DNA of 64,000 nucleotides. It comes from Deltaproteobacteria bacterium. GTDB taxonomy: Bacteria > Myxococcota_A > UBA9160 > SZUA-336. Below the pieces are notes generated by a model. It saw nothing but the letters and a program-made list of their open reading frames with translations. It had not been told where the DNA came from and searched no databases. Shown here in pieces: positions 1-64,000 of the stretch. The stretch is from positions 6,053 to 70,052 of the forward strand of contig JANNLG010000171.1 in assembly GCA_031396695.1 (NCBI GenBank). The letters are read 5' to 3'. The position numbers were made by a program, and so were the translations under genes. The first letter of the stretch is position 1, and every line of letters begins with the position of its first letter.

Positions 1-469
1 ACGCGAACAGGAGCCCGAGCGCCGCGCGAGAGTCGCGGCCGACCAGCACGCTCACGCGCCGCGAGCGCTCGATCCCGCGCAAGCCCTCGAGCTGCAGCAC
101 CGGCATGGTGAACGCGCGCAGCGGCGAGAAGCGCAGCCACGTGAGTGAGTGCAGGAGCCCCGTGCGCACGATCAACCTGGGCAGGCTCGCGAGCGTCTCG
201 ACGAGCGTTGGCGTGCGACCGAAGAGCGCCTCTGCGAGCACCGCGAGCGCGACGCGATCGTAGAGCGGCTTCAGCCACCAGAGGAAGAAGCTCGCCAGCC
301 AGAGCCGCTCGGAGAGTCCGGCGTAGAGCGCGAGCGCAACCGACGCGACCACCAGTGCGTGCGCGGGAAACAGCGGCCAGAACACGGCGCGTGCGAAGCG
401 GAAGCCCAGGTCCACCGCCTCGTAGCCCTCACGGGGCCGGACCTCGACGGCGATTCGCTCAGTCTGCAC
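1..469 (-). CDS. Hypothetical membrane protein, 3' part truncated by the window edge. It is absent from the ORF track because it has no in-window stop. The candidate GTG start at 469..467 overlaps the stop of the upstream DUF95 gene.
   Basis: Reverse-strand frame reads without stops from about 469 to position 1: ...VQTERIAVEVRPREGYEAVDLGFRFARAVFWPLFPAHALVVASVALALYAGLSERLWLASFFLWWLKPLYDRVALAVLAEALFGRTPTLVETLASLPRLIVRTGLLHSL... It has hydrophobic segments and protein-like composition. The start is uncertain. Confidence 0.35.
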   Translation of the reverse strand, partial: MQTERIAVEVRPREGYEAVDLGFRFARAVFWPLFPAHALVVASVALALYAGLSERLWLASFFLWWLKPLYDRVALAVLAEALFGRTPTLVETLASLPRLIVRTGLLHSLTWLRFSPLRAFTMPVLQLEGLRGIERSRRVSVLVGRDSRAALGLLFA

Positions 470-1418
470 GCGATCGCCCCGCGCTGCCGAGCCAGAGCGC
501 GACCAGGACCCAGAGCGCCGCGCCGACGGCGAACTTCGCCGCAGCGGGCAGCGCGCGCGGCGACCAGAACGCCTCGATGCCCGCCGCGATCACCAGCATG
601 AGCGCCGCGCCCGCGATGATCGGCAGACTCGAGAGCGCCGCCGCGCGCAGCGCCGCGATGCGGCTCCGCGCACCCGGCGCGAGCACCGCCAGCCCGAGCC
701 GCATGCCCGACGCCGCCGCGAGCAGGATCGCGGTCAGCTCGAACGCGCCGTGGCCGATCACGAACGAGAAGAACGGCTCGGCCGAGCCCGCGCGCACCAG
801 GTGACTCGCGACCAGTCCGAAGTTGAGCGCGTTGAAGGTGACGCTCGCGAGTGTACCGACGCCGAACGCGAGTCCGCTCGCGAAGGTGCGGAAGGCGATC
901 GAGACGTTGTTCCAGATGTAGAAGCCGAACATCGTCGCGTCGTCGCCCGAGTCGCGCTCATGACCGGCGCCCGCCCCAGATGGGTCGTACATCTGCTCGA
1001 TCTCGGTCACGTTCGCCTGCGACATGAAGCTGTAGATCAGGTCCGGGTGCGCCCAGGCCAGCAGCGCGAGCGCGAGCGCGAGTCCGTAGAACAGCACGTG
1101 CAGGCTCGCGACCAACGGCAGCTCGCTGCGCACCGCGCGCGGAAAGTCGCGCGCGAGGAACGCGCCGATTCCGCGAATCTCGCCGGTGCGCGCCTGATAG
1201 AGCAGCCTGTGCCCGGCGAGCGCCAGCTCGTTCAGCTCCGCCACCAACGCGCCCGAGAGCTGGCGTTCGCGCGCAAGCGCGAGGTCGTGACAGAGTTGCC
1301 GATAGAGCGGTGGCAGCTCCGCCGCGTCGTCGGTCTCGCCACGCTCGAGCGCGGCCAGCAGGCGCGCGAAGCGGTCCCAGCGGGGTCGACCCTGCGCGTC
1401 GAATGCCTCGAGCTTCAC
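459..1418 (-). CDS. DUF95 / SpoIIM-like (stage II sporulation protein M family) integral membrane protein. Trimmed from the ORF 459..2141 to a GTG at 1418.
   Basis: C-terminal 320 aa of the 560-aa ORF: VKLEAFDAQGRPRWDRFARLL...IGHGAFELTAILLAAASGMRLGLAVL... Multi-TM with an HG-x-x-EL motif typical of DUF95. The upstream 240 aa of the ORF are R/G/A-rich junk and overlap the RDD gene in another frame. The GTG at 1418..1416 overlaps the RDD stop by 4 bp. Confidence 0.7.
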   Translation of the reverse strand: MKLEAFDAQGRPRWDRFARLLAALERGETDDAAELPPLYRQLCHDLALARERQLSGALVAELNELALAGHRLLYQARTGEIRGIGAFLARDFPRAVRSELPLVASLHVLFYGLALALALLAWAHPDLIYSFMSQANVTEIEQMYDPSGAGAGHERDSGDDATMFGFYIWNNVSIAFRTFASGLAFGVGTLASVTFNALNFGLVASHLVRAGSAEPFFSFVIGHGAFELTAILLAAASGMRLGLAVLAPGARSRIAALRAAALSSLPIIAGAALMLVIAAGIEAFWSPRALPAAAKFAVGAALWVLVALWLGSAGRSRAD

Positions 1419-2095
1419 GCAGTCCGTCCCACCAGGTGGGCTGCCTGCGCGATCAGGCTCGCGCGCGGATCGTCCTGCCCCGTGAGCGAGCGCGGAATCG
1501 CCGACAGCTCGGCGGCACGCTCGGGCGAGAGACTCGCGGCGCGCTCGGCGAACGCGATCACCGCCGCTTGCTCGTCGAGCGTGAGTGGAATCGGTGGCGC
1601 GACCGGAGTCACGTCGGGGATTCGAGTCACGGGTGCGCGCGGCGCGTCGGCGTAGACGACCAGCGTGCCGGCCGCCAGATCGCCGAGACGGCGGAAGCTC
1701 GTGTCCGAGATCATCGACACCAGCCCCGCCAGGTACAGGAGCGGCAGGAAGTCCGCGACCAGCAAGAAGTTCCGCAGCACCGAAGCCGACCAGCCGACCG
1801 GCGTGCCGTTCTCCTGCACCACGCGCAGACCCATCAGGCGCTTGCCGGGAGTCTGCCCGTGCGCGCGCACTTCGAACAGCACCGGGTAGAACCAGAGCAG
1901 CGCGAACAAGCCGATCAAGTAGAGCCCGACGCCAAAACCCGCGAACGCGGAGAGCGCGATCTGCAGGCCGAGCGCGATTCCGCCCTGCAGGAGCGTGTCG
2001 ACGCCCCACGCGAGCGCACGCGGAACCGGCCCCGCCACGCGCAGGGCGAGGTCGACGCCCTCCGGCGTCTGGACGGCGTGGATGGTGTCGATCAT
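1415..2095 (-). CDS. RDD family membrane protein. Real C-terminal part of the spurious 546-aa ORF 1415..3055.
   Basis: ATG at 2095..2093. MIDTIHAVQTPEGVDLALRVAGPVPRALAWGVDTLLQGG...YPVLFEVRAHGQTPGKRLMGLRVV... matches the RDD-domain signature (G-Q-T-x-G-K...G). Divergent from ndh. Confidence 0.7.
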   Translation of the reverse strand: MIDTIHAVQTPEGVDLALRVAGPVPRALAWGVDTLLQGGIALGLQIALSAFAGFGVGLYLIGLFALLWFYPVLFEVRAHGQTPGKRLMGLRVVQENGTPVGWSASVLRNFLLVADFLPLLYLAGLVSMISDTSFRRLGDLAAGTLVVYADAPRAPVTRIPDVTPVAPPIPLTLDEQAAVIAFAERAASLSPERAAELSAIPRSLTGQDDPRASLIAQAAHLVGRTA

Positions 2096-2164
2096 GCGCC
2101 CGGGATCGTAGGTGAACGCGCGCACGCCGCCAAAAGCGCACGCGCGCGCTAGCTTGCCGAGGAC

Positions 2165-3442
2165 GTGCGCGAGAGCGAGCAACGGACGCGGCCGCGGATC
2201 GTGATCGTGGGCGCCGGCTTCGGCGGCCTGCGCGCGGCGCGCGCGTTGGCGAAGGCCGACGTCTCGATCACGCTCGTGGACCAGCGCAACTACCATTTGT
2301 TCCAGCCGCTGCTCTATCAGGTGGCGACCTCGATGTTGCCGCCCGAGAGCATCGCCTACCCGGTGCGCGCGATCCTGCGCCGCCAGAAGAACCTCGAGTT
2401 CCGGCTCGCGCGCGTGGAGTCGGTCGACTTCGAAAAGCGCGAGCTCACGACCAGCGCGGGACCGATCGGCTACGACCGGCTCGTACTCGCGGTCGGCGGC
2501 CGCACGAACTTCTTCGGGCTCACGTCGGTGGAGCGCAACGGCTTCGGCTTGAAGGATCTCGACGAGGCCGTGAACGTGCGCAACCAGATCCTGCGCAGCT
2601 TCGAACGCGCGCTGCACGAGCCGAGCCCGGAGCGGCGCCGCGCCCACCAGACCTTCGTGGTGGTCGGCGGCGGACCGACCGGCGTCGAGAGCGCGGGCGC
2701 ACTCTCGGAGCTCGTGCGGCTCGTGCTCGCCAAGGACTTCGCCGCGCTCGAGATCAAGGACGTGCGCGTGATCTTGCTCGAGGCGACGCACGCGCTGCTG
2801 GCTGCGCTGCCCGAGAAGCTGCGCGAGGAGACCGCGCTGCGTCTCTGGCACAAGCACGTCGAGGTGCGCTTCGGCGCGCAAGTGGTCGAGTTCGACGGCG
2901 AGCGGGTGACACTGAAAGGTGGCGAGGTGATTCCCGCGCGCACGCTGATCTGGGCGGCGGGCGCGCGCGCGGCGGGCCTGATCGATCGACTCGGCCTGGC
3001 GCAGGGCGCGCAAGGCCGCGTGCGGATCGACGAGACGCTGCGCGTGCTCGACCACGACGACGTGTTCGCGATCGGCGACGCGGCCTTTCTAGAGCGCGCG
3101 GGTCAGCCGCTGCCGATGATGGCGCCGGTCGCCATGCAACAGGGCGAGCTGGTCGCGCGCAACGTCACGCGATCGCTCGAAGGCGCGCCGCTCGAGCCGT
3201 TCGCGTACCGCAACCCCGGTTCGCTCGCGACGATCGGCCGCAACGCCGCGGTCGCGCACCTGGGCCGCTTCGCGTTCACGGGCTTTCTCGCGTGGCTGCT
3301 CTGGCTGGCCGTCCACGTCGCGCAGCTGATCGGCTTTCGCAACAAGCTGCTCGTGCTGCTCGAGTGGGGCTGGGAGTACTTCACCTACGAACGAGCGGTG
3401 CGCCTGATCACCGCCGATCAGGTGCGCGAGCGCGGCGACTGA
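2165..3442 (+). CDS. ndh: Type II NADH dehydrogenase (NDH-2, FAD/NAD-binding pyridine nucleotide-disulfide oxidoreductase).
   Basis: IVIVGAGFGGLRAARALAKADVSITLVDQRNYHLFQPLLYQVATS... is the canonical NDH-2 N-terminus with two Rossmann GxGxxG motifs. Confidence 0.9.
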   Translation: MRESEQRTRPRIVIVGAGFGGLRAARALAKADVSITLVDQRNYHLFQPLLYQVATSMLPPESIAYPVRAILRRQKNLEFRLARVESVDFEKRELTTSAGPIGYDRLVLAVGGRTNFFGLTSVERNGFGLKDLDEAVNVRNQILRSFERALHEPSPERRRAHQTFVVVGGGPTGVESAGALSELVRLVLAKDFAALEIKDVRVILLEATHALLAALPEKLREETALRLWHKHVEVRFGAQVVEFDGERVTLKGGEVIPARTLIWAAGARAAGLIDRLGLAQGAQGRVRIDETLRVLDHDDVFAIGDAAFLERAGQPLPMMAPVAMQQGELVARNVTRSLEGAPLEPFAYRNPGSLATIGRNAAVAHLGRFAFTGFLAWLLWLAVHVAQLIGFRNKLLVLLEWGWEYFTYERAVRLITADQVRERGD

Positions 3443-3474
3443 ACCCGCGCGCGCGCGATCGGGTAGCATCGGGC

Positions 3475-4425
3475 ATGGCCAAACCCTTCCGCTTCGCGGT
3501 GCAGGTCTCGACGCTCCCCGCCGACGGCTGGATCGAGCGCGTGCGCTCGTACGAGCGACTCGGCTTCTCCACGGTCTTCTGCCCCGATCACTTCGGGCCG
3601 CAGTGGGATCCGACTGCGCTGCTCGCGGCGGCCGCCGCGGTCACGACACGACTCAATGTCGGGTCGCTGGTGTACGACGTCGACTACCGCCACCCCGTGA
3701 TCCACGCCAAGGGCGCCGCGACGATCCAGCTGCTCTCCGGCGGGCGGCACGAGTTCGGCATCGGCGCGGGTTGGATGCAGACCGACTACGACGAGGCGGG
3801 CATGCCTTACGACCGCCCAGGCCTGCGCATCGAGCGGCTCGACGAGGCGCTGCAGATCATCAAGAGCATGTGGGAGAACGAACGCACCACGTTCTCGGGC
3901 AAGCACTACAAGATCACCAACATCGCGAAGGCCGCCGAGCTGCCGGCCGGCGCGCGGCCCAAGATCCTGATCGGCGGTGGAGGACCGCGCGTGTTGCGGC
4001 TCGCGGGCCGGCACGCCGACATCGTCGGCATCAATCCGAGCCTGCCCGAGGGCAAGATCACGCGAGACAGTGCCGCCGATCTCGCGCCCGAGCGGCTCGA
4101 CGAGAAGCTGCGCCACGTGCGCGCGGGCGCGGAGGCCGCGGGCCGACGTTTCGACGAGATCGAGCTGAACTCGCTGACCTTCGTGGTGGCGATCACGGAT
4201 GATGCCTCGGGCCTGCGCGCGGGCCTGGCCGCGAACAGCGGAATGTCGGTCGAGCAGGTCGCGAACTGCCCGATCTTCCTGACCGGCTCCGCGGCGGAGA
4301 TCCGCGACGGGCTCGAGAAGCGGCGCGAGCGCTACGGGCTCTCGTACATCGTGATCCAGGGCCGCGATCCGGCCATGGTCGAGAAGTTCGCCGAGCTGAT
4401 CGTGGCGCCGCTGTCCGGCAAGTGA
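3475..4425 (+). CDS. Luciferase-like monooxygenase (LLM) family flavin/F420-dependent oxidoreductase.
   Basis: ATG at 3475 (MAKPFRFAVQVSTLP...) after trimming the 3292 ORF, which overlapped ndh. TIM-barrel LLM motifs are present (GFSTVFCPDHF, IGAGW, KILIGGGGPRVLRLAGRHADIVGIN). Confidence 0.8.
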   Translation: MAKPFRFAVQVSTLPADGWIERVRSYERLGFSTVFCPDHFGPQWDPTALLAAAAAVTTRLNVGSLVYDVDYRHPVIHAKGAATIQLLSGGRHEFGIGAGWMQTDYDEAGMPYDRPGLRIERLDEALQIIKSMWENERTTFSGKHYKITNIAKAAELPAGARPKILIGGGGPRVLRLAGRHADIVGINPSLPEGKITRDSAADLAPERLDEKLRHVRAGAEAAGRRFDEIELNSLTFVVAITDDASGLRAGLAANSGMSVEQVANCPIFLTGSAAEIRDGLEKRRERYGLSYIVIQGRDPAMVEKFAELIVAPLSGK

Positions 4426-4473
4426 CGCGCGCGAACGAGCGAGCGCATGCGCTAGCAACTTTGCCTCAAGCGG

Positions 4474-7400
4474 GTGCGCGACACCTCCGATAACTTCGTG
4501 GACATGAGCGCCACGCTGGGGACGGACCCGCCGCTCTGGGAGCGCTACACCCGAACGCACGGCCGCGTGCACCTGACGGGTCTGCAAGCGCTGCTGCGCA
4601 TGACGCTCGACCAGCTGCGCAGCGACGCGCGCGCAGGGCTGCGCACCGGCGCGTTCTTCTCCGGCTATCCGGGTTCTCCGCTCGCGGGGCTGGACGGAAT
4701 GCTGCGCAGCCTGGCGCCGCTGCTCGCGCGCTCGGACGTGCGGCTCGCGCCGGGTCTGAACGAAGAGCTCGCGGCCAGCGCGGTGGCGGGCACGCAGCTC
4801 GTCGAGACCTTCCCGCACGCCCGCTACAACGGCGTGCTCGGGGTCTGGTTCGGCAAGGCGCCCGGTCTCGATCGCGCGATCGACGCGCTGCGCCACGCCA
4901 ATTTCGTGGGCACCGGACGGCAGGGCGGTGCGCTGGCGGTCGTGGGCGACGATCCGTTCTGCAAGAGCTCGTCGCTGCCGAGCCACAGCGAGCACGCCTT
5001 CGCGCACGCCTACATTCCGTTGTTCGCGCCGGCCGACCCGGGCGACGTGCTGCGCCTCGGACGGCTGGCGTTCGCGCTCTCGCGCTACACCGGATTGTGG
5101 AGCGGACTGCGCATGGTGGCCGACGTGGCCGACTCGGGCCGGATCGTCACGCTCGCCGACGCTGAGCCCGCGCTCGTGCTGCCGGAGTTCGTGAATCCGG
5201 CCGGCCGGCCGGCTCGGCGCATCGACACGAATCTGCTGCCGCCGAACGTGCTGCGCATCGAGCAGGATCTGGTCTTCGGCAGACTCGAAGCCGTGCACCG
5301 CTTCGCGCGCGCGAACGGCTTGAATCCGATCACGTCGAAGCACGCGCGCGATCGCGTGGGCCTCGTCGCTTCGGGCTCGCTCTACCGCGAGCTCGAGAGC
5401 GCGCTCGCGCTGCTCGGCCTCGACGAGCCCGAGCGCGAGCGACTCGGCGTGCGGCTGCTCAAGCTCGACCTGGTCTGGCCGCTCGAGACCGAGCGCATGC
5501 GCGAGTTCGCATCCGGACTCGAGGCGATCGTGGTGGTGGACTCGCGCCGTGCCTGGCTCGAGGAGCAGGTGCGCGCGGCGTTGTACGAGGGCGGGTCGCG
5601 CGCGCGCGTGCTCGGCCAGCACGACGAGCGCGGCGCGGCCTGGCTCGCGCGCCGCCACGAGCTCACCGGCGGTACGCTCGCGCAGGATCTCGCGCCCTGG
5701 CTGGGCGAGAAGCTCGGCGAGCCGAAGCTGGTTTCTCGCCTCGCGCCGCTCGAAGCCGCGCTCGCGCGCGCGTCCCACGCGGCCGAACCGTCGCGCGCGC
5801 CGCACTTCTGCAGCGGCTGTCCGCACTCGTCGTCGACCAAGCTGCCCGAGGGCTCGCTCGCCGGCGGCGGCATCGGCTGTCACACCATGGCGCTGCTCAT
5901 GCCCGAGCGCGCAGTGCGGCTGCTCGGCGCGATGGGTTCGGAGGGTGCGCACTGGATCGGTCTCGCGCCCTACACCGAGACGCGACACCTGTTCCAGAAC
6001 CTGGGCGACGGCACCTACTTCCACTCCGGCCGGCTGGCGGTTCGCGCCTGCGTCGAGGCCGGTGCGACGATCACCTTCAAGCTGCTCTGGAACGGAGTCG
6101 TCGCGATGACCGGCGGCCAGCACGCCGTGGGCGCCAAGCCGCTCGCGGCGCTGGTGCGGGATCTGCTGGCCGACGGGGTGCTCTGCGTGGTGGCGATGAG
6201 CGACGACCGCGAGGTCGCCGCGCTCGAAACCTACGAGCCGCGTCTTCGGGTGGTGGACCGGAACGGCTGGGACGGCGCCATGCGCGAGCTGCGCGAGCAG
6301 AGTGGCGTCAGCGTCATGATCTGGGACGAGCTGTGCGCGAACGAGAAGCAGCGGCTCGAACGCCGCGGCGTGCTCGCTCGGCCGAGCGCGCGCGTGGTGA
6401 TCAACGAAGACGTGTGCGAGGGCTGCGGCGACTGCGGCGTCAAGTCTTCGTGCGTGTCGCTGCGGCCGGTCGAGACCGCGCTCGGCCGCAAGACGCGCGT
6501 GCACGCGGGCTCGTGCAGCGACGATCGCGCCTGCCTCGACGGGGACTGCCCGGCGTTCCTCTCGGTCGAGGGTGCGACGGCCGCAGCGCTGCCCTTCGAG
6601 TCCCTGCTGACGGGGCCGCTGCCCGAGCCGCCCGCGCCGATCTGGGACGGCGATCGCTACGAGCTGCAGCTGGTCGGCATCGGCAGCACGGGCGTGGTCA
6701 CGATCGACGCGCTGCTGGTGCGCGCCGCCGAGCACGACGGCTTGTACGCGATGCACCTCGACCAGACCGGCCTCGCGCAGCGCGGCGGCAAGGTCGTGTC
6801 GCACTGCGTGCTCGCGCGCACCGAACTGACGGGCAGCCCGCGCATCGAGCCGGGCCGCGCGGACGTGCTGCTCGCCTTCGATCCGCTCGGCTCCTCGGAT
6901 CGCGACGCACTGCGCGCGCTCGACCCGGGCCGCACGCGCGCGGTGGTGCACGAGCTGTACGTGCCGACCGGCGCCGACGTGGGCGCGCCCGGCTTCCAGC
7001 CGCCCGACCTCTCCTTGCTGATCGAGCCGCTGCGCGAAGCCACGCGCTCGCTCGAGCGCGTTCCCGCGGAGCTGCTCGCGGAAGTCGCGCTCGGCCAGTC
7101 GCTGTCGGCGAATCTGGTGCTGCTCGGCTTCGCCTGGCAGCGCGGACTCGTGCCGGTCTCGCGACTCGCGCTCGAACGCGCGGTGCGAGAGAACGGTGTC
7201 GCGGTCGAGGCCAACCTGCGCGCGATCGCGCTCGGCCGCGCGGCCGCGGTCGACGCGGAGCTGGTCGCGAAGCTCTTGCACGACGCGACTCCGCCGGCGA
7301 TCGGCGACGAGCCGGCGCTCGATCGCGCCGCGCGCGCGCTCGGTCCGGCCTGGAGCGCGGTGCACGAAGCGCTCGGCCGCTTCCAGCACGCGAAGGACTC

Positions 7401-8031
7401 CGATCGCGTCACTTCGCTGATCGCATCGTTCGCGGCCGATCTGGTCGACTACCAGGGCAAGCGGCTGGCGTCGCGCTACTGCGCGCGCGTCGCGCGCGTG
7501 GCCGAGGCCGCGGCCGCCGTCGATCCGGAATCGCTCGCGCTCACCGAAGCCGCTTCGCGCGAGCTCTACCGCGTGCTCGCGTACAAGGACGAGTACGAGG
7601 TCGCGCGGCTCTTGCTGCGCGGTCCGCACCGGCGCTGGCTGCGGCGCCATTCCGCGCACCAGCCGAGCATCCGCTACCACCTGCACCCGCCGCTGCTGCG
7701 CGCGCTGGGCTTGAAATCGAAGCTCGCGCTCGGAGCGTGGATCGAGCCGGTCTTCGCCGCGCTCGCGGCCGCGCGCCGGTTGCGCGGAACCGCGCTCGAT
7801 CCGTTCGGCTGGACGCGCGCGCGCCGGCTCGAGCGCGAGCTCGCGAGCTGGTACGAGGGCGTGCTCGACGCGGTCGCCGCGCACGTGCGCGCCGAGAATC
7901 GCGCGGAAGCGCTCGAAATCGTGCGGCTGGCCGAGGGCATCCGCGGCTACGAGGGGATCAAGGAAGCGCGCGCCGCCGAGCTGCGGCCGATCATCGAGCG
8001 CAAGCTCGCGGCCCTCGTCGCGCCTCGCTGA
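4474..8031 (+). CDS. Indolepyruvate:ferredoxin oxidoreductase family protein (fused IorA/IorB, about 1180 aa). An alternative ATG at 4504 is possible.
   Basis: It has TPP-enzyme motifs and 4Fe-4S cysteine clusters (CSGCPHSS, CEGCGDCGVKSSC, CSDDRACLDGDCP), and the length matches the single-chain IOR family. The huge ORF 3418..7884 on the opposite strand is antisense junk. Confidence 0.9.
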   Translation: MRDTSDNFVDMSATLGTDPPLWERYTRTHGRVHLTGLQALLRMTLDQLRSDARAGLRTGAFFSGYPGSPLAGLDGMLRSLAPLLARSDVRLAPGLNEELAASAVAGTQLVETFPHARYNGVLGVWFGKAPGLDRAIDALRHANFVGTGRQGGALAVVGDDPFCKSSSLPSHSEHAFAHAYIPLFAPADPGDVLRLGRLAFALSRYTGLWSGLRMVADVADSGRIVTLADAEPALVLPEFVNPAGRPARRIDTNLLPPNVLRIEQDLVFGRLEAVHRFARANGLNPITSKHARDRVGLVASGSLYRELESALALLGLDEPERERLGVRLLKLDLVWPLETERMREFASGLEAIVVVDSRRAWLEEQVRAALYEGGSRARVLGQHDERGAAWLARRHELTGGTLAQDLAPWLGEKLGEPKLVSRLAPLEAALARASHAAEPSRAPHFCSGCPHSSSTKLPEGSLAGGGIGCHTMALLMPERAVRLLGAMGSEGAHWIGLAPYTETRHLFQNLGDGTYFHSGRLAVRACVEAGATITFKLLWNGVVAMTGGQHAVGAKPLAALVRDLLADGVLCVVAMSDDREVAALETYEPRLRVVDRNGWDGAMRELREQSGVSVMIWDELCANEKQRLERRGVLARPSARVVINEDVCEGCGDCGVKSSCVSLRPVETALGRKTRVHAGSCSDDRACLDGDCPAFLSVEGATAAALPFESLLTGPLPEPPAPIWDGDRYELQLVGIGSTGVVTIDALLVRAAEHDGLYAMHLDQTGLAQRGGKVVSHCVLARTELTGSPRIEPGRADVLLAFDPLGSSDRDALRALDPGRTRAVVHELYVPTGADVGAPGFQPPDLSLLIEPLREATRSLERVPAELLAEVALGQSLSANLVLLGFAWQRGLVPVSRLALERAVRENGVAVEANLRAIALGRAAAVDAELVAKLLHDATPPAIGDEPALDRAARALGPAWSAVHEALGRFQHAKDSDRVTSLIASFAADLVDYQGKRLASRYCARVARVAEAAAAVDPESLALTEAASRELYRVLAYKDEYEVARLLLRGPHRRWLRRHSAHQPSIRYHLHPPLLRALGLKSKLALGAWIEPVFAALAAARRLRGTALDPFGWTRARRLERELASWYEGVLDAVAAHVRAENRAEALEIVRLAEGIRGYEGIKEARAAELRPIIERKLAALVAPR

Positions 8032-8045
8032 GCTATCCTGCCGCC

Positions 8046-8264
8046 GTGTCGGAGTGGCTGCGAATCGCCCGCGAGCCGTCGGTCGTGCGACGTGCGTTTC
8101 GAACCATGCTCGTGGTCGGCGCGATCCTGATCGCCATCAATCACGGCGACGCGTTGCTCTCGGGTCAGCTCGACGCCGACCGCGTGTTCAAGATCTGCCT
8201 GACGTTGCTCGTCCCGTACGGCGTCTCGACCACCTCGAGCGTCGCCGCGCTGCGCTCGAGGTAA
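8046..8264 (+). CDS. NrtS-like small two-TM membrane protein (putative nitrate/nitrite transporter NrtS family).
   Basis: The C-terminal 72 codons of the spurious ORF 6333..8264 begin at a GTG 14 nt after the IOR stop: VSEWLRIAREPSVVRRAFRTMLVVGAILIAINHGDALLSGQLDADRVFKICLTLLVPYGVSTTSS. The AINHG-x-ALL-x-G...LT-x-LVPY-x-VS pattern matches NrtS proteins from memory. Confidence 0.5.
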   Translation: MSEWLRIAREPSVVRRAFRTMLVVGAILIAINHGDALLSGQLDADRVFKICLTLLVPYGVSTTSSVAALRSR

Positions 8265-8339
8265 CGGGGCCCGGCGCGCGGACGGCCGCGCGCCACCCGC
8301 ACTTCGCTCAGCTTCGCTTCGCTGCGCGCTTCGCTTGCG

Positions 8340-8933
8340 CTACCCGCCCGCGAGAAGTTCATCGCAGTCGTCGACGCGCAGACTCGTGGCCAGCAGCAGG
8401 CGCGTTGCGTCGGCGCGCATCGCGAACAGCGACGTGGCGTCGGCGCCGCTGACGGTGGACTCGGCGGATTCGACCCCGAGCGCTTGACCCGCGATCGTGA
8501 TGCAGAGCCACTTCTCGCGCGCTTCGAGGCGCCGATCGTAGCGGTCGATCAGCCCGCGCAGCTCGCCGTACACGATGCGATTCGCAGCGATCAGCGCGAA
8601 CGGCGCAGACAGATTCGCGATCTGGAGCTCGGACACGGAGCCGTACACGCTCTGATCGGGGTGCGCGCGCAGGTACTCCCGCGTCGAAGCGAAGCCGACC
8701 GCCGAGAGCGTCGCATTCACCGGCTCGTCGCCGAAGTCCTGGCTCTCGATCTTCGCGACCAGGTACGTGCCCTCGACCGGACCGTCGAGCGAGTAGCGCA
8801 CCACGTGCTCGTTCGTCTCGACCACGAGCTCGCCGCCTTCGAACACCGGGGCGAGTGGATTCGTGCGCAGATATCGCACCGCGAAGTGCCCCGCCACCAT
8901 CAGCGCGACGACCAGCAACGCCGTTTTCCACAT
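8340..8933 (-). CDS. Hypothetical membrane-anchored protein (N-terminal TM helix).
   Basis: ATG at 8933..8931 (MWKTALLVVALMVAGHFAVRYL...). The 77 codons upstream in the ORF are junk. Divergent from xth with an 85-bp spacer. Confidence 0.5.
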   Translation of the reverse strand: MWKTALLVVALMVAGHFAVRYLRTNPLAPVFEGGELVVETNEHVVRYSLDGPVEGTYLVAKIESQDFGDEPVNATLSAVGFASTREYLRAHPDQSVYGSVSELQIANLSAPFALIAANRIVYGELRGLIDRYDRRLEAREKWLCITIAGQALGVESAESTVSGADATSLFAMRADATRLLLATSLRVDDCDELLAGG

Positions 8934-9018
8934 TTCTACGTATCGGCGCGCCGGGGCTCGAGCAAGAGGCGAGAAGCCGCAGTTGCACACGCGTGACGGT
9001 CCACTCAATATCGCGCAC

Positions 9019-9786
9019 GTGTTGCTTCTCTCCTGGAACGTGAATGGGCTGCGCGCCGCCGGCCGCGGCGGTTTTCTGGACTGGTTCGCAGGCCAGCGCC
9101 CGTTCGCGGTGTGCGTGCAGGAGATCAAGGCTCGGCCCGAGCAGCTCTCGGACGAGCTGCGCAACCCGCACGGCTACCACGCCTACTACCACTCGGCCGA
9201 GACGCCTGGCTACAGCGGTGTGGCCACCTTCACGCGTGAAGAGCCGCTCGCGGTGGTGCACGGCATCGGCTCGAAAGAGTTCGACCGCGAGGGCCGCGTG
9301 CTGCGCACCGAGTTTCGCGACTTCGTGCTGGTGAACGCGTATTTCCCGAACAGCCAGCGCGACCATGCGCGGCTCGACTACAAGCTGCGCTTCTGCTCGG
9401 CGATGCTGCGGCTGATGAACGGCTATCGGCGCTCCGGCAAGCACGTGCTCTTGTGCGGCGACTACAACATCTCGCACGCCGAGATCGATCTGGCGAACCC
9501 GCGCGAGAACCGCCTGAACGCGGGCTTCCTGCCGGAGGAGCGCGCCTGGATGGATCGCTTCCTGGCACGCCACGGCTGGATCGACACTTTTCGGAGTCGC
9601 TGCCCCGAGCCGGGGCACTACACCTGGTGGAGCAACCGGCCCGGCGTGCGCGAGCGGAACATCGGTTGGCGGCTGGACTACTTCGTCGCGAACCTCGAGC
9701 TGATGGACCGCGTCGCGCGCATCGAGCACCAGACCCAGGTGCGCGGCTCCGACCACTGTCCTGTGGCGCTGAAGGTGCGGGACTAG
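9019..9786 (+). CDS. xth: Exodeoxyribonuclease III (EEP-family AP endonuclease).
   Basis: GTG at 9019 gives VLLLSWNVNGLRAA..., the typical Xth N-terminus, with catalytic motifs CVQEIK, LCGDYNISH and SDHCPV at the C-terminus. About 255 aa. Confidence 0.85.
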   Translation: MLLLSWNVNGLRAAGRGGFLDWFAGQRPFAVCVQEIKARPEQLSDELRNPHGYHAYYHSAETPGYSGVATFTREEPLAVVHGIGSKEFDREGRVLRTEFRDFVLVNAYFPNSQRDHARLDYKLRFCSAMLRLMNGYRRSGKHVLLCGDYNISHAEIDLANPRENRLNAGFLPEERAWMDRFLARHGWIDTFRSRCPEPGHYTWWSNRPGVRERNIGWRLDYFVANLELMDRVARIEHQTQVRGSDHCPVALKVRD

Positions 9787-10616
9787 ATGTCGTAGGTCGG
9801 GTCGATCGAGCCCGACTCCGAATCCTTGTGCTTGACCTGGAGCTGCGGCGGCGTGATCTGCACGCGCGAGAAGGCCGGCACCGATTCGTGTAGCCAGACG
9901 TTGCCGCCGATCACCGAGCCCTCGCCGATCACGGTGTCGCCACCGAGGATGGTCGCGTTCGGGTAGATCGTGACGTCGTCCTCGATCGTCGGGTGGCGCT
10001 TCTTGCCGGAATCCAGCCTGCCCTGCTTGTTCGAGAACGCTCCGAGCGTGACGCCGTGGTACATCTTGACGCGGTTGCCGATCACCGCGGTCTCGCCGAT
10101 CACCACGCCCGTGCCGTGATCGATGAAGAAGTGGCAGCCGATCGACGCGCCGGGATGGATGTCCATGCCGGTCTTGCTCTTGGCGTGCTCGCTCATGATG
10201 CGCGCCGCGACCGGCGCGCCGAGTTCGTAGAGTACGTGCGCGATGCGGTAGGTCGAGACGGCGTACGCCGACGGATACGCGGCGATCACCTCCGCGTACG
10301 ACTTCGCCGCGGGATCTCCCTTGAAGGCGGCCTCGACGTCCATGCCCACGCAGTGCCGGATGTCCGGCAGATGCTCCAGGAACTTCGATGCGAGATCGGA
10401 GCCGATCAGCCCCGAGAGCAGGCCGTGCACGACTTCTAGATCGGAGTTGAGCCGCTCGTGCGGGGTCTGCTCCAGCACGATCGCGCGCAGATTCTCGAGC
10501 ACGTCGACCACCCGCCGGGTATCGGGGCAGGCCTGACGACGCGCAACGCTCACGGGATCGTTCTGATCGCGCTTGGCGATCAGATGATTCGCGATGGATT
10601 CGGTCAAGGTGGACAT
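9783..10616 (-). CDS. cysE: Serine O-acetyltransferase.
   Basis: ATG at 10616..10614 (MSTLTESIANHLIAKRD...). SATase N-terminal domain plus hexapeptide repeats (DIHPGASIGCHFFIDHGTGVVIGETAVIGNRVKMYHGVTLG). Confidence 0.9.
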   Translation of the reverse strand: MSTLTESIANHLIAKRDQNDPVSVARRQACPDTRRVVDVLENLRAIVLEQTPHERLNSDLEVVHGLLSGLIGSDLASKFLEHLPDIRHCVGMDVEAAFKGDPAAKSYAEVIAAYPSAYAVSTYRIAHVLYELGAPVAARIMSEHAKSKTGMDIHPGASIGCHFFIDHGTGVVIGETAVIGNRVKMYHGVTLGAFSNKQGRLDSGKKRHPTIEDDVTIYPNATILGGDTVIGEGSVIGGNVWLHESVPAFSRVQITPPQLQVKHKDSESGSIDPTYDI

Positions 10617-10728
10617 GTCTCGGACTCCCTTCACCTCTGACCTCCCGCCCCGGCGGAAGGTTACGCGTGGGCCCGGCATTTTCAAAGCGGGCCCGAAGCC
10701 CCATACTGGCCCGGCCTCTGGGGGGAGC

Positions 10729-11592
10729 GTGACCGAGTACAGCCACTCGCGCCTGTCGTCGTTCGAGAACTGCCCCCGCCAGTTCAAGTACCGCTACGTC
10801 GACCAGATCAAAGTCGACACCGAGGGCGTCGAGGCGTTCATGGGCAAGCGTGTCCACGAAATCCTCGAACGCCTCTACCACCACGTGGCGCGCAACGCGA
10901 AGCCGCCCAGCCTGGCGCAGGTGCTGGAGCGCTACAAGCAGGACTGGGAGCGGAGCTGGCACGCCAAGATCCAGATCGTGCGCAAGGAGAACTCGCCCGC
11001 GTATTACTCGGAGCGCGGCGCGCGCTGTCTGGAGAACTACTACCGCGGCCACTACCCGTTCACGAGCGGCGAAACGATCGCGCTCGAAGAGCGGCTGCGA
11101 CTCCGGCTCGACACCGATGGGCGTTACAAGATGCTCGGCATCGTCGACCGCATCGTGCGCACCGGCGACGGCGCGTTCGAGATCCACGACTTCAAGACCA
11201 GCGCGAACCTGCCGCAGCAGCGCAGCATCGACCGCGACCGCCAGCTCGCGCTGTACCAGATCGGGCTCGAGCAGACCTATCCCGACGTGAAGGAGGTCGA
11301 GCTGGTCTGGCACTACTTGATCCACAACAAGACGCTGCGCTCGCGGCGTTCGCCCGAGGCGCTGGTGGAACTGCGCCGGGCGACCATGGCGGTGATCGAC
11401 GCGATCGAGGCGGAGTCCGAGTTCCGCGCGCGGCCGGGGCCGCTGTGCCGCTGGTGCGACTACGCGAGCATCTGTCCCGAGGCGCCCGGGGCGGCGCGTT
11501 CGTCCGCTCCGGATCGGCCGGAGTTCGCCGCGCAGCTCGCGCCCGAGCCCGACGACGACTTCGGCCGCCAGCTCTCGCTGCTCGGGGATTGA
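10729..11592 (+). CDS. PD-(D/E)XK nuclease family protein (Cas4/RecB-like, with a 4-Cys cluster).
   Basis: GTG at 10729: VTEYSHSRLSSFENCPRQFKYRYVD... is the typical N-terminus. Catalytic ...DRIVRTGDGAFEIHDFKTS... and C-terminal CRWCDYASIC complete a Cas4/AddB-type Fe-S ligand set. Confidence 0.75.
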   Translation: MTEYSHSRLSSFENCPRQFKYRYVDQIKVDTEGVEAFMGKRVHEILERLYHHVARNAKPPSLAQVLERYKQDWERSWHAKIQIVRKENSPAYYSERGARCLENYYRGHYPFTSGETIALEERLRLRLDTDGRYKMLGIVDRIVRTGDGAFEIHDFKTSANLPQQRSIDRDRQLALYQIGLEQTYPDVKEVELVWHYLIHNKTLRSRRSPEALVELRRATMAVIDAIEAESEFRARPGPLCRWCDYASICPEAPGAARSSAPDRPEFAAQLAPEPDDDFGRQLSLLGD

Positions 11593-11617
11593 CGCCCGGC
11601 GGCCGATGAGAACCGCA

Positions 11618-12043
11618 ATGACACGGCTCCTGTGTCGCTGCATGGGGATGTCGAGCCAGTGCGTCGCGGATCGGGTCCGCGAGCGCGGACTCGGCGACGT
11701 GGAGTCGATCGCCGCGAGCCTTGGCGCGGGTGGCTGCTGCGGAAGCTGTCGACCCGACCTCGAGGAGATCCTCGCCGACCTGCGCGGGGAGCCATTGCCC
11801 GAACCCGTGCGCCGCGCCAACCGCCTGCGCGGCGAGGCCGAGGCCTTCCGCCGCGTGGAAGCCGTGCTGTTCGGCAGCATCGTCGCGCGCCTGCCGCCGG
11901 GCACGGAGCTCGAGCTCGTTTCCGTATCCGGTTTGCGCGCGGAGCTGCACGTTGCGCACGGGGACTCACCGGAGCTGCGCACGCTGGTCGCCGAACGCCT
12001 GCAGAAGCTCGTCTGCGTCGAGCTCGAGGTGCAGTTCCGCTGA
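11618..12043 (+). CDS. BFD-like [2Fe-2S]-binding domain protein.
   Basis: MTRLLCRCMGMSSQCVADRVRERGLGDVESIAASLGAGGCCGSCRPDLEEIL has the C-x-C...C-x2-C BFD-type motif, with an about 80-aa C-terminal extension. Confidence 0.6.
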   Translation: MTRLLCRCMGMSSQCVADRVRERGLGDVESIAASLGAGGCCGSCRPDLEEILADLRGEPLPEPVRRANRLRGEAEAFRRVEAVLFGSIVARLPPGTELELVSVSGLRAELHVAHGDSPELRTLVAERLQKLVCVELEVQFR

Positions 12044-12060
12044 TCGGGTAGACTGGCGCG

Positions 12061-12861
12061 ATGCGAGTCGAACGCATTCCGACGCTGCGCGACAACTACA
12101 CGTACCTGGTGATCGATCCGGCTTCGAACGAGGCGGCGGTGATCGACGCGCCGGAGGCCGCGCCGGTGATCGCGCGCGTCGCGAAGCTCGGGGTGCGCGT
12201 GACGAAGGTGATGTCGACGCACCACCACCTCGATCACAGCGGCGCGAATCCCGAGCTCGCCGCGCACTTCCGCGCGCCCGTGATCGGACACGCCTCCGAC
12301 GCCGCCCGCATTCCGGGCTTCACCACCGGCGTGGAGGAAGGCGAGCGCGTGCGCGTCGGCGCGCTCGAGGCCGACGTGCTGTTCATCCCGGCGCATACGC
12401 GCGGGCACGTCGCCTACGTGTTTCCCGGCGCCGTGTTCTGCGGTGACACGCTCTTCGCCGGCGGCTGCGGGCGGCTCTTCGAGGGCACCCCGCAGATGAT
12501 GCACGAGGCGCTGAACGTGAAGCTCGCGAAGCTCGCCGACGCGACGCTCGTCTACTGCGGGCACGAGTACACGGAGGCCAACCTGCGTTTCGCGCTCACG
12601 CTCGAGCCGGGCAACTCGGCGCTCGCCGCGCGCATCACGACGGTGAAGGCGCGCCGCGCGCACGCCGCGAGCGATTGGCACGACGCGACGGAGGCGGAGA
12701 TGACCGTGCCCTCGACGCTCGCCGACGAGCGCGCGACCAATCCGTTCATGCGTACGTCGGCGGCGGAGCTCGTCGCGAGCGTGCGCGCGCAGCTGCCCGG
12801 TACGTCGTCCGATCCCGTCAGCGTGCTCGGCGCGGTGCGCGCGCTGAAGGACAAGTTCTGA
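12061..12861 (+). CDS. gloB: Hydroxyacylglutathione hydrolase (glyoxalase II).
   Basis: MRVERIPTLRDNYTYLVID...THHHLDHSG... is the metallo-beta-lactamase fold HxHxDH motif, and the glyoxalase II C-terminus is present. Confidence 0.9.
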   Translation: MRVERIPTLRDNYTYLVIDPASNEAAVIDAPEAAPVIARVAKLGVRVTKVMSTHHHLDHSGANPELAAHFRAPVIGHASDAARIPGFTTGVEEGERVRVGALEADVLFIPAHTRGHVAYVFPGAVFCGDTLFAGGCGRLFEGTPQMMHEALNVKLAKLADATLVYCGHEYTEANLRFALTLEPGNSALAARITTVKARRAHAASDWHDATEAEMTVPSTLADERATNPFMRTSAAELVASVRAQLPGTSSDPVSVLGAVRALKDKF

Positions 12862-12884
12862 GCGAGCGCTGCTCATTCCTCGGG

Positions 12885-13508
12885 CTGTTCGCGTTGCTCT
12901 TGCTCTTGCCGATCGGTGCGTCCGCGGATCTCGGCCATCGACCGGAAGATCGGGTCACGCTCACACACGTCGACAACCAGGTCATCGCCGTCACCGCGTC
13001 GGGCTTCGCGGCGGTGCTCTCGAAGCTCGAGCTCGGCGAGTCGGTGATCGCGCTGCGCAGTCAGGGCAACGTCGGCGTCGCGGTCACGACGCGGCGCCTG
13101 CTCGCGATCCAGACCCGCGCCGCCAATTTCGTCGAGCTGCGCTACCGCGTTTCCGAGTCCGCGCCGAGCGAGCACGACCTGCAGGTGCGCGACGGCCTGA
13201 TCGTCGCCGCGTTCCCGGCGCGGATCCTCGCCTTCTCGCCGCAGATCGCCGCCTGGCAGGAGTTCGGGCTCGGGCCAGGCGAGAAGCCGATCGAAGTGAT
13301 CGCCGAGCAGAACGTCGCGGTGGTCGTCACGCCGCGCCGCGCGGTCGCGTTCTCGCCGCTCTCCGCCGGCTTCGTGCCTTATCCGCTGACGCCCGGCGAG
13401 GATCCGGAACGCAGCACGCTCGGCGACGACTCGATCACGCTGATCCTTCCGCACCGGGTGCTGATCTTCCGCGCGGGCGACTCGGCCTGGTCGAGCGTCA
13501 ATCGCTGA
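12885..13508 (+). CDS. Hypothetical secreted or lipoprotein-like protein with about 40-aa internal repeats. The start is a non-ATG codon (CTG 12885 or TTG 12894).
   Basis: In-frame continuation after the gloB stop: ...LFALLLLLPIGASA / DLGHRPEDRVTLTHVDNQVIAVTASGFAAV...VGVAVTTRRLLAIQ...LIVAAFPARILAFS...VAVVVTPRRAVAFS...ITLILPHRVLIF. It has a signal-peptide-like N-terminus and 4-5 degenerate repeats. No ATG or GTG is in frame. Confidence 0.5.
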   Translation: MFALLLLLPIGASADLGHRPEDRVTLTHVDNQVIAVTASGFAAVLSKLELGESVIALRSQGNVGVAVTTRRLLAIQTRAANFVELRYRVSESAPSEHDLQVRDGLIVAAFPARILAFSPQIAAWQEFGLGPGEKPIEVIAEQNVAVVVTPRRAVAFSPLSAGFVPYPLTPGEDPERSTLGDDSITLILPHRVLIFRAGDSAWSSVNR

Positions 13509-13653
13509 GATTTCCGAGCTGTCGAGGCGTTGACGATAACCGTCACCGGACTGACGGATCTGGTCCACATCGGGCCCTGCAGCGAGGCCGCGACAGTGTC
13601 GCCAGGCTCGAATATCCGCGGACTTCGTCGCGTCTGGTGCGTATGGCATACGT

Positions 13654-13669
13654 TGGCACGCCTGATGCA
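13654..13669 (+). promoter_or_regulatory. Candidate sigma-54 (-24/-12) promoter.
   Basis: TGGCACG-CCTG-ATGCA, with GG at 13655-56 and GC at 13667-68 at the correct 11-nt spacing. It differs at one position from the TGGCACG-N4-TTGCA consensus, and lies 36 nt upstream of the 13706 ATG. Confidence 0.4.
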
Positions 13670-13705
13670 AATCCTCAGGCTCGAAACAGAGGGGAGCATT
13701 TCGGC

Positions 13706-13930
13706 ATGGCACTGGTCGCGCACACGCTCAGGAATTTCGAGTCCGCGGAGCAGATCGCGGAGCCCGGCCACCCCGAGACGCTCACCCTGCTCGACCTTGT
13801 TTCTGCAATCGCGGACGAGGCCGAGACCGACGAAGAGGTCGTCGCCACGATCCAGCATCTGATCGAGACTGGAAAGGTCACCCTGGTCGGGAACTTCCGC
13901 TCGAACGACGTCGGCCGACGCAAGGACTGA
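13706..13930 (+). CDS. Small acidic hypothetical protein (74 aa).
   Basis: ATG at 13706 preceded by GAGGGGAG. MALVAHTLRNFESAEQIAEPGHPETLTLLDLVSAIADEAETDEEVVATIQHLIETGKVTLVGNFRSNDVGRRKD. Codon usage is protein-like, and it sits in a lower-GC pocket (13509-13940). Confidence 0.5.
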   Translation: MALVAHTLRNFESAEQIAEPGHPETLTLLDLVSAIADEAETDEEVVATIQHLIETGKVTLVGNFRSNDVGRRKD

Positions 13931-13943
13931 GCGCCGCTCAGAC

Positions 13944-15086
13944 CTACAGAGCCTTCGCCGCCTCTTCGAGCGCGACCACCACGTGATAGACGCTGGTCGC
14001 GTTCTGCGCGTCCGAGATCACGCGCCCGTCGCGCGCGAGCTGCTCGAACCAGCCGTGCGTCTTGGGATCGACGTGACGAGCGAAGCAGTAGCGCAAGCCG
14101 GCTTCCAGCTCGCGCCGCGCGATCGCGTCGCCCGTCGCCCGCGCGCGCGCGGCCAGCGCCTTGACGCGCTCGGTCTGCGGCCACAGTCGCTTGGTCACGG
14201 CGAGCGTCCGGCCCTCGGCGTCGATCTGGTCGAAGACTCCGCCGTCGGTGTCGACGCCCAAGCGGCGGCCGAACTCGAAGAGCCGATCGGACAGCGCGCG
14301 CGCCGCGTCGCTCGGCGCGAGCGACTGCAACCGATCGAGCAGCCAGACCCACTCGAAGTGATGCCCGGGCTCGACGATGCGCCCGGCATCGCCCGCGAGC
14401 GGCCGCCAGTGGGAGTCGAAGTGTTCGCCGAGCGCGCCCGTGCGCGCGTCGAGCCAGCGCGCGCCGAGCAGCTCCACGAGCGAGCGCGCGTCGCGCAGCG
14501 CGCCGCTGTCGGGCGCGACCTCGGCCAGCACCAGTAGCGCCTCGACCAAGTGCATGTGCGGGTTCTGTCGCCGCGGCCCCGCGAGCGGCTGCCAGTCCTC
14601 GCTCGCGGTCTCGAAGAAGCCACCCGAAACGGGATCGCGCAGCCGTTCGCGCAGGAGCTCGAGCGTCGCGCTCGCCAGCCGCAGGGACTCCGGCTCGCCG
14701 CTTGCCCGGTGGTGCTCGGCGAGCGCGAAGATCGCGAACGCATGCCCGTACAGATCCTTGCGTCGGTCGAGCGGCGCGCCCGCCTCGTCGGTGGTGGTGA
14801 ACCAACCGCCGAAGCGCGGGTCCCAGAAACGCGCGTGCAGGAACTCGAGTCCGTGCGCCACCGCGTTTCGCGCCCACGCGCCGGCGCCAAGTTCCGACGC
14901 GCGCGTGAACGCGAAGATCTGGCGCGCGTGGACCAGGAGTCGCTTGTGACCGTCGGGCAGCGGCGCCAGATCGGGTCCGAGCCGGTTCCAGTAGCCGCCG
15001 CGGTTGCGATCGAGACCGTGCCGTTCCCAGAGCGGCAGCAGCTCGTCGACCAGATGCGCGCGCAGCGTCAGGCGCGAGTGCTGCAT
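13944..15086 (-). CDS. N-acylglucosamine 2-epimerase (AGE) family epimerase/isomerase.
   Basis: ATG at 15086..15084 (MQHSRLTLRAHLVDELLPLWERHGLDRNRGGYW...). It has the alpha/alpha-6 barrel AGE-family pattern. The upstream 61 codons of the ORF are junk. Confidence 0.8.
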   Translation of the reverse strand: MQHSRLTLRAHLVDELLPLWERHGLDRNRGGYWNRLGPDLAPLPDGHKRLLVHARQIFAFTRASELGAGAWARNAVAHGLEFLHARFWDPRFGGWFTTTDEAGAPLDRRKDLYGHAFAIFALAEHHRASGEPESLRLASATLELLRERLRDPVSGGFFETASEDWQPLAGPRRQNPHMHLVEALLVLAEVAPDSGALRDARSLVELLGARWLDARTGALGEHFDSHWRPLAGDAGRIVEPGHHFEWVWLLDRLQSLAPSDAARALSDRLFEFGRRLGVDTDGGVFDQIDAEGRTLAVTKRLWPQTERVKALAARARATGDAIARRELEAGLRYCFARHVDPKTHGWFEQLARDGRVISDAQNATSVYHVVVALEEAAKAL

Positions 15087-15093
15087 CGCTCGC

Positions 15094-15435
15094 TCACGAC
15101 AGCGCGTCGGTGTAGGCCTCCGCGTTCCAACCGACCAGCAGCGTGTCGCCGACCACCAGCGCCGGCGCGCGCAGATTTCCGGTCGGCCCGAGGACGGCCT
15201 CGACGATCTCGTCGGGCGCTTTTCCGCCGGGCGTGAAGCTGCGCAGCGCTTTGCCTTTCGCCACGACAACGCGCCTCGCGGCCTTCACCAGCTTCGCGGC
15301 GTCGGCCTTGCCGAGCTTCTTGCTCGCAGAAACCGTCGCGACCGGCTCGATCTTCCTGGCGTCCAGAAACTTGGACGCTCGTTCGCAACTGGTTCAACCG
15401 TTGCGGTGGTAGTACCAGTCGATGCGCTTGGCCAT
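15094..15435 (-). CDS. ArsC/Spx/YffB-family thioredoxin-fold protein with an in-frame TGA at codon 14 (15396..15394). It is a candidate selenoprotein with a U-T-S-C redox motif. The ORF track shows only its C-terminal 64 aa (15094..15288).
   Basis: Minus-strand ATG at 15435..15433 is preceded by GGAGGG, then MAKRIDWYYHRNG-[TGA]-TSCERASKFLDARKIEPVATVSASKKLGKADAAKLVKAARRVVVAKGKALRSFTPGGKAPDEIVEAVLGPTGNLRAPALVVGDTLLVGWNAEAYTDALS*. It aligns by eye with YffB/ArsC-family proteins ([21 protein letters not shown]...KRPLL-x-GFS), with the TGA exactly at the first Cys of CxxC. A hairpin follows 15 nt downstream. Confidence 0.6.
15356..15393 (-). promoter_or_regulatory. Candidate bacterial SECIS-like hairpin immediately 3' of the in-frame UGA.
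   Basis: mRNA: UGA-ACCAGUUGCGAACGA-GCGUCCA-AGUUUC-UGGACGC. A 7-bp GC-rich stem has a 6-nt loop containing GU, and the stem begins 15 nt after the UGA. Confidence 0.35.
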
Positions 15436-15475
15436 GCGATCCACCCTCCGATTCGGAGATCGAGCTTAGCAAGCG

Positions 15476-15697
15476 TCAGGCGGGGACGGACTCCCCGCCC
15501 GCGAGACAGACGCTCGGGGCGCGCTGGCGGCGCTCGCCGTGGGTCTCGGCGAGCAGATCGTGCACCGTCTCGCGGCAGCCGCCGCAGCTCGAGCCCGCGC
15601 CGCACATCTCGGCGACCTGACAGGGCGTGCGAGCGCCCGCACGCGCGGCGTGCTGGATTTCGCGGTCGGTCACGGCGTGGCAGCTGCACACGATCAT
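15476..15697 (-). CDS. bfd: Bacterioferritin-associated ferredoxin (BFD-like [2Fe-2S] protein).
   Basis: ATG at 15697..15695: MIVCSCHAVTDREIQHAARAGARTPCQVAEMCGAGSSCGGCRETVHDLL shows the classic Bfd C-x-C...C-x2-C pattern and is about 73 aa. Confidence 0.75.
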   Translation of the reverse strand: MIVCSCHAVTDREIQHAARAGARTPCQVAEMCGAGSSCGGCRETVHDLLAETHGERRQRAPSVCLAGGESVPA

Positions 15698-15718
15698 GAC
15701 CGACAGCCTACCTCGGAT

Positions 15719-15737
15719 GATAATGACAATCAATTAC
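15719..15737. promoter_or_regulatory. Fur-box-like operator.
   Basis: GATAATGACAATCAATTAC matches the 19-bp Fur consensus GATAATGATAATCATTATC at about 15 of 19 positions. It lies in a low-GC intergenic region 22 nt upstream of the bfd ATG and is divergent from lemA. Confidence 0.45.
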
Positions 15738-15776
15738 CAAGTTGCCGGCGGCGCATCTGGCGAATACCCTGGCGGC

Positions 15777-16367
15777 ATGAAAAACCCAAATCGTTCAATG
15801 GCTTGCGTTCTCGCCCTGCTGGCGTTGGCGGTCTCGGGCTGCGGCTACAACTCGATCCAGGGAGCCGACGAGAACGTCAAGGCCGCTTGGGCCGAGGTGG
15901 AGAACCAGTATCAGCGCCGCATGGACCTGATCCCGAATCTGGTCGCCACCGTGAAGGGTGCGGCGAACTTCGAGAAGGAGACGCTCGAAGCCGTGATCCA
16001 GGCGCGCGCCAGCGCGACCCAGGTGAAGATGGACGCGAGCGTGCTCGACGACCCGGAGGCGTTCAAGAAGCTGCAGGAGGCTCAGAGTTCGTTGTCGGGC
16101 GCGCTCTCGCGACTGTTGGTGGTTTCGGAGCGCTACCCGGAGCTGAAGGCGACCGCGGCGTTCAGAGACCTGCAAGCGCAGCTCGAGGGCACGGAGAATC
16201 GCATCACCGTCGCCCGCAAGCGTTACGTCGAGACGGTGGCCGAGTACAACAAGCTGGTGCGTTTCTTCCCGACCAACCTGACCGCGCGCTTCATCCTGGG
16301 CGTGGAGCCGCGGCCGACCTTCGAGGCCACGCCCGGCTCCGAGAAGCCGCCCGAGGTGAAATTCTGA
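15777..16367 (+). CDS. lemA: LemA family protein (lipoprotein).
   Basis: ATG at 15777: MKNPNRSMACVLALLALAVSGCGYNSIQ..., a lipobox, followed by the LemA domain (ENQYQRRMDLIPNLVATVKG...ELKATAAFRDLQAQLEGTENRI). Confidence 0.85.
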   Translation: MKNPNRSMACVLALLALAVSGCGYNSIQGADENVKAAWAEVENQYQRRMDLIPNLVATVKGAANFEKETLEAVIQARASATQVKMDASVLDDPEAFKKLQEAQSSLSGALSRLLVVSERYPELKATAAFRDLQAQLEGTENRITVARKRYVETVAEYNKLVRFFPTNLTARFILGVEPRPTFEATPGSEKPPEVKF

Positions 16368-17125
16368 GCGCGAGCCCCGCGCGCGCCGCGCTGATCGTTC
16401 TCGCGCTCGTCGGTGTCGCGTTCGCTCGCGATGCGCGCGCGCTCGAGATTCCCGAGCTGCGCGCGCACGTGCTCGATCGCGCGGGTCTGTTGCCGACGCA
16501 GTCGGCGCAGTCGCTCGAGCGAACACTCAGCGACTTCGAGCGCTCGACCGGTCACCAGGTGGTGGTGCACGTCACGCCATCGCTCGAGGGGCTCGAGATC
16601 GAGGACTACTCGATCCAGACCGCCGAAGCCTGGAAGGTCGGCCAGCAGAGCCTCGACAACGGCGTGATCCTCACGGTCGCGCCGAACGAGCGACGCGTGC
16701 GGATCGAGGTCGGCTACGGGCTCGAGGGCGTGCTGCCCGACGCGCTCTCCGCGCGCATCGTGCGAGACGTGATCCTGCCCGAGTTCCGCGCGGGCCGGAT
16801 GGATCAGGGCGTGCTCGCGGGCACGCGCGCGATTCTCGGCGTGATCTCCGGCGAGGTCCTGCCGGTCCCCGCGCAAGGCGGTCGACCTGCGCCATCGAAG
16901 TGGATCGTGGGGCTCTGGATCGTGTTCATCGTCGTGATGCTCCTCTCGCGCGGCCTCTTCTTCGCGCCGCCGTTCGGTGGACCCGGCATGCGGCGCGGCC
17001 GGAGCTCGAGTGGAATGCCGCCGTTCGGCGGCGGTTTCGGGCGCGGTGGCGGGGGCTTCGGTGGCGGCGGATTCTCGGGTGGCGGCGGCGGCTTCGGCGG
17101 CGGCGGCGCGTCGGGACGCTGGTGA
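16361..17125 (+). CDS. TPM-domain protein (YgcG-like) with a Gly-rich C-terminal tail. The start codon is non-canonical or uncertain (ATT 16361 or CTG 16364).
   Basis: The frame downstream of lemA reads (I/L)LSASPARAALIVLALVGVAFARDARALEIPELRAHVLDRAGLLPTQSAQSLERTLSDFERSTGHQVVVHVTPSLEGLEIEDYSIQTAEAWKVGQQ...GGGFGRGGGGFGGGGFSGGGGGFGGGG. This is a signal peptide plus a TPM domain. No ATG, GTG or TTG is in frame between the lemA stop and the signal peptide. Confidence 0.65.
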   Translation: MLSASPARAALIVLALVGVAFARDARALEIPELRAHVLDRAGLLPTQSAQSLERTLSDFERSTGHQVVVHVTPSLEGLEIEDYSIQTAEAWKVGQQSLDNGVILTVAPNERRVRIEVGYGLEGVLPDALSARIVRDVILPEFRAGRMDQGVLAGTRAILGVISGEVLPVPAQGGRPAPSKWIVGLWIVFIVVMLLSRGLFFAPPFGGPGMRRGRSSSGMPPFGGGFGRGGGGFGGGGFSGGGGGFGGGGASGRW

Positions 17126-17748
17126 TGCGCGCTTCCGAGCTGCTCGACGAGCGCGGCCGCGCGGCGATCGCCGCGGCGGTGCAGGCGGCGGAACGCGCGA
17201 CCTCGGGTGAGATCGTGCCGGTGATCGTGGAACGCAGCGACGCCTACGCCGAGCCGCGCTTCGGCGCCGCAGCGCTGGTCGCCTTCGCATCGGGCGCGGT
17301 CGCGCTCGCGTTCGCACCGGGGCTCGCGCCCTGGCTCGTGCCGACACAGCTCGGTGTGTTCGCGGCCGGCGCGTGGCTGTTCGGCCGAGCCGCGCTGCTG
17401 CGCCGTCTGGTTCCCGAAGAAGTCGTGAGCCGGCGCGTCGCGCGCGCGGCCGCGCTCACTTTCCACGAAGCCGGGCTGGTCGAGACGCGCGAGCGGACCG
17501 GCATCCTGATCTACGTCTCGCTGCTCGAGCACCGCGTAGTCGTGCTCGCCGATCGCGGCATCCACGCGCGCGTCGAGCCGGGCACCTGGGACGAAGTCGT
17601 CGCGCGCATCGTCACCGGCATCCGCGAGCGCCGCGCCGAAGCCGGCCTCGCCGACGGCATCCGGCTGTGCGGAGAGATCCTGAGCGAGCGGTTCCCGATC
17701 CGCCCCGACGACCGCAACGAGCTACCCGACACACCGCGCGGCGGCTGA
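17125..17748 (+). CDS. TPM-domain / DUF477 family protein (TLP18.3/Psb32-like).
   Basis: ATG at 17125 overlaps the previous stop (TGATG). MRASELLDERGRAAIAAAVQAAERATSGEIVPVIVERSD... is the typical second gene of LemA-TPM-TPM clusters. Confidence 0.7.
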   Translation: MRASELLDERGRAAIAAAVQAAERATSGEIVPVIVERSDAYAEPRFGAAALVAFASGAVALAFAPGLAPWLVPTQLGVFAAGAWLFGRAALLRRLVPEEVVSRRVARAAALTFHEAGLVETRERTGILIYVSLLEHRVVVLADRGIHARVEPGTWDEVVARIVTGIRERRAEAGLADGIRLCGEILSERFPIRPDDRNELPDTPRGG

Positions 17749-17774
17749 GCGCACCGGGTGCCGCTGAGTCCCGT

Positions 17775-18230
17775 TCAGACCCTTTGCTTTTTCTGGCACC
17801 TCGGGCAGATCCCGTACAGGATGTGCCGGTGCTGGGTGAGCACGTAGCCGTGCTCGGCGGCGACCTTGCGCTGCTCTTCCTCGATCGTCTCGCGCTCGAA
17901 CTCGACGATCGCGCCGCAGACCTGACAGATCAGGTGGTCGTGGTGGTGGCCCTCGCGCTCGTAGAGCGTGACGCCGTCGCGGAAGTGATGCGCGCGAGCG
18001 ACGCCCGCCTCGCAGAACAGCTTCAGCGCGCGGTAGACGGTGGCGGCGCCCACGTCCGGGCTCGAGTGCAGGACGGCCTCGTACAGCTCTTCGCTGGTCA
18101 CGTGACCCTTCGCGTGCAGGAACGCGTCGAGGATCGCGTCGCGCTGCTTCGTCTGCTTCAGACCGTGGCGCGAGAGATGCTCCGACAGCTTCTCATGGGC
18201 GCGCCGGTCGGACTCGACCCCGGATGCCAT
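17775..18230 (-). CDS. fur: Fur family transcriptional regulator (Fur/Zur/PerR).
   Basis: ...VTSEELYEAVLHSSPDVGAATVYRALKLFCEAGVARAHHF...HHHDHLICQVCGAIVEF...CPRCQ contains the HHHDH and two CxxC metal sites. Confidence 0.9.
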   Translation of the reverse strand: MASGVESDRRAHEKLSEHLSRHGLKQTKQRDAILDAFLHAKGHVTSEELYEAVLHSSPDVGAATVYRALKLFCEAGVARAHHFRDGVTLYEREGHHHDHLICQVCGAIVEFERETIEEEQRKVAAEHGYVLTQHRHILYGICPRCQKKQRV

Positions 18231-18242
18231 CGTCGGGCCACG

Positions 18243-20585
18243 CTATCGGGGGGCCGAACGCCTGTCAACGCGAATGCCGAGCAAGCGCCGCATCAGCGCG
18301 CCGAGATCGGGGTCGGAGAACATGCCGAGTGTCTCGTAGACTCTCGCGAGGCGATCGCGCACGTCGCTCGAGCGCGGCGCGAGCGCGATCTCGCGCGCGC
18401 AGTCCGTCATCGCCGAGGCGTCGGTCCGGCGCACGACCTGGCGCAGCGCAAGCACCGAGAACGGCGCCATCGAGAGCTCCTCGATTCCCATGCCGATCAA
18501 GAGCGGCGCCACGACCGGATTGCCGCCGAGTTCCCCGCACAGCGAGCACGGGATGCCGGCCGCGCGCGCCGCATCGACGCTGCGCTGGATCTCGGACAGC
18601 ACACCGGGATGGAACGGATCGTAGATCCCGGCCACGCGCTCGTTCTCGCGGTCGGTGGCGAGCGTGTACTGCATCAGATCGTTGGTGCCGATCGAGAAGA
18701 AGTCGGAGCGCGCGGCCAGGTGCTGCGCGATCGCGACCGCGGCGGGCGTCTCGATCATGACACCGAGCGGTGGCATGGCCGCGCCGAGCTCCGCGCAGAC
18801 CGCCAGCAGGTGCTCGCGCGCCGCCTCGAGCTCGTCCACCGACGCGATCATCGGCAGCATGATGCGCAGGTTGCCGGTGCCGTTCGCGCGCACGATCGCG
18901 CGCAGCTGTGCGCGAAACAGCTCGGGCCGGTCGAGCAGGATGCGGATCGCGCGCCAGCCGAGCTGCGGGTTCGCCTCTTCGATCGACTCGCCGGACAGCG
19001 CCTTGTCGCCGCCCAGATCGAAGCAGCGGATCACCACCGGGTCGGGGGCGATCTGCGTCGCCACGCGCAGGTACGCGCGCTGCTGCTCGTCCTCTTCGGG
19101 CACGCCGCGCGAGCCGAGCGCGAACACCTCCGTGCGCAACAAGCCGATGCCTTCCGCGCCGTAGCGCTTCACCAGATCGACGTCGGAGAGTCCGCCGACG
19201 TTGGCCGAGAGGCGGATCTTGCGGCCGTCGCGCGTCTCGCTCGGCAGGCCGCGCAGCTCGTCGAGCCGTCCGCGCGTCTTGCGATAGCGCCCGGAGATCA
19301 CCGTGTACTCGGCTCGCTGTGCGCGCGTGGGCGCCGCGATCACCACACCCTCGAGCCCGTCGACGATCACCTCGTCTTCGGGTCGCAGCCGCGCCGCGAT
19401 GCGCGCCACGCCGGAGACGGCCGGGATCTCGAGCGAGCGCGCGAAGATCGCGGAGTGACTGGTCGGCCCGCCGTGCTCCGTCACCAGCCCCGCGATCTTC
19501 TCGGTTTCGAGCAGCACGAACTCGCTCGGCGCGATCGCCGACGCGACCACGATCACGCCGTTGCGCAGCGGCGGATTGTGCAGTCGCACGCCGAGCAGCT
19601 CGCCGACCGCGCGCTGCAACACGTCCTCGACGTCGGCGGCGCGCTCGCGCACGGTCGCGTCGGGCGTCGCGGCGAAAATCGCCGCGTAGCCCTGCATGGT
19701 CTCCACCAGCGCGCGCGCGCCGTTGCCGTGCAAATCGACGCCGCGGCGCAGCTTGGCGCGAAAGCCCTGGTCTTCGAGGATCATGATGTGGGTGGTGAAG
19801 ACGTCTGCGAGCTCCTCGCCGAAGCGCTCGCCGACGCTCCCGCGCAGGTCGTTCAGCTGGCGCACGGTTTCGCGCAACGCGCGCTGCACGGCGCGGAACT
19901 CCGCCGCAGGCGTGCGCGCCGGCTCGTAGTCGATCGCACCCAGATCGAGCCGCGGCGCGATCAGGTGCACACGTCCGCGCGCGATGCCCGGTGAATTGCC
20001 GTTGCCGCGCAGCACCGTGCCGCGCGCGAGCGGCTCGGGCGCGCTGGCGGCGAAGCGTCTACCCGGAGCGCTCTCGCGCAGCGCGCGATCGAGCAGCCGC
20101 GCGTTGAGCACGATTGAGCCCACCTGCGCCGCGATCATCTCGAGCAGCTCGAGCTGCTCGGGCGGGAACACGCGCACGCGCGCGGTGCGCGCGGTCAGCA
20201 CACCGACCGGCTCGCCGCGCACCAGCAGCGGCACCGCCACCAGCGAGCGGAAGCGCTGCTCGCCCGAGAACGACACGGTCTGCACGCGTGTGTCGAGTCG
20301 AACGTCCGGCACCGCGATCGTCTCGCGCTGCTGCAGCGCGCGGCCCGCGATGCCCTGGCCGAGCCGGATGCGCACGCGCCCGACGGCCTGCGGGTTCAGG
20401 CCGCGCGTCGCGCGCAGCACCAACGTCTCGCCGTCCTCTTCGAGCACGTAGATCGAGCACGCCGAGGCGTGCATCCAGCGCGCGACCAGACGCACGACGT
20501 TTTCGAGCGTCTCCGCGAGGTCGTGACTGCGCGTGAGCAGCCGGCCGACGTCGCGCAGAAAGTTCGCGGATGCGCCTCGAGGCAT
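18243..20585 (-). CDS. ptsP: Phosphoenolpyruvate-protein phosphotransferase PtsP (GAF domain + enzyme I, the nitrogen-PTS EI-Ntr type).
   Basis: An N-terminal GAF domain is followed by EI motifs (GGPTSHSAIFARSLEIPAVSG, IGTNDLMQYTLATDR, CGELGGNP). Confidence 0.9.
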   Translation of the reverse strand: MPRGASANFLRDVGRLLTRSHDLAETLENVVRLVARWMHASACSIYVLEEDGETLVLRATRGLNPQAVGRVRIRLGQGIAGRALQQRETIAVPDVRLDTRVQTVSFSGEQRFRSLVAVPLLVRGEPVGVLTARTARVRVFPPEQLELLEMIAAQVGSIVLNARLLDRALRESAPGRRFAASAPEPLARGTVLRGNGNSPGIARGRVHLIAPRLDLGAIDYEPARTPAAEFRAVQRALRETVRQLNDLRGSVGERFGEELADVFTTHIMILEDQGFRAKLRRGVDLHGNGARALVETMQGYAAIFAATPDATVRERAADVEDVLQRAVGELLGVRLHNPPLRNGVIVVASAIAPSEFVLLETEKIAGLVTEHGGPTSHSAIFARSLEIPAVSGVARIAARLRPEDEVIVDGLEGVVIAAPTRAQRAEYTVISGRYRKTRGRLDELRGLPSETRDGRKIRLSANVGGLSDVDLVKRYGAEGIGLLRTEVFALGSRGVPEEDEQQRAYLRVATQIAPDPVVIRCFDLGGDKALSGESIEEANPQLGWRAIRILLDRPELFRAQLRAIVRANGTGNLRIMLPMIASVDELEAAREHLLAVCAELGAAMPPLGVMIETPAAVAIAQHLAARSDFFSIGTNDLMQYTLATDRENERVAGIYDPFHPGVLSEIQRSVDAARAAGIPCSLCGELGGNPVVAPLLIGMGIEELSMAPFSVLALRQVVRRTDASAMTDCAREIALAPRSSDVRDRLARVYETLGMFSDPDLGALMRRLLGIRVDRRSAPR

Positions 20586-20616
20586 GGCTTTCAGTCTAGC
20601 CGCCCCTTCGCTGGCA

Positions 20617-20660
20617 CAAAAAAGAGAGACACGGCCCGTTCGCGGGTGCCGTGTCTCTCT
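20617..20660 (-). terminator. Rho-independent terminator downstream of the XRE regulator gene.
   Basis: A perfect 12-bp stem GAGAGACACGGC / GCCGTGTCTCTC (20625-20636 / 20649-20660) has a 12-nt loop. It is followed on the minus strand by UUUUUUG (the A-run at 20619-20624). Confidence 0.7.
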
Positions 20661-20681
20661 TCTCGAGCTTGAAGCTCCGGC

Positions 20682-20924
20682 TCAGTCGAGGAAGACCTGG
20701 TCTTTGTCCTCGAAGCGCATGCCGAGCGCGATCAGGATCTTGCGCTTGGTGTCCATGCGGCAGTTCATGCCCTTTTCCACGGAGTGGATCGTGCGGAGGG
20801 CGACCTTGGCCTTCTTGGCCAGCTGCGCCTGGGTCATGAGCTTGTTTTCGCGAAGCTCACGCACCCGGTTCCGCTTCCGCGGCTGCTTGTCGTCCATCGA
20901 TTCTGTGAAGCTCATGTGCTCCAT
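20682..20924 (-). CDS. XRE-family helix-turn-helix transcriptional regulator (80 aa).
   Basis: ...RVRELRENKLMTQAQLAKKAKVALRTIHSVEKGMNCRMDTKRKILIALGM... is an HTH_3/Cro-C1 type motif. The gene has locally lower GC and AAA/AAG-rich codons. Confidence 0.75.
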   Translation of the reverse strand: MEHMSFTESMDDKQPRKRNRVRELRENKLMTQAQLAKKAKVALRTIHSVEKGMNCRMDTKRKILIALGMRFEDKDQVFLD

Positions 20925-21129
20925 TCCGCGGAGCTCCTCCCGGTCAAGTAGGGGTGCCCACCCTCATAGGCTCGCCCTTGCGTACTCACCGCATCCGATC
21001 GGGCTCGCGTTTCCGGTTCTTTAGCGGCGGCCAGCGTTTACGCGCTCCGGACTCAAAAGCCGTGCACGTGCGAGAGGCGACCGCGCGGCGGGGATTTGCA
21101 AAGGTCTTGCGCGAGCCTGCGCGCGTCGC

Positions 21130-23826
21130 GTGCCGGCATGTGATACGCAGCTGGACCGCGATTTGGGTGAGAGGGGAGAGGCTCTGGCGCAGCCCGATTC
21201 CAAGCCACGGGCCAGCCGCGCGCGGCGGATCTGGCGGCGGCTCGGCTTGTCCGTGCTGGTGCTCGGCCTCGCGTCGGCGGCCGCACTCACCGCCCTGCTC
21301 TACAGCGCCAACACGGAGTTCGTGGCCGGCGCGCTGTCTCGACTGACGGGAAGGCACGTCGAGATCGGCGCGATCTCGTTCCGGCCCGGGGCGAGCCTCG
21401 AGGTCGAGATCGAGCGGCTGCGCATCGAGGACGATTCGGGCCCCGACGCACCTGCGCTGTTCGAGGTCGAGCACGCGATCGGTCGCCAGGCCTGGCCGCG
21501 TCTGCTGGCGGGGCAGCTCCTGCCGCTCGACTGGGTGCTGGAGCGCCCGGTGCTGCGCCTGCGCGCGCCTGAGGCGGGCTCGACGGACGGCGGATTCGAA
21601 CTGGCCGCGCTGCCGCGATTGGGCTTGTCCGTCAGCGATGGCGAGCTCTCCTACCGAGCCAAGTCAGGGGAGCCGTGGGTGCTGAGCGGTCTGCGGCTCG
21701 AGACCACGCGCGCGGCCTTTGGCAGCCGCGTCGAGGGCGATGCGACCGGTCGCGTCGCGCGCGGCTCGAGCGCGCTGGGTGAGCTGGCCGTGCGCTTCGC
21801 CGCGGATCGCAGCCACGCCGAAGCGCGCGGCAGCGTGGTCGGGCTCGACCTCGCACTGCTGCCGCAGACGGCCGCGAAGGCGCGCGGCAACGCCACGGGA
21901 ACCTTCGACCTCTCGTACGGCTACGGCGCGGGGTCGATCGCGGGCAAGCTCGACCTCGATCTCGCCAAGCTCTCGATCGCCGTGCCGACGCTCGAGCGCC
22001 CGATCGCGCCGGCGCGCGCCAAGCTCGCGCTCGACGTGGATTGGAAAGGAGGCGTGCTCGCGCTGGGCTTGCGTCCGCTCGCGCTCGACGACTTGGTCGC
22101 CACCGGCACGTTCACGCTCGACACCGACAGCCCGGGCCGGCTGGCGCTCGACGTGAAGCTCGCGGACTTCGAGCCCGGCCGGCGCGACCGCCTGAACCCG
22201 CTGACGCTGCTCGGCATGAAGATCGACACCTGGCGGAAGGTGGCCGCGCAGATCGAGGCGGGCACGGTCTCCGACACGCACCTGGTGATCGACGTGCCGC
22301 GCATCACCGCCGGCGCGCGCCTGTCGTTCGACGCGCCGCTCGCGCCCGAGGCGTTCCAGCTCGAGCTCACCGCGCGCGACGGCACCTACCGGCCCGATCC
22401 CGACACGCGGCTCGAGAACATGAACGGGCGGCTCGCGATTCGCGGCAACCTGCTCGAGATCTCCGCGCTGCGCCTGACCGACGAGGGCAGTCCCACGCCC
22501 GAGATCAACGTGCGCATCGACGGCCTCGACCGACTCGTGCGCCTGCCTGACGACGAGGACGAAGTCGTGGGCGGTCCGGGAGCTGAGCTGCTCGGGCTCG
22601 AGGCGGCGATCGACGGGCTGGTCGGCGACGACGGGAGTGGCGGCGCCGAGCCGCCGGCACTCACGTTCAGCGAGCTTGCGCTGCGCTACCCGGCCTTCGT
22701 GCTGCCGCTGCGCGACGCCTCGGGCGTGCTGCGCTTTCCCGCGGGCGGAATTCACACCGAGGGCGCGCGCGGCGTGCTCGGGGGCGCACCAGCGGAGCTC
22801 GACGTGACATGGCAGCCGGCCGCCGACCGCGTCGAAGTCGGGATCCGCTTCCTCGACGAGCTCAGCCGCGGCCAACCGATCACGGGGCCGACCTGGCTCT
22901 CGGGGCGGATCGCGCTCGACTCGCTCGACATCGGCGAGCTGCGGCCCACGAACGTACTGGCGCGCATCGACGCGGAGGGCACCGACGTGCGCTTCACGGA
23001 CGTCTCCGCTGCGATCGCGGGCGGCGCGCTCACCGGCTCGGGCCAGGTGGCGCTCGGCGAGGCCGAGCGCGCGCCGTTCAGCTTCGACCTGGACGTTCGC
23101 GACTTCGACGCCGCGCCGGTCGCGACGGCGTTCGAGCTGCCCGAAGCGAGCGTGGTCGGCCGTGGCAAGGCGGCGGGTCGCGTCGCCGGAACGCTGCGGA
23201 CCGGCGGCCGCTTCGCGACCGAGGGCGAGCTCGACGTGCACGTGGAGCTCGTGAAGGGCAGCGTCGCCAAGCTGCCCGGGCTGGTGGCGCTCGCGCGCCT
23301 GCCGTCGCTCTCCGGTGTCAGCGGTCTGCTCGGCCGGCCGCTGCCGTACGACACGCTCTCGCTCGACTTCAAGCTCGCGAACGGCCAGCTCGGCCTCGCA
23401 GACGCGAAGCTGCTCGGCTCGCAGCTGCGCATGCTGGGCTCGGGCGAGATGAACTTGAACACGCCGACCAAGGAGTCCGACTTCGTGGTCGCGCTCTTGT
23501 TCCTGCAGACGCTCGACTCGGTGATCGGCAGCTTGCCGATCGTGCGCAACGTGATCCTGGGCAAGGACAAGAACCTGCTCGCGCTCTACTTCCACATGTA
23601 CGGACCGCGCGACGACATGTTCGTCACGCCGCTTGCTCCGGAGCGCCTGCGCGACATCGTCGGCTTCGCGTCGAGCGCGGTGATGAAGGGCGTGCGCACG
23701 CTCGGCGGGCTGATCCCCGGCGGCGGCGGCGAAGCGGCTCCGCCGGATGCAACCGGCCCTACGGACGAGAACGAGACGACGGACGAGACGGAGCCGACGC
23801 CGACGCCCAGCCCGTCGCCGCCCTGA
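21130..23826 (+). CDS. AsmA-family / DUF3971-like large envelope protein with an N-terminal TM anchor and a Thr/Pro-rich C-terminal tail.
   Basis: N-terminal TM (LGLSVLVLGLASAAALTALLY), a long beta-rich body and the AsmA-like C-terminal region (...LSGVSGLLGRPLPYDTLSLDFKLANGQLGLADAKLLGSQLRMLGSGEMNL...). The 826-aa ORF on the opposite strand is antisense junk. Confidence 0.65.
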   Translation: MPACDTQLDRDLGERGEALAQPDSKPRASRARRIWRRLGLSVLVLGLASAAALTALLYSANTEFVAGALSRLTGRHVEIGAISFRPGASLEVEIERLRIEDDSGPDAPALFEVEHAIGRQAWPRLLAGQLLPLDWVLERPVLRLRAPEAGSTDGGFELAALPRLGLSVSDGELSYRAKSGEPWVLSGLRLETTRAAFGSRVEGDATGRVARGSSALGELAVRFAADRSHAEARGSVVGLDLALLPQTAAKARGNATGTFDLSYGYGAGSIAGKLDLDLAKLSIAVPTLERPIAPARAKLALDVDWKGGVLALGLRPLALDDLVATGTFTLDTDSPGRLALDVKLADFEPGRRDRLNPLTLLGMKIDTWRKVAAQIEAGTVSDTHLVIDVPRITAGARLSFDAPLAPEAFQLELTARDGTYRPDPDTRLENMNGRLAIRGNLLEISALRLTDEGSPTPEINVRIDGLDRLVRLPDDEDEVVGGPGAELLGLEAAIDGLVGDDGSGGAEPPALTFSELALRYPAFVLPLRDASGVLRFPAGGIHTEGARGVLGGAPAELDVTWQPAADRVEVGIRFLDELSRGQPITGPTWLSGRIALDSLDIGELRPTNVLARIDAEGTDVRFTDVSAAIAGGALTGSGQVALGEAERAPFSFDLDVRDFDAAPVATAFELPEASVVGRGKAAGRVAGTLRTGGRFATEGELDVHVELVKGSVAKLPGLVALARLPSLSGVSGLLGRPLPYDTLSLDFKLANGQLGLADAKLLGSQLRMLGSGEMNLNTPTKESDFVVALLFLQTLDSVIGSLPIVRNVILGKDKNLLALYFHMYGPRDDMFVTPLAPERLRDIVGFASSAVMKGVRTLGGLIPGGGGEAAPPDATGPTDENETTDETEPTPTPSPSPP

Positions 23827-23853
23827 GGTAGACTCCGCCCCGCGGGTGACACT

Positions 23854-24773
<920 letters not shown>

Positions 24774-24777
<4 letters not shown>

Positions 24778-25640
24778 ACCGGGAGCTCCTGCGCTCCGAC
24801 GCCGCGCGCGCCGCGCGGGCTCTGCGCGTGCGCGCGCGCCGCGACGTGTCGACGTCGCTGACCGGCGCGTACCGCAGCGCGTTCCGCGGTCAGGGGCTGA
24901 CGTTCGAAGAGCTGCGCGACTACGTGCCCGGCGACGACGTGCGCTGGCTGGAGTGGAACGCGACCGCGCGCATCGGCCGGCCGATCGTGAAGCGCATGCG
25001 CGAGGAGCGCGACGTGGTGCTCGCGCTGCTGGTCGACCTGTCGCCCTCGCTCGACTTCGGCTTCGCGGGCGCGACCAAGCTCGAGGCGGTGCGGCGCGCG
25101 GCCGCGGCGCTGGCGGCGGCCGCGACCGCGGCGCAGGACCGCGTGGCGCTGGCCGTATTCTCGCAGCGACTCACCCGCGTGCTGCCGCCCGCCAGCGGCC
25201 GCTCCGCGCTCGAGCGCGTGTTCCGCGCGCTCGAAGCGCCGAGCGAGGGTGAATTCACCGACGCGTCCGGCGCGCTCGGCTGGGCCGCGGAGAAGCTGCC
25301 GCGCCATTCGGTGGTCGTGCTGGTCTCGGATTTCCTGTTCCCCGATCCGGGGCCGGAGCTGCGCCGCTGCGCGAGCAAGCACGACCTGGTCGCGCTGTGC
25401 GTGCGCGACCCCGCCGATCGGCCCGCGCGCGGGCTCCCGCCGATCCGCGTGCGCGACGCAGAACTGCGTCGCGCACGGTGGTGGAGCAGCAGCGCGGCGG
25501 CCGAGTCCGCGCTCGGAGCGGCGCTGCCCGAACGGAGCTTGCGCGCGATCGGCGCCGACTTCGGCGAGCTGTGGACGGGCACGCGGCTGCTGCCGAGTCT
25601 GTTGCGCTTCTTCGAGGAGCGCGCGCGGAGACGGCATTGA
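24774..25640 (+). CDS. DUF58 domain protein (vWA-like MoxR partner).
   Basis: ATGA overlap with moxR. ...GAYRSAFRGQGLTFEELRDYVPGDDVRWLEWNATARIGRPIVKRMREERD... is the DUF58 signature. Confidence 0.85.
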
Positions 25641-26524
25641 GGCGGCGTGATGCACTTGCGTGCTCGGTGCTGCTGGCGCTGGCGCCGCTCGTCGGCGGGT
25701 GTCGCGAAGCGGTCACGCTCGAGCCGGGGATCGGCGCGCGCGTCACGCTCGACCGCAGCGAGGCGCGCGTCGGAGATCCGATCGGCGTCACGGTCGAGAT
25801 CGAGACGCCGGCCGGCTTCACGCTGCAGACGCCGCCCGCGCCGGGCGACGGTCCGTTCGCGTCGGACTCCCTGCGCCTGATCGCGCCGATCTCGACGCCC
25901 GCGGGTCTGCGCCACCACTTGCTCTGGGTCGTGCGCGCGCGCGAGGTCGGCGACCAGTCCCTGCCGTGGCTCGAGATTCCGCTCGTGCGGCCCGACGGCG
26001 CGATCCAGCCGCTGCGCGTCGGCGGCGTGCCGCTCGCGGTGCGCTCGGTGCGCGCGGATCTGCCCGCGCGCGAGGCGGTGTTCGACATCCGCAGCGCGCC
26101 GCCGATCGAGCCGACACCGCTCTGGGTATGGGCGCTCTGCGCGGCCGGGATCGGCCTCGCGGTGCTGGCCTTCCGCGCGCTGCGCCGGCGCGCGAAATCG
26201 CTGCAGGCCGCGAGCACCAAGATCAGCGACGCCGGCCGCGCGGCGCTCGCGGAGCTCGCCGAAGCGGAGCGCGACGGCGATGCGCGCTCGTTCGCGGAGC
26301 GCGTGCGCGCGGCGCTGCTCTCGTTCGTGGGCCACGTGTGGAGCGTCGACACCGCCAGCGCGACGCCGGCCGAGCTGTCCGGGGCCGTCGATCGCGAGCT
26401 CGTGCGCATCCTGCACACGCTCGAGCGGGCGCGCTTCGCGAAGCGGCCCGCGCTCGCACCGCTCACACCGCTCGCGTCACAGGCGCGAGAGCGGGTCCGC
26501 CATGTGGCCAATCTCCGCGGCTAG
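25637..26524 (+). CDS. DUF4381-like single-TM protein of Bat operons. The TTG start overlaps the DUF58 stop (TTGA).
   Basis: Real C-terminal part of ORF 25397..26524: (M)RRRDALACSVLLALAPLVGGC..., a lipoprotein-like N-terminus, a central TM (LWVWALCAAGIGLAVLAFRALRRR) and a helical C-terminal domain. Its position between DUF58 and BatA is typical. Confidence 0.55.
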   Translation: MRRRDALACSVLLALAPLVGGCREAVTLEPGIGARVTLDRSEARVGDPIGVTVEIETPAGFTLQTPPAPGDGPFASDSLRLIAPISTPAGLRHHLLWVVRAREVGDQSLPWLEIPLVRPDGAIQPLRVGGVPLAVRSVRADLPAREAVFDIRSAPPIEPTPLWVWALCAAGIGLAVLAFRALRRRAKSLQAASTKISDAGRAALAELAEAERDGDARSFAERVRAALLSFVGHVWSVDTASATPAELSGAVDRELVRILHTLERARFAKRPALAPLTPLASQARERVRHVANLRG

Positions 26525-27542
26525 TGCGCTCGAGTTCGCGGCGCTCGGCGTCGAGGCGCCGGGTCTGCTGCTCGCCGGGCTCGTGTTGGTGGCGATCGCG
26601 CTGCTCGTCGCGCTGGCGCGCGGACCGCGACGCTTGCGCGTGCCGAGTGCCGGTCGCGACGCGGCCTCGTCGCGCGCGCGGCCGGATCTCGCGTTCCTCG
26701 TCTCGGTCGCGCTGCGCTGCGCGGCGCTCGGGCTGCTCGTGCTGACCGCCGCGCGTCCGGTCGGGCTCGTGCCGGAGAACCCCGCGGCCGGCTCGGGTGT
26801 GGATCTGGTGATCGCACTCGACGCGTCGGGCAGCATGCTCGCGCTCGACGGCCAGCTCGACGGCCGCCAGGTCACGCGACTCGAGCTCGCCAAGTCGGCG
26901 GTGTCGGACTTCGTGCACGCGCGCAGCGGCGACCGCATCGGACTGGTCGCGTTCGGCGAGCACGCCTTCACGCTTTGTCCGCTGACGGTCGACCATCGCC
27001 TGGTGCAGGAGTCGCTCGCGCGCGTCGAGGCGGGCCTGGTCGGCGACGCAACCGCGGTCGGCGAGGCGATCGGGCTCGGCACGCAGCGGCTCTCGATCTC
27101 GGGCGGACCCGAGGACGGACAGCGCATCCTGGTGCTGGTCACCGACGGTCGCCACAACTCGGGCAAGCTCGCGCCGCAGACCGCGGCCGAGCTCGCGAAG
27201 CGCGCGGGCGTGCGCATCCACGCGGTCGGCGTCGGAACTTCCGGGCTCGTGCCGTTCGCGCAGCCGGGCGCGGGTGCGCCAATGCGCTTCGAGCGCGTGG
27301 ATCTCGACCGGGACACACTTCAGAGTGTCGCCGCGAGCACCGGCGGACATTTCTTCCACGCGCGTCGACCCGAGGATCTGGGCGGAGTGGCCGCGGCGAT
27401 CGACCGGCTCGAGGCGCGTCCGCGCGCGAGCGAGCCGCGCTACCGCCACGCCTCGCTCGCGCCGCTCTCGCTGTCGCTCGCGCTCGGCTTGCTGCTGCTC
27501 GAAGCCGCGCTCGCGCACGGGCTGCTGCGGCGGCTGCCGTGA
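26502..27542 (+). CDS. BatA-like vWA-domain membrane protein.
   Basis: ATG at 26502 (MWPISAASALEFAALGVEAPGLLLAGLVLVAIALLV...), a vWA MIDAS motif (VDLVIALDASGSMLA...RIGLVAFGEHAF...LVTDGRHNSG) and a C-terminal TM. Confidence 0.8.
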   Translation: MWPISAASALEFAALGVEAPGLLLAGLVLVAIALLVALARGPRRLRVPSAGRDAASSRARPDLAFLVSVALRCAALGLLVLTAARPVGLVPENPAAGSGVDLVIALDASGSMLALDGQLDGRQVTRLELAKSAVSDFVHARSGDRIGLVAFGEHAFTLCPLTVDHRLVQESLARVEAGLVGDATAVGEAIGLGTQRLSISGGPEDGQRILVLVTDGRHNSGKLAPQTAAELAKRAGVRIHAVGVGTSGLVPFAQPGAGAPMRFERVDLDRDTLQSVAASTGGHFFHARRPEDLGGVAAAIDRLEARPRASEPRYRHASLAPLSLSLALGLLLLEAALAHGLLRRLP

Positions 27543-29164
27543 CCACGCTCGTGTGGCTCGCGGCGTGCGCGATCGCTGCATTCGCGGGGCAGGCCGCGAT
27601 TCGAGGCCGTCGTGAGCTGCGCGCGTGGCTCGGCCGCGACCCGACGCCGGTTGCGCGCGCGACGCGGGCGCTCGCGCTGACGCTCGCGGCGCTGCTCTCC
27701 GCGCACGCGCTCGGACTCGCGCTCGAAACGCCCGATCGTCTCTCCGATGATTTCGCCGACGTGGTGATCGCGGTCGACACCTCCACCAGCATGGACGTGA
27801 CCGACGTCGCGCCGTCCCGCCTGCGCCGCGCGCTCCGTACGGCAGAGCGCGCGGTCCAAGAGGCACAAGGGGTGAGGTTCGCGCTGGTCGTGTTCGCCGG
27901 CGAGGCGTTCATCGCGCTTCCGCTCACCCAGGATCGCGACGCCGTGCTCACCTATCTGCGCGCGCTCGACAGCGAGACGATCTCGGTGAAAGGCAGCGAG
28001 CTCGCGCGCGGGCTCGAGGCCGCCGCTCGCGCGTTCGATCCGCGCTCGAGCCGACCGCGCACGGTGCTGCTGTTGACGGACGGCGAGCACTTCGGCCCCG
28101 CGCCCGACGCGCAGATCGCCGCGCTCGGCCGGCTGGCCGCGCAGGTGGTCGCGATCGGCTACGGCACCGAGGAGGGCGGCGCGGTGCCGGGTCAGCTCGC
28201 GCTCGCCGAAGCGGTACGGCGCGGCGAGGCGACCGTGTCTCGGCGTGGCGACGCAGTTCTGCGTCGGGTCGCGTCCGAAACCGGGGGCGCCTATTTCCGC
28301 GAGATCGAAGAGCGCCCCACGACCGCCGATCTGCTGCCGCCGCCCGTGCCGAGCGCGGAGCCCGAGCCGGAGTCGAAGGCCGATCCGCTGCTGCCCTGGT
28401 TGCTGGCGGCCGCGCTCGCACTGCTCGCGGAGCTCTGGCTGTCGGGCCAGCCGGGCGTTCGCATCTCGCGCCCGCGCGCGCGACGGCGTCAACTCGCCGC
28501 CGCGACACTGGCGGGTGTCGCGCTGGCGGGAACCGCCTTCGGCCCGCTCTCGAGCTGGCTCGAACAGGGCGACCAAGCGCTGGCCGCCGGGCGTCCGGAC
28601 GAGGCGCTCGCGCTCTACCGCGAGGCCGAGCGCGCGCGCGGCCCCGACGCGCGAACGCAGATCCGGATCGGCAACGCGTTGTTCCGGCTCGAGCGCATGG
28701 ATCAGGCCGCCAGCGCCTACCTCGAGGCGCTGCGCGCGCTCGCGCCCGACGATCCCGAGGCGCGCTTCGCGGCGAGCTTCAACCTGGGCAACACGCTGGT
28801 CGCGCAGAAGCACTTCGAGGAAGCGCGCGATGCGTACTGGGCCGCGCTGCTCGCGATGCCCGAGAGCCCCGAAGCCAAGTTCAACTACGAGTGGTCGGTC
28901 GAGCGCATTCTCGAAATCCCGCCGGTGCCCGAGACCGAGCCGAACCGCGACGCGCAGAGTGACTCCGAAGCGCCGCAGCCCTCGCCGTCCGGCGACGCGC
29001 CGGGTCGGGGCGAGCCGCAGCCCGCTCCCGGCGGACTCGACGAGCGCGAGGCGCAGGCCTGGCTCGAGACGCTCGAGGAGCCGGTCGGCGAAGCGCTCGA
29101 GCGCCAGGTGACCAACGAATTCGACGGCCAGCCGCGCGCGCGTCCGGGCAGCAAGACGTGGTGA
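27539..29164 (+). CDS. BatB-like vWA-domain protein with C-terminal TPR repeats (a BatB/BatC-type fusion).
   Basis: GTG at 27539 overlaps the BatA stop (GTGA). A vWA MIDAS motif (VVIAVDTSTSMDV...LVVFAGEAF...LLTDGEHFGP), then a TM, then TPR-like helices (ALALYREAERARGPDARTQIRIGNALFRLERMDQAASAYLEALRALAPDDPEARFAASFNLGNT...). Confidence 0.8.
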   Translation: MTTLVWLAACAIAAFAGQAAIRGRRELRAWLGRDPTPVARATRALALTLAALLSAHALGLALETPDRLSDDFADVVIAVDTSTSMDVTDVAPSRLRRALRTAERAVQEAQGVRFALVVFAGEAFIALPLTQDRDAVLTYLRALDSETISVKGSELARGLEAAARAFDPRSSRPRTVLLLTDGEHFGPAPDAQIAALGRLAAQVVAIGYGTEEGGAVPGQLALAEAVRRGEATVSRRGDAVLRRVASETGGAYFREIEERPTTADLLPPPVPSAEPEPESKADPLLPWLLAAALALLAELWLSGQPGVRISRPRARRRQLAAATLAGVALAGTAFGPLSSWLEQGDQALAAGRPDEALALYREAERARGPDARTQIRIGNALFRLERMDQAASAYLEALRALAPDDPEARFAASFNLGNTLVAQKHFEEARDAYWAALLAMPESPEAKFNYEWSVERILEIPPVPETEPNRDAQSDSEAPQPSPSGDAPGRGEPQPAPGGLDEREAQAWLETLEEPVGEALERQVTNEFDGQPRARPGSKTW

Positions 29165-30396
29165 GGGTTCGAGTCGCCGCGCTGCTCGCGCTGGTTGCGC
29201 CGTTCGCGCCGTTCGCGCTCGGGGCGAGCGCCGCGCGCGCCGAACCCGCGCAAACGCTCGAGGTGCAGGTCGCGCTCGATCGCGAGCAGGTCTTCGTGCA
29301 CGAGCAGGCGGTGCTCTCGGTGATCGTGCGTCACACGCCCGATGCACGCGCGAGCTGGGAGCCGCCGCCCTTCGACGGTTTCTGGGCCGAGCGCATCGGC
29401 ACGCGCGGCCTGCCGCCCGACGCGCAGGGACTGCCGCGCACCGAGTTCCGGCGCGCGCTGTTTCCGACGCGCAGCGGCGAAGTCGCGATCGCGGCTTCCA
29501 AGCTCGTGCTCGTCGGCGAGGGCGGCTCGGAGCTCGAGATCCCCGTACCCGGCAGCGTGCTGCGCGTGCTGCCGCTGCCCGCCGAGGTGCCGGAGGGCGC
29601 GCTGGTCGGTCAGCTCGAGGTGCGCGTCAGCGCGAGCGACGATCGCCTGCGCTTGGGCAAAGCGCTCTCGCTCACGATCGAGCTCGCCGGCGAGGGCAAC
29701 GTGTGGGACGCGAAGGCGCCCGCGCTCGAGGCGCTCGTCGGCCCCGACGTCGAGGTGTTCCCCGAGGCCCCGCTGATCTCGATCGGCGAGAGCGCCGGCC
29801 GCGCCACCACGCGCCGCACCTTCCGCTATGCGCTCGTGCCCTCGCGCACGGGCACGCTGCGCGTCGAGCCGGTGCGCTTTCCGTACTTCGACCCGAGCCG
29901 GCGCGCGCTCGCGAGCGCCGAGAGCGCACCCGTGCTCTTCACCGTGTTCGCGGGCAGCGCAGACGCGGAAGAGCGCGCCCCGTGGGAGAACCGGCCCGCG
30001 CTGCGCGAGGCGACGCGCCTGCCGCTCGCCTGGCTCGCGTTCGCGTTCGCGGCCGCGCTCGCGCTCTCGTACTTCCTGCTGTCGCGTCGACGCCGCGCGC
30101 AGGCGGCGCTCGGTCTGACCGGAAGCCCGCCCTCGCCGCGCAAGGCGTTCGAAGCCGCACTCGCGGCGCGCGACACACGCGAGTGTCTGCCGCTGCTCGC
30201 GAACGCCGTGCGCGCCGCGATCACCGTCCGCCACGGCTTCGACGCGGGGACGCTCACGAGCCCGGAAATCGCCTCGCGCAATCCCGATCCGGAAGCGCTC
30301 GCGCTGCTGCTCGCGCTCGACCGCGCGCGCTTCGCGGGCACCGCCCGCGCCGACGACGCGCTGGTCGCCCGCGTGCGCGCGTACCTGAAAGTCTAG
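29158..30396 (+). CDS. BatD-like protein.
   Basis: GTG start overlaps the BatB stop. It has a signal peptide (AALLALVAPFAPFALGASAARA), a beta-rich periplasmic domain, and a C-terminal TM plus cytoplasmic helical domain, which is the typical BatD layout. Confidence 0.7.
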   Translation: MVRVRVAALLALVAPFAPFALGASAARAEPAQTLEVQVALDREQVFVHEQAVLSVIVRHTPDARASWEPPPFDGFWAERIGTRGLPPDAQGLPRTEFRRALFPTRSGEVAIAASKLVLVGEGGSELEIPVPGSVLRVLPLPAEVPEGALVGQLEVRVSASDDRLRLGKALSLTIELAGEGNVWDAKAPALEALVGPDVEVFPEAPLISIGESAGRATTRRTFRYALVPSRTGTLRVEPVRFPYFDPSRRALASAESAPVLFTVFAGSADAEERAPWENRPALREATRLPLAWLAFAFAAALALSYFLLSRRRRAQAALGLTGSPPSPRKAFEAALAARDTRECLPLLANAVRAAITVRHGFDAGTLTSPEIASRNPDPEALALLLALDRARFAGTARADDALVARVRAYLKV

Positions 30397-31391
30397 GAAG
30401 CGTGTTGGCGCTTCGCGCGCGCGTACAAGTCGGGCGTGTTGCCGACGTACGACTCGAGCAGCTCGCGATCGCCGATCGCCGCATCGGCTCGCTCACCGAT
30501 GAAGAAGAGGCCGAGTGCGGCGTCGCGCGCAGCCGGCCGCGACGCGAGCAGGAAATCGAAATACTTCACCCAGAACAACGTGACACGGCAGAGCGTCTTC
30601 ACGGCGAAGCGCGAGCGGCGTCCGCTCGCGAAGCCGAGCAACAGAGATTGGATTGCGTAGCCGAGGGCCGCACCCGGACCGGACGAGACACCCGATGAGA
30701 GCTCGCGGAAGCGCGCGAAGAGCCGCCGGTGCGCGAGGCCCGAGAAGCGGTTGAAGTCGTACGCACCGCCGTGCACCGGCAGCATGAACGGCGTGTCGGC
30801 ATAGACGATTCCCTCCGGCCGCAGCACGCGGTGGATCTCGTCGGCGATGGCCTGCGGATCCACGCCGTGCTCGAGCACACCGTCGACGATCACCGCGTCG
30901 AACGAGCCGTCTGCAAAGGGAAGCGAACGCGGGTCCGAGAGGACACCAACACCCGCGCCCGGAACGCAATCGCACTCGATGCAGGAAAGATCGGGATCCT
31001 GGCGCAGTACCGCGTTTGCGGCGCGCGCGTGCTTTCCGCCGATGTTCAGAATCTCCGGCCGTGCGCTGCGCGCGAACAGCAGGGCCTTGAGCTGCGCCGC
31101 ATTCCGCCGTGCGGCGAGATTCAGATCCAGGCTCGGCAGTGCGCGCAGCGCGAACGCGTGCAGGCGTGATTGCGGTGGCTTTCCCAGTAAACGCTCCGTG
31201 TAGTCGGCGATCCGAAGCACACTCTCGCGCTCGTCGATCAGGACCGGCGCTCCGTCGACGATCGGGAATCGGATCGCGCAGGCGCTCTGGAGACACTCGA
31301 GCTCCGGACCTCGCTCCCCCAGCGCGCCCCGACAGCGCGGGCAGCGCAGTCTCGTCACCGCCACGCGCAGAATCGACCTAGATTCCGTCAT
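30393..31391 (-). CDS. Class I SAM-dependent methyltransferase with an N-terminal Trm112-like zinc ribbon.
   Basis: N-terminal ...RCPRCRGAL...LECLQSACAIRFPIVDGAPVLIDE..., then Methyltransf_11/25 motifs (ILNIGGKHARAA...LPFADGSFDAVIVDGVLEH...LRPEGIVY). Confidence 0.8.
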   Translation of the reverse strand: MTESRSILRVAVTRLRCPRCRGALGERGPELECLQSACAIRFPIVDGAPVLIDERESVLRIADYTERLLGKPPQSRLHAFALRALPSLDLNLAARRNAAQLKALLFARSARPEILNIGGKHARAANAVLRQDPDLSCIECDCVPGAGVGVLSDPRSLPFADGSFDAVIVDGVLEHGVDPQAIADEIHRVLRPEGIVYADTPFMLPVHGGAYDFNRFSGLAHRRLFARFRELSSGVSSGPGAALGYAIQSLLLGFASGRRSRFAVKTLCRVTLFWVKYFDFLLASRPAARDAALGLFFIGERADAAIGDRELLESYVGNTPDLYARAKRQHAS

Positions 31392-31455
31392 TCAGTTGTC
31401 ATTCTAGCTCGGCCATGTGGCAGTATGCCCACGCCATGACGACGAATGAGACTCT

Positions 31456-32946
31456 GTGAGCTCGACCGCTGGGCAAGAGCCACACGTCCTGCTCGTCGAT
31501 CTGAACAACTTCGCGCGCTACCCGACCGTCGCAGTGGGGTTGCTCGCGGCGGTCCTGCGCGACGCCGATCTCGAAGTCGAGGTCCTGTCGCCGCTCGCAT
31601 TCGGCGTTCCCGGCGTGCCACGTGAGCCGCGAGCAGCTCCGTGGGGCGCGGTAGAAGCGAAGCTCCGCTATGCGACCGCGATGTCGCGAAACCCGATCGT
31701 GACTCGTGCGCGCGCAGCGCTCGTGGAGCGTCGACATCCGATCAAGAGCCGCGCCATGCGCATGCTGCTCGAGTCGCTCGAGGCGAAGCTCACGCTCGGA
31801 TGCAACGTGGTGCTGATCTCCGCGTACTTGATGTACTTCGAAGCGTGCCGCGAGATCGCGCGAGTCTGCGCGGCCCGCGGAATTCCGGTGCTCATCGGAG
31901 GCAGCTACTTCTTCCAGCCCGAAGTCGCCAGCGAGTGGACCGGCATTCCGGGCGTGAACGCGGTGGTGGGGGGCGAGGTCGAGCCGTATGTCGCCGAGAT
32001 CGTGCGCGCCGCCGTCGGCGGCAAGGAACTCGGCGGATTCCCGGGCGTCTGGGTAGAAGCGACGCAGACGGCGCCGGCGAGACCTCTGCTCGGTCTCGAC
32101 TCGTTGCCCTTTCCCGACTACAGCGATTTCCCGTGGCACCGCTACCCGGAGCGCATCGTGCCGATCGTCACCGGGCGAGGCTGCGGGTGGGGCGTCTGCA
32201 CGTTCTGCTCCGACGTAACGAGCACAGCGGGCCGAACCTTCCGCTCGCGGGACGCCGGCAACGTGCTCGACGAACTCGAGTTCCAAGCGCGGCGACACGC
32301 CACGCACTTGTTCGTCTTCACCGACCTGAAGTTGAATTCGGACGCGGAGGTCTGGAGCGCGCTCATCTCGCGCACGCGTACGCACGTTCCATCCGCGCGT
32401 TGGATCGGCGCGGTGCACGTCAACGGGGATCGGCCCGACGGCGTGTCGCTCGCCGAGCTCCGCGCGGCAAAGACGTCCGGTATGGTGCGGTTGACGACCG
32501 GACTCGAGTCCGGCAGCCAGCGCGTGCTCGACGACATGCGCAAGGGCACCAACCTAGGCACGACTCGCCGCTTCCTGGAAGATGCGGCCGTCGCGGAACT
32601 GAGCGTCCGACTGACGATGATCGTGGGCTATCCCGGCGAGCGAGCGGAAGACGTCGGGGCGAGTGCGACGTTCGTCGAGGAGAATTCGGCTCGGATCGAT
32701 CGCATTCTCCTGAACCGCTTCGCGCTCATGACCGGAACTCGCCTGCACCGGAACACGGAGCGCGATGCCCACGCGGATCTTGCGTCGGTTCGACCGAACC
32801 ACCGTGTCGCGCTACTCGACCACGAGTTCGAACCCGCGCGCGACCCCGCATACCGGCGCCAGGTGAACCGTCTGATCTCGGCCGTTCATCGCGTGAATCG
32901 CCGACCGATTCGCGAAGGCGCGAGCGAGTTCGAAGGCGTCATGTAG
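31456..32946 (+). CDS. B12-binding domain-containing radical SAM protein.
   Basis: N-terminal B12-binding Rossmann region (HVLLVDLNNFARYPTVAVGLLAAVLRDADLEVEVL...IPVLIGGSYF), then a radical-SAM core whose cluster motif reads C-GWGV-C-TF-C (Cx4Cx2C), and ...VRLTTGLESGSQRVLDDMRKG... Confidence 0.8.
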   Translation: MSSTAGQEPHVLLVDLNNFARYPTVAVGLLAAVLRDADLEVEVLSPLAFGVPGVPREPRAAPWGAVEAKLRYATAMSRNPIVTRARAALVERRHPIKSRAMRMLLESLEAKLTLGCNVVLISAYLMYFEACREIARVCAARGIPVLIGGSYFFQPEVASEWTGIPGVNAVVGGEVEPYVAEIVRAAVGGKELGGFPGVWVEATQTAPARPLLGLDSLPFPDYSDFPWHRYPERIVPIVTGRGCGWGVCTFCSDVTSTAGRTFRSRDAGNVLDELEFQARRHATHLFVFTDLKLNSDAEVWSALISRTRTHVPSARWIGAVHVNGDRPDGVSLAELRAAKTSGMVRLTTGLESGSQRVLDDMRKGTNLGTTRRFLEDAAVAELSVRLTMIVGYPGERAEDVGASATFVEENSARIDRILLNRFALMTGTRLHRNTERDAHADLASVRPNHRVALLDHEFEPARDPAYRRQVNRLISAVHRVNRRPIREGASEFEGVM

Positions 32947-34147
32947 CGAGCGCCCTCTGGAAGAGCGCTTCCAGTCGCCCGACCTGCCGCTCGATCGTGT
33001 GCCGCTCGAGCACCAGCGCGCGCCCGCGTGCGGCCATCTCATCGAGGCGTGGGGCGGAAGTCGCGAGCAATTCGCGCAGCGCGTCGGTCAGGTCGTCGAC
33101 GGCGTCCGGCGACACCAGCCAGCCCGTCTCCCCATCGCGCACGAGCTCCGGAATCGCAGCAACGCGACTCGCGATCACCGGGCGGCCGAGCGCCAGCGCC
33201 TCGATGATCACGACCGGCAGGCCCTCCGCTTGGCTCGGTACGACGACGCCACGTGAACCGAGCAGAGCACTGCGAACCCGAGACTCGTCGGCCCAGCCGT
33301 GCACCGAGACACACCCGCGCAGGTCGAGCGCGTCGAGGCGGGCCTCGATCCCACCGCGAAGCTCCCCATCACCGACGAGCACCAGATCGAACGCAACGCC
33401 CTCGCGCGAAAGTCGTGCGGCGGCGTCGAGCAGTCGTAGTTGACCCTTGCGACCGCTCAGACGACCGACGCAGACCAATCGCTGCGACGCGGGATCGATC
33501 GGAGGAGAGCCGGACAGGAAAGCCGCATCGACACCGCACCGCACGACGCTGAGCTTTGAGCGATCCGCTTCGTCGCACAGCGCGGCTACCTGTTCGAAGC
33601 AATAGTCGCTGATCGCGACGGTGAAGACCGCCGCGCGGACCTTCAGCCGCAGGCCGTCGCGAGCCTCCGGCACGAACTCCTCGGGGCCGTGCACCGTCAG
33701 GCTGTACGGAGTCCCGCCGAACACCTGAATCACGTGCGCCACGGCAGCCGGATGCGTGCCGAAGTGCACGTGCAAGTGGGGTAGCCCGCGCAGAGCGAGC
33801 TCTCGCGCGAGAACGACGGCCTCGAACAGGTAGACGAACGCGTGCCGCAGGCGTCTACCGTCGGCGGGCGCTACGGCGTACGCCGCGAGCCAGGCCGCGA
33901 GCATGCGCCGTGGGTGCGTGACGAAGGCATGCAGAATGTCTCTCGCGATGCGCCGCTTCGACTGCTCGAGAACCACGAAGGTGAGCGCGATCTCCGCGCG
34001 GTCGGCTGCGTCGACGACAGCGTCATGTCCCGAGCGCAGCGAGCAGCGGAAGACCTCGTGTCCGCGCTTCTCCAGCTCGCGGATCTCGCGTCGGATGAAC
34101 GTGTGGCTGGGGTACGGATACCGGTGCGTGAGATAGGCGAGCCGCAT
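32939..34147 (-). CDS. Glycosyltransferase family 4 (GT1-like retaining GT).
   Basis: MRLAYLTHRYPYPSHTFIRREIRELEKRGHEV... and a C-terminal ...SQAEGLPVVIIEALALGRPVIASRVAAIPELVRDGETGWLV..., the EX7E-type GT4 motif. Convergent, with an 8-bp overlap with the rSAM gene. Confidence 0.85.
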   Translation of the reverse strand: MRLAYLTHRYPYPSHTFIRREIRELEKRGHEVFRCSLRSGHDAVVDAADRAEIALTFVVLEQSKRRIARDILHAFVTHPRRMLAAWLAAYAVAPADGRRLRHAFVYLFEAVVLARELALRGLPHLHVHFGTHPAAVAHVIQVFGGTPYSLTVHGPEEFVPEARDGLRLKVRAAVFTVAISDYCFEQVAALCDEADRSKLSVVRCGVDAAFLSGSPPIDPASQRLVCVGRLSGRKGQLRLLDAAARLSREGVAFDLVLVGDGELRGGIEARLDALDLRGCVSVHGWADESRVRSALLGSRGVVVPSQAEGLPVVIIEALALGRPVIASRVAAIPELVRDGETGWLVSPDAVDDLTDALRELLATSAPRLDEMAARGRALVLERHTIERQVGRLEALFQRALAT

Positions 34148-34187
34148 GGCCGCGGCAGTCTAGGGGGCGGCATTGAATTGCGGGTGT

Positions 34188-34775
34188 CTAGTTTTGAGCC
34201 GGCAGATCCTCCGGCCGATTCAGATTCCGCAAACTCGCGAGCTCGGGATCGAGCGCGCGCAGGTCGGCTTCGGGGACGAAGACCGTGTTCAGGTCGCGCA
34301 GCAGCGCTTGCAGCGCGAGCTCGCCGCGCGCGATGCGGCGCTCGAGCTCGGGCAGGATGCGCGGGCGGTAGACGGCGAGCAGCGGCTCGGGGCCGCGTGG
34401 GCCGAGCGGCGCGACCACGTCGGCGCCGCCCTCCGTGGACACCAGCGCGAGCAGCGCGAGCAGCACGCGCGGGTCGATGTCGGGCAGATCGCATGCGGCT
34501 ACTAGCACGGCGCTCGACTCGCAGGCGGCCAGCGCCGCCGCGATGCCGACCAATGGCGCGCGCTCGGCGTGGCGGTCGACGATGCACTCGAGACCGAGCT
34601 CGGGCAGCTCGTCGGGTCGCGCCACGAAGCGCACGCGCTCCAGACACGCGCCGAGCGCGGCCGCGACGCGCGTGGCGAGCGGCGCGCCCTGATAGTGGAG
34701 CGTCGCCTTGTCGCGACCCATGCGCGTGGAGCTGCCGCCGACCAGCACCGCGCCTTCGACGTGCGAGAGCTTCAA
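34188..34775 (-). CDS. mobA: Molybdenum cofactor guanylyltransferase.
   Basis: GAVLVGGSSTRMGRDKATLHYQGAPL... is the MobA N-terminal nucleotide-binding motif. Confidence 0.85.
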   Translation of the reverse strand: MKLSHVEGAVLVGGSSTRMGRDKATLHYQGAPLATRVAAALGACLERVRFVARPDELPELGLECIVDRHAERAPLVGIAAALAACESSAVLVAACDLPDIDPRVLLALLALVSTEGGADVVAPLGPRGPEPLLAVYRPRILPELERRIARGELALQALLRDLNTVFVPEADLRALDPELASLRNLNRPEDLPAQN

Positions 34776-36028
34776 AACCCGGGCTCGGTCTGCAGATCGT
34801 CGGAGTGGAGCAGCTGCACGGGCACTCGCGCGCCGGCTTCGACGCGGGTCGTGTCCTCGGCCACGAAGGCGAGCCCGTCGGCGCGCACCATCGAGAGCAG
34901 GATGTTCGAGCCCTGCGCGCCGGTCTCGCGCGCGTGCAGCTCGCCTGCCCGGCGCTCGAGCGTGACGCGCACGAAGTGCGCGCGGCCCTTGGGCTTGTCG
35001 TAGGCCTCATCGAGCACGGCCGACTCCACCGCACGGTACACACGTGTGTGTCCCATCATGCGCAGCAGACACGGCCGCACGAACTGCTCGAAGGTGACCA
35101 GCGTCGAGACGGGATTCCCGGGCAGGCCGAACACGGGCCGCTCGCCGATCGTCACGAACGCGAGCGGCGCACCCGGCTTCATGCGGATGCGCCAGAGCCG
35201 CAGGTTTCCGCCCAGACCCGCGAGCACCTGCTTGATCCAGTCGCGGTCACCGACCGAGACGCCGCCGGTCGAGATCACCGCGTCGCAGGCGAGCGCCGCG
35301 CGGAACTGGGCTTCGATCGGGTCGGGCTCGTCGGGGGCGATGCCCAGGTACACGGGCTCGGCGCCGATCTCGCGCAGGCCCGCGCACAGCGCGTACGAGT
35401 TCGAGCTGGCGATGCGGCCGTCCGCGCGCAGGCGGTCGGGCTCGACCAGCTCGTCGCCGGTCGCGAGCACCGCCACGCGCGGCCGCGCGCGCACCGAGAC
35501 CTGCGTGCGTCCGAGCGCGGCGAGCATGCCGACCAACGGCGCGCGCAGGATGTCGCCGGGTGATGCGACCAACACCCCGGGGTGTACGTCCGAGCCCGCG
35601 CGACGGATGTGCTGGCCGAGCTTCGGCGCGCTGCGCACGCGCACCTGCTCGCCCTCGACCGCGGTGTCTTCGACCATCACCACCGCGTCGGCGCCGGCGG
35701 GAATCGCGGCGCCGGTCATGATCCGCGCCGCCTCGCCCGCCCCGATCGCGCGCTGGCTGCGCTTGCCCGCGGGCAGGTCGTCGACGACGCGCAGCAGCGA
35801 CGGCGCGCGGACGGCGTCGGCGGCGCGCAGCGCGTAGCCGTCCATCGCGGAGTTGTCCTCGGGCGGGATCAGCACTCCGGCGTGGATCTGCTCGGCCAGC
35901 ACGCGTCCGGTCGCGCGCTCCAGCCCGAGGGTCTCGCGCCCGAGCGCGGGGGCCGAGCCGAGGATCAACTCGCGCGCCTCCGCGACGCTCACCGTCGACC
36001 GCTCCGCCTCGCCCTTGGCCTCGCGCAT
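34772..36028 (-). CDS. moeA: Molybdopterin molybdenumtransferase.
   Basis: ATG at 36028 (MREAKGEAERSTVSVAEA...). ...NSAMDGYALRA...IMTGAAIPAGADAVVMVEDT...GDELV...ISTGGVSVGDRDW...GLPGNPVS are the MoeA motifs. There is a 4-bp overlap with mobA. Confidence 0.9.
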   Translation of the reverse strand: MREAKGEAERSTVSVAEARELILGSAPALGRETLGLERATGRVLAEQIHAGVLIPPEDNSAMDGYALRAADAVRAPSLLRVVDDLPAGKRSQRAIGAGEAARIMTGAAIPAGADAVVMVEDTAVEGEQVRVRSAPKLGQHIRRAGSDVHPGVLVASPGDILRAPLVGMLAALGRTQVSVRARPRVAVLATGDELVEPDRLRADGRIASSNSYALCAGLREIGAEPVYLGIAPDEPDPIEAQFRAALACDAVISTGGVSVGDRDWIKQVLAGLGGNLRLWRIRMKPGAPLAFVTIGERPVFGLPGNPVSTLVTFEQFVRPCLLRMMGHTRVYRAVESAVLDEAYDKPKGRAHFVRVTLERRAGELHARETGAQGSNILLSMVRADGLAFVAEDTTRVEAGARVPVQLLHSDDLQTEPGF

Positions 36029-36137
36029 CACCCCTCCGCGGGCTAGTCTGCCCAAAACTTAGGCAGATCGCCCTGCGATCGCCGCGGCGTGAGCATGCAC
36101 CGGTCGGCTCCGCCCTTGCATCTAGCTGGCGGGTCCG

Positions 36138-37219
36138 ATGAAAGAAACCCTCGAGCGCATCGACGACATCCTCGGATCGCTCCGCGTGGGGATCCTCGCG
36201 ATCGATGCGGACGGCCGGGTCGAGCTCGAGAACCCCGAGGCGAGCCGGATCCTGGGCCAGTCGATCGTGGCCGCGGTCGGCCGCCCGCTCCACCAGGTGC
36301 TCGGCCGCCAGCACCCCGCGAGCGCCCTGCTCGAGACCGCGCTGCGCGAAGGCCGGGCGGTTTCGGAGCACGGCTGCCTAGTGCCCGATCGGATGGGTGG
36401 CCGGCCGCTGGTGGTCGATCTGTCCGCGGCCCCGATCGGACGCGGCAGCGAGGTGCACGGCGCCGTGCTCTCGCTCAGCGACCGCACGATCGGCGTCGAG
36501 CTCGAGGACCTGCTCGGCCAGCGCGCGCGCTCCGAGCTGTTCGCGCAGCTCGCGGCCGGCATCGCGCACGAGCTGCGCAACCCGCTGTCCGGCATTCGCG
36601 GCGCGGCCGACCTGCTGCTGGGCAAGCTCCCCGAGTCGAGCCTCGCGCGCTACCCCGAGCTGATCCGCGCGGAAGTCGATCGCATGCGTCGGCTGCTCGA
36701 CGACCTGGCCGAGCTCACACGCGGCGGCGACCTGCGCCCGCGCCGCGCCAACCTGCACCGCGTGATCGACGACGTGGTCGAGCTGCACAGCCACTCCGAG
36801 ACGTGGCAGGGCATCAAGATCGAACGCAGCTACGACCCGAGCATTCCCGAGTTCGAGTTCGACCCCGACCGCACCACGCAAGTGCTGTTGAACCTGATGC
36901 GCAACGCGGTGCAAGCGATGGCGGGCAGCGGCACGCTCACGCTGCGCACGCGCATCGAGTCGGCGTACCACTTCGAACACGTCGGGCCCGAGCGCGCACG
37001 GCTCGTGCGCATCGACATCCAGGACACCGGCCCCGGCATTCCCGACGAGGACCTGCCGCTCCTGTTCACGCCGTTCTTCACGCGCCGCAGCTCCGGCACC
37101 GGGCTCGGTCTGGCCGTCGCTCAAGCCTGGACCGTGAAGCAGGGCGGGCGGATCCTGGTGCGCAGCCGCGCCGGAGAAGGAACACGCATGCGTGTAGAGC
37201 TGCCCCTCCGGAAGCCGAC

Positions 37220-37223
<4 letters not shown>
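36138..37223 (+). CDS. Sensor histidine kinase (PAS + HisKA + HATPase_c, NtrB-like, apparently cytoplasmic).
   Basis: H-box ...AAGIAHELRNPLSGIRGAADLL..., N-box LLNLMRNAVQAM, and G-boxes DTGPGIPDEDL and SSGTGLGLAVAQ. Confidence 0.85.
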
Positions 37224-38685
<1,462 letters not shown>

Positions 38686-38689
<4 letters not shown>

Positions 38690-39342
38690 CGGTTGCCGGG
38701 CTCGAGCGCGTGCAGGGTGTGTACGCGCTCGTGGACGACGACCCGCGCTGGCGCAACCATCCGCGCGCGCAGCTCGCGGGCGCGCTCGCGGGCGGCTCGA
38801 CCGTGATCCAGCTTCGGCTCAAGCACCAAGGCGACGGCGCGACGCTCGCACTCGCGCGCGAGGCGGTCGTCCACACGCGCGCGGCTGGCGCGCTGCTGTT
38901 CGTGAACGACCGTTTCGATCTGGCGCTGCTGGCGGGCGCGGACGGCGTGCACCTGGGGCAGGACGACCTCGCGCCGGAGGGGATCCCGGCCGACGCGCGC
39001 GCGCGGCTCCTGGTCGGGCTCTCGACCCACACGCTCGAGCAGGTGCGCGCGAGCCGCGCCAGGCCTGTCGACTACGTCGCGTTCGGGCCGGTCTACGGCA
39101 CGCGCTCGAAGGCATCGGAGTTCTCGCCGCGCGGGCTCGCGCTTCTGTGCGAGGCCGTCGCGCTGGCCGAGCGGCCGCTGGTCGCGATCGGCGGAATCAC
39201 GGCCGAAAACGCCGCGGACGTCCGCGCTGCGGGCGCCGTCGCGATCGCCGTGATCTCGGCCATCGCCGACGCGAGCGACCCGGCCGAGGCGACGCGTTAC
39301 CTTCGGGCGCGCTTTCTGGCCTCGCCCCCCGGGAGAAACTAG
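38686..39342 (+). CDS. thiE: Thiamine-phosphate synthase.
   Basis: GTG start overlaps the regulator stop (GTGA). ...VIQLRLKH...LLFVNDRFDLALLAGADGVHLGQDDL...GLSTH...DYVAFGPVYGTRSK...LVAIGGI... are the ThiE motifs. Confidence 0.85.
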
Positions 39343-39346
39343 CTCG

Positions 39347-40591
39347 TTGGAACGCGCGATGGGTCTCGTCGGGGTCGTCTGCCTGCTCGCGATTGCGTTC
39401 GCGCTGTCGACCAATCGCAAAGCGGTGCAGTGGCGGCCGATCGGCGTCGCGCTCCTGATCCAGCTCGCGATCGCGCTGGCGGTGCTGCGCACGCCGTTCG
39501 GAGCGAGCTTCTTCGCGCTGGTCAACGACGGCGCGGCGGCGTTCATCGGCGCGGCCAACGTCGGCATCGATTTCGTGTTCGGCGCCTGGCCCGAGACCGT
39601 GCTCGGCCCCGACGGACAGGCGCTGCGGCTGCCCTACGTGTTCGCGATCCGCGTGCTGCCGATCCTCGTGTTCATGAGCAGCGTGTTCGCGGTGCTGCAG
39701 CACTTCGGAATCTTGCAGCGCGTGGTCGAAGTACTCGCGCGCGGACTGCGCCGCACGCTGCGCACCAGCGGCGCGGAGTCGCTCGCGGCGATCGCGGAGG
39801 TCTTTCTCGGCATGACCGAGGCGCCGCTGATGATCCGGCCCTACGTGGCCGGGCTCACGCGCAGCGAGCTGTTCTGCGTGATGACGGCCGGGCTTGCGAC
39901 CGTCGCGGGCACCGTGCTGGTCGCGTACATGGGCATGATCGGGCCCGAGTACGCGGGCCATCTGGTGGCCGCGAGCTTCATGGCCGCACCGGCCGCGATT
40001 GCGATCGCGAAACTGATGGTGCCCGAGGAAGGGGTGCCGCAGACGCGCGCGCTCGCGCACGTCGCGCTGCCGCGCACCACCGTGAACGCGATCGACGCGG
40101 CGGCGAGCGGCGCCGCCGACGGCGTGCGACTCGCGCTCAACATCGGCGGCATGCTGGTCGCGTTCGTGGCGCTCGTGCACGTGGCCAACGCGCTGCTCGG
40201 CTGGGCGGGCGGGCTGGTCGGCGTTTCGGAGCTCTCGTTCGAGCGCATCCTCGGCACGTTGCTCGCACCGCTCGCCTTCGTGCTGGGCGTGCCCTGGCAT
40301 GACGCCGCCAAGATCGGCGAGCTGTTGGGCGTGAAGACGGTCCTGAACGAATTCATCGCGTACCAGCTGCTGGCCGAGGCGAAGCCCGGGCTCGACCCTC
40401 GCTCGATCGTGAGCGCGAGCTACGCCCTGTGCGGCTTCGCGAACTTGGGCTCGCTCGCGATCCAGATCGGCGGGCTCGGCGGCATCGCGCCCGAGCGCCG
40501 CGGCGACGTGGCGCGCGACGCCATGCGCGCGCTGGTCGCGGGTTCGCTCGCGAGCTTCATGACCGCGGCGATCGCGGGCATGGTCTACTGA
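39347..40591 (+). CDS. nupC: NupC/NupG-family concentrative nucleoside transporter.
   Basis: Multi-TM with CNT-family motifs (...AEVFLGMTEAPLMIRPY...GLATVAGTVLVAYMGM...GFANLGSLAIQIGGLGGIAPERR...). The start is TTG 39347 or ATG 39359. Confidence 0.85.
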   Translation: MERAMGLVGVVCLLAIAFALSTNRKAVQWRPIGVALLIQLAIALAVLRTPFGASFFALVNDGAAAFIGAANVGIDFVFGAWPETVLGPDGQALRLPYVFAIRVLPILVFMSSVFAVLQHFGILQRVVEVLARGLRRTLRTSGAESLAAIAEVFLGMTEAPLMIRPYVAGLTRSELFCVMTAGLATVAGTVLVAYMGMIGPEYAGHLVAASFMAAPAAIAIAKLMVPEEGVPQTRALAHVALPRTTVNAIDAAASGAADGVRLALNIGGMLVAFVALVHVANALLGWAGGLVGVSELSFERILGTLLAPLAFVLGVPWHDAAKIGELLGVKTVLNEFIAYQLLAEAKPGLDPRSIVSASYALCGFANLGSLAIQIGGLGGIAPERRGDVARDAMRALVAGSLASFMTAAIAGMVY

Positions 40592-41478
40592 GGCGTCGGC
40601 GGCGCGGGCTCGGACGCGACCGGCAGGAAGAGCGACACCCTCGCACCGCCGTCCGGGTTGTTCGCCCGCCGCAGCGATCCGCCGCTCGCGCGCGCGATAC
40701 GCTCCGCGGTGTAGAGGCCGAGGCCGAGCGACCCGCGCTTGCTGCTCTCGAACACCTCGATCGGCTGGCCGAGCTGGGTCTGCGTGAAGCCAGGGCCGTC
40801 GTCGCTGATCTCCACCGCAACGACGTCGACCTCTTCGCTGATGCCGACGCGCACGTCGACCCGCCTCGCGCGTGTCAGACCATCTCCCGCGCAGCCGTTC
40901 TCGAGCACCGCGACGAGCGCGCGATCCAGGCCCGTCCGTCCGGCGGAAACGGCCACGCGCGCCACGACGACGTCGCTCGGGGGCGCGTGCACGACCAACG
41001 TCGTGCGCTTGTGACGCCTGCGGACGTGCGTCGCGCTCGCCTGCAAGACCTCGAGCAGGTCGACCGGCTTGATCAGCGGCGAGCGCGGAGGCGTCGTCGT
41101 CTCCGGGCGCCGGCCGCTGTCGATCACGGCCTTCAGCTGACGGAGCGCGTCGACCATGCCGTTCGCCGCCGCTCCGAGATCCGCGAGCGCCGCCGGCGAC
41201 GCGTCGAGCACGCGGCTCGAGTCGATGAAGAGCTGAGTGGAAAGGAGAGCCGTCGAGAGCACGTTGTTCACGTCGTGCGCGCGCTTGCGCAGATCGCGCA
41301 CCGTGGCCTCGAGGCTCTCGTCGCCGCGGATGCGGTTCTCCCAGACACAGGCTTCGAGCGCCGCGCGCAGCGCTTCCAGCTTCTCGCGCTCGCGCAGCGC
41401 CCGGAAGCGAAGCCAGAGCGCGAGTGCGGCCAGCGCCGCGAGCAACGCGAGTCCGCCGAACAGGGGAAGAACCTGCAA
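40585..41478 (-). CDS. Membrane-anchored sensor histidine kinase.
   Basis: N-terminal TM, H-box ...RKRAHDVNNVLSTALL..., and HATPase motifs (EISDDGPGF...GSLGLGLYTAERIARASGG). Confidence 0.75.
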   Translation of the reverse strand: MQVLPLFGGLALLAALAALALWLRFRALREREKLEALRAALEACVWENRIRGDESLEATVRDLRKRAHDVNNVLSTALLSTQLFIDSSRVLDASPAALADLGAAANGMVDALRQLKAVIDSGRRPETTTPPRSPLIKPVDLLEVLQASATHVRRRHKRTTLVVHAPPSDVVVARVAVSAGRTGLDRALVAVLENGCAGDGLTRARRVDVRVGISEEVDVVAVEISDDGPGFTQTQLGQPIEVFESSKRGSLGLGLYTAERIARASGGSLRRANNPDGGARVSLFLPVASEPAPPTPQ

Positions 41479-41482
41479 CGCC

Positions 41483-42073
41483 TCAGTTGCGCCCGCGGCG
41501 CTCTCCCCGGGCTTGCGCGAGCTCGATCAAGCGGACCGCCTGCTGCACCGCCTGCCGGCTCACACCGAGAATCCGCGCCGCGCCGCTGCGGCTGCCGTGT
41601 TTGCGGGCGAGCGCCTCGTCGACCATCACGCCGCGCACCTCGTCGAGCACCTGACGCATCGGTGTGTTGCCGACGTGCGCGGCGACCAACGGCCCGAGAT
41701 CCGGGCGATCGGCCAGCGCCTCGTCGACGGAGCGGGTGAGGTCCTCGAGCGAAATCGGCTTGGGCAGGTAGCGGCGCGCGCCCAGCCGCGCGAGCTCGAA
41801 CGCTTCTTCCGCGGAGGCCTGTCCGCTCATCGCGATCACGGCGGGCGCGGGGCGTTGCTTCACGGCGTGCTCGACGATCGGCCGCGCGGTCCCGTCCGGG
41901 AGCGCCACGTCCACGATTACCAGATCGGGGCTCTGCGCGAGGCACTCGAAGGCCTCGCGGACCGAGCCGGCTTCGAGCACTTCCGCGCCCCAAGCCCGCG
42001 CGGCGCGCGCGAGCGCCTGCCGTAGCGGCTTGTGGTCTTCGACGATCAGAACCCGACTCGGTTGGCTCTCCAT
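41483..42073 (-). CDS. Response regulator with a C-terminal Fis-type HTH (receiver + HTH_8; no AAA domain).
   Basis: ATG at 42073..42071 (MESQPSRVLIVEDHKPLRQALA...DLVIVDVALPDG...), and a C-terminal ...ALARKHGSRSGAARILGVSRQAVQQAV... Confidence 0.8.
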   Translation of the reverse strand: MESQPSRVLIVEDHKPLRQALARAARAWGAEVLEAGSVREAFECLAQSPDLVIVDVALPDGTARPIVEHAVKQRPAPAVIAMSGQASAEEAFELARLGARRYLPKPISLEDLTRSVDEALADRPDLGPLVAAHVGNTPMRQVLDEVRGVMVDEALARKHGSRSGAARILGVSRQAVQQAVRLIELAQARGERRGRN

Positions 42074-42307
42074 CGCGCTTCCGCTACTCCCGCGGCCACC
42101 GTACCACGCCTGAAGGATTCCGAGGCCCTGCAAGCACTCTTGCATTACGCGATTCGCGCCGACGCGCCATGATCACGCCAAGCGAGAAAGATCCCTTCCC
42201 TCTCGCAAATGAGCCTATGGCGGGCTAGCCCGCCGCGAGCGGCTCTTCGGGGGCGGCAGTGGCCCGAACGGCGCTACCGCCCCCGAGTCTCGTCCGGGCA
42301 TCGACGC

Positions 42308-44143
42308 TCAGGACATCAGCTCCGCGGTACCCGGCTGAGCCTCCGCGTAGCGGCGGTGCGTTGCGGTGTAGGTCTCGCGCCAGAAGGCGTCGATCTCGGC
42401 CGCGGACGGAAACGCCGCCGAGAAGCCGGGCTGCACCGGATCGAGCGCGAGCTCCGAGGCGCGGATGAAGTGCGCGAGCAGCGTGCGCGGGTCCTCGTCG
42501 CCGACCGCGATCCGGATCGTGGTGGGAGAGATGCCGGCGGCCGCGAGCGCATCCGCGGCGAGCTCCGAGTGGCTGGTGAGCGCCGGGCACAGCACCACCG
42601 TGTTGGTCTGACCCAGGCTCACCTGCAGCCCGAACGCCGGCTCGAGGCAGTCGAAGAAGCGCTTGAACGCCTCGATCCCGATCGGCGCCGCGCCGCCCGC
42701 CTCGCCCTCGAAGTCGATCGTGAACAGCGGCGCGGGCAGCCCCAGGTACAAGAGCCGCTCGCGCAGCGGGCCGTTCTCGTCGCCCGGCACGGCGTTGCAG
42801 CGCACGCGGATGCCCGGGTGGCGCGCGAGCACCTGCGCGAGCACGAGCGTCGCGATGCATTTCTGCAGCATGCGCAGCTCGAGCGTGCGCATGCCGTTGA
42901 TCACTTCGAAGGCCTTGTCCGCGTCTAGGAACGCGCCCTTCACGTAGTAGACGTTCCAGAACAGCGTGTCGCTCCAGTCGAACACGCGCAGCTTGCCGTC
43001 GGGGCCGGGCAACTCGAGCGACGAGCCCTTGGGAATGAACATGCGCTCGTTGCGCGCGATCGCGACGCCCGCCGTGGTGGTGCCAGTGCCCACCAGATCC
43101 TTCGTGTAGGAGTGGATCACGAAGTCGGGCCGTTCGCGTGGATCGTCGCGCCGCAGCACCGGATGCAGAAACGGCGTGCCGACCGTCGCGTCGCAAATCA
43201 CCTCGATGCCCGCGGCGTGCGCGACGCGACTTATGCCCGGCACGTCGAGCACGTAGCCGTGCGGGTTGCAGGGCGACTCCAGGTACACGTAGATGCGTCG
43301 GCCCTGCGCGATGCGGTCGCCGAACTCGTCCTGCACCGCGGCGAGCGCGGCGTCGAAGTCGGCCACGCCGGTGCCGTCGAAGAAGCGCACCGCGATGTCG
43401 AGGTTGCTGCGCTTGCCGTACCAGTCGTGCAGGAGCTGGTGCGCGCCCCCGTAGACGTTGCGGCTGGCCAACACGATGTCGCGGTAGCCGACCAGGTGCG
43501 CGAGCACGGCATCGATCGCGGCCATGCCGGAATTGAAGTTCCAGGCGAAGTACTCACCCGCGAGCGGTCCGCACTCGACGTCGACCACGTGGTTCGCCAG
43601 GCAGGTCGAGGTCGGGTTCATCAGCCGCGAATAGATCTCGTGCAGCAGCTCCTTGCCCTGGAAGGCGTCGTCGATCCACTCGGTGCAGGCGTACAGGTAG
43701 GTCGCGGTGCGCGTGATCACGGGCGTGGAGCTGAAGATCGCCGTCACGTTGTCGAAGATCGGGTAAGGCCCGCGCGCGGGACCGGCCGAGTGCTCGACCG
43801 CCAGCGACTGCCAGGTCTTGCGCATCGGGTTCTGCAGCGTGTCGAGCACCTTGGCGAGCTGGAAACACAGGAAGCGCTTGGCGTTGAAGAAGGCGATGCG
43901 ATCGCGCCGGTCGAGCCGCGCGAGCTGGCGCACCGTCTCTTCCCAGAGCCCGTGCATGGCCTGGTTCGCGCGGTAGACGTGGGTCGCGACTTCCGCGAGC
44001 TCACGCCCGAGCGGGCTCGCGGGGTCGAGCGAGAAGTGGCGCAGCTGCTCGTCGACCAGCGCCTCGACGCTGTTCGCGCGCGTGGTCTTGCGCAGCGGGC
44101 TCAGCTCGCGCGCGTGCTGCCGTTCGGAATCGAATCCGCTCAT
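42308..44143 (-). CDS. PLP-dependent transferase of the Cys/Met-metabolism (cystathionine gamma-synthase/lyase fold) family, with an about 200-aa N-terminal extension.
   Basis: ATG at 44143 (MSGFDSERQHAREL...). The 611-aa C-terminal part of the 1322-aa ORF has ...LESPCNPHGYVLD...VIHSYTKDLVGTGTTTAGV..., with the PLP-lysine in SYTK. Confidence 0.75.
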   Translation of the reverse strand: MSGFDSERQHARELSPLRKTTRANSVEALVDEQLRHFSLDPASPLGRELAEVATHVYRANQAMHGLWEETVRQLARLDRRDRIAFFNAKRFLCFQLAKVLDTLQNPMRKTWQSLAVEHSAGPARGPYPIFDNVTAIFSSTPVITRTATYLYACTEWIDDAFQGKELLHEIYSRLMNPTSTCLANHVVDVECGPLAGEYFAWNFNSGMAAIDAVLAHLVGYRDIVLASRNVYGGAHQLLHDWYGKRSNLDIAVRFFDGTGVADFDAALAAVQDEFGDRIAQGRRIYVYLESPCNPHGYVLDVPGISRVAHAAGIEVICDATVGTPFLHPVLRRDDPRERPDFVIHSYTKDLVGTGTTTAGVAIARNERMFIPKGSSLELPGPDGKLRVFDWSDTLFWNVYYVKGAFLDADKAFEVINGMRTLELRMLQKCIATLVLAQVLARHPGIRVRCNAVPGDENGPLRERLLYLGLPAPLFTIDFEGEAGGAAPIGIEAFKRFFDCLEPAFGLQVSLGQTNTVVLCPALTSHSELAADALAAAGISPTTIRIAVGDEDPRTLLAHFIRASELALDPVQPGFSAAFPSAAEIDAFWRETYTATHRRYAEAQPGTAELMS

Positions 44144-45057
44144 CGCTCCCCCCCGGCGGCCGAGTCTACCGACGCCTCGAGCAGCGCGCACACGGCGGCG
44201 TTGAGCGGTGTCGCAATTCCGTGTCGTGCGCCGATCCGGACGACCGCGCCGTTGCGCGCATCGCCCTCCAGGCGCCGGCCGGCGCGGCGATCGTAGAGCA
44301 TCGACGTGCCCGCCTTGCCCGGCACCGCGAGCAGACGCGCGACCAGCGCGTCGGGAAGCGCGTCGTCGAGCGTCGCGCCCTCCGCGCGGCCCACCGTCAG
44401 GCACTCCGCGATCAGTCCGCGCGCGAGCGCAGCCATCCCCGGCGCGTGCAACACCTCGTGCGGCCGGCCGGTCAGCGCGAGCAGCGGCCCGCTCGCGACG
44501 TTCAGGCACAGCTTGCGCCACGCGGCGCTGTTGAAGTCCGCGGTTACCTCGACCGCCACGCTCGTACCGGCGAACAGCGCGGCGAAGGCCTCGCCGGGTC
44601 GGCCGACCGGCACGCTCAAGCGCGCGGGCCCGCGCTGCGTGACGCGACCCGGCGCGCTGCGCTCCGCCGGACACTCGACCACCACGGGCAGGATCTCCGC
44701 CTCGCCCGCGTACGCCTGCACGCGCTCGCGGTGCTCGACGCCGTTCTGCAGCACCGCGAGCGTCGCGCCGGCGCGGCACAATGCGCGCAGCCAAGGCGCG
44801 GCGCCGGGCACGTCGTAGGCTTTGGTCGCGAGCAGGATCCAGTCCACGGGCGCGAAGCGCGCATTGGTGGCCGCGAAGCGCGTGGGATCGCGCTCGCAGT
44901 GAACGGGCAAGTCGAAGCGGCCGGCCGGGCTCTCGAGCACGAGCGACGCGAACGTCTCGCGCACGCACAGCACCAGCTCGTGCGCGCCGGACGCGGCGAG
45001 CGGCGCCGCCACCGCGCCCCCGATCGCACCGACTCCGATGACCGCGATCCGCGCCAC
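44140..45057 (-). CDS. panE: 2-dehydropantoate 2-reductase (ketopantoate reductase, ApbA/PanE family).
   Basis: MARIAVIGVGAIGGAVAAPLAASGHEL... Rossmann N-terminus and a KPR C-terminal domain (...KLCLNVASGPL...). There is a 4-bp overlap with the downstream PLP gene. Confidence 0.8.
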   Translation of the reverse strand: MARIAVIGVGAIGGAVAAPLAASGAHELVLCVRETFASLVLESPAGRFDLPVHCERDPTRFAATNARFAPVDWILLATKAYDVPGAAPWLRALCRAGATLAVLQNGVEHRERVQAYAGEAEILPVVVECPAERSAPGRVTQRGPARLSVPVGRPGEAFAALFAGTSVAVEVTADFNSAAWRKLCLNVASGPLLALTGRPHEVLHAPGMAALARGLIAECLTVGRAEGATLDDALPDALVARLLAVPGKAGTSMLYDRRAGRRLEGDARNGAVVRIGARHGIATPLNAAVCALLEASVDSAAGGER

Positions 45058-45066
45058 GCGCGCGCC

Positions 45067-45636
45067 TCAGCTTCGCGGCACGAGATCGAGATCCGCCTCG
45101 ATCTCGGCGCGCTTCGCGTCGCGCCAGGCGCGGAACTCGGGCCCGTCCCAGGCGCGCTGGTCGCCGAGCAGGTAGCTGCGCGCGTTGCGCTCGTACAGCC
45201 AGGCGTTCAAGCGGTTCTCGCGCGACGAGTCGCGCTCCGCGATCACCTTGGCGGGAATGCCCACGAGCACCACCCCGGGCGGAAACTCCTTGCCCTCGGG
45301 CACCAGTGCACCGCCGCCCACGATCGAGCCCTTCCCGATCACCGCGCCGTCCATGATCGTCGCACCGATCCCGATCAAGCAGTGGTCGCCGATGGTCGCG
45401 CCGTGGATGGTCGCGCGGTGCGTGATCGAGCAGAACTCGCCGATCCGCGTCGGCGCCTCGTAGCCCACGTGGATCATCGCGAAGTCCTGCAGGTTGGTGT
45501 ACCGGCCGATGCGCACCTCCTGCGCCTCCGCGCGGATCACCGCGTGCGGCCATAGCGATGCGTGCTCGGCGATCGTCACCCGGCCGTAGATCTGCACGCC
45601 CGGGGCGCGGAAGACGCTCTCGTGGATCGACTGCAT
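45067..45636 (-). CDS. Gamma-class carbonic anhydrase family protein (left-handed beta-helix, PaaY/YrdA-like).
   Basis: ATG at 45636 (MQSIHESVFRAPGVQIYGRVTIAEHASLWPHAVIRAE...IHVGYEAPTRIGEFCSITHRATIHGATIGDHCLIGIGATI...), hexapeptide repeats with a His triad. Confidence 0.8.
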   Translation of the reverse strand: MQSIHESVFRAPGVQIYGRVTIAEHASLWPHAVIRAEAQEVRIGRYTNLQDFAMIHVGYEAPTRIGEFCSITHRATIHGATIGDHCLIGIGATIMDGAVIGKGSIVGGGALVPEGKEFPPGVVLVGIPAKVIAERDSSRENRLNAWLYERNARSYLLGDQRAWDGPEFRAWRDAKRAEIEADLDLVPRS

Positions 45637-45704
45637 GGTCGCTCTCCCCCCGGGTGGGTCTAGCCTTGGCGAGGACGGCCGGCCAGCGATACGATGCCGG
45701 GCCC

Positions 45705-46733
45705 ATGGCTGGAAACGTCGAGAAGGGTCGGAAGGTCGCGATCGTCGGTGCAACCGGTGCGGTCGGCGAGGTCTTGTTGCGCGTGCTCGAGGCGCGGAAC
45801 TTTCCGGTGGCCGAGCTGCGGCCGCTGGCGAGCGAGCGCTCGATCGGTACGACCATCCGCTTCCGCGGCGAGCAGATCCCGGTCGGGCTCGCGCAGCCCG
45901 ACGCCTTCGACGGGCTCGATTTCGTGTTCTTCGCCGCGACCGGCGCGCTCTCGAAGACGCTCGGCCCCGAAGTGGCGAAGCGCGGCGCGATCGCGATCGA
46001 CAAGTCGAGCACCTGGCGCATGGACCCGGACGTGCCGCTGGTCGTGCCCGAGATCAACGGCGCCGCAGTCGAGCAGCACAAGGGCATCATCGCCTGCCCG
46101 AACTGCACCACCATCCCGTTCGTGATGGCGCTCGAGCCGCTGCGCCGGCTGTCGCCGCTTCGCCGCGCGGTGATCACGACGTTCCAGTCCGTTTCGGGCG
46201 CGGGTCTGCCCGGGATCGAGGAGCTCGAGTCGCAGCTGAACGCGCTGCACGACCACAAGCCCCTGCCTGAGCCCAAGAACTTCGCGCGTCAGATTGCGAA
46301 CAATGTGGTGTCGCTGTGCGGCTCGTTCGGCGACGACGGCTACACGGACGAGGAAGCGAAGCTGCTCCACGAGTCGCGCAAGATCCTGGAAGACAAGAGC
46401 TTCGAGGTCGCGATGACTTGCGTGCGCGTGCCGGTGCCGGTCGGGCACTCGGCTTCGGTGCTGCTCGAGACGGCCTCGCCGATCTCGCCAGACGCCGCGC
46501 GCCGTGCGCTCGAGGCGTTCCCCGGCATCGTCGTGATGGACGATCCCAAGCACAACATCGTTCCGACGCCGGCCGACGCCGCGGGCCGCGACGAGGTCTT
46601 CGTCGGGCGCATCCGCAAGGACCTGACGAGCGATCGACTCTGGCTCTGGACGGTCGGCGACAACCTGCGCAAGGGCGCGGCCACCAACGCGGTGCAGATC
46701 GCCGAAGAGCTGATGCGCCGGGGACTTCGCTGA
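45705..46733 (+). CDS. asd: Aspartate-semialdehyde dehydrogenase.
   Basis: ATG at 45705 (MAGNVEKGRKVAIVGATGAVGEVLLRVLEARNFPVAELRPLASERSIG...), with the active-site region ...IIACPNCTTIPFVMAL... and the Asd C-terminus. Confidence 0.9.
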   Translation: MAGNVEKGRKVAIVGATGAVGEVLLRVLEARNFPVAELRPLASERSIGTTIRFRGEQIPVGLAQPDAFDGLDFVFFAATGALSKTLGPEVAKRGAIAIDKSSTWRMDPDVPLVVPEINGAAVEQHKGIIACPNCTTIPFVMALEPLRRLSPLRRAVITTFQSVSGAGLPGIEELESQLNALHDHKPLPEPKNFARQIANNVVSLCGSFGDDGYTDEEAKLLHESRKILEDKSFEVAMTCVRVPVPVGHSASVLLETASPISPDAARRALEAFPGIVVMDDPKHNIVPTPADAAGRDEVFVGRIRKDLTSDRLWLWTVGDNLRKGAATNAVQIAEELMRRGLR

Positions 46734-46746
46734 GCGAGGCGCGCCC

Positions 46747-48687
<1,941 letters not shown>

Positions 48688-48709
48688 CCACGAGCTGCGA
48701 GTATACGAC

Positions 48710-49813
48710 TCAGGCCGCCGCGGGCGTCTCCGGTAGCGGACCGACGTAGCGCGAGCCGGGCCGGATGATGCGCGAGCTCTGGCGCTGCTCGTCGATGTGC
48801 GCGAGCCAGCCCGCCACGCGCGCGACCGCGAAGGTCGGCGAGAACAGCTCCTGCGGCAGACCGATCGCGTCGAGCAGCACGGCCGTGTAGAACTCGACGT
48901 TCGCGGCCATGCGGCGCTCGGGGCGGCGCTCGCCGAGCGACGCGACGGCGACGCGCTCGACCGCGCGCGCGAGATCGAGCCGATCGCTGCGCAGGCCCGT
49001 CTCGCGCAGGCGCTCGACGGCGCGCTCGAGCACTGCCGCCCGCGGATCGCGCACGCGGTACACGCGGTGGCCCATGCCCATGATGCGCCGGCCCGAAGCC
49101 AGCTCGCCGGTGATCCAGCTCGAGGCGTTCTCGGGCGTGCCGATCGCGTCGAGCATCGCGAGCACCGGCCCGGGCGCGCCGCCGTGGCGCGGCCCCTTCA
49201 GCGCGCCGAGTGCAGCCACCACGGCCGACACCGTGTCGGAGTCGGTCGAAGCGACCACGCGCGCGGTGAACGTGGATGCGTTCATGCCGTGATCGGCGGC
49301 GGTGACCAGGTACGCGTCGAGCGCGCGGCTGCGCGCCGGATCGCTGCCGTGCGCGCTCGCCATGCGCAGGTAGTCGGCGGCGTGACCGAGCGCGGGATCG
49401 GGTGCGATCGGCGCCGAGCCGCGCTGTTTGCGCGCCCACGCCGCCGCGAAGACCGCGACCGAAGCCGTGAGCTCGGCACGCAGCTCGCACTCCGGAATCT
49501 CGCTCGCGCGCAGCTGCGCGAGCGCCCCGCGCACGGCCTCCATGCCGTCGGGCGCATCGAGCGCGCGGCCGAGCGAGCGCAGGCGCGCGAACGCGCGAAC
49601 GCGTGCTCGGCCCAACTCCTCACGCACGTCCTCGTGCGCAATCGGACCGGGCAGCTCGCCGCTCCAGAGCAGCGCGCAGGCCGCCTCGAAATCGGCTCGC
49701 TGCGCGAGCTGCTCCACGTCGTGCCCGCGCACCACCAGGCGGCCGCGCTCGCCGTCGACGTCGGAAAGGCAGGTCTCCGCCACCACCACGCCCTCGAGTC
49801 CATCCATCTGCAT
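48710..49813 (-). CDS. Citrate synthase family protein (citrate synthase / citryl-CoA lyase-like).
   Basis: ATG at 49813 (MQMDGLEGVVVAETCLSDVDGERGRLVVRGHDVEQLA...), ...LVTAADHGMNASTFTARVVASTDSDTVSAVVAALGALKGPRHGGA...GMGHRVYRVRDPRA... are citrate-synthase active-site blocks. The upstream 400 codons of the ORF are junk. Confidence 0.75.
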   Translation of the reverse strand: MQMDGLEGVVVAETCLSDVDGERGRLVVRGHDVEQLAQRADFEAACALLWSGELPGPIAHEDVREELGRARVRAFARLRSLGRALDAPDGMEAVRGALAQLRASEIPECELRAELTASVAVFAAAWARKQRGSAPIAPDPALGHAADYLRMASAHGSDPARSRALDAYLVTAADHGMNASTFTARVVASTDSDTVSAVVAALGALKGPRHGGAPGPVLAMLDAIGTPENASSWITGELASGRRIMGMGHRVYRVRDPRAAVLERAVERLRETGLRSDRLDLARAVERVAVASLGERRPERRMAANVEFYTAVLLDAIGLPQELFSPTFAVARVAGWLAHIDEQRQSSRIIRPGSRYVGPLPETPAAA

Positions 49814-49856
49814 CGCACTTCTCCTTGGACCTCTACCTTGCCGCTGATCCATTACT

Positions 49857-49882
49857 TGATCAACGTTGATCGATCGATCAAG
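49857..49882. promoter_or_regulatory. Composite palindromic operator candidate in a divergent promoter region.
   Basis: TTGATCAACGTTGATCGATCGATCAA contains the self-complementary blocks TTGATCAA and CAACGTTG and a perfect 16-bp palindrome TTGATCGATCGATCAA (49866-49881). There are five GATC sites within about 40 bp, and the GC content is locally low. Confidence 0.45.
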
Positions 49883-49891
49883 ATACGAGCC

Positions 49892-51133
49892 GTGAAGACG
49901 CGAACCGACGCAGCGCTCTGCGCGCGCGAGGCGGCCGAATTCCTGGGCGTGAAGCTCGCGACGCTCTACGCCTACGCGAGCCGCGGCCGCTTGAAGAGTG
50001 TGTCCGGGACGCGCGGCCGCGCGCGGCGCTACGCGCGCGCCGATCTCGAGGCACTGCGCGCGCGCAGCGCCGGACCCGCCGCGGGCGCGCTGCGCTTCGG
50101 CGAGCCGGTGCTCGAGACGCGCATCACCGACATGACTCCGCTCGGGCCGGTCTACCGCGACCGGCTCGCGAGCGAGCTCGCGAGCGCACGCGCTCCCTTC
50201 CCGTCGGTCGCGGAGCTGCTTTGGACCGGCGCCCTGCCCGCGCGCGCGCCGAGCTGGCCCGCCGGCGCGACGATCTGGCCGGCGCGCGAGCTCGCGAAGC
50301 TCGTGCCGCGCGGCAGCCCACCGCTCGGCGCGCTCGCGATCGCGCTGCCGGTGCTCGCGGCGAACGATGCCTCGCGCTTCGACGCGCGACCCGAGGCCGT
50401 GCTCGCGCGCGCGCGCGGCTTGCTGCCGCAGCTCGCGGCCTCGTACGCGCTCGCGCTCGATCCACGCCGGCTCGCACCCGCGCTCGAGGCCGGCGACCCG
50501 GCGCGCGCGCTCGCGATCGCGCTCGGCGCGCCGACCACGAAGCCCGCGCTCGAGCTCCTGAACGTCGCACTCGTGCTGCTCGCCGATCACGAGCTGAACT
50601 CGTCCACGTTCGCGGCGCGCGTGGCGGCCTCGACCGGCGCCGACCTGTACGCGTGTCTCGGCGCCGCGGTCGCCGCGCTCAGCGGACCGCTGCACGGCGG
50701 CGCGAGCGAGCAGGTCGAGATCCTCGCTCGCGAAGCTGCGAACGCCGCCGGCGCGGCCAGCGCCGTGCGCGATCGCATGCGCCGCGGCGAGCGCATTCCC
50801 GGATTCGGTCACTCGCTCTATCCGGATGGCGATCCGCGCGTGCCGCCGCTGCTCGAGGCCGCAAGACGGCTTGCCCCACGCGCGCCGCGCGTGAAGACGA
50901 TCGCGGCGATCCTCCACGCGATGGACGAGGCCGGCCGGCCCAAGCCCAACGTCGACGTGGCGCTCGCCTGCGCCTGCGCTGCGCTCGATCTGCCCCAAGG
51001 CCAGGGCCCGGCGATCTTCGCGATCGGCCGCGCGGCGGGCTGGGTTGCCCACATCCTGGAGCAGTACGAGGCCGGCTTCGTGCTGCGACCGCGCGCCCGT
51101 TGGGCGGGCCCCGCTGGTATGCTGCGCGCGTGA
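49892..51133 (+). CDS. Citrate synthase family protein with an N-terminal helix-turn-helix (MerR/excisionase-like) DNA-binding domain.
   Basis: GTG at 49892: (M)KTRTDAALCAREAAEFLGVKLATLYAYASRGRLKSV... is the HTH_17-like domain, followed by a citrate-synthase-like domain (...LVLLADHELNSSTFAARVAASTGADLYACLGAAVAALSGPLHGGA...GFGHSLYPDGDPR...). Confidence 0.75.
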   Translation: MKTRTDAALCAREAAEFLGVKLATLYAYASRGRLKSVSGTRGRARRYARADLEALRARSAGPAAGALRFGEPVLETRITDMTPLGPVYRDRLASELASARAPFPSVAELLWTGALPARAPSWPAGATIWPARELAKLVPRGSPPLGALAIALPVLAANDASRFDARPEAVLARARGLLPQLAASYALALDPRRLAPALEAGDPARALAIALGAPTTKPALELLNVALVLLADHELNSSTFAARVAASTGADLYACLGAAVAALSGPLHGGASEQVEILAREAANAAGAASAVRDRMRRGERIPGFGHSLYPDGDPRVPPLLEAARRLAPRAPRVKTIAAILHAMDEAGRPKPNVDVALACACAALDLPQGQGPAIFAIGRAAGWVAHILEQYEAGFVLRPRARWAGPAGMLRA

Positions 51134-51245
51134 GCGGCAAGCCCGAGGTCGATGAGCGGATCGGTCCGTCAGTGGTTCGAATGCGGTGCGGCGAGCTCGG
51201 ATCGAAAACCCGCGGCCTTTTGCCGTGACTACCCCGGAGGCGTGA

Positions 51246-52070
51246 ATGTACGAGCAGATCCTCTACTCGGTCGAAGACCCCGTCGCGCTGATCACGCTGA
51301 ATCGGCCGGAGCGACTGAACGCCTGGACCGATCGCATGGGCGACGAGCTGCGCCACGCGATCGCGCGCGCGGAGGCCGACAAGAGCGTGGTCGGCATCGT
51401 GCTCACCGGGGCGGGCCGCGGCTTCTGCGCGGGTGCGGACCTGAAGGGACTGCAGGCGATCACCGTTGGCGAGCGCGAGCGCGGCGGCACCGCTTCGGGA
51501 CTCGCCGCCGACCCCGGCGACACCGAAATGGGTGAGTCGTTCCGCAAGCACTACTCGTACCTGATGTCGGTGCGCAAACCGATCATTGCCGCGATCAACG
51601 GACCGTGCGCCGGCATGGCGATGCCGATCGCGCTGTTCTGCGATCTGCGCTTCGCGGCCGAGAGCGCGACCTTCACGACCGCCTTCGTGCGCCGCGGCCT
51701 GATCGCGGAGTGGGGCCTGGCCTGGACGCTGCCGCGGCTGGTCGGCTCCGCGCACGCGCTCGACCTGTTGCTCTCGGGCCGCAAGATCGATGCGCGCGAA
51801 GCCGAGCGGATCGGGCTCGTGAATCGCGTGCTCTCCGACGAAAAGCTGGTCGCCCACTGCGTCGACTACGTGCGCGAGCTGGCGGCGAACGCCTCGCCGG
51901 CCTCGATGATGGTGATGAAGCGGCAGGTCTACCAGCAGCTCACGAGTGAACTCGGCCCGGCGTGCGACGAGGCCGTGAAGCTGATGGTGGAAAGCTTCTC
52001 GCGACCCGACTTCAAGGAGGGCGTGCAGTCCTTCCTGGAACGGCGACCGCCGAAGTTCCCGCGCGTCTAG
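51246..52070 (+). CDS. Enoyl-CoA hydratase/isomerase (crotonase) family protein.
   Basis: MYEQILYSVEDPVALITLNRPERLNAW...VLTGAGRGFCAGADLKG... is the crotonase oxyanion-hole motif. A GGAGG SD lies 8 nt upstream. Confidence 0.9.
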   Translation: MYEQILYSVEDPVALITLNRPERLNAWTDRMGDELRHAIARAEADKSVVGIVLTGAGRGFCAGADLKGLQAITVGERERGGTASGLAADPGDTEMGESFRKHYSYLMSVRKPIIAAINGPCAGMAMPIALFCDLRFAAESATFTTAFVRRGLIAEWGLAWTLPRLVGSAHALDLLLSGRKIDAREAERIGLVNRVLSDEKLVAHCVDYVRELAANASPASMMVMKRQVYQQLTSELGPACDEAVKLMVESFSRPDFKEGVQSFLERRPPKFPRV

Positions 52071-52080
52071 AGGAGTCCGC

Positions 52081-53535
52081 ATGGTCGGGTGGCTCTGGCT
52101 CGCTCCGTTCATCCTCGCCTTCACACCGACGGCGATCTGGCTGTACCAGCGCGGCACGCAATCGGCGTTCAGCGAGGTGCACACGCTGTTCATGCCGCTC
52201 GTGCTCGCGTACCTGATTCGCGAGCAGCTGAAGCTCGATCCGGACCCGACCCCGCGCTCGTCAGCACTGGGCTTCCTGTTCGTCGTGCCCGCGCTGGCGC
52301 TGGTCGCGCTCGACGCGGCGATGCACACGCAGATGCTGGGCGCGATCGCGCTGGTGATTGCGCTGCCGGGGATCTCGCTGCTCCTGCTCGGCACGCGCCG
52401 CACGCGCGAGCTCGCGTTCCCGCTCGCGCTGGCCGTGTTCATCGTGCCGATTCCCACGGGCATGCTGACGCCGCTCTACAGCGTGCTGCGGCCGATCGCC
52501 GCGATCGGCACGACCTGGCTGGTGCCGCTGTTCGGCATGCCGATCGCGCGCGTCGGCACGGCGCTCTCGGTGCCGGGACTCGCGGTCGAGGTCGCGGACA
52601 ACTGCTCCGGCTGGTCGTCGCTGCAGGCCGCGGTGATCACGGCGCTGGTGCTCGCGCACTTCTCGAGCTCGAAACAGCGGAGGCTCGCGCTACTGCTCTC
52701 CGCCATCCCGGTCGCGATCGTCTGCAACATCCTGCGCGTGACCGCGCTCGTGTTGCTGGCGCAACGCTACGGCGCCGAGCTGCTCGACACCACGCTGCAT
52801 CCCGCGTCGGGCGTGATCCTGTTCGGTGTCGTGATCGCGGTGCTGTTCGCGATCGCGGGACCCGACGCCATGCGCTCGGCCAAGGCTTCGGGCCAGCGCG
52901 TCGTCGTCGCGACGCGCTACGCGCTGGCGCTCGCGGCGCTCTGCGCGCTCGCGCTGATCCCGGTCGGCATGCACTCGACCGCGCGCCTGCGCGGCGACGA
53001 CTGCGCGAACGCCGCCGCGCTCGTGCCCTCGGACGGAAGCGTCGATCCCGCCCGCGCGCTGTTGATGCAGCAGCAGTACAAGGCCTCGCAGTGGCGCGAG
53101 GGTACGCTGCCGGCAACCGCGGACACGCCGGCGCTTCGCTACGCCGTGATTCGCAACTACGAACCGAGGCTGCTCTACTACCGCGGCTCGCGCCGGCTCT
53201 GGCAGGACGTCGAGCCTGGCGCCGACACCATCGAGTGGCTGGAGTCCGACGACGGCCGGCTGCCGATCGTGCGCTCGCAGCTCGCGGGCGATCGGCCGGG
53301 GCAGCCGCGCGCGGTGATCGCGTCGCTGCTCGTCTACGAGGGCGAGCCCGTCGAAACCGGCTGGCGCGCGCAGCTCCGCGCGGCGCCGCGCCAGATGTTC
53401 ACGGGCAGTCGCCCGATGACCTTGTTCACGGTACGGGGTGACGTGCAGGGCGGCGATCACGCGGCGGTGGAAAAGCGCGCGCACGCGTACCTGCTCGATT
53501 CGTGGCGAACCTACCGGGCTCTGTGCCGGCACTGA
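52081..53535 (+). CDS. Exosortase (Xrt) family transpeptidase fused to a C-terminal EpsI-like domain.
   Basis: Eight TM helices with the exosortase catalytic Cys and Arg motifs (...VEVADNCSGWSSL...CNILRVTAL...), then a soluble C-terminal domain resembling EpsI (...SDGSVDPARALLMQQQYKASQWREGTLPAT...IASLLVYEGEPVETGWRAQL...). Confidence 0.75.
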   Translation: MVGWLWLAPFILAFTPTAIWLYQRGTQSAFSEVHTLFMPLVLAYLIREQLKLDPDPTPRSSALGFLFVVPALALVALDAAMHTQMLGAIALVIALPGISLLLLGTRRTRELAFPLALAVFIVPIPTGMLTPLYSVLRPIAAIGTTWLVPLFGMPIARVGTALSVPGLAVEVADNCSGWSSLQAAVITALVLAHFSSSKQRRLALLLSAIPVAIVCNILRVTALVLLAQRYGAELLDTTLHPASGVILFGVVIAVLFAIAGPDAMRSAKASGQRVVVATRYALALAALCALALIPVGMHSTARLRGDDCANAAALVPSDGSVDPARALLMQQQYKASQWREGTLPATADTPALRYAVIRNYEPRLLYYRGSRRLWQDVEPGADTIEWLESDDGRLPIVRSQLAGDRPGQPRAVIASLLVYEGEPVETGWRAQLRAAPRQMFTGSRPMTLFTVRGDVQGGDHAAVEKRAHAYLLDSWRTYRALCRH

Positions 53536-55769
53536 GCACACGCACCGCGTTCCGAACCTGCCCGATCTGCGAGGCGAGCTGTGGACTCGCGCTCTCGCTC
53601 GAGGGCGAGCGCGTGCTGCGTGTGCGCGGAGACGAGCGCGACGTCACCAGCCGCGGCTACCTGTGCCCGAAGGGCGCCGCGCTCGGCGAGCTGCACCACG
53701 ACCCCGACCGGCTGCGCACACCGCTCGTGCGCGGGCCCGAGGGTCTGCGCGCGGCGAGCTGGGACGAGGCGTTCGCGGAGATCGAGCGGCGCCTGCAGCC
53801 GGTGATCGAGCGACACGGCCGCGGATCGGTCGCCGTCTACGTCGGCAATCCCACCGCGCACGACTACTCGCTCTACGCCTATCTGCCCGCGCTGCTGCTG
53901 GCGGCCGGCACGCACCAGCTCTACACGGCGGGCACGGTCGACCAGCAGCCGAAGCAGGTCGCGGTGAACTGCATGTTCGGCACGGCCTGGGGCATTCCCG
54001 TGCCGGACGTCGACCGCACGCAGTATCTGCTCGTGCTGGGCGCGAACCCGGCGGCTTCAAACGGGAGCCTGCTGGTCGCGCCGGATCTACAGGGCCGGCT
54101 CGACGCGATCCGCGCGCGCGGCGGGCGCGTGGTGGTGGTCGATCCGCGCCGCACGAAGACCGCCGAACGCGCCGATGAATGGCTGCCGATCCGACCTGGC
54201 ACCGACGCGCTGTTCCTGTTCGCGCTGGTGAACACGCTGTTCGCGGAGGGGCGCGTCGCACTCGGCGCGCTCGGCGCGCACGTGAACGGAGTCGAGCGGC
54301 TGCGCGAGCTCGCGGCGGAGTTCACGCCGGAATCGGTCGAGGCGCGTTGCCGGATTCCCGCAACCACGATTCGCAGGATCGCGCGCGAGCTGGCGAGCGC
54401 CGAGCGCGCCGCCGTGTACGGCCGCGTCGGCACCTGCACGCAGGAGTTCGGCACGCTCGCGAGTTGGGGGATCGACGCGCTGAACGTGCTCACCGGAAAC
54501 CTCGATCGCGTCGGCGGCGTGATGTGGAGCCGGCCGCTGGCCGGCGGCGACCACACGCGCGGCGCGAAGGGGCGCGGACCGGAGTTCCAGGTCGGCCGCT
54601 TCCGCACGCGCGTGCGCGGGGCGCCCGAGGTTCTGTTCCAGCTGCCCGCCGCCTGCCTCGCCGAAGAGATCGACACCCCCGGCGAGGGACAGATCCGCGC
54701 GCTCGTGGTGATCGCCGGAAATCCCGCACTCTCGGTGCCCGACGGCGAGCGGCTCGACCGCGCGCTGGCGCAGCTCGACTGTCTGGTCTCGCTCGACCTG
54801 TTCGTGAACGAGACCGCGCGCCACGCACACGTCGTGCTGCCGTCGCCCTCGCCGCTGCAACAGCCGCACTACGACGCCCTGCTCTATCAGGTCGCCGTGC
54901 GCAACGCCGCACGCTACTCGAAGCCCGTCCTGCCGCTCGACGTCGACGCGCTGCCGGAGTGGCAGATCATGCTGCGCCTGGCCGCGATCTTCGCCGGCCA
55001 GGGCGCGAAGGCGGACGCGAACGCGCTCGACGACGGCTACTTCGCCGCGCGGCTACACGCACAGGTGTCGGACCCGAGCTCGCCGATCCACGGCCGCGAC
55101 CCGGGCGAGCTGGTCGCGCTCGCCGCCGGACGGCGCGGGCCCGAGCGCATCCTCGACCTCGAACTGCGCACCGGTCCCTACGGAGACGGCTTCGGCGCCG
55201 TGCCGGGCGGGCTCTCGCTCGCGGAGCTCGAGCGCCACCCGCACGGGCTCGATCTCGGTCCGCTCGAGCCTGCGCTGCCGGACGTGCTGCGCACGCCGAG
55301 CGGCAAGATCGAGCTCGCGCATCCATACCTGGCCGCCGACCTGCCGCGGCTGCGCGAGCGCCTGTCGCGTCCTGACGACGACGGGCTGCTGCTGATCGGC
55401 CGGCGCGACCTGCGCTCGAACAACTCGTGGCTGCACAACGCGCCGTCGCTGATGACCGGTCGCGAGCGCTGCACGCTGGTCGTGCACCCCGCCGACGCCG
55501 CCGAGCGCGGCCTCGGCGGCGGCGATCTCGCGCAGATCCGTTCCGCGGCTGCGACGCTGGTGGTCGCGGTAGAGGTCAGCGACGAGGTCGCGCGCGGCGT
55601 CGTGTGCTTGCCGCACGGCTTCGGACACGGCCGGGCGGGCGCGCGTCTCACGGTCGCCGCACGCCGACCCGGCGTGAACTCGAACGCGCTCTCGGATGCC
55701 CGCGCGCTCGACGCGCCGTCGGGAACCGCGGTCGTGAACGGCATCCCGGTCGAGGTCGCACGCGCCTGA
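53502..55769 (+). CDS. Molybdopterin (bis-MGD) oxidoreductase family protein with an N-terminal 4Fe-4S motif. An alternative GTG start at 53523 is possible. The first 34 nt overlap the exosortase gene.
   Basis: ...RTCPICEASCGLALSLEGERVLRVRGDERDVTSRGYLCPKG... is a C-x2-C-x3-C...C cluster, followed by molybdopterin oxidoreductase domains and a C-terminal molybdopterin dinucleotide-binding domain. It has no in-frame TGA. Confidence 0.85.
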   Translation: MANLPGSVPALSTRTAFRTCPICEASCGLALSLEGERVLRVRGDERDVTSRGYLCPKGAALGELHHDPDRLRTPLVRGPEGLRAASWDEAFAEIERRLQPVIERHGRGSVAVYVGNPTAHDYSLYAYLPALLLAAGTHQLYTAGTVDQQPKQVAVNCMFGTAWGIPVPDVDRTQYLLVLGANPAASNGSLLVAPDLQGRLDAIRARGGRVVVVDPRRTKTAERADEWLPIRPGTDALFLFALVNTLFAEGRVALGALGAHVNGVERLRELAAEFTPESVEARCRIPATTIRRIARELASAERAAVYGRVGTCTQEFGTLASWGIDALNVLTGNLDRVGGVMWSRPLAGGDHTRGAKGRGPEFQVGRFRTRVRGAPEVLFQLPAACLAEEIDTPGEGQIRALVVIAGNPALSVPDGERLDRALAQLDCLVSLDLFVNETARHAHVVLPSPSPLQQPHYDALLYQVAVRNAARYSKPVLPLDVDALPEWQIMLRLAAIFAGQGAKADANALDDGYFAARLHAQVSDPSSPIHGRDPGELVALAAGRRGPERILDLELRTGPYGDGFGAVPGGLSLAELERHPHGLDLGPLEPALPDVLRTPSGKIELAHPYLAADLPRLRERLSRPDDDGLLLIGRRDLRSNNSWLHNAPSLMTGRERCTLVVHPADAAERGLGGGDLAQIRSAAATLVVAVEVSDEVARGVVCLPHGFGHGRAGARLTVAARRPGVNSNALSDARALDAPSGTAVVNGIPVEVARA

Positions 55770-55784
55770 GCGGGCGATCTCGAG

Positions 55785-56654
55785 TCAGGCGTAGCCGGCG
55801 GGCAGCTCGCGGGCCGGTGATTCCTCGAGCAGGTAGCTGCGATTGCAGAACGCTTCGCGGAAGCCGACGCGCTGGTAGACGTGGCGGGCGGCTTCGTTCG
55901 CCTCGTCACAGTAGAGTGTCACGATCTCGTAGCGATCGAAGAGCCGGGCGCAGATGCCGCGAACGCCCTCTGTCGCGTGACCGCAGCCGCGCGCAGCGCG
56001 CGGGACGAACACGCCGCCGAGCTGCACCGTGTTCGCGCTGGCTGCGCCGACGTGCACCTGGAACACGATCCGGCCGCGCGCGCGCGCGATCCACCAGCGG
56101 CCGTCGCGCACGTCGCTCGCGTGGCGCTCGCGGAAGCCCGCGGCGTCGGCGGCCTCGCGGTCGTCGTGCAGGTCTTCGCGGTGCTGCTCCGCGCTGTTCG
56201 CGGTCAGCTCGAGCAGGTCGGACGCGCGCGCCGGCTCGAGCAGCATGCGCTGCGCGGCGGCGCTCGGCCCGCACAGCTCGGCCGCGCGCGCGGCGAACAC
56301 CGGCTCGCGGCGCGTCCAGCGCAGACCCGGGGCGTGGCGCTGGTACTCGCTCCAGAACGGCTCGGTGACGTCCTCGCTGCCCACGATGTGACGCGGCCGG
56401 ATTGCCGTGCGCGCGGCCGCCGCCGCGAGCGGTGCGAACGCGCGCGCGTCGCGCACTTCGAGCGCGGTTCCCCCTTGCGGGCCGATCATCAGCACCGCCT
56501 CGAGCCGCCCGCCGGGCGCGTAGCCGTAGAAGCCCGGCACCCGGCCCAGCACGCCGGCCGCGACCACGTAGTCGAGAAACACGTTGTGGAGCGGCCGCGC
56601 GCGCAGCAGCGCGCGGGCGTCGAAGCCGTCGGCGGCGGTCAGGGGGCGAACCAT
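55785..56654 (-). CDS. GNAT-family N-acetyltransferase (two-domain).
   Basis: The C-terminal acetyl-CoA binding pattern (...QLGGVFVPRAARGCGHATEGVRGICARLF...) and overall GNAT-like architecture. Confidence 0.7.
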   Translation of the reverse strand: MVRPLTAADGFDARALLRARPLHNVFLDYVVAAGVLGRVPGFYGYAPGGRLEAVLMIGPQGGTALEVRDARAFAPLAAAAARTAIRPRHIVGSEDVTEPFWSEYQRHAPGLRWTRREPVFAARAAELCGPSAAAQRMLLEPARASDLLELTANSAEQHREDLHDDREAADAAGFRERHASDVRDGRWWIARARGRIVFQVHVGAASANTVQLGGVFVPRAARGCGHATEGVRGICARLFDRYEIVTLYCDEANEAARHVYQRVGFREAFCNRSYLLEESPARELPAGYA

Positions 56655-56680
56655 CGGCGTCAGGGTACCATCGCGCTCCG

Positions 56681-58645
56681 ATGAGCTCGACCGAACTCAC
56701 CCCGAACGATTCGGGGACGGACCTCGACCTGTGGGGTCAACTGCGCGTGGTGCGGCGCTGCCTGCCGCTCCTGCGCGGCGTGCGCCGACACCTCGTGGTG
56801 TTGCTTCTCTCGATGGCCGCGCTCGCGCTCGTCGGCTTCGCGAGCTTCCTGGTCTACGCGCCCGCGCTCTGGAACGGCGCGTTGCAGGGCCAGCCGATCT
56901 CGGAGCTCGCCGCGCGCGCGGTCGGCATGGCGCCCGAGCGGGTCGCGCACGTGGAGGCGCTTGACGCTCCGCTGCGCCGCGCGCTCGCGGAGCGCCTCAC
57001 CTGGATGCTCGCCGGACTCAGCGTCTCGATCGCCGCGGGGATCATGGCGGTCGGCTACTACGGCATCTGGATCCTGCAGCGCGTGAACCAATCGCTGCGG
57101 CTGCAGCTGGTCGATCGCCTGCAGACGCTCTCGCTGCGCTTCCACGATCAGAGCCGCGTGGGCGACGCGATCTACCGCACCTATCAGGACAGCGCGATGG
57201 TCACGCAGGTCGTCCAGTCGTACATCATCGCGCCGATCGCCGGCGCCACGCAGGCGGTCACGCTGACGCTCGTGCTGGTCGCGTTCTCGCCCGCGCTCGC
57301 GCTGGCGCTCGCCGCGACCTGGCTGCCGCTGCTCGCGCTCGGGCTGTGGTTCTCGAAGCGCCTGCGCGCGCGCTTCCGCGTCGCACGCGAGACCAACAGC
57401 GGGCTGACCTCGCGGATCCAGGAGAGCCTCGCCGGAGTGCGCGTGATCAAGGCGTACGGGCTCGAGGGCTTCGAGCAGGCGCGCTTCGAGAGCGCCTCGC
57501 ACGCCGCGTTCGCGGGGGCGCGCGCGGCCCGCAGCCAGCTCGCGACTTTCGGCGTGCTCGTGTTCTGGGTGATCGGCGCGTCGACGCTCGCGGCCAGCGT
57601 GCTCGCCACGCTCGCGACGCGCGCCGAGTCGCCGCTCTGGATCGCGAGCCTGGTGGCTTCGCGCGGGCCGGAGTTCGCGCAGGCCTGGCTCGCGAGCGCG
57701 GGCATCGGCCTGTGGACGCTCGGCCTGTACAACGCCTGGAAAGGCATGTTCGCGTCGGGCGCAGGCAGCATCGTCGGGATCTTCCGCACCTGGGGCCGCG
57801 CGCAGGACATCGCCGTCGGGCTCGATCGCGTGTTCGAGCTGCTCGATACCGAGCCCGAGGTGCAGGACGCGCCGGATGCGATCGCGCTCGCGCCGCTGCG
57901 CGATCGGATCGCGTTCAAGGACGTGAGCTTCGCGTACCAGACGGAGCGGCCGGCACTGGTCGGTGTCAGCTTCGAAGCCAGAATCAGCGCGATCACCGCG
58001 CTGGTCGGTCCGACCGGCTCCGGCAAGAGCTCGCTGATGGCGCTCCTGCTGCGGCTCTACGATCCCGACTCGGGCAGCATCGAGTTCGACGGCGTCGACC
58101 TGCGCCGGCTGCGCGTTGCCGACCTGCGCGGAGCGATCGCGATCGCGCTGCAGGAGAACGTGCTGTTCGCCGCCAGCGTGCGCGAGAACATCCGCTACGC
58201 GGTGCCCGACGCGGACGATGCCGCAGTGCGCGAGGCCGCGCGTGTCGCCTGCGCCGACGAATTCATCACCGCGCTCCCGCAGGGCTACGACAGCATGCTC
58301 GGCGAGCGTGGCGCGAAGCTCTCGACGGGCCAGCGGCAGCGCATCACGATCGCGCGCGCGATCCTGAAGAACTCGGCCATCCTCGTGCTCGACGAGCCCA
58401 CGGCTTCGCTCGACGCCGAGACCGAGCACCGCCTGGTGCGCAATCTCGCCGCTTGGGGCGCGGGCCGCTGCGTCTTCCTGATCACCCATCGACTTTCGAC
58501 GATTCGCATGGCGGATCAGATCGTCTACCTCGACGCGGGCCGGATCGTCGAGTCCGGGCAGCACGACGCGCTGATGGCGCGAAGCGACGGCGCCTACCGC
58601 GCCTTGGTCGAGACCGAGCGCATCGACTCGCGAGTCGCGCCGTGA
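56681..58645 (+). CDS. ABC transporter ATP-binding/permease protein (type I exporter, MsbA-like), subunit 1.
   Basis: ATG at 56681 (MSSTELTPNDSG...), six TM helices, Walker A GPTGSGKSS, the signature LSTGQRQRITIAR and Walker B ILVLDEPT. Confidence 0.85.
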   Translation: MSSTELTPNDSGTDLDLWGQLRVVRRCLPLLRGVRRHLVVLLLSMAALALVGFASFLVYAPALWNGALQGQPISELAARAVGMAPERVAHVEALDAPLRRALAERLTWMLAGLSVSIAAGIMAVGYYGIWILQRVNQSLRLQLVDRLQTLSLRFHDQSRVGDAIYRTYQDSAMVTQVVQSYIIAPIAGATQAVTLTLVLVAFSPALALALAATWLPLLALGLWFSKRLRARFRVARETNSGLTSRIQESLAGVRVIKAYGLEGFEQARFESASHAAFAGARAARSQLATFGVLVFWVIGASTLAASVLATLATRAESPLWIASLVASRGPEFAQAWLASAGIGLWTLGLYNAWKGMFASGAGSIVGIFRTWGRAQDIAVGLDRVFELLDTEPEVQDAPDAIALAPLRDRIAFKDVSFAYQTERPALVGVSFEARISAITALVGPTGSGKSSLMALLLRLYDPDSGSIEFDGVDLRRLRVADLRGAIAIALQENVLFAASVRENIRYAVPDADDAAVREAARVACADEFITALPQGYDSMLGERGAKLSTGQRQRITIARAILKNSAILVLDEPTASLDAETEHRLVRNLAAWGAGRCVFLITHRLSTIRMADQIVYLDAGRIVESGQHDALMARSDGAYRALVETERIDSRVAP

Positions 58646-60603
58646 GCGGACCCGTCGAGCCGGTCGCGCGCTCTTCGGTCGAAACGCTGGCGAGCTTCGC
58701 GCGCGCGCTGCGCTACGCCGCGCCGCTGCGCGGACGCTTCGCGGCGAAGATCGGACTCACGGCGCTCTCGCTCGTGCCGATGCTGGTCCTGCCCGTGCCG
58801 ATCAAGCTGTTGATCGATCACGTGATCGGAGATCTCTCGATCGCCGATCGGATCCACTCGTATCCCATGCTCGCCCGGCCGTTCGTGCGCCTGCTCGAGC
58901 ACGCCGACTACACGGAGATCCTCGCCTGGACGATCGGCGCGCAGGCGCTGCTCCTGATCCTGATCGGGCAGATCGGCTCCGACGGCGGCGAGCGCGACCG
59001 CACCGACGCCTGGCTCGCGTCGGGCGTCGACGCCGCGACCGCGACCGAGAACGCGGCGAACGCGGGCTTCAGCTTCGCGGGCGGACTGTTCGGGCTGTTC
59101 GATTTCCGCTGGACGCTGCGGCTCACGCAGGACCTGAACCACCACTACCGAGCGAGGCTCTTCGAGCGCATCCAGAGTCTGCCGCTGCATCTGTTCGACG
59201 ACGCGCGCATCGGCGACGCGGTCTACCGCCTGATGTACGACACGCCGGCCATCACGCAGACTTGCTACCGGATCATCCTGGTGCCGACGCTCGTGCCGTT
59301 CGCGATCGCGGCCTACGCGTTCACGATCTGGGACAGCTTCGGCCAGTCGCGGCTCGCGCTGGCGGCGATCGCGTTCGCGCCGCTCGCGTTCATCGCGACG
59401 TGGCCGTTCGCGCGGCTCGTGCGCCGACAGGGCGGGCGCAGCCGCGCGGCCGGGTCCGTGTCCACGACCTCGCTCGAGGAAGGCGTCGCGAACATCTTGG
59501 CGGTGCAGACGCAGGGCGGCGAGGGCCGCGAACGCGCGCGCTTCGATCGCGACAGCGCGCGCTCGTTCGCGCAACACCGCGGCGTGATGGCGCTCGGGAT
59601 GATCGCGATCCTGGTCGCTTTCGTGCCCGGCATCGCGCTGCTGCGCTGGGTGTTTCTCGAGATCGTGGAATTGGTGATCTCGGGCGCGATCAGCCTGGGC
59701 GACTTCTCTGTGCTCTTCACCTATTTCATCCAGATCGGCGTCTTCGCGGTGATGTTCGGATCGCTCTGGTTCACGCTGCAGACTTCGGCGCCGGGCCTGG
59801 AGCGCGTGTTCTTCCTGATGGATCTCGAGCCCGAGCGCGACCCCCCCGGCGCGCGCGAGCTGCCACGCGCCACGCGCAGCCTGGCGTTCGAGGACGTCGA
59901 CTTCGCCTGGCCCGACGGCACGCCCGCGCTGCGCGGCGTGTCGTTCGAGGCGACACTCGGTCGCGTCACCGCGATCGTCGGCCCGGCGGGCGCGGGCAAG
60001 ACCACGCTGATCTACCACGTGCCGCGTTTCCTGCAGCCGACGCGCGGCCGGGTTCGCGTCGACGGCGTCGATCTCGCCGGCGTCACGCGCGATTCGCTGC
60101 GCGCGCAGATCGCGTTCATCTTCCAGGAGAGCGCGCTCTTCGACGGAACGATCGAGGAGAACCTGCGGCTCGCGAACCCGAACGCCTCCGAGCTCGAGCT
60201 GCGCCGCGCTGTGCAGATCTCCGGCGCGGACGAATTCGTGCGCCGTCTACCCGATGGCCTCGCGACGCGGCTCGGCCGCGCAGGCGCCGGGCTTTCGGTC
60301 GGCCAGAAGCAGCGCCTCGCGATCGCGCGAGGCCTGCTGCGAGACGCGCCCATCCTGATCCTGGACGAGCCGACCTCCGCGCTCGATCCCGACACCGAAC
60401 GGCGTCTGCTCGCGAGCTTGCGCGAAGCCGCGCGCGAGCGCATCGTGCTGGTGGTCGCGCACCGGCTCTCGACCGTGCGCGCAGCCGACCAGATCCTGTT
60501 CCTGCGCGACGGCGCGATCGTCGAGCGCGGCACCCACGACGAGCTGATCGCCATCCCCGGAGGCGCCTACCGCCGCTACGCGGAACTGCAGTCCGCTGGC
60601 TGA
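58642..60603 (+). CDS. ABC transporter ATP-binding/permease protein (type I exporter), subunit 2.
   Basis: GTG at 58642 overlaps the previous stop (GTGA). TM domain, then Walker A GPAGAGKTT, the signature LSVGQKQRLAIAR and Walker B ILILDEPT. It is probably the heterodimer partner of the preceding gene. Confidence 0.85.
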   Translation: MSGPVEPVARSSVETLASFARALRYAAPLRGRFAAKIGLTALSLVPMLVLPVPIKLLIDHVIGDLSIADRIHSYPMLARPFVRLLEHADYTEILAWTIGAQALLLILIGQIGSDGGERDRTDAWLASGVDAATATENAANAGFSFAGGLFGLFDFRWTLRLTQDLNHHYRARLFERIQSLPLHLFDDARIGDAVYRLMYDTPAITQTCYRIILVPTLVPFAIAAYAFTIWDSFGQSRLALAAIAFAPLAFIATWPFARLVRRQGGRSRAAGSVSTTSLEEGVANILAVQTQGGEGRERARFDRDSARSFAQHRGVMALGMIAILVAFVPGIALLRWVFLEIVELVISGAISLGDFSVLFTYFIQIGVFAVMFGSLWFTLQTSAPGLERVFFLMDLEPERDPPGARELPRATRSLAFEDVDFAWPDGTPALRGVSFEATLGRVTAIVGPAGAGKTTLIYHVPRFLQPTRGRVRVDGVDLAGVTRDSLRAQIAFIFQESALFDGTIEENLRLANPNASELELRRAVQISGADEFVRRLPDGLATRLGRAGAGLSVGQKQRLAIARGLLRDAPILILDEPTSALDPDTERRLLASLREAARERIVLVVAHRLSTVRAADQILFLRDGAIVERGTHDELIAIPGGAYRRYAELQSAG

Positions 60604-60656
60604 ATCCGGCGAGACATTGGAACGGGAGGGCCGGACGCGAAGCCGAGCGAAGTCAA

Positions 60657-61715
60657 TCAGGCGTAGCGCGAGCGCCGCTTCACCGCAAGCGCGCGCTCGA
60701 GGTAGAAGATCTCGACGCGCTTCTCGTCGCCGGGGCCGTGCTCGAACTTGTGGCCGCGCAGGATCACGTCGAGACGGCCGAGATCGGGGCGGCCCTGCAG
60801 GTCGCTCTTCGCCGCGATCTCCGTCGACGCGAACACCGTGTCGCCCGAGAAGATCGGCGCGGTGTGGCGGCCGGTCTTGTAGACGATGTCGCCCAGACTG
60901 TTGTCCGAGATGTCGGGGCTCGAGAGTCCCAAGCAGAGCGTGAAGGGAATGCCGCCGAACACGACCAGCTTGCCGCCCAGGTAGCGGCTCGGATCGCGGT
61001 CGATCATGGTCTGGTTGCAGTGCACCTGCGAGGTGTTGTCGAGCATGCCGGTCAAAAAGATGTGCTCGTCGGTCATCACGCGGCCGCGCGAGTGCTCGAT
61101 CGTGTCGCCGGGCTTGAAATCCTCGAAGTAGGTGTCGGCGTTCGAGAGGTGCGCGAGCTCGGCGTAGCCGGCGTTCGAGTCGTAGGCGGGCAGCTCGAGC
61201 GCGACGTCCACCTGCGCAGCGGGCACGTCGCCGAGATCGAGCAAGGCGTTCGCCTCGTGTCGGAACACCTGCACCTTGCGCTGGTAGGCGAGCACGATCT
61301 CGCCGGTCTGCTTGCGCGCGACGCTCTGCACGTGCACGACGCCGAGCTCGGGCCGGCTCGCCGAACTTTTCACGCCCAGCACCGTCGTCTCGGTCTCGAT
61401 CGTGTCGCCGACGAAGACCGGCGCGCCGAAGCGCATGTCGATGTACTCGAGGTTCGCGCGCGCGTTCTCGGAGATGTCCTCGACGGTCTGGCTGAACGCG
61501 ACCGCCATCACCAGGCCGGGCGGAATCGGCAGCGCGGCGTAGCCGTAGGCGCGCGCGTAGCGCAGGTTCTTGTGCAGCGGGTTGGCGGTGAACGAGAAGT
61601 CGGTGAAGTGCGCGGTGAGACCCTCGGTGACCGTGCGCCCGCCCTTGTGGCGGAACAGCTGCCCCAGACGGAAGTCCTCGAGGAAGTTGCCGGTCTTCTT
61701 GCGAATCAGTGCCAA
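60657..61715 (-). CDS. MaoC-family (double hot-dog) dehydratase, mesaconyl-CoA / (R)-enoyl-CoA hydratase-like.
   Basis: 352 aa with two hot-dog halves (...FGAPVFVGDTIETETTVLGVK... and ...APIFSGDTVFASTEIAAK...). Confidence 0.8.
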   Translation of the reverse strand: MALIRKKTGNFLEDFRLGQLFRHKGGRTVTEGLTAHFTDFSFTANPLHKNLRYARAYGYAALPIPPGLVMAVAFSQTVEDISENARANLEYIDMRFGAPVFVGDTIETETTVLGVKSSASRPELGVVHVQSVARKQTGEIVLAYQRKVQVFRHEANALLDLGDVPAAQVDVALELPAYDSNAGYAELAHLSNADTYFEDFKPGDTIEHSRGRVMTDEHIFLTGMLDNTSQVHCNQTMIDRDPSRYLGGKLVVFGGIPFTLCLGLSSPDISDNSLGDIVYKTGRHTAPIFSGDTVFASTEIAAKSDLQGRPDLGRLDVILRGHKFEHGPGDEKRVEIFYLERALAVKRRSRYA

Positions 61716-61745
61716 AGGGGGGTCCTCCTGCCGCGCGGCCGGAGT

Positions 61746-63041
61746 CTAGAACTGCCCTCGTCGAGCGAGCAAGTGCGGGCGCAGAGCGCCGGCGAGGAAG
61801 ATCGAGCCGGCGATCACGATGCCGCCGTCGGAGCCGGAGCGGCGCCGTGCGAGCTCGAGCGCGCGCAGGGGATCACGCTCGACCTCGACGTCGGGAATCC
61901 CGGCCGCCCAGGCGAGCGCGGCCAGCTCGTCGGGATCGAGCGAGCGCTGCGGCTCCACCGCCGTGGCGACACAGAGCCGCGTCACGTCGCTGAGCTCGGC
62001 GACGATGCCCGCGGCGTCCTTGTCGCGCGAGACGGAGAGCAGCAGCGCGAAGCGCCGACCGGGCCAGAGCGTTTCGAGCGTGCGCCGCAGCGCGCGCGCC
62101 GAGTCGGGCGTGTGGGCGCTGTCGAGGATCACGTCGCCGATCCGCTCCAGCCGCGCGGGCAGCTCGAGCGTCTCGAGCGACGCGAGCTCCTTGGCCGTGA
62201 GCGCCCGCTCCAGGAAGCGCTCGGCCGCGTGCACCGCGAGCGCCAGGTTCACGGCCTGGTGCGCACCCAGCACGCGGCTCGAAACGGCGCGGCCGTCCTC
62301 GAGCCGGAAGGCGAGGCCCGACGCCGAGCTGTGTAGATCGGACACCTCGACGCCTTCGAGCGCGGCGCCGACCGCGATGCTCTGGGCTGCGATGGCGCCC
62401 CACGCCTCGGGATCGAGCTCGCCGTGCAGCGCCGGCACGCCGGCCCGCAGGATGCCGGCCTTCTCGCGCGCGATCAGCTCGAGCGTGCCGCCGAGCTTGT
62501 CGGTGTGCTCGAGCTGGATCGTGGTCACGACCGAGACTCGCGACTCGACGACGTTGGTCGAGTCGAGCCGGCCGCCGAGCCCGACTTCGATCGCGGCCAC
62601 GTCGACACCGGCCTTGCGGAACAGCGCGAGCGCGAGCGCGGTCGAGACGTCGAAGAAGCTCGGACACAGATCCGGGTCCAGCCGCAGGCGCTCGATCGGG
62701 GCTTGCATCGCGCGCAGCTCCGCTACCAGAGCGTCCTCGGCGACGAGCTCGCCGTCGATGCGGAAGCGCTCGCGCCAGCTCACCAAGTGCGGCGAGGTGT
62801 AGGTGCCGACGCGCAGACCGGCCGCGCGCAGGAGACACTCGGTCGCGAGCGTGACCGTTCCCTTCCCCTTCGAGCCCGCCACGTGCACGCACGGCAGACC
62901 TCGCTCGGGGCTGCCGATCGCTTCGAGCAGCGCGCGGATCGGCGCGAGCGCGAGTCGCTCGTAGTCGAACTGCGTCTTCTTCTCGCGGTTGATCAGTTGG
63001 TCGAGATAGCGCTCCGCGTCGCGCAGCGTCTGGAGCTCCAT
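61746..63041 (-). CDS. folC: Bifunctional folylpolyglutamate synthase / dihydrofolate synthase.
   Basis: ...VHVAGSKGKGTVTLATECLLRAAGLRVGTYTSPHLVSWRERF...IEVGLGGRLDSTNVV... are Mur-ligase family FolC motifs. Confidence 0.9.
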   Translation of the reverse strand: MELQTLRDAERYLDQLINREKKTQFDYERLALAPIRALLEAIGSPERGLPCVHVAGSKGKGTVTLATECLLRAAGLRVGTYTSPHLVSWRERFRIDGELVAEDALVAELRAMQAPIERLRLDPDLCPSFFDVSTALALALFRKAGVDVAAIEVGLGGRLDSTNVVESRVSVVTTIQLEHTDKLGGTLELIAREKAGILRAGVPALHGELDPEAWGAIAAQSIAVGAALEGVEVSDLHSSASGLAFRLEDGRAVSSRVLGAHQAVNLALAVHAAERFLERALTAKELASLETLELPARLERIGDVILDSAHTPDSARALRRTLETLWPGRRFALLLSVSRDKDAAGIVAELSDVTRLCVATAVEPQRSLDPDELAALAWAAGIPDVEVERDPLRALELARRRSGSDGGIVIAGSIFLAGALRPHLLARRGQF

Positions 63042-63062
63042 CTTTGCTAGCCTGACTCCGTG

Positions 63063-64000
63063 ATGCCGCGCTCCGGAACGAGCGTCCGTTGGTGGGTGTA
63101 CGGTTCACCGACGCCGAAGCTCGACGCCCTCCTCGCGGATCCCGAGGCCGTCCTCGCGGGTCCCGGGATTCTTGCCCGCGAGCTGACCGGCCGCAAACGC
63201 TTCTTCCGCGTCGACGCGGGCCCGGCCGAGCCGGCCCTGTACGTGAAGGTCTTCGCGCTGCCGCCCGGCGCGAAGCGCCTGCGGTACTTTTTGCGCCGCT
63301 CGAAGGCGCGCATGGAGCACGCGATCGCCACGCGCCTCGAGCGGCTCGGCTTCGAAGTCGCCGCGCCGATCGCGGTCGGCGAGCAGCGGAGCAACGGCGT
63401 GCTCGAGAAGAGCTACTCGGTGATTCGCGAAATCGAAGCGCGCGATCTGGTGCGCGTGCTCGGCGACAACACGCTGCCGGGCGCCGAGCGCCGCGCGTTG
63501 CTCGAGCGCTTCGCGGCGCTCGCGCGAAGGCTTCACGACGCGGGCGTCGACCAGGACGACTTCGCGCCGAACAACTTCTTGGCGCGGCCGGACGGCGCGT
63601 TCGTGCTGATCGACTTCGAGCGCTGCCGCGTGCGGCGGCGGCTCGGCCACGCGCGCTGGACGCAGCTTGCGAAGCTGCACCGCCGCGATCTGGGCGTCTC
63701 GCGCAGCGACCGGCTTCGCTTCCTGCGCTCTTACCTCGGCGCGGGCAGCGGCCGCGCCGAGCGGCGCGAAGCGTGGGAGCGGATCTGGCCCGAGTTCCGC
63801 CGCATCCGACGCCACGACGCGCGCCACGCGGAGGCCTCGGCGTTCCGCGAGGGGCGCAACCTCGCGCGCCAGGGCGACACGTGGGTGATGCGCGCGCGCG
63901 CGAGCGCGAAGACGATCGCGCTCGAGCTCGACGTCGAGACTGCACGCCGCTGCTGGCTCCGCGCACAGCAGCTCGAGCGGCTCGGCCTGCCCGCGTTGCG
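63063..64000 (+). CDS. Lipopolysaccharide kinase (Kdo/WaaP/InaA) family protein, 3'-truncated by the window edge (not in the ORF track).
   Basis: ATG at 63063, with the frame open to the end of the window: MPRSGTSVRWWVYGSPTPKLDALLADPEAVLAGPGILARELTGRKRFFRVDAGPAEPALYVKVFALPP...RLHDAGVDQDDFAPNNFLARPDGAFVLIDFERC... is the RIO-like kinase catalytic loop and DFE motif. Divergent from folC. Confidence 0.6.
   Translation, partial: MPRSGTSVRWWVYGSPTPKLDALLADPEAVLAGPGILARELTGRKRFFRVDAGPAEPALYVKVFALPPGAKRLRYFLRRSKARMEHAIATRLERLGFEVAAPIAVGEQRSNGVLEKSYSVIREIEARDLVRVLGDNTLPGAERRALLERFAALARRLHDAGVDQDDFAPNNFLARPDGAFVLIDFERCRVRRRLGHARWTQLAKLHRRDLGVSRSDRLRFLRSYLGAGSGRAERREAWERIWPEFRRIRRHDARHAEASAFREGRNLARQGDTWVMRARASAKTIALELDVETARRCWLRAQQLERLGLPAL

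Follow-up and report, generated by a model that had tools for sequence, protein, structure and literature searches.

Does the pocket at 13509–13930 of the window (the whole stretch of 64,000 nucleotides that was analysed) hold a genuine gene with a control region of its own, and what class of promoter would drive it? An earlier note, made from the letters of the DNA, had described a stretch of lower GC content containing a sigma-54-type promoter, nested inverted repeats further upstream and a small acidic open reading frame (ORF) of no recognisable family. The difference in base composition is readily seen: GC content is 0.60 in 13500–13699, compared to 0.70–0.75 in the flanks. The features on which the argument turns are collected in Table 1.

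Table 1. Features of the small gene, its upstream region and its surroundings in the window.
Feature	Position	Strand	Remarks
204-aa protein gene, upstream, syntenic	12894..13508	+	stop 13506–13508, 22 nt before activator site 1
Putative activator site 1, TGACG-ATAAC-CGTCA	13531..13545		perfect interrupted palindrome, centre ~-142
Putative activator site 2, TGACG-GATCT-GGTCC	13552..13566		centre ~-121, starts 21 bp after site 1
Block GAATATCCGCGGACTT	13610..13625		~-55 to -70; consensus attCGcgga.TT (13611–13625), 44 loci
Block GCGTCTGGTGCGTATG	13630..13645		partly conserved; near-invariant TGC 13638–13640
Candidate sigma-54 -24/-12 element TGGCACGCCTGATGCA	13654–13669	+	GG 13655–56, GC 13667–68, 10 bases between
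Predicted transcription start	13680	+	standard sigma-54 geometry, C of GC doublet = -12
Shine-Dalgarno sequence GGGGAG	13691–13696	+	9 nt before ATG
Small ORF, 74 aa	13706..13930	+	pI 4.62; 14 D+E, 6 K+R
N-acylglucosamine 2-epimerase-family gene, convergent	13944..15086	-	ends 13 nt past small-ORF stop
NtrC-type activator gene	37220..38689	+	Response_reg, Sigma54_activat, HTH_8; GAFTGA at 37874

The small ORF and the protein it encodes

The acidic ORF has 59 close homologs of 68–76 aa, sharing 58–90% identity, and the few whose source is named come from metagenome genomes of Myxococcota or 'Deltaproteobacteria'. In a comparison of 77 distinct coding sequences with that of the window, the differences number 846, 423 and 1492 at codon positions 1, 2 and 3, respectively, a pattern that indicates a translated gene. 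In addition, independent gene callers recognised the small ORF as a gene on three further contigs. Judged by these comparisons, the ORF is a real and conserved gene. A 97-aa extension, starting from GTG-13637, was considered and rejected: it would overlap the promoter, and homologs begin at M-[AT]-x-V-A-H.

The conserved core covers residues ~24–64 (TLTLLDLVSAIADEAETDEEVVATIQHLIETGKVTLVGNF). In the alignment the near-invariant part reads PETLTLLDLVxAIADEAETDEEVVATIQHLIETGKVTLVGNF, and the N-terminus and tail are variable. When 1.84 billion representative proteins were searched with a profile, 930 clusters (representative clusters at 50% identity) were returned at E<=1e-3, with 111 at E<=1e-10; a second profile search returned no fewer than 2,103 clusters (90% identity), every one unnamed or 'hypothetical' and without a Pfam domain. 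The window protein and four to five divergent relatives gave no significant match in Pfam, NCBIfam, PHROGs or PADLOC (the sole PADLOC match, at E=0.043, is below significance), and the best match of the small protein in a profile search of PDB sequences was at E=0.4. The statement that the protein has no recognisable family thus holds for curated profiles and PDB sequences alike.

AlphaFold2, supplied with an alignment of 70 sequences, predicts a two-helix core (pLDDT ~90 for residues ~28–58) with disordered ends. The best Foldseek match, the P-Rex1 DEP1 domain, is non-significant (E=0.63, probability 0.23, TM 0.42), and a first AlphaFold2 model gave no match below E=1 in a Foldseek search of the PDB. 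As in small winged-helix or DEP-like domains, the two helices are predicted to lead into an extended segment, and the hydrophobic pattern of the core is LLDLV...VVATV..L..SG.V.L.G; the core differs from a winged helix in that ~40 residues are too few for the full fold, and it matches no solved-structure profile.

Members of the family differ at their C-termini. Fifteen of the 70 aligned members (in the clades of 57–62 aa: L058–L099, L104, L100) end in ...AA (typically EVAA, DVAA or SAA), resembling an ssrA-like ClpXP tag; the window protein, unlike these, ends in RRKD. The endings suggest that the clades concerned may add proteolytic to transcriptional control.

A sigma-54-type element and its retention among homologs

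The candidate promoter element, TGGCACGCCTGATGCA, has the same orientation as the small ORF and ends 36 nt 5' of its ATG. Position, GG-N10-GC spacing and the single mismatch to TGGCACG-N4-TTGCW (11 of 12 consensus bases) are as the earlier note had given them. The -12 element reads ATGC instead of TTGC, and the base following TGGCACG is C where the consensus has a purine. From the predicted start at ~13680 we infer a 26-nt leader; the sequence 'agaggggagc' recurs 5' of the start codon in close relatives. The 64 kb of the window contain no rpoN gene; the activator gene there, with its GAFTGA motif, implies that the genome would possess a sigma-54 system.

In the window as a whole TGGCACGCCTGATGCA is the sole match with no more than one mismatch; 0.40 such matches are expected by chance, and at least one was present in 32 of 100 shuffles. 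The same is true of the dyad TGACG-N5-CGTCA that characterises the upstream palindromes: it has one perfect match in the window (site 1), and sequences with one mismatch were found five times, where 4.8 are expected. No other good sigma-54 element or TGACG-N5-CGTCA site lies elsewhere in the window. Within the window, then, matches to promoter and palindrome do not stand out from chance; it is conservation in related loci alone that gives them significance.

To this end loci containing homologs were fetched, 19 from species-representative genomes and 80 from metagenomes, and the 260 nt 5' of each homolog's start were scanned for GG-N10-GC. Statistics were calculated for 150 nt of the coding strand in the 82 loci with distinct upstream sequence, and the background was the remaining 0.8 Mb of the same loci, expressed per equivalent stretch. 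Elements with at least 10 of 12 consensus matches occur in 60 of the 82 loci (0.005 expected per locus), those with at least 11 in 51 (0.0007 expected) and those with at least eight in 80 (0.18 expected), counts that are not of independent events, the loci being phylogenetically related. GG and GC are exactly 10 bases apart in 80 of the 82. This retention speaks for the sigma-54 promoter that the earlier note had proposed. It also bears on the simplest alternative, a chance match devoid of function, which the frequency of such matches in shuffled windows would allow: conservation and spacing over the 82 loci refute it, and the probability that we would assign to it is vanishingly small.

The element varies between clades. 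It reads TGGCACG-N4-ATGCT in the Myxococcota clade and TGGCAC/T-N5-TTGCT or TGGTAT-N5-TTGCG in the distant clades of 57–62 aa, with ATGCT, TTGCT, TTGCG and CTGCT as -12 variants. It is kept in clades with unrelated flanking DNA and neighboring genes and with altered leader length, and is found also in loci from further branches (L104–L108). In five very distant members with over-called N-termini, the motif WHxxC is the in-frame translation of TGGCAC-N5-TTGC. Three loci (L016, L060, L100) have weak or degenerate elements at most. Actinomycetota are generally without sigma-54, and the single Acidimicrobiia homolog (L019), upstream of which there is no such promoter element, is a natural control.

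A footprint of the upstream region was obtained by anchoring sequences on the promoter and aligning 44 distinct Myxococcota-clade sequences with MAFFT. The promoter block has the consensus TTGGCACGc.cgATGCTT (13653–13670), with 90–100% conservation per column. Just four intergenic blocks are conserved – the putative activator site, a TTCGCGGA-like block, the trinucleotide TGC and the promoter – and the rest of the region is 30–50% identical.

Could the promoter-like block be something else? It might be the operator of another protein or an element of a leader RNA, the gene being transcribed from a sigma-70-type promoter or by read-through. A scan of 13400–14100 found neither a sigma-70-like promoter nor an intrinsic terminator; sigma-70 promoters are poorly defined in high-GC organisms, so that an empty scan carries little weight, and read-through would be favored by an upstream gene that ends 22 nt before the conserved region with no terminator found. 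Nevertheless, amid changing surroundings it is precisely the sigma-54 signature that is conserved (TGGCAC and TGC, with 10 bp between GG and GC), the 12–131 nt that separate it from the ATG do not fit a translational leader element, and the upstream gene differs between clades. An Rfam scan of the entire window returned no matches, and folding of the transcript revealed no special structure (z = -0.6), on which grounds an RNA element was rejected. We consider an operator or leader element very unlikely, and proceed on the reading of the block as a sigma-54 promoter.

One Myxococcota subclade (L030, L043, L046 and L048) carries a second GG-N10-GC-like element, e.g., TGGCGCGGGGATTGCC, 28 nt 5' of the main one. 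The window has a degenerate remnant, CGTCGCGTCTGGTGCG, at the corresponding position (13630–13645). The second element could represent a promoter in tandem with the main one, or else the site of a regulator.

Upstream palindromes and the search for an activator

The two nested inverted repeats of the earlier note, GACG-ATAAC-CGTC (13532–13544) and CCGTCA-CCGGAC-TGACGG (13540–13557), are both present. Together they resolve into four half-sites, TGACG, CGTCA, TGACG and CGnCC, whose starts are 10, 11 and 10 bp apart, an arrangement that, from the spacing, corresponds to two dyads on one face of the helix. In the 44 Myxococcota-clade loci the palindrome block is the most conserved part of the intergenic region: its consensus is GTTGACGA..a.CGTCACCg..CTGACGga.c.CG.CCaC (window 13529–13568), TTGACG and CGTCACC are 90–100% conserved, the CTGACG of site 2 is near-invariant, and the clade consensus of site 2 is TGACG-N5-CGnCC. 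Each locus contains the composite pattern a single time, 5' of the small gene in every case.

Equally marked is the constancy of spacing. Sites 1 and 2 start 21 bp apart in 43 of 45 distinct loci, and in all 45 the -24 element lies 120–124 bp from site 1; by contrast, anything between 12 and 131 nt separates the -12 element from the start codon. A fixed distance on one side and a leader of free length on the other show palindromes and promoter behaving as one unit. The suggestion that the repeats stand where an enhancer-binding protein would be expected to bind gains accordingly from their fixed distance and their conservation. Sites of this kind are dyads that typically lie ~80–150 bp 5' of the promoter, mostly in more than one copy and in helical phase, and the two dyads centred at ~-142 and ~-121 accord with this.

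Palindromes that begin 22 nt beyond the stop codon of the 204-aa gene, and that can pair as short hairpins, might alternatively serve that gene as a terminator or as a hairpin for RNA stability. Against this, the half-sites are invariant rather than co-varying, no T-run follows them, and their distance from the promoter is fixed. Moreover, the site is retained in L007, L010, L015 and L047, where the 204-aa gene is absent or replaced by a different one, which together with the invariance of the half-sites argues against a terminator role. We regard a role in ending or stabilising the upstream transcript as highly improbable and retain the interpretation of the palindromes as a putative activator site. 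Distant clades carry other upstream repeats, such as TGTCAC-N6-GTGACA in L106, from which it follows that the site of the activator has drifted, or that other activators are used.

Between the palindromes and the promoter, the block at 13610–13625 contains a palindrome, TCCGCGGA (13615–13622), and its position may suit a DNA-bending protein or a second regulator. An IHF site was rejected: the position is typical of such sites, but GAATATCCGCGGACTT fits WATCAANNNNTTR in no register. Elsewhere in the window, TGACGTTGCTCGTCC (8200–8214, + strand) differs by one mismatch from the dyad of the activator site; it falls between the predicted ORFs 4474–8031 and 8340–9164, and such matches are at chance level within the window.

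Which protein would bind the palindromes? The NtrC-type activator to which the earlier note had drawn attention has the domains and the GAFTGA motif expected of its class, and no further sigma-54 activator gene is present in the 64 kb. It overlaps a kinase gene (36138–37223). Recognition of the TGACG-N5-CGTCA sites could fall to this two-component pair, a possibility that draws on its being the sole candidate in the window and on its Fis-type HTH_8 domain, a kind that reads dyads with half-sites of ~5–6 bp. The pair is, however, 23 kb from the small gene, and the palindrome motif recurs neither near 37220–38689 nor 5' of the kinase–activator operon. Nor does any activator gene co-localise with the small gene: no Sigma54_activat homolog was found within ~6 kb of it in any locus with flanks of that length, and a tblastn search with the window activator against all loci gave a single match, to a receiver domain in L096. 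The protein concerned was rejected as a candidate, being a LuxR-type response regulator matched in its receiver domain only. Myxococcota genomes typically encode dozens of sigma-54 activators, and the prior for any single one is consequently low. We judge it quite unlikely that the window pair is the regulator.

Gene neighborhood and a proposed transcription unit

In the Myxococcota clade gene order is collinear: exoIII, cysE, a PD-(D/E)XK protein gene, a BFD-like protein gene, gloB and the 204-aa gene on the 5' side, and the convergent epimerase gene, bfd, lemA and fur after the small gene. The 204-aa protein, with a signal-peptide-like N-terminus and 41–88% identity across the clade, belongs to no Pfam, NCBIfam, PHROGs or PADLOC family. 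Outside the Myxococcota clade neighborhoods are unrelated to one another. By its genomic context, then, the small gene behaves as a stand-alone unit.

Several features of the surroundings are recorded here as observations in their own right. A GC-rich hairpin, CTGAGCG-CC-GCTCAG (13926–13943), spans the stop codon of the small ORF; no T-run follows it, relatives have non-homologous counterparts, and it may be a bidirectional terminator. Iron-related genes recur nearby in separate clades: two BFD-type [2Fe-2S] proteins and Fur in the window clade (11606–12043, 15476–15733, 17775–18230), Fur no more than 3 kb away in L069/L071 (~4200–4617), encapsulated ferritin with encapsulin in L106 (9707–10897), and BolA with glutaredoxin at the locus of P0139. 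This recurrence could be coincidence. Genes for (alpha/alpha)6-barrel enzymes adjoin the small gene in three unrelated clades, namely the GlcNAc 2-epimerase of the window (13944–15086, - strand), a GDE_C glycogen-debranching enzyme (L017, 3915–5894, - strand) and a DUF255/thioredoxin protein with an epimerase-like domain (L067, 466–2541; L070, 2816–4666, + strand); in a fourth locus a GDE_C protein gene is 3 kb away.

Two arrangements place further ORFs directly downstream. In L007 (6143–9219) and L013 (6262–9140), and also in L010, L012 and L015, a co-oriented pair of ORFs is inserted between the small gene and the epimerase gene; from the sequences alone we take the pair to resemble subunits B and A of topoisomerase VI. 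Lying directly 3' and in the same orientation, the pair could be reached by the sigma-54 transcript. In L104 (6215–6403) and L105 (6217–6405) a second conserved ORF, of 62 aa (MHAEGTPRRIWIAGT.IDVWDNPQASFSWTP...), begins ~30 nt after the small gene and may be co-transcribed with it.

The most likely reading of these data is a monocistronic, activator-dependent sigma-54 unit, and we hold with considerable confidence that 13531–13930 forms one such self-contained unit of transcription. Its operation would be as follows. Sigma-54 RNA polymerase would sit as a closed complex on TGGCACG-N4-ATGCA (13654–13669), and an enhancer-binding protein would occupy the four TGACG/CGTCA-type half-sites (13531–13566), arranged as two dyads 21 bp apart. 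On receipt of a signal the activator would assemble and reach the polymerase by looping of the DNA, which the block at 13610–13625 may help. ATP hydrolysis would then open the promoter, transcription would proceed from ~13680 through the 26-nt leader with its GGGGAG, and the 74-aa acidic protein would be translated. Dependence on sigma-54 and on an activator, the start of transcription and looping are here inferred from the elements and their geometry.

Known systems provide a measure of how ordinary this arrangement is. The NtrC site is TGCACC-N5-GGTGCA, from which the window half-sites, TGACG-N5-CGTCA, differ. In the myxobacteria, the activator PexR binds tandem interrupted palindromes, CACCG-n6-CGGTG, located 5' of sigma-54 promoters, and katB and ahpC of Myxococcus xanthus have PexR-linked sigma-54 promoters with upstream activator sites (PMC12754779). 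Compared to these canonical promoters (glnAp2 with NtrC; katB and ahpC with PexR), the unit described here has the same GG-N10-GC arrangement and consensus, yTGGCACGrnnnTTGCw. Here too, interrupted palindromes stand in tandem and in helical phase over 100 bp upstream, the distance between site and promoter is fixed, and a bending protein could act at an intervening conserved block. The half-site sequence is distinct from that of PexR as it is from that of NtrC, there is no adjacent activator gene, the -12 element in this clade is ATGC, and the product is an uncharacterised protein of 74 aa, not an enzyme or an operon. Literature searches found no described sigma-54-dependent family of small proteins and no TGACG-type activator site.

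What might the protein do? Its short two-helix core, invariant residues and lack of enzyme-like features, together with a promoter class that recurs across distant clades whose neighboring genes are unrelated, lead to our best guess: a small binding or regulatory protein that is produced solely on firing of the activator and works through protein–protein contacts. Among the small proteins of sigma-54 regulons are PspA, which acts on PspF, and HrpV, which acts on HrpS. The family shares with them a predicted sigma-54-dependent expression and, plausibly, a mode of action that involves binding another protein; it differs in having no sequence or structural similarity to either, in being much smaller and in having no activator gene beside its own. 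That the protein might exert feedback is pure conjecture. A broader version, in which the protein is a core member of sigma-54 regulons that spans phyla (Myxococcota, Thermodesulfobacteriota and unassigned soil lineages) and acts as a signal-induced feedback modulator of an activator, of sigma-54 or of RNA polymerase, we rate as unlikely; were it true, functional coupling and not shared ancestry would explain why thousands of members have strictly kept the promoter class.

A sigma-54 promoter joined to an activator site is an ordinary device of regulation; it is the cargo that is less ordinary. What is new is a large, unannotated family of small proteins that keeps the sigma-54 promoter class almost everywhere examined, and does so though neighboring genes, leader length and the sequence of the activator site differ. 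So close a tie to a single sigma factor is found in few gene families. With its clear limits, the 36-bp site, together with its 120–124-bp geometry, is directly usable as a probe for finding the activator, and the tightness of the tie to sigma-54 offers a clean entry point to questions of signal and activator in uncultured Myxococcota.

Follow-up and report, generated by a model that had tools for sequence, protein, structure and literature searches.

A hairpin downstream of an in-frame UGA is very likely the SECIS element of an ArsC-like UxxC selenoprotein gene

We analysed a GC-rich hairpin in the window (the whole 64-kb stretch of DNA under study) and conclude that it is, very likely, the SECIS element of an ArsC-like selenoprotein gene whose in-frame UGA is decoded as selenocysteine (Sec); SelB binding and Sec insertion would be expected from what is established about Sec decoding in bacteria. 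The hairpin is real, and its significance comes from its conservation and not from its thermodynamics. The SECIS interpretation proposed in an earlier note on this DNA is supported by conservation, by covariation and by the contrast between Sec- and Cys-containing forms of the gene, with the binding of SelB itself presumed by analogy. Both the bacterial SECIS type and the ArsC-like UxxC selenoprotein family have already been catalogued; the copy in the window is an ordinary member, and no new mechanism or family is established here.

Anatomy of the hairpin and of its gene

The features of the gene and of its two neighbours are collected in Table 1. The earlier note had described a perfect 7-bp stem with a 6-nt, GU-bearing loop located 15 nt past an in-frame UGA, and this can be read directly on the minus strand: all seven pairs are Watson-Crick, G and U occupy loop positions 2 and 3, and the distance from the UGA to the loop is 22 nt. 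The interval given there, 15356-15393, takes in the spacer and the hairpin and runs 3 nt beyond it. From the ATG, the frame reads MAKRIDWYYHRNG-TGA-TSCERASKFLDA... over 114 codons counting the stop, and the redox motif G-U-T-S-C occupies residues 13-17, which places a UxxC near the N-terminus. The stretch GGAGGGTGGATCGCATG of the Shine-Dalgarno region is also found in the closest orthologue (L001). Neither pair counts nor RNAalifold on the orthologues revealed any conserved pairing among the spacer columns.

Table 1. Positions in the window of the selenoprotein gene, its hairpin and the neighbouring genes
Feature	Position	Strand	Remarks
BFD-like [2Fe-2S] small protein, upstream neighbour	15476..15733	minus	Pfam PF04324, 53.6 bits; mechanical ORF limits
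Shine-Dalgarno-like GGAGG	15449..15445	minus	9 nt from the ATG at 15435; read from the sequence
ArsC-like UxxC selenoprotein gene	15094..15435	minus	113 codons plus stop TGA (15096..15094)
ATG start codon	15435..15433	minus	
In-frame UGA, codon 14, read as selenocysteine (very likely)	15396..15394	minus	aligns with Cys in full-length homologues
Spacer ACCAGUUGCGAACGA, 15 nt, from UGA to stem	15393..15379	minus	encodes T-S-C-E-R, including the resolving Cys of UxxC
SECIS (very likely) stem, 5' arm GCGUCCA	15378..15372	minus	RNAfold, pair counts, RNAalifold
Apical loop AGUUUC	15371..15366	minus	G 15370, U 15369 and U 15368 are nt 27-29 counted from the U of the UGA
SECIS (very likely) stem, 3' arm UGGACGC	15365..15359	minus	RNAfold, pair counts, RNAalifold
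AGE-family protein (N-acylglucosamine/cellobiose 2-epimerase-like), downstream neighbour	13944..15086	minus	NCBIfam under curated cutoffs, family level only

The protein family and its annotation

The product is predicted to be a 113-residue ArsC/Spx-like thioredoxin-fold protein with a U-x-x-C motif, for which general knowledge of such proteins would suggest a redox function. With U replaced by C in the protein for the profile queries, it matched NCBIfam NF041106 (ArsC_rel_Se_1, 'ArsC family (seleno)protein') at 112.4 bits against a cutoff of 85 (E = 1.5e-32, residues 5-108 of 113). The Pfam ArsC model stayed far under its threshold (12.7 bits vs 24), Pfam Glutaredoxin was likewise sub-threshold, and the sole PDB relative by sequence is the putative arsenate reductase 2m46 (E = 0.005). 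The NF041106 family is listed among selenoproteins as 'Arsenate reductase-like protein, UxxC' (PMC13188914). The window protein agrees with this family in its whole-protein match, in having the UxxC at the family position and in the existence of Cys homologues, and no difference was found; as a copy it belongs to a Myxococcota-like lineage, sharing 88% identity with a Myxococcota MAG. The 2008 GOS selenoproteome (PMC2398784) contains an 'Arsenate reductase 2, UxxC' that probably represents the same family, although the two are likened without a sequence match. The 'Arsenate reductase 1' selenoprotein reported from the Sargasso Sea and GOS (UxxS; TIGR00014 / pfam03960; PMC2398784) shares the ArsC/Spx-like superfamily and an N-terminal Sec, but it carries UxxS and matches true ArsC models, whereas the window protein carries UxxC and fails the ArsC model, which makes it a member of a different family.

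A genomic scan with one genome per species provided the 80 best loci matching residues 1-113. The UGA codon is TGA in all 80 of them, and all are collinear across it. Judging by record titles, these orthologues include members of Myxococcota (among them the best one), Acidobacteriota, Gammaproteobacteria, Spirochaetales, Planctomycetaceae, Binatia, Eisenbacteria, Actinomycetota, Opitutales and Bdellovibrionales. The 13 codons ahead of the UGA are constrained at the protein level, with W, Y, R and G invariant in 81 sequences (the window and its 80 orthologues). The window gene thus has what a functional definition of a bacterial SECIS asks of the coding sequence, namely an in-frame UGA aligned with Cys and conserved coding sequence on both sides of it.

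The protein search returned 182 relatives, most of which are 79-99 aa long and cover only 69-86% of the query, and are therefore gene calls that start after the UGA. Full-length relatives have Cys at the UGA column, within the motif YYHRNG-C-TxC. Most public calls are N-terminally truncated (79, 84, 90, 96 or 99 aa) and are unnamed or called 'hypothetical protein', and they include P0011 of the closest Myxococcota MAG. The selenoprotein is systematically mis-annotated in public gene calls. The main value of recognising the UGA together with the hairpin lies accordingly in annotation: it restores the N-terminal UxxC redox centre that is missing from the truncated calls, and it would mark the organism as a selenium user.

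Folding energy and chance expectation

The hairpin GCGUCCA-AGUUUC-UGGACGC is the minimum free energy structure found by RNAfold for pieces of 38, 45 and 57 nt, with energies of -11.9 kcal/mol (38 nt) and -12.3 kcal/mol (45 nt), and -10.9 kcal/mol for the isolated hairpin. For a piece of 67 nt, however, RNAfold favours a different, extended structure that starts at the UGA and has the apical hairpin UUUCUGG-ACG-CCAGGAA. This extended fold was rejected: in the orthologues, 59.6% of its cells are paired vs 59.3% in shuffles, with no excess of covariation. The folding check proposed in the earlier note is thus borne out for the three shorter pieces and not for the longest one, whose alternative fold the orthologues do not support.

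The thermodynamic signal of the hairpin alone is only marginally better than chance. In the shuffle test, the 38-nt piece had z = -2.2 and was equalled or bettered by 8 of 200 shuffles, and the 45-nt piece had z = -1.4. The window has a GC content of 71%, and in 128 kb there are 413 hairpins with a perfect stem of 7 bp or more that are equally stable or more so and have a G in the first two loop positions. The chance of finding such a hairpin at the permitted distance after any given codon is about 7%. The earlier statement that a structure of this kind inside a coding region would otherwise be unexplained was consequently too strong, as comparable hairpins are frequent in so GC-rich a window. 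Because they are common, the hairpin alone is weak evidence, and it is the comparison with related sequences that carries the case for a SECIS.

Conservation, covariation and synonymous-site constraint

An alignment of 70 nt starting from the UGA, free of gaps, was obtained for the 81 sequences, and its RNAalifold consensus consists of the GCGUCCA/UGGACGC hairpin only. Stem positions are paired in 95.8% of cells, compared with 89.2 +/- 0.6 for column shuffles and 27-37% with slid 3' partners, although many of the compared sequences are related and the cell counts overstate the number of independent events. Compensatory changes occur at 4 of the 7 stem pairs: pair 1 changes from G-C to U-A, and pair 3 is found as G-C, C-G, A-U, G-U and U-G. 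Some of these double changes come at the cost of amino-acid changes, as when Ala/Asp-Ala becomes Ser/Asp-Asp or GCG/GAC becomes GCC/GAG. The hairpin is thus conserved in Sec-containing orthologues, which the earlier note had made a condition for its reading. In the loop, G27 and U29 are invariant and U28 is kept in at least 90% of 81 orthologues.

Third codon positions tell a similar story. Their entropy inside the hairpin is 0.10 at Ser7 (UCC), 0.00 at Lys8 (AAG) and 0.10 at Leu/Met10, against 1.4-1.8 at the equally conserved residues Ala23, Ser24, Ala32 and Gly-1 outside it. The loop Lys codon is always AAG, even in the AT-rich loci L064 and L073, which use AAA elsewhere. These patterns in the aligned sequences argue for selection at the RNA level on synonymous sites within the hairpin. 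The gene offers a clean example of an RNA signal that limits codon choice, and even amino-acid choice, within a coding region.

Comparison with SECIS models and with the E. coli fdhF element

A search of the whole window against Rfam gave no match at the gathering threshold; with E up to 10, the region 15250-15500 yielded just three sub-threshold matches (13.0-13.4 bits, E 3.8-6.5). Since Rfam gave no match, a public bacterial SECIS model was not applicable, and a family-specific covariance model was built instead from 79 orthologues, with the window left out. This model scored the minus-strand segment 15396..15349 at 64.5 bits (E = 7.6e-20), its sole strong match in 128 kb. The covariance scoring suggested earlier is hence favourable, by our own model and not by a public one. 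The runner-up (14.4 bits, 19809..19855, minus) matches the flank UGAACGAxCUGC only, shows no hairpin, and carries a TGA that is not in the frame of the ptsP-like ORF 18243..20585; we judged it a chance match.

Zhang and Gladyshev's bSECIS model (bSECISearch), for which we follow the summary in PMC13188914, specifies a loop of 3-9 nt on a stem of 4-16 bp, a G at loop position 1, 2 or both, with G or U as the usual next letter, a UGA-to-loop distance of 16-37 nt, and a minimum free energy of at most -7.5 kcal/mol. The window hairpin has a 6-nt loop on 7 bp, a loop A-G-U-U-U-C with G at position 2 and then U, a distance of 22 nt, and an energy of -11.9 kcal/mol in the 38-nt piece. All four published features of a bacterial SECIS are therefore present, in agreement with the SelB-type geometry that the earlier note had recognised. 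Compared with the bSECIS consensus, the element is of the same kind, a stem-loop inside the ORF directly 3' of the Sec-UGA, with a sequence specific to the ArsC-like family. In contrast to bSECIS elements in general, the stem and the position of the GUU are unusually invariant across bacterial groups in this family.

The SECIS of E. coli fdhF, a SelB ligand characterised by experiment, has G23 and U24 in its loop, a bulged U17, and a minimal stem-loop 11 nt after the UGA (PMC8659212). The window hairpin shares with it the position right after the UGA, the G-U of the apical loop and the presumed reader, which is the C-terminal domain of SelB. It differs in that it lacks a bulged U, has a spacer of 15 nt instead of 11, and carries the GU at nt 27-28, which is 4 nt further from the UGA. 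Its 6-nt loop is AGUUUC, and there is no conserved lower helix, as the extended fold is unsupported. The window hairpin does not have the bulge, the spacer length or the GU position of the fdhF type and is not a copy of the fdhF element, but by analogy it would work like one.

Sec-forms versus Cys-forms

A wider set comprised 150 Sec-forms and 15 Cys-forms. A metagenome scan seeded with Cys-forms mostly returned further Sec-forms and just 8 extra Cys-forms. A second Sec subfamily (U-TSC-xKAQGFLAx) has the hairpin CGCAGG-GGUUC-CUUGCG, whose 3' side is displaced by one position. One pair of this hairpin covaries as GC (29 sequences), UA (18) and CG (6), and its GUU is likewise located at nt 27-29 from the U of the UGA. 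Counting either register, all 7 pairs are formed in 107/150 Sec-forms vs 1/15 Cys-forms, the latter being a small control. At least 5 of the 7 pairs, in one of the two registers, are present in 144/150 Sec-forms vs 4/15 Cys-forms, and GUU stands at nt 27-29 in 141/150 vs 2/15. A simple bSECIS-style scan (energy at or below -7.5 kcal/mol) was passed by 110/150 Sec-forms vs 2/15 Cys-forms (Fisher p = 7.6e-6; Mann-Whitney p = 2.7e-6 for the difference between the two forms); random positions within these loci pass it in about 10% of cases. The spacing from UGA to loop is 22 or 23 nt in 142/150 Sec-forms. Equal presence of the hairpin in Cys-containing orthologues, which would have told against a SECIS, was thus not found. 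The structure goes with UGA and not with UGC or UGU: it covaries in the Sec-forms and is absent from the Cys-forms, with one exception (L081).

This exception, L081:193-262 (P0010), is a Cys-form with TGT at the position of the UGA and is the most similar full-length Cys-form (59% identity). It retains the complete GCGUCCA/UGGACGC stem, and its loop has changed from AGUUYN to GAUUCC. From its sequence, the stem looks like the remnant of a SECIS in a gene that has recently changed from Sec to Cys.

Four other loci (L087, L126, L131 and L133; U-TSC-KRSDAFLEGR and similar) lack, in the 50 nt after the TGA, both registers as well as the GUU at nt 27-29. L087 folds instead as a bulged stem CCGAC-G-CCU/AGG-GUCGG with the loop ACUUCG, in which neither of the first two positions is a G. 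This third Sec group may have a SECIS outside the standard model.

Alternative explanations

An accident of GC-rich coding, in which the codons for A-S-K-F-L-D-A happen to be self-complementary and the hairpin has no function at the RNA level, is what the abundance of compliant hairpins, their roughly 7% chance of lying at the right distance and the modest shuffle scores would lead one to consider, all the more as the peptide A-S-K-F-L-D-A is itself strongly conserved. However, synonymous third positions are frozen in stem and loop while being free at equally conserved residues elsewhere. Compensatory double changes, some of them costing amino-acid changes, also speak against an accident, as do the second subfamily, which has other residues and yet retains the hairpin and the position of the GUU, and the lack of the hairpin in most Cys-forms of the protein. 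We regard this explanation as very improbable. The UGA could also be a real stop codon, with the true start downstream and the hairpin acting as a regulatory element, for example by coupling translation or by attenuation behind a leader peptide of 13 codons. Most database proteins are indeed called as 79-99 aa with GTG, ATG or TTG starts after the UGA, and the terminator of the gene is also UGA. But the called starts differ between orthologues over the five lengths given above and are hence artefacts, and a product shortened in this way would have neither the redox motif nor the first strand of the fold. Moreover, the 13 upstream codons are protein-conserved and align with the N-terminus and the first CxxC Cys of full-length Cys homologues, and a Shine-Dalgarno sequence and an ATG are located upstream of the UGA. 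We hold a real stop to be very improbable.

Reassignment of UGA to Trp or Gly (genetic code 4 or 25), which would make a SECIS needless, is hinted at by three database homologues (P0055, P0063 and P0076) whose stored sequences show W where Sec would stand (...RKG-W-TSC...). For P0055, however, the DNA (L087:601-945) has TGA and the stored protein is not obtained under code 11, so the W apparently stems from the way in which the source translated it. The window gene itself ends in TGA 7 nt before the ATG of the next gene, and the upstream bfd-like gene also ends in TGA. Such a reassignment is, in our assessment, extremely improbable, and Sec decoding directed by the hairpin remains the reading that we adopt.

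Proposed mechanism and Sec machinery

In bacterial Sec decoding, SelB is known to carry Sec-tRNASec, to bind the SECIS hairpin by its C-terminal winged-helix domains and to bring the tRNA to the UGA, where it competes with RF2 (PMC8659212). By analogy, when a ribosome reaches the UGA at 15396..15394, the stem-loop GCGUCCA-AGUUUC-UGGACGC would form in the mRNA, 15 nt past this codon. SelB would then bind this hairpin with its C-terminal winged-helix domains, mainly via the exposed G-U of the loop, which is the expected contact. The SelB-GTP-Sec-tRNASec complex would thereby be tethered by the A site, and the UGA would be read as selenocysteine and not by RF2.

ARAGORN found no tRNA-Sec in the 64-kb window and reported a tRNA-Ala only. 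This tRNA-Ala (CGC; 4281-4365, minus) is, at 85 nt and with its anticodon at 39, longer than the usual tRNA-Ala, and it overlaps the mechanical ORF 3292..4425 on the plus strand. No selA, selB or selD was found among the 10 size-appropriate ORFs scanned in the window; nine of these correspond to acetoacetate-CoA ligase, exosortase, enoyl-CoA hydratase, serine acetyltransferase, methyltransferase, radical SAM, FolC, AGE epimerase and histidine kinase, and one had no match. The absence of sel genes from a 64-kb sample is uninformative.

Bacteria whose labels place them in at least 8 major groups carry the 20-nt module GCGUCCA-AGUUYN-UGGACGC with hardly a letter changed and with its GUU fixed at nt 27-29. 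One could imagine that this module serves as a SelB ligand of unusual universality and that it dictates the peptide A-S-K-F-L-D-A; we put this forward as a speculative possibility that is rather unlikely to hold. If it were true, it would point either to a gene that has recently spread by horizontal transfer and taken its SECIS along or to a portable, high-affinity SECIS that works across phyla.

Genomic surroundings and other observations in the window

The AGE-family gene begins 7 nt after the stop codon of the selenoprotein gene. The true start of the BFD-like ORF is probably the internal Met of MIVCSCHAV. Across the 80 loci, the BFD-like neighbour is syntenic in L001, L002 and L006 only, and the AGE neighbour in L001, L002 and L009. 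We considered synteny as a clue to function and discarded it, because neighbours common to just three or four of the closest relatives among 80 are uninformative for the family. Beyond the divergent intergenic region are genes for LemA and a TPM-domain protein, and after these come Fur and a GAF-PtsP gene.

At 15479-15500, about 45 nt upstream of the selenoprotein ATG, there is an inverted repeat of 8 bp, rich in GC (GGCGGGGA...UCCCCGCC). It falls within the last codons of the BFD-like gene (stop 15478..15476), has no T-run, and is partly conserved in L001.

Elsewhere, the window carries genes for an exosortase-family protein and an EpsC-type serine O-acetyltransferase (52081-53535, plus, and 9783-10787, minus). 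The former scores above the cutoff of the 8TM_EpsH subfamily model and below that of the XrtA model. Together, the two genes suggest a PEP-CTERM/exopolysaccharide system in another part of the window.

Follow-up and report, generated by a model that had tools for sequence, protein, structure and literature searches.

A widespread family of predicted one-component regulators that join a MerR/Xis-type winged helix-turn-helix to a complete citrate synthase fold

The MocR/GabR regulators combine a GntR winged helix-turn-helix (HTH) with an entire aminotransferase domain of fold type I, and Bacillus subtilis GabR controls the divergent gabT gene. At the B. subtilis citA-citR locus, a minor Glu-type citrate synthase (CS) is coded divergently from a LysR regulator, and Salmonella PrpR, a sigma-54 type protein, senses 2-methylcitrate. 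Regulators of methylcitrate operons are also described for M. tuberculosis (PrpR; PMC6765138), P. aeruginosa (PmiR; PMC9728974), and X. citri, in which PrpR binds GTTGCAA-N2-TTGCAAC (PMC12153269). The family described here shares features with these systems. As in MocR/GabR, an N-terminal winged HTH is followed by a flexible linker and a complete enzyme fold with its pocket kept, in a protein that probably dimerizes; the fusion gene and the gene of a paralogous enzyme are transcribed away from each other, the predicted operator sits in the spacer they share, and autoregulation is predicted. It is unlike MocR/GabR in that the HTH is of the HTH_17 MerR/Xis-like rather than the GntR type, and the enzyme is an all-alpha CS fold that has no cofactor, with a putative ligand of different chemistry. 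As in citA-citR, a minor CitA-type CS (with the NVEFY motif) adjoins a divergent dedicated regulator, but CitR is LysR-type and the regulator here is a CS-fold fusion.

The window (the whole 64,000-nucleotide stretch of DNA that was analyzed) codes for a CitA-type CS paralogue of 367 amino acids on the minus strand (48710-49813; Pfam Citrate_synt), the predicted target gene, and for an HTH_17 plus CS-fold fusion of 413 amino acids on the plus strand (49892-51133), the predicted one-component regulator. They are separated by a divergent intergenic spacer of 78 bp (49814-49891), with a GC content of 0.50 compared to 0.71 across the window, bearing out the divergent pair and AT-richer spacer reported in an earlier note on this DNA. 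The GTG start of the fusion gene is supported by two relatives, 79% and 89% identical, which have an ATG at the corresponding place, and the CS ATG is preceded at 8 nt by an AGGAG Shine-Dalgarno sequence, read directly from the sequence. An Rfam scan of positions 48000-52500 gave no match.

The N-terminal part of the fusion (amino acids 9-58; 49916-50065, plus strand) is a MerR/Xis-type winged HTH by Pfam, AlphaFold2, and Foldseek. HTH_17 matches amino acids 12-57 (1.1e-9, 38.8 bits against a cutoff of 27), and the MerR_1 and MerR profiles match weakly and below their cutoffs (2.6e-4 and 3.3e-4, respectively). The AlphaFold2 model of the whole protein (pLDDT 83) folds residues 9-58 as strand-helix-helix-hairpin-helix, and the best Foldseek matches of the isolated HTH model are the DNA-binding domains of BldC (6ama), Pukovnik Xis, RacA, MtaN (1r8d), and SoxR (2zhg), with TM scores of 0.6-0.7 and an rmsd of ∼2 Å; NmlR, CueR, and RdfS are also among the structural matches. 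The recognition helix, TLYAYASRG (amino acids 24-32 of this plus-strand product), is near-invariant across 77 orthologues. The similarity to the MerR family and BldC is to the N-terminal fold. After helix 49-58, the model has a disordered linker of 15 amino acids (residues 62-74 disordered) and then the CS fold, with neither the long coiled-coil dimerization helix nor the small C-terminal effector region and pocket of the MerR type. The proposal in the earlier note of a MerR/excisionase-like HTH joined to the enzyme fold is upheld, including the predicted folding of the N-terminal domain as an HTH, here of the winged kind and followed by a complete CS fold.

The CS-fold effector domain occupies amino acids 70-401 (50099-51094, plus strand; Citrate_synt 2.7e-68), and the fusion aligns with CS and PrpC structures with TMt of 0.74-0.80, as an all-alpha CS fold. 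Its nearest fold is that of the 2-methylcitrate synthases (3tqg at 1.3e-36, TM about 0.7-0.8), and a PDB sequence search found no solved structure with the HTH plus CS architecture. The active-site residues of CS are kept (H233, N236, H268, H307, R316, D355, R399, and R401), including the catalytic His and Asp residues (H268, H307, and D355) that the earlier note had singled out for checking. In alignment A1 each is either invariant or conserved at 90% or more, and across 77 diverse orthologues each occurs in 70-77: the carboxylate-binding arginines R316, R399, and R401 are invariant (77/77), and H233, H268, H307, and D355 are each found in 70-75 of the 77. We take H268, H307, D355, H233, N236, R316, and R399 to be the equivalents of pig CS H274, H320, D375, H238, N242, R329, and R401, respectively. 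The most likely ligand class is thus a di- or tricarboxylate of the CS reaction, such as oxaloacetate, citrate, or 2-methylcitrate, a proposal that rests on mapping residues to pig CS numbering. The idea that 'GHS' in place of 'GHR' marks loss of a key arginine was dropped; pig CS itself reads GHAVL, and the arginine that contacts oxaloacetate is that of DPR, which the fusion has.

The minus-strand CS matches Pfam PF00285 at 1.9e-106 and scores 392.9 bits with NCBIfam NF009005 (PRK12350), above the curated cutoff of 332, and is thus of the CitA type. It keeps H175, N178, H210, H249, R258, and R351, and has Glu307 (NVEFY) at the canonical catalytic-Asp position. Its best PDB match, B. subtilis citrate synthase 1 (2c6x, 9.6e-79), likewise reads NVEFY.

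The fusion family is present in at least 587 species-level genomes, among them Myxococcota, Xanthomonadales, Burkholderiales, Chloroflexota, Acidobacteriota, and Rhizobiales, and the HTH plus CS architecture is found in 116 of the top 120 protein matches. We found no description of this family in full-text literature searches, no PDB entry, and no curated family. A CitA-type CS adjoins the fusion in 52 of 80 loci, 50 divergent and two co-directional. In 12 Xanthomonadales loci of these 80 the place of the CS is taken by the prpB-prpC-acnD methylcitrate operon, and in five Burkholderiales loci a TctC tricarboxylate-receptor gene adjoins the fusion, with the same site in front in both groups. 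In the 12 Xanthomonadales loci the fusion is in the divergent-regulator position upstream of prpB-prpC-acnD, as are prp regulators, but its architecture is unrelated to those of the known ones, and the target in the window is a CitA-type CS rather than a prp operon. X. citri PrpR was considered as a family member and rejected, as it binds a different palindrome (not TTGAT-N7-ATCAA) and belongs to a different family. No neighbor other than the CS is conserved; the next-best cluster occurs in 13 of 81 loci and an AMP-binding gene in eight of 81. The acyl-CoA/C4-dicarboxylate role previously suggested from the adjacent acetoacetyl-CoA synthetase and crotonase genes is therefore not supported, and inferring a pathway from these genes or the carboxyltransferase gene was abandoned, as none is conserved beside the cassette. 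The metabolic theme that emerges from the gene neighborhoods of other lineages is one of citrate, 2-methylcitrate, and tricarboxylates, and not of C4 or acyl-CoA compounds.

The spacer contains a composite predicted operator, TTGATCAA-CG-TTGATCGATCGATCAA (49856-49881, plus strand), consisting of a third half-site, N2, and a dyad. The third half-site, ATCAA (49859-49863, plus strand), lies within TTGATCAA (49856-49863), and the strandless core dyad, TTGAT-N6-ATCAA with CGATCG as the N6, is TTGATCGATCGATCAA (49866-49881), a perfect 16-bp palindrome, as noticed earlier. The relative that is 89% identical has the same palindrome, and the 79% identical relative has TTGATTGATCGATCAA instead. About 60 of 81 loci share an oriented site, (A/G)TCAA-N2-TTGAT-N6/7-ATCAA, the exact dyad, TTGAT-N5-8-ATCAA, likewise occurs in about 60 of the 81, and 39 aligned sites give the consensus T.[AG]TCAAyn-TTGATt-N4-aATCAAy. 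The extra TCAA, which was not used in selecting the sites, is present in 38-39 of the 39, and the orientation of the site relative to the fusion gene is fixed across orthologous loci. The dyad is enriched roughly 46-fold in the 280 bp upstream compared to the remainder of about 0.9 Mb. In the window alone it is weakly significant (one match against 0.17 expected, with at least one in 15 of 100 shuffles), and the significance of the site derives from its conservation across species and not from within-window statistics. The earlier expectation that the palindrome would recur in orthologous spacers holds, in that it is one instance of a site conserved across phyla. The conserved bases are TTGAT/ATCAA; the N6 between the half-sites is free to vary among the 39 aligned sites, and the perfection of the palindrome is a local accident.

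Where the CS and fusion genes are separated or co-directional, the dyad is 57-205 bp upstream of the CS (in Sorangium and at loci L015, L032, L041, L043, L059, and L078), and the site thus moves with the target promoter. The sequence of the site also covaries with the recognition helix: 53 loci with A27 have TTGAT dyads and one has a TCGAT-containing dyad, and no T27 locus has TTGAT and four have TCGAT-containing dyads. The five T27 loci may reflect a single evolutionary event, and no exact dyad is found within 1.5 kb in 17 of 71 A27-type loci. When metagenomes were searched with the motif only, 33 of 80 matches were followed at 8-125 bp by a correctly oriented fusion gene, 22 of these with a divergent CS as well. 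The other 47 have no adjoining fusion gene; in some the contig stops short, and the remainder are presumably chance matches. The best reading of the conserved, oriented, and gene-linked site, together with the protein-DNA covariation, is that it is the predicted operator of an enzyme-derived regulator, in keeping with the earlier proposal.

A strict scan of the spacer for sigma-70 promoters and terminators found neither. Reading directly from the sequence, we infer overlapping divergent core promoters at 49835-49884 on both strands. The fusion promoter could be formed by TTGATC (49856-49861), N17, and CAAGAT (49879-49884), with the GTG 7 nt downstream, and the CS promoter on the minus strand by TTGATC (49863-49858), N17, and CAAGGT (49840-49835). 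If these hexamers, which are our own assignment in a spacer where the strict scan has no promoter, are correct, the dyad would lie inside the -35/-10 interval, a possible resemblance to MerR systems, with 17 bp between the hexamers and not the 19-20 bp typical of MerR promoters. This placement might give a leaderless or near-leaderless fusion mRNA. We do not press this idea, as the distance from ATCAA to the fusion start codon, 10 nt in the window and the 89% identical relative and 12 nt in the 79% identical one, ranges between 1 and about 20 nt in the orthologues, and no uniform model of the -10 or transcription start fits.

The fusion is probably a one-component regulator that binds the composite site and controls itself and the neighboring CS. 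The N-terminal winged HTH would bind (A/G)TCAA-N2-TTGAT-N6-ATCAA in the spacer, probably as a dimer joined through the CS-fold domain, with the complete CS fold and its preserved substrate pocket acting as the putative effector domain. The predicted operator is 10 nt from the fusion start and 42 nt from the CS start, from which we infer that its occupancy controls both genes. Occupancy would most likely repress both, and a ligand in the pocket could drive the open-to-closed movement of the CS fold and so relieve repression.

Several other explanations of the locus were considered. The earlier note suggested that the operator may be methylation sensitive, and there are indeed five GATC sites in 34 bp of the spacer (49846, 49858, 49868, 49872, and 49876), three of them within the dyad, as might be seen in a Dam-type switch. 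However, GATC is over-represented throughout the window, occurring every 88 bp (726 sites against 395 expected), a coding open reading frame contains a cluster that is just as dense (58812-58854), and clusters of at least five arise in 23% of simulations in which the sites are placed at random. Furthermore, GATC falls outside the conserved motif: dyad position 5 is T in 31 of 39 sites, most of which read TTGATT...AATCAA, and GATC occurs three or more times in only two of the 39. Both the GATC cluster and the perfection of the palindrome are thus local accidents of a non-conserved N6, the methylation idea is unsupported, and we regard a Dam-type switch as highly improbable. Less credible still is that the HTH_17 domain belongs to a mobile element, as its excisionase or recombination directionality factor, with the repeats serving as recombination sites. 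The weak HTH_17 and TIGR01764 ('excise') matches and the presence of Pukovnik Xis and RdfS among the structural matches are consistent with such a role, but there is no integrase or mobile-element gene among the conserved neighbors, and the HTH is covalently fused to a 340-amino-acid enzyme fold in a 413-amino-acid protein and is not a small stand-alone one. The cassette is also chromosomal and keeps its synteny with metabolic genes in different phyla, and this synteny effectively refutes an excisionase.

Two further alternatives concern the enzymatic capacity of the fusion. It may be a bifunctional trigger enzyme, an active (methyl)citrate synthase that binds DNA with an affinity set by turnover or by the product-bound closed state. 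The window protein keeps the full catalytic set HNHHRDRR, as do 61 of 77 orthologues, a pattern that fits an active enzyme equally as well as a pure sensor, and the nearest structural relatives are 2-methylcitrate synthases (3tqg). We consider this rather unlikely, however. The TctC-linked subclade has lost H268 (V/I) and has D355 replaced by E, yet retains the arginines, the HTH, the dyad, and a tricarboxylate-related neighbor. Four residues after the GFGH histidine, 62 of 77 fusions have Pro, where the enzymes compared have R or K; we take the basic residue to be the equivalent of pig R324, a CoA contact, and the Pro hints at altered CoA binding. All 22 NCBIfam models score the fusion below their cutoffs (the best, TIGR01800, at 190 bits against 421), so that it belongs to no curated CS or PrpC equivalog. 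A related, similarly doubtful version is that the CS-fold domain is a working or half-working enzyme that serves as a flux sensor, condensing acyl-CoA with oxaloacetate or tightly binding (methyl)citrate, such that the open-to-closed rotation would reposition two MerR-like HTHs on the three-half-site operator. Much less likely is a hetero-oligomeric CS of an Asp-type fusion and a Glu-type partner, in which co-occurrence reflects assembly and the HTH serves in tethering or autoregulation. CS active sites are formed across the dimer interface, and the pairing is strict, with Glu at the catalytic-Asp position in all 51 complete CitA-type partners (51/51) and Asp in the fusions. Nonetheless, the same fusion and site are also found beside PrpC-type (Asp) operons, beside TctC, or where there is no CS, and the two paralogues in the window are only 34% identical.

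Regulation of itself and of the adjacent CS by the fusion is the reading that we favor, and the fusions very probably represent an unstudied and widespread family of metabolite-sensing regulators derived from an enzyme. If so, this would be a large and phylogenetically wide transcription factor family in which the sensor is a whole CS fold, and a second clear case, beside MocR/GabR, of an HTH fused to a duplicate of the controlled enzyme class. If instead the fusions act as flux sensors, they would be a family of catalysis-coupled transcription factors, possibly acting with an obligately Glu-type CitA partner. The analysis supplies an operator consensus and a set of predicted targets, including CitA-type CS genes, the methylcitrate operon, and TctC transporters. 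A function would emerge for the puzzling 'second' Glu-type citrate synthases, as enzymes under specific regulation, and the missing prp-operon regulator of Stenotrophomonas, Pseudoxanthomonas, and Luteimonas would be identified. These proteins would also offer a natural scaffold for biosensors of citrate, 2-methylcitrate, or oxaloacetate.

A CitA-type citrate synthase gene (minus strand, 48710-49813; 367 aa, protein beginning MQMDGLEGVVV) and a gene coding for a citrate synthase fold fused to an N-terminal helix-turn-helix (HTH) domain (plus strand, 49892-51133; 413 aa, GTG start) diverge from a 78-bp spacer (49814-49891), with a GC content of 0.50 versus 0.71 in the window. The citrate synthase ATG is preceded by AGGAG, 8 nt upstream, and relatives of the fusion that are 89% (L082) and 79% (L081) identical have an ATG exactly at the GTG position. 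Pfam reports Citrate_synt across the entire minus-strand protein (1.9e-106), and both HTH_17 (aa 12-57; 1.1e-9, exceeding the gathering score) and Citrate_synt (aa 70-401; 2.7e-68) in the fusion. The two proteins share just 34% identity and are thus old paralogues. In the spacer, TTGATCAA (49856-63) is separated by CG from a perfect 16-bp palindrome, TTGATCGATCGATCAA (49866-81), and there are five GATC sites in 34 bp. Re-reading of the ORFs, Pfam matches, and spacer sequence shows that the earlier note described the gene pair, spacer, palindrome, and GATC cluster accurately.

AlphaFold2 models the whole fusion with a pLDDT of 83 and a pTM of 0.78, predicting a strand-helix-helix-hairpin-helix domain (9-58), a disordered linker (62-74), and then a citrate synthase fold that Foldseek groups with citrate and 2-methylcitrate synthases (TMt 0.74-0.80). 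The N-terminal domain modelled separately (pLDDT 74) best matches the DNA-binding domains of BldC, mycobacteriophage Pukovnik Xis, RacA, MtaN, and SoxR (TM 0.6-0.7, rmsd ~2 Å), with the weak E-values expected for 50 residues. Topology and matches agree with the HTH assignment made previously from sequence, and the domain is a MerR/Xis-type winged HTH. The fusion lacks the MerR coiled coil and C-terminal effector region and so is not a canonical MerR-family member. Citrate synthases are obligate dimers, and dimerization would therefore be through the citrate synthase fold, which fits a TTGAT-N6-ATCAA dyad whose half-site centers are 11 bp apart.

Thousands of fusion relatives are found by protein searches, with HTH_17 plus Citrate_synt in 116 of the best 120, which are from Myxococcota and Burkholderiales at identities down to 56%. 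Scanning one genome per species gives at least 587 fusion loci, and the 80 examined span Myxococcota (Sorangium, Myxococcus, Nannocystis), Xanthomonadales, Burkholderiales, Chloroflexota, Acidobacteriota, Gemmatimonadota, Rhizobiales, and Actinomycetota. A CitA-type citrate synthase, 43 to 67% identical to that in the window, adjoins the fusion in 52 of the 80 loci (50 divergent, 2 codirectional just upstream of the fusion). Clustering of all neighboring ORFs at 81 loci finds no other conserved neighbor, the next-best cluster being present in 13. Five close relatives (63 to 89% identical) retain the divergent pair and an ~80-bp spacer, with differing flanks that include nap genes, histidine kinases, or a carboxyltransferase. 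Because only the pair is conserved and its flanks vary, we regard the cassette as a self-contained two-gene unit. The acyl-CoA or C4-dicarboxylate pathway role proposed earlier from the flanking genes is unsupported, as the AMP-binding (acetoacetyl-CoA-synthetase-like) gene flanking the pair is present at only 8 of 81 loci.

Exosortase (EpsH) and molybdopterin oxidoreductase genes (52081-53535 and 53502-55769) lie downstream of the crotonase gene in the window; the exosortase gene is again found after the ECH gene in L081, and this part of the synteny is thus lineage specific and unrelated to the cassette. In L081 (7239-8795), the fusion gene shares an ATGA overlap with a carboxyltransferase gene that precedes the enoyl-CoA hydratase gene; there is only a 113-bp gap in the window (51133-51246), which suggests that the carboxyltransferase gene was lost or relocated. 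In a Burkholderiales metagenome-assembled genome (MAG; L040, 6001-7851), the fusion ORF extends to 616 aa and gains a C-terminal MarR-type HTH (aa 490-548), reflecting a triple fusion (HTH_17-CS-MarR) or else a pair of genes with no stop codon to separate them.

Inside the window alone the dyad is only weakly significant; with up to one mismatch it occurs once, versus 0.17 expected, and 15 of 100 shuffled windows yield at least one match. The functional case rests on comparison with other genomes. A consensus of (A/G)TCAA-N2-TTGAT-N6-ATCAA(Y)aT is present upstream of fusion genes across phyla, as in TTGATCAACGTTGATTCGACAATCAACAT (L020), TTGTCAATATTGATTTAATAATCAATATATC (L054), and the N7 form TTGATCAATCTTGATTCAACCAATCAA (L063). 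Exact TTGAT-N5-8-ATCAA dyads are present at ~60 of 81 loci, and the palindrome reported in the window is one instance of this conserved site. The N6 dyad (up to one mismatch) is within 280 bp upstream of the fusion gene at 41 of 81 loci, with only 37 more matches in the remaining ~0.9 Mb, an ~46-fold upstream enrichment. TCAA at -6 to -3, unused in site selection, is found in 38 to 39 of 39 aligned N6 sites, and the orientation relative to the fusion gene is always the same. The matrix of these 39 sites extends the dyad to TTGATt...aATCAA and leaves four central bases free.

Three observations tie the site to both the target promoter and the fusion protein. Where the two genes are nonadjacent (five Sorangium genomes, L032, and three Chloroflexota with an inserted PLP-enzyme gene), the dyad is 57 to 205 bp upstream of the citrate synthase gene and not beside the fusion; at the two codirectional loci it is upstream of the pair. 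Almost no variation is seen in the recognition helix, TLYAY(A/V)SRG, A27T being its sole recurrent change, and the five T27 loci (L006, L009, L013, L014, and L017) are exactly those with dyads that read TCGAT...ATCGA. TTGAT dyads are at 53 A27 and 0 T27 loci, and TCGAT-containing dyads at 1 and 4, respectively, although all five T27 loci could descend from one ancestor. Lastly, public metagenome contigs were scanned for TTGATCAAYNTTGATNNNNNNATCAA using DNA alone, and an HTH-citrate synthase gene begins 8 to 125 bp downstream in the correct orientation at 33 of the 80 loci returned, 22 of which also have a divergent citrate synthase gene; several of the negatives are cut by contig ends. This is a very large enrichment for so rare a gene family.

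Several loci have distinctive arrangements. In the Chloroflexota L041, L043, and L078, the operator and the fusion gene are separated by a gene for a PLP-dependent enzyme (Pfam PALP; ~4950-5990), which is presumably cotranscribed with the regulator and is a possible further regulon member. Fusions in Myxococcus and Citreicoccus (L006, L009, and L017) have no adjacent citrate synthase gene, and the variant site TCAATC-TCGAT-N6-ATCGA is near the projected fusion gene start (~5950-5990). A Polyangia MAG (L025, 5650-5760) has five tandem dyads with a 21-bp period between the two genes, each TTGAT-N6-ATCAAC followed by ATAC, ATAG, or GTAG; such an array of operators in place of one site suggests that binding is cooperative or of higher order in some lineages.

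The earlier note also suggested a possibly methylation-sensitive operator. The comparative data contradict such a switch, leaving it at most a slim possibility in this one organism, and also contradict an excisionase role for the fusion. Within the dyad, TTGAT and ATCAA are conserved and N6 is free, and GATC arises only where C follows TTGAT by chance; TTGATT...AATCAA is the form of most sites, and three or more GATCs occur in only 2 of the 39. The spacer cluster is not special: GATC occurs once per 88 bp in the window (726 sites versus 395 expected), an excess we would attribute to codon usage, and randomly placed sites form a cluster of at least five in 23% of simulations. A second cluster at 58800-58854 (equally dense at 58812-58854), with up to five sites in 34 bp and including ATCAAGCTGTTGATCGATCA, is in an Ile/Asp-rich stretch of a 1085-aa ORF (plus strand, 57346-60603), which shows that coding sequence gives rise to GATC clusters in this genome. 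The 16-bp palindrome is perfect because the central N6, CGATCG, is itself palindromic; L082 has the same N6, L081 has TTGATTGATCGATCAA, and 10 of 39 sites are perfect palindromes by happenstance.

The predicted targets differ among lineages. In Stenotrophomonas (L063), prpB is divergent from the fusion and followed by prpC and acnD (NF008455, 521 bits; NF009006, 723 bits; TIGR02333, 1783 bits), with an N7 site in the prpB-fusion spacer; 12 Xanthomonadales loci share this arrangement. A citrate synthase neighbor is absent from all five loci of a Burkholderiales subclade (L037, L040, L052, L056, and L077), each instead having a gene for TctC, a tripartite tricarboxylate receptor; the L040 copy diverges from the fusion, and the dyad lies between the two genes. 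The common theme is the metabolism and uptake of citrate, 2-methylcitrate, and tricarboxylates.

Fusion motifs were mapped onto pig heart citrate synthase by motif spacing. We take H233 and N236 (ADHELN), H268 (GPLH), H307 (GFGH), R316 (GDPR), D355 (NVD), and R399 (LRP) to be pig H238, N242, H274, H320, R329, D375, and R401, respectively. All are present in the window's fusion, including the catalytic His and Asp whose retention had been in question, and are invariant or nearly so in the alignment of fusion relatives. Among 77 diverse orthologues, R316, R399, and R401 are universal, H233 is conserved in 75, N236 in 70, H268 in 72, H307 in 70, and D355 in 71 (plus 5 Glu), and 61 retain the full set. 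Loss of H268 and D355 coincides exactly with the TctC-linked subclade, which retains all the arginines. Four positions beyond the GFGH histidine, the partner and the aligned enzymes have R or K at what would correspond to pig R324, which contacts the CoA phosphate; 62 of 77 fusions have Pro there. Carboxylate binding thus looks like the universally selected property of this domain, whereas one clade or more seems able to do without catalysis, and the affinity for CoA may be reduced; together these patterns make oxaloacetate, citrate, or 2-methylcitrate the likeliest class of effector. No NCBIfam citrate synthase equivalog matches the fusion at cutoff.

The operator ends 10 nt from the fusion start codon and 42 nt from that of the citrate synthase. 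The palindromic TTGATCAA could supply overlapping -35 elements for both directions, with putative promoters of TTGATC-N17-CAAGAT (plus strand, GTG 7 nt further) and TTGATC-N17-CAAGGT (minus strand, ATG ~20 nt further, with AGGAG in between). A strict consensus promoter scan of the spacer calls neither, and the site-to-start-codon distance varies among orthologues, so this promoter model is a hypothesis only. On any model, protein bound at the operator would occupy both core promoters, which would favor ligand-relieved repression of regulator and citrate synthase, although the odds against MerR-like activation are about even. It is quite possible that the fusion is instead a bifunctional trigger enzyme or catalysis-coupled sensor, as most members retain the catalytic set. 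A hetero-oligomeric enzyme formed with the partner is possible but unnecessary, given that the fusion also occurs without any citrate synthase neighbor.

A full-text literature search found no account of the HTH-citrate synthase architecture, and the PDB has no entry with it. Xanthomonas citri PrpR (PMC12153269) was considered as a counterpart and rejected, since both the protein and its site differ. Among known designs the closest is MocR/GabR, in which an HTH is likewise joined to a complete enzyme fold and the regulated gene is divergent and codes for a paralogous enzyme. The principle of a regulator derived from an enzyme is thus already known, but the fold, HTH class, operator, and targets are new.

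The window's minus-strand citrate synthase exceeds the NF009005 cutoff and is nearest to Bacillus subtilis citrate synthase 1 (2c6x, 9.6e-79), both having Glu in place of the catalytic Asp (NVEFY). Such Glu-type "second" citrate synthases have a poorly defined physiological role. Glu is present in 51 of 51 complete CitA-type partners, and Asp in 10 of 10 PrpC-type partners; this links the fusion family specifically to the Glu-type enzymes.
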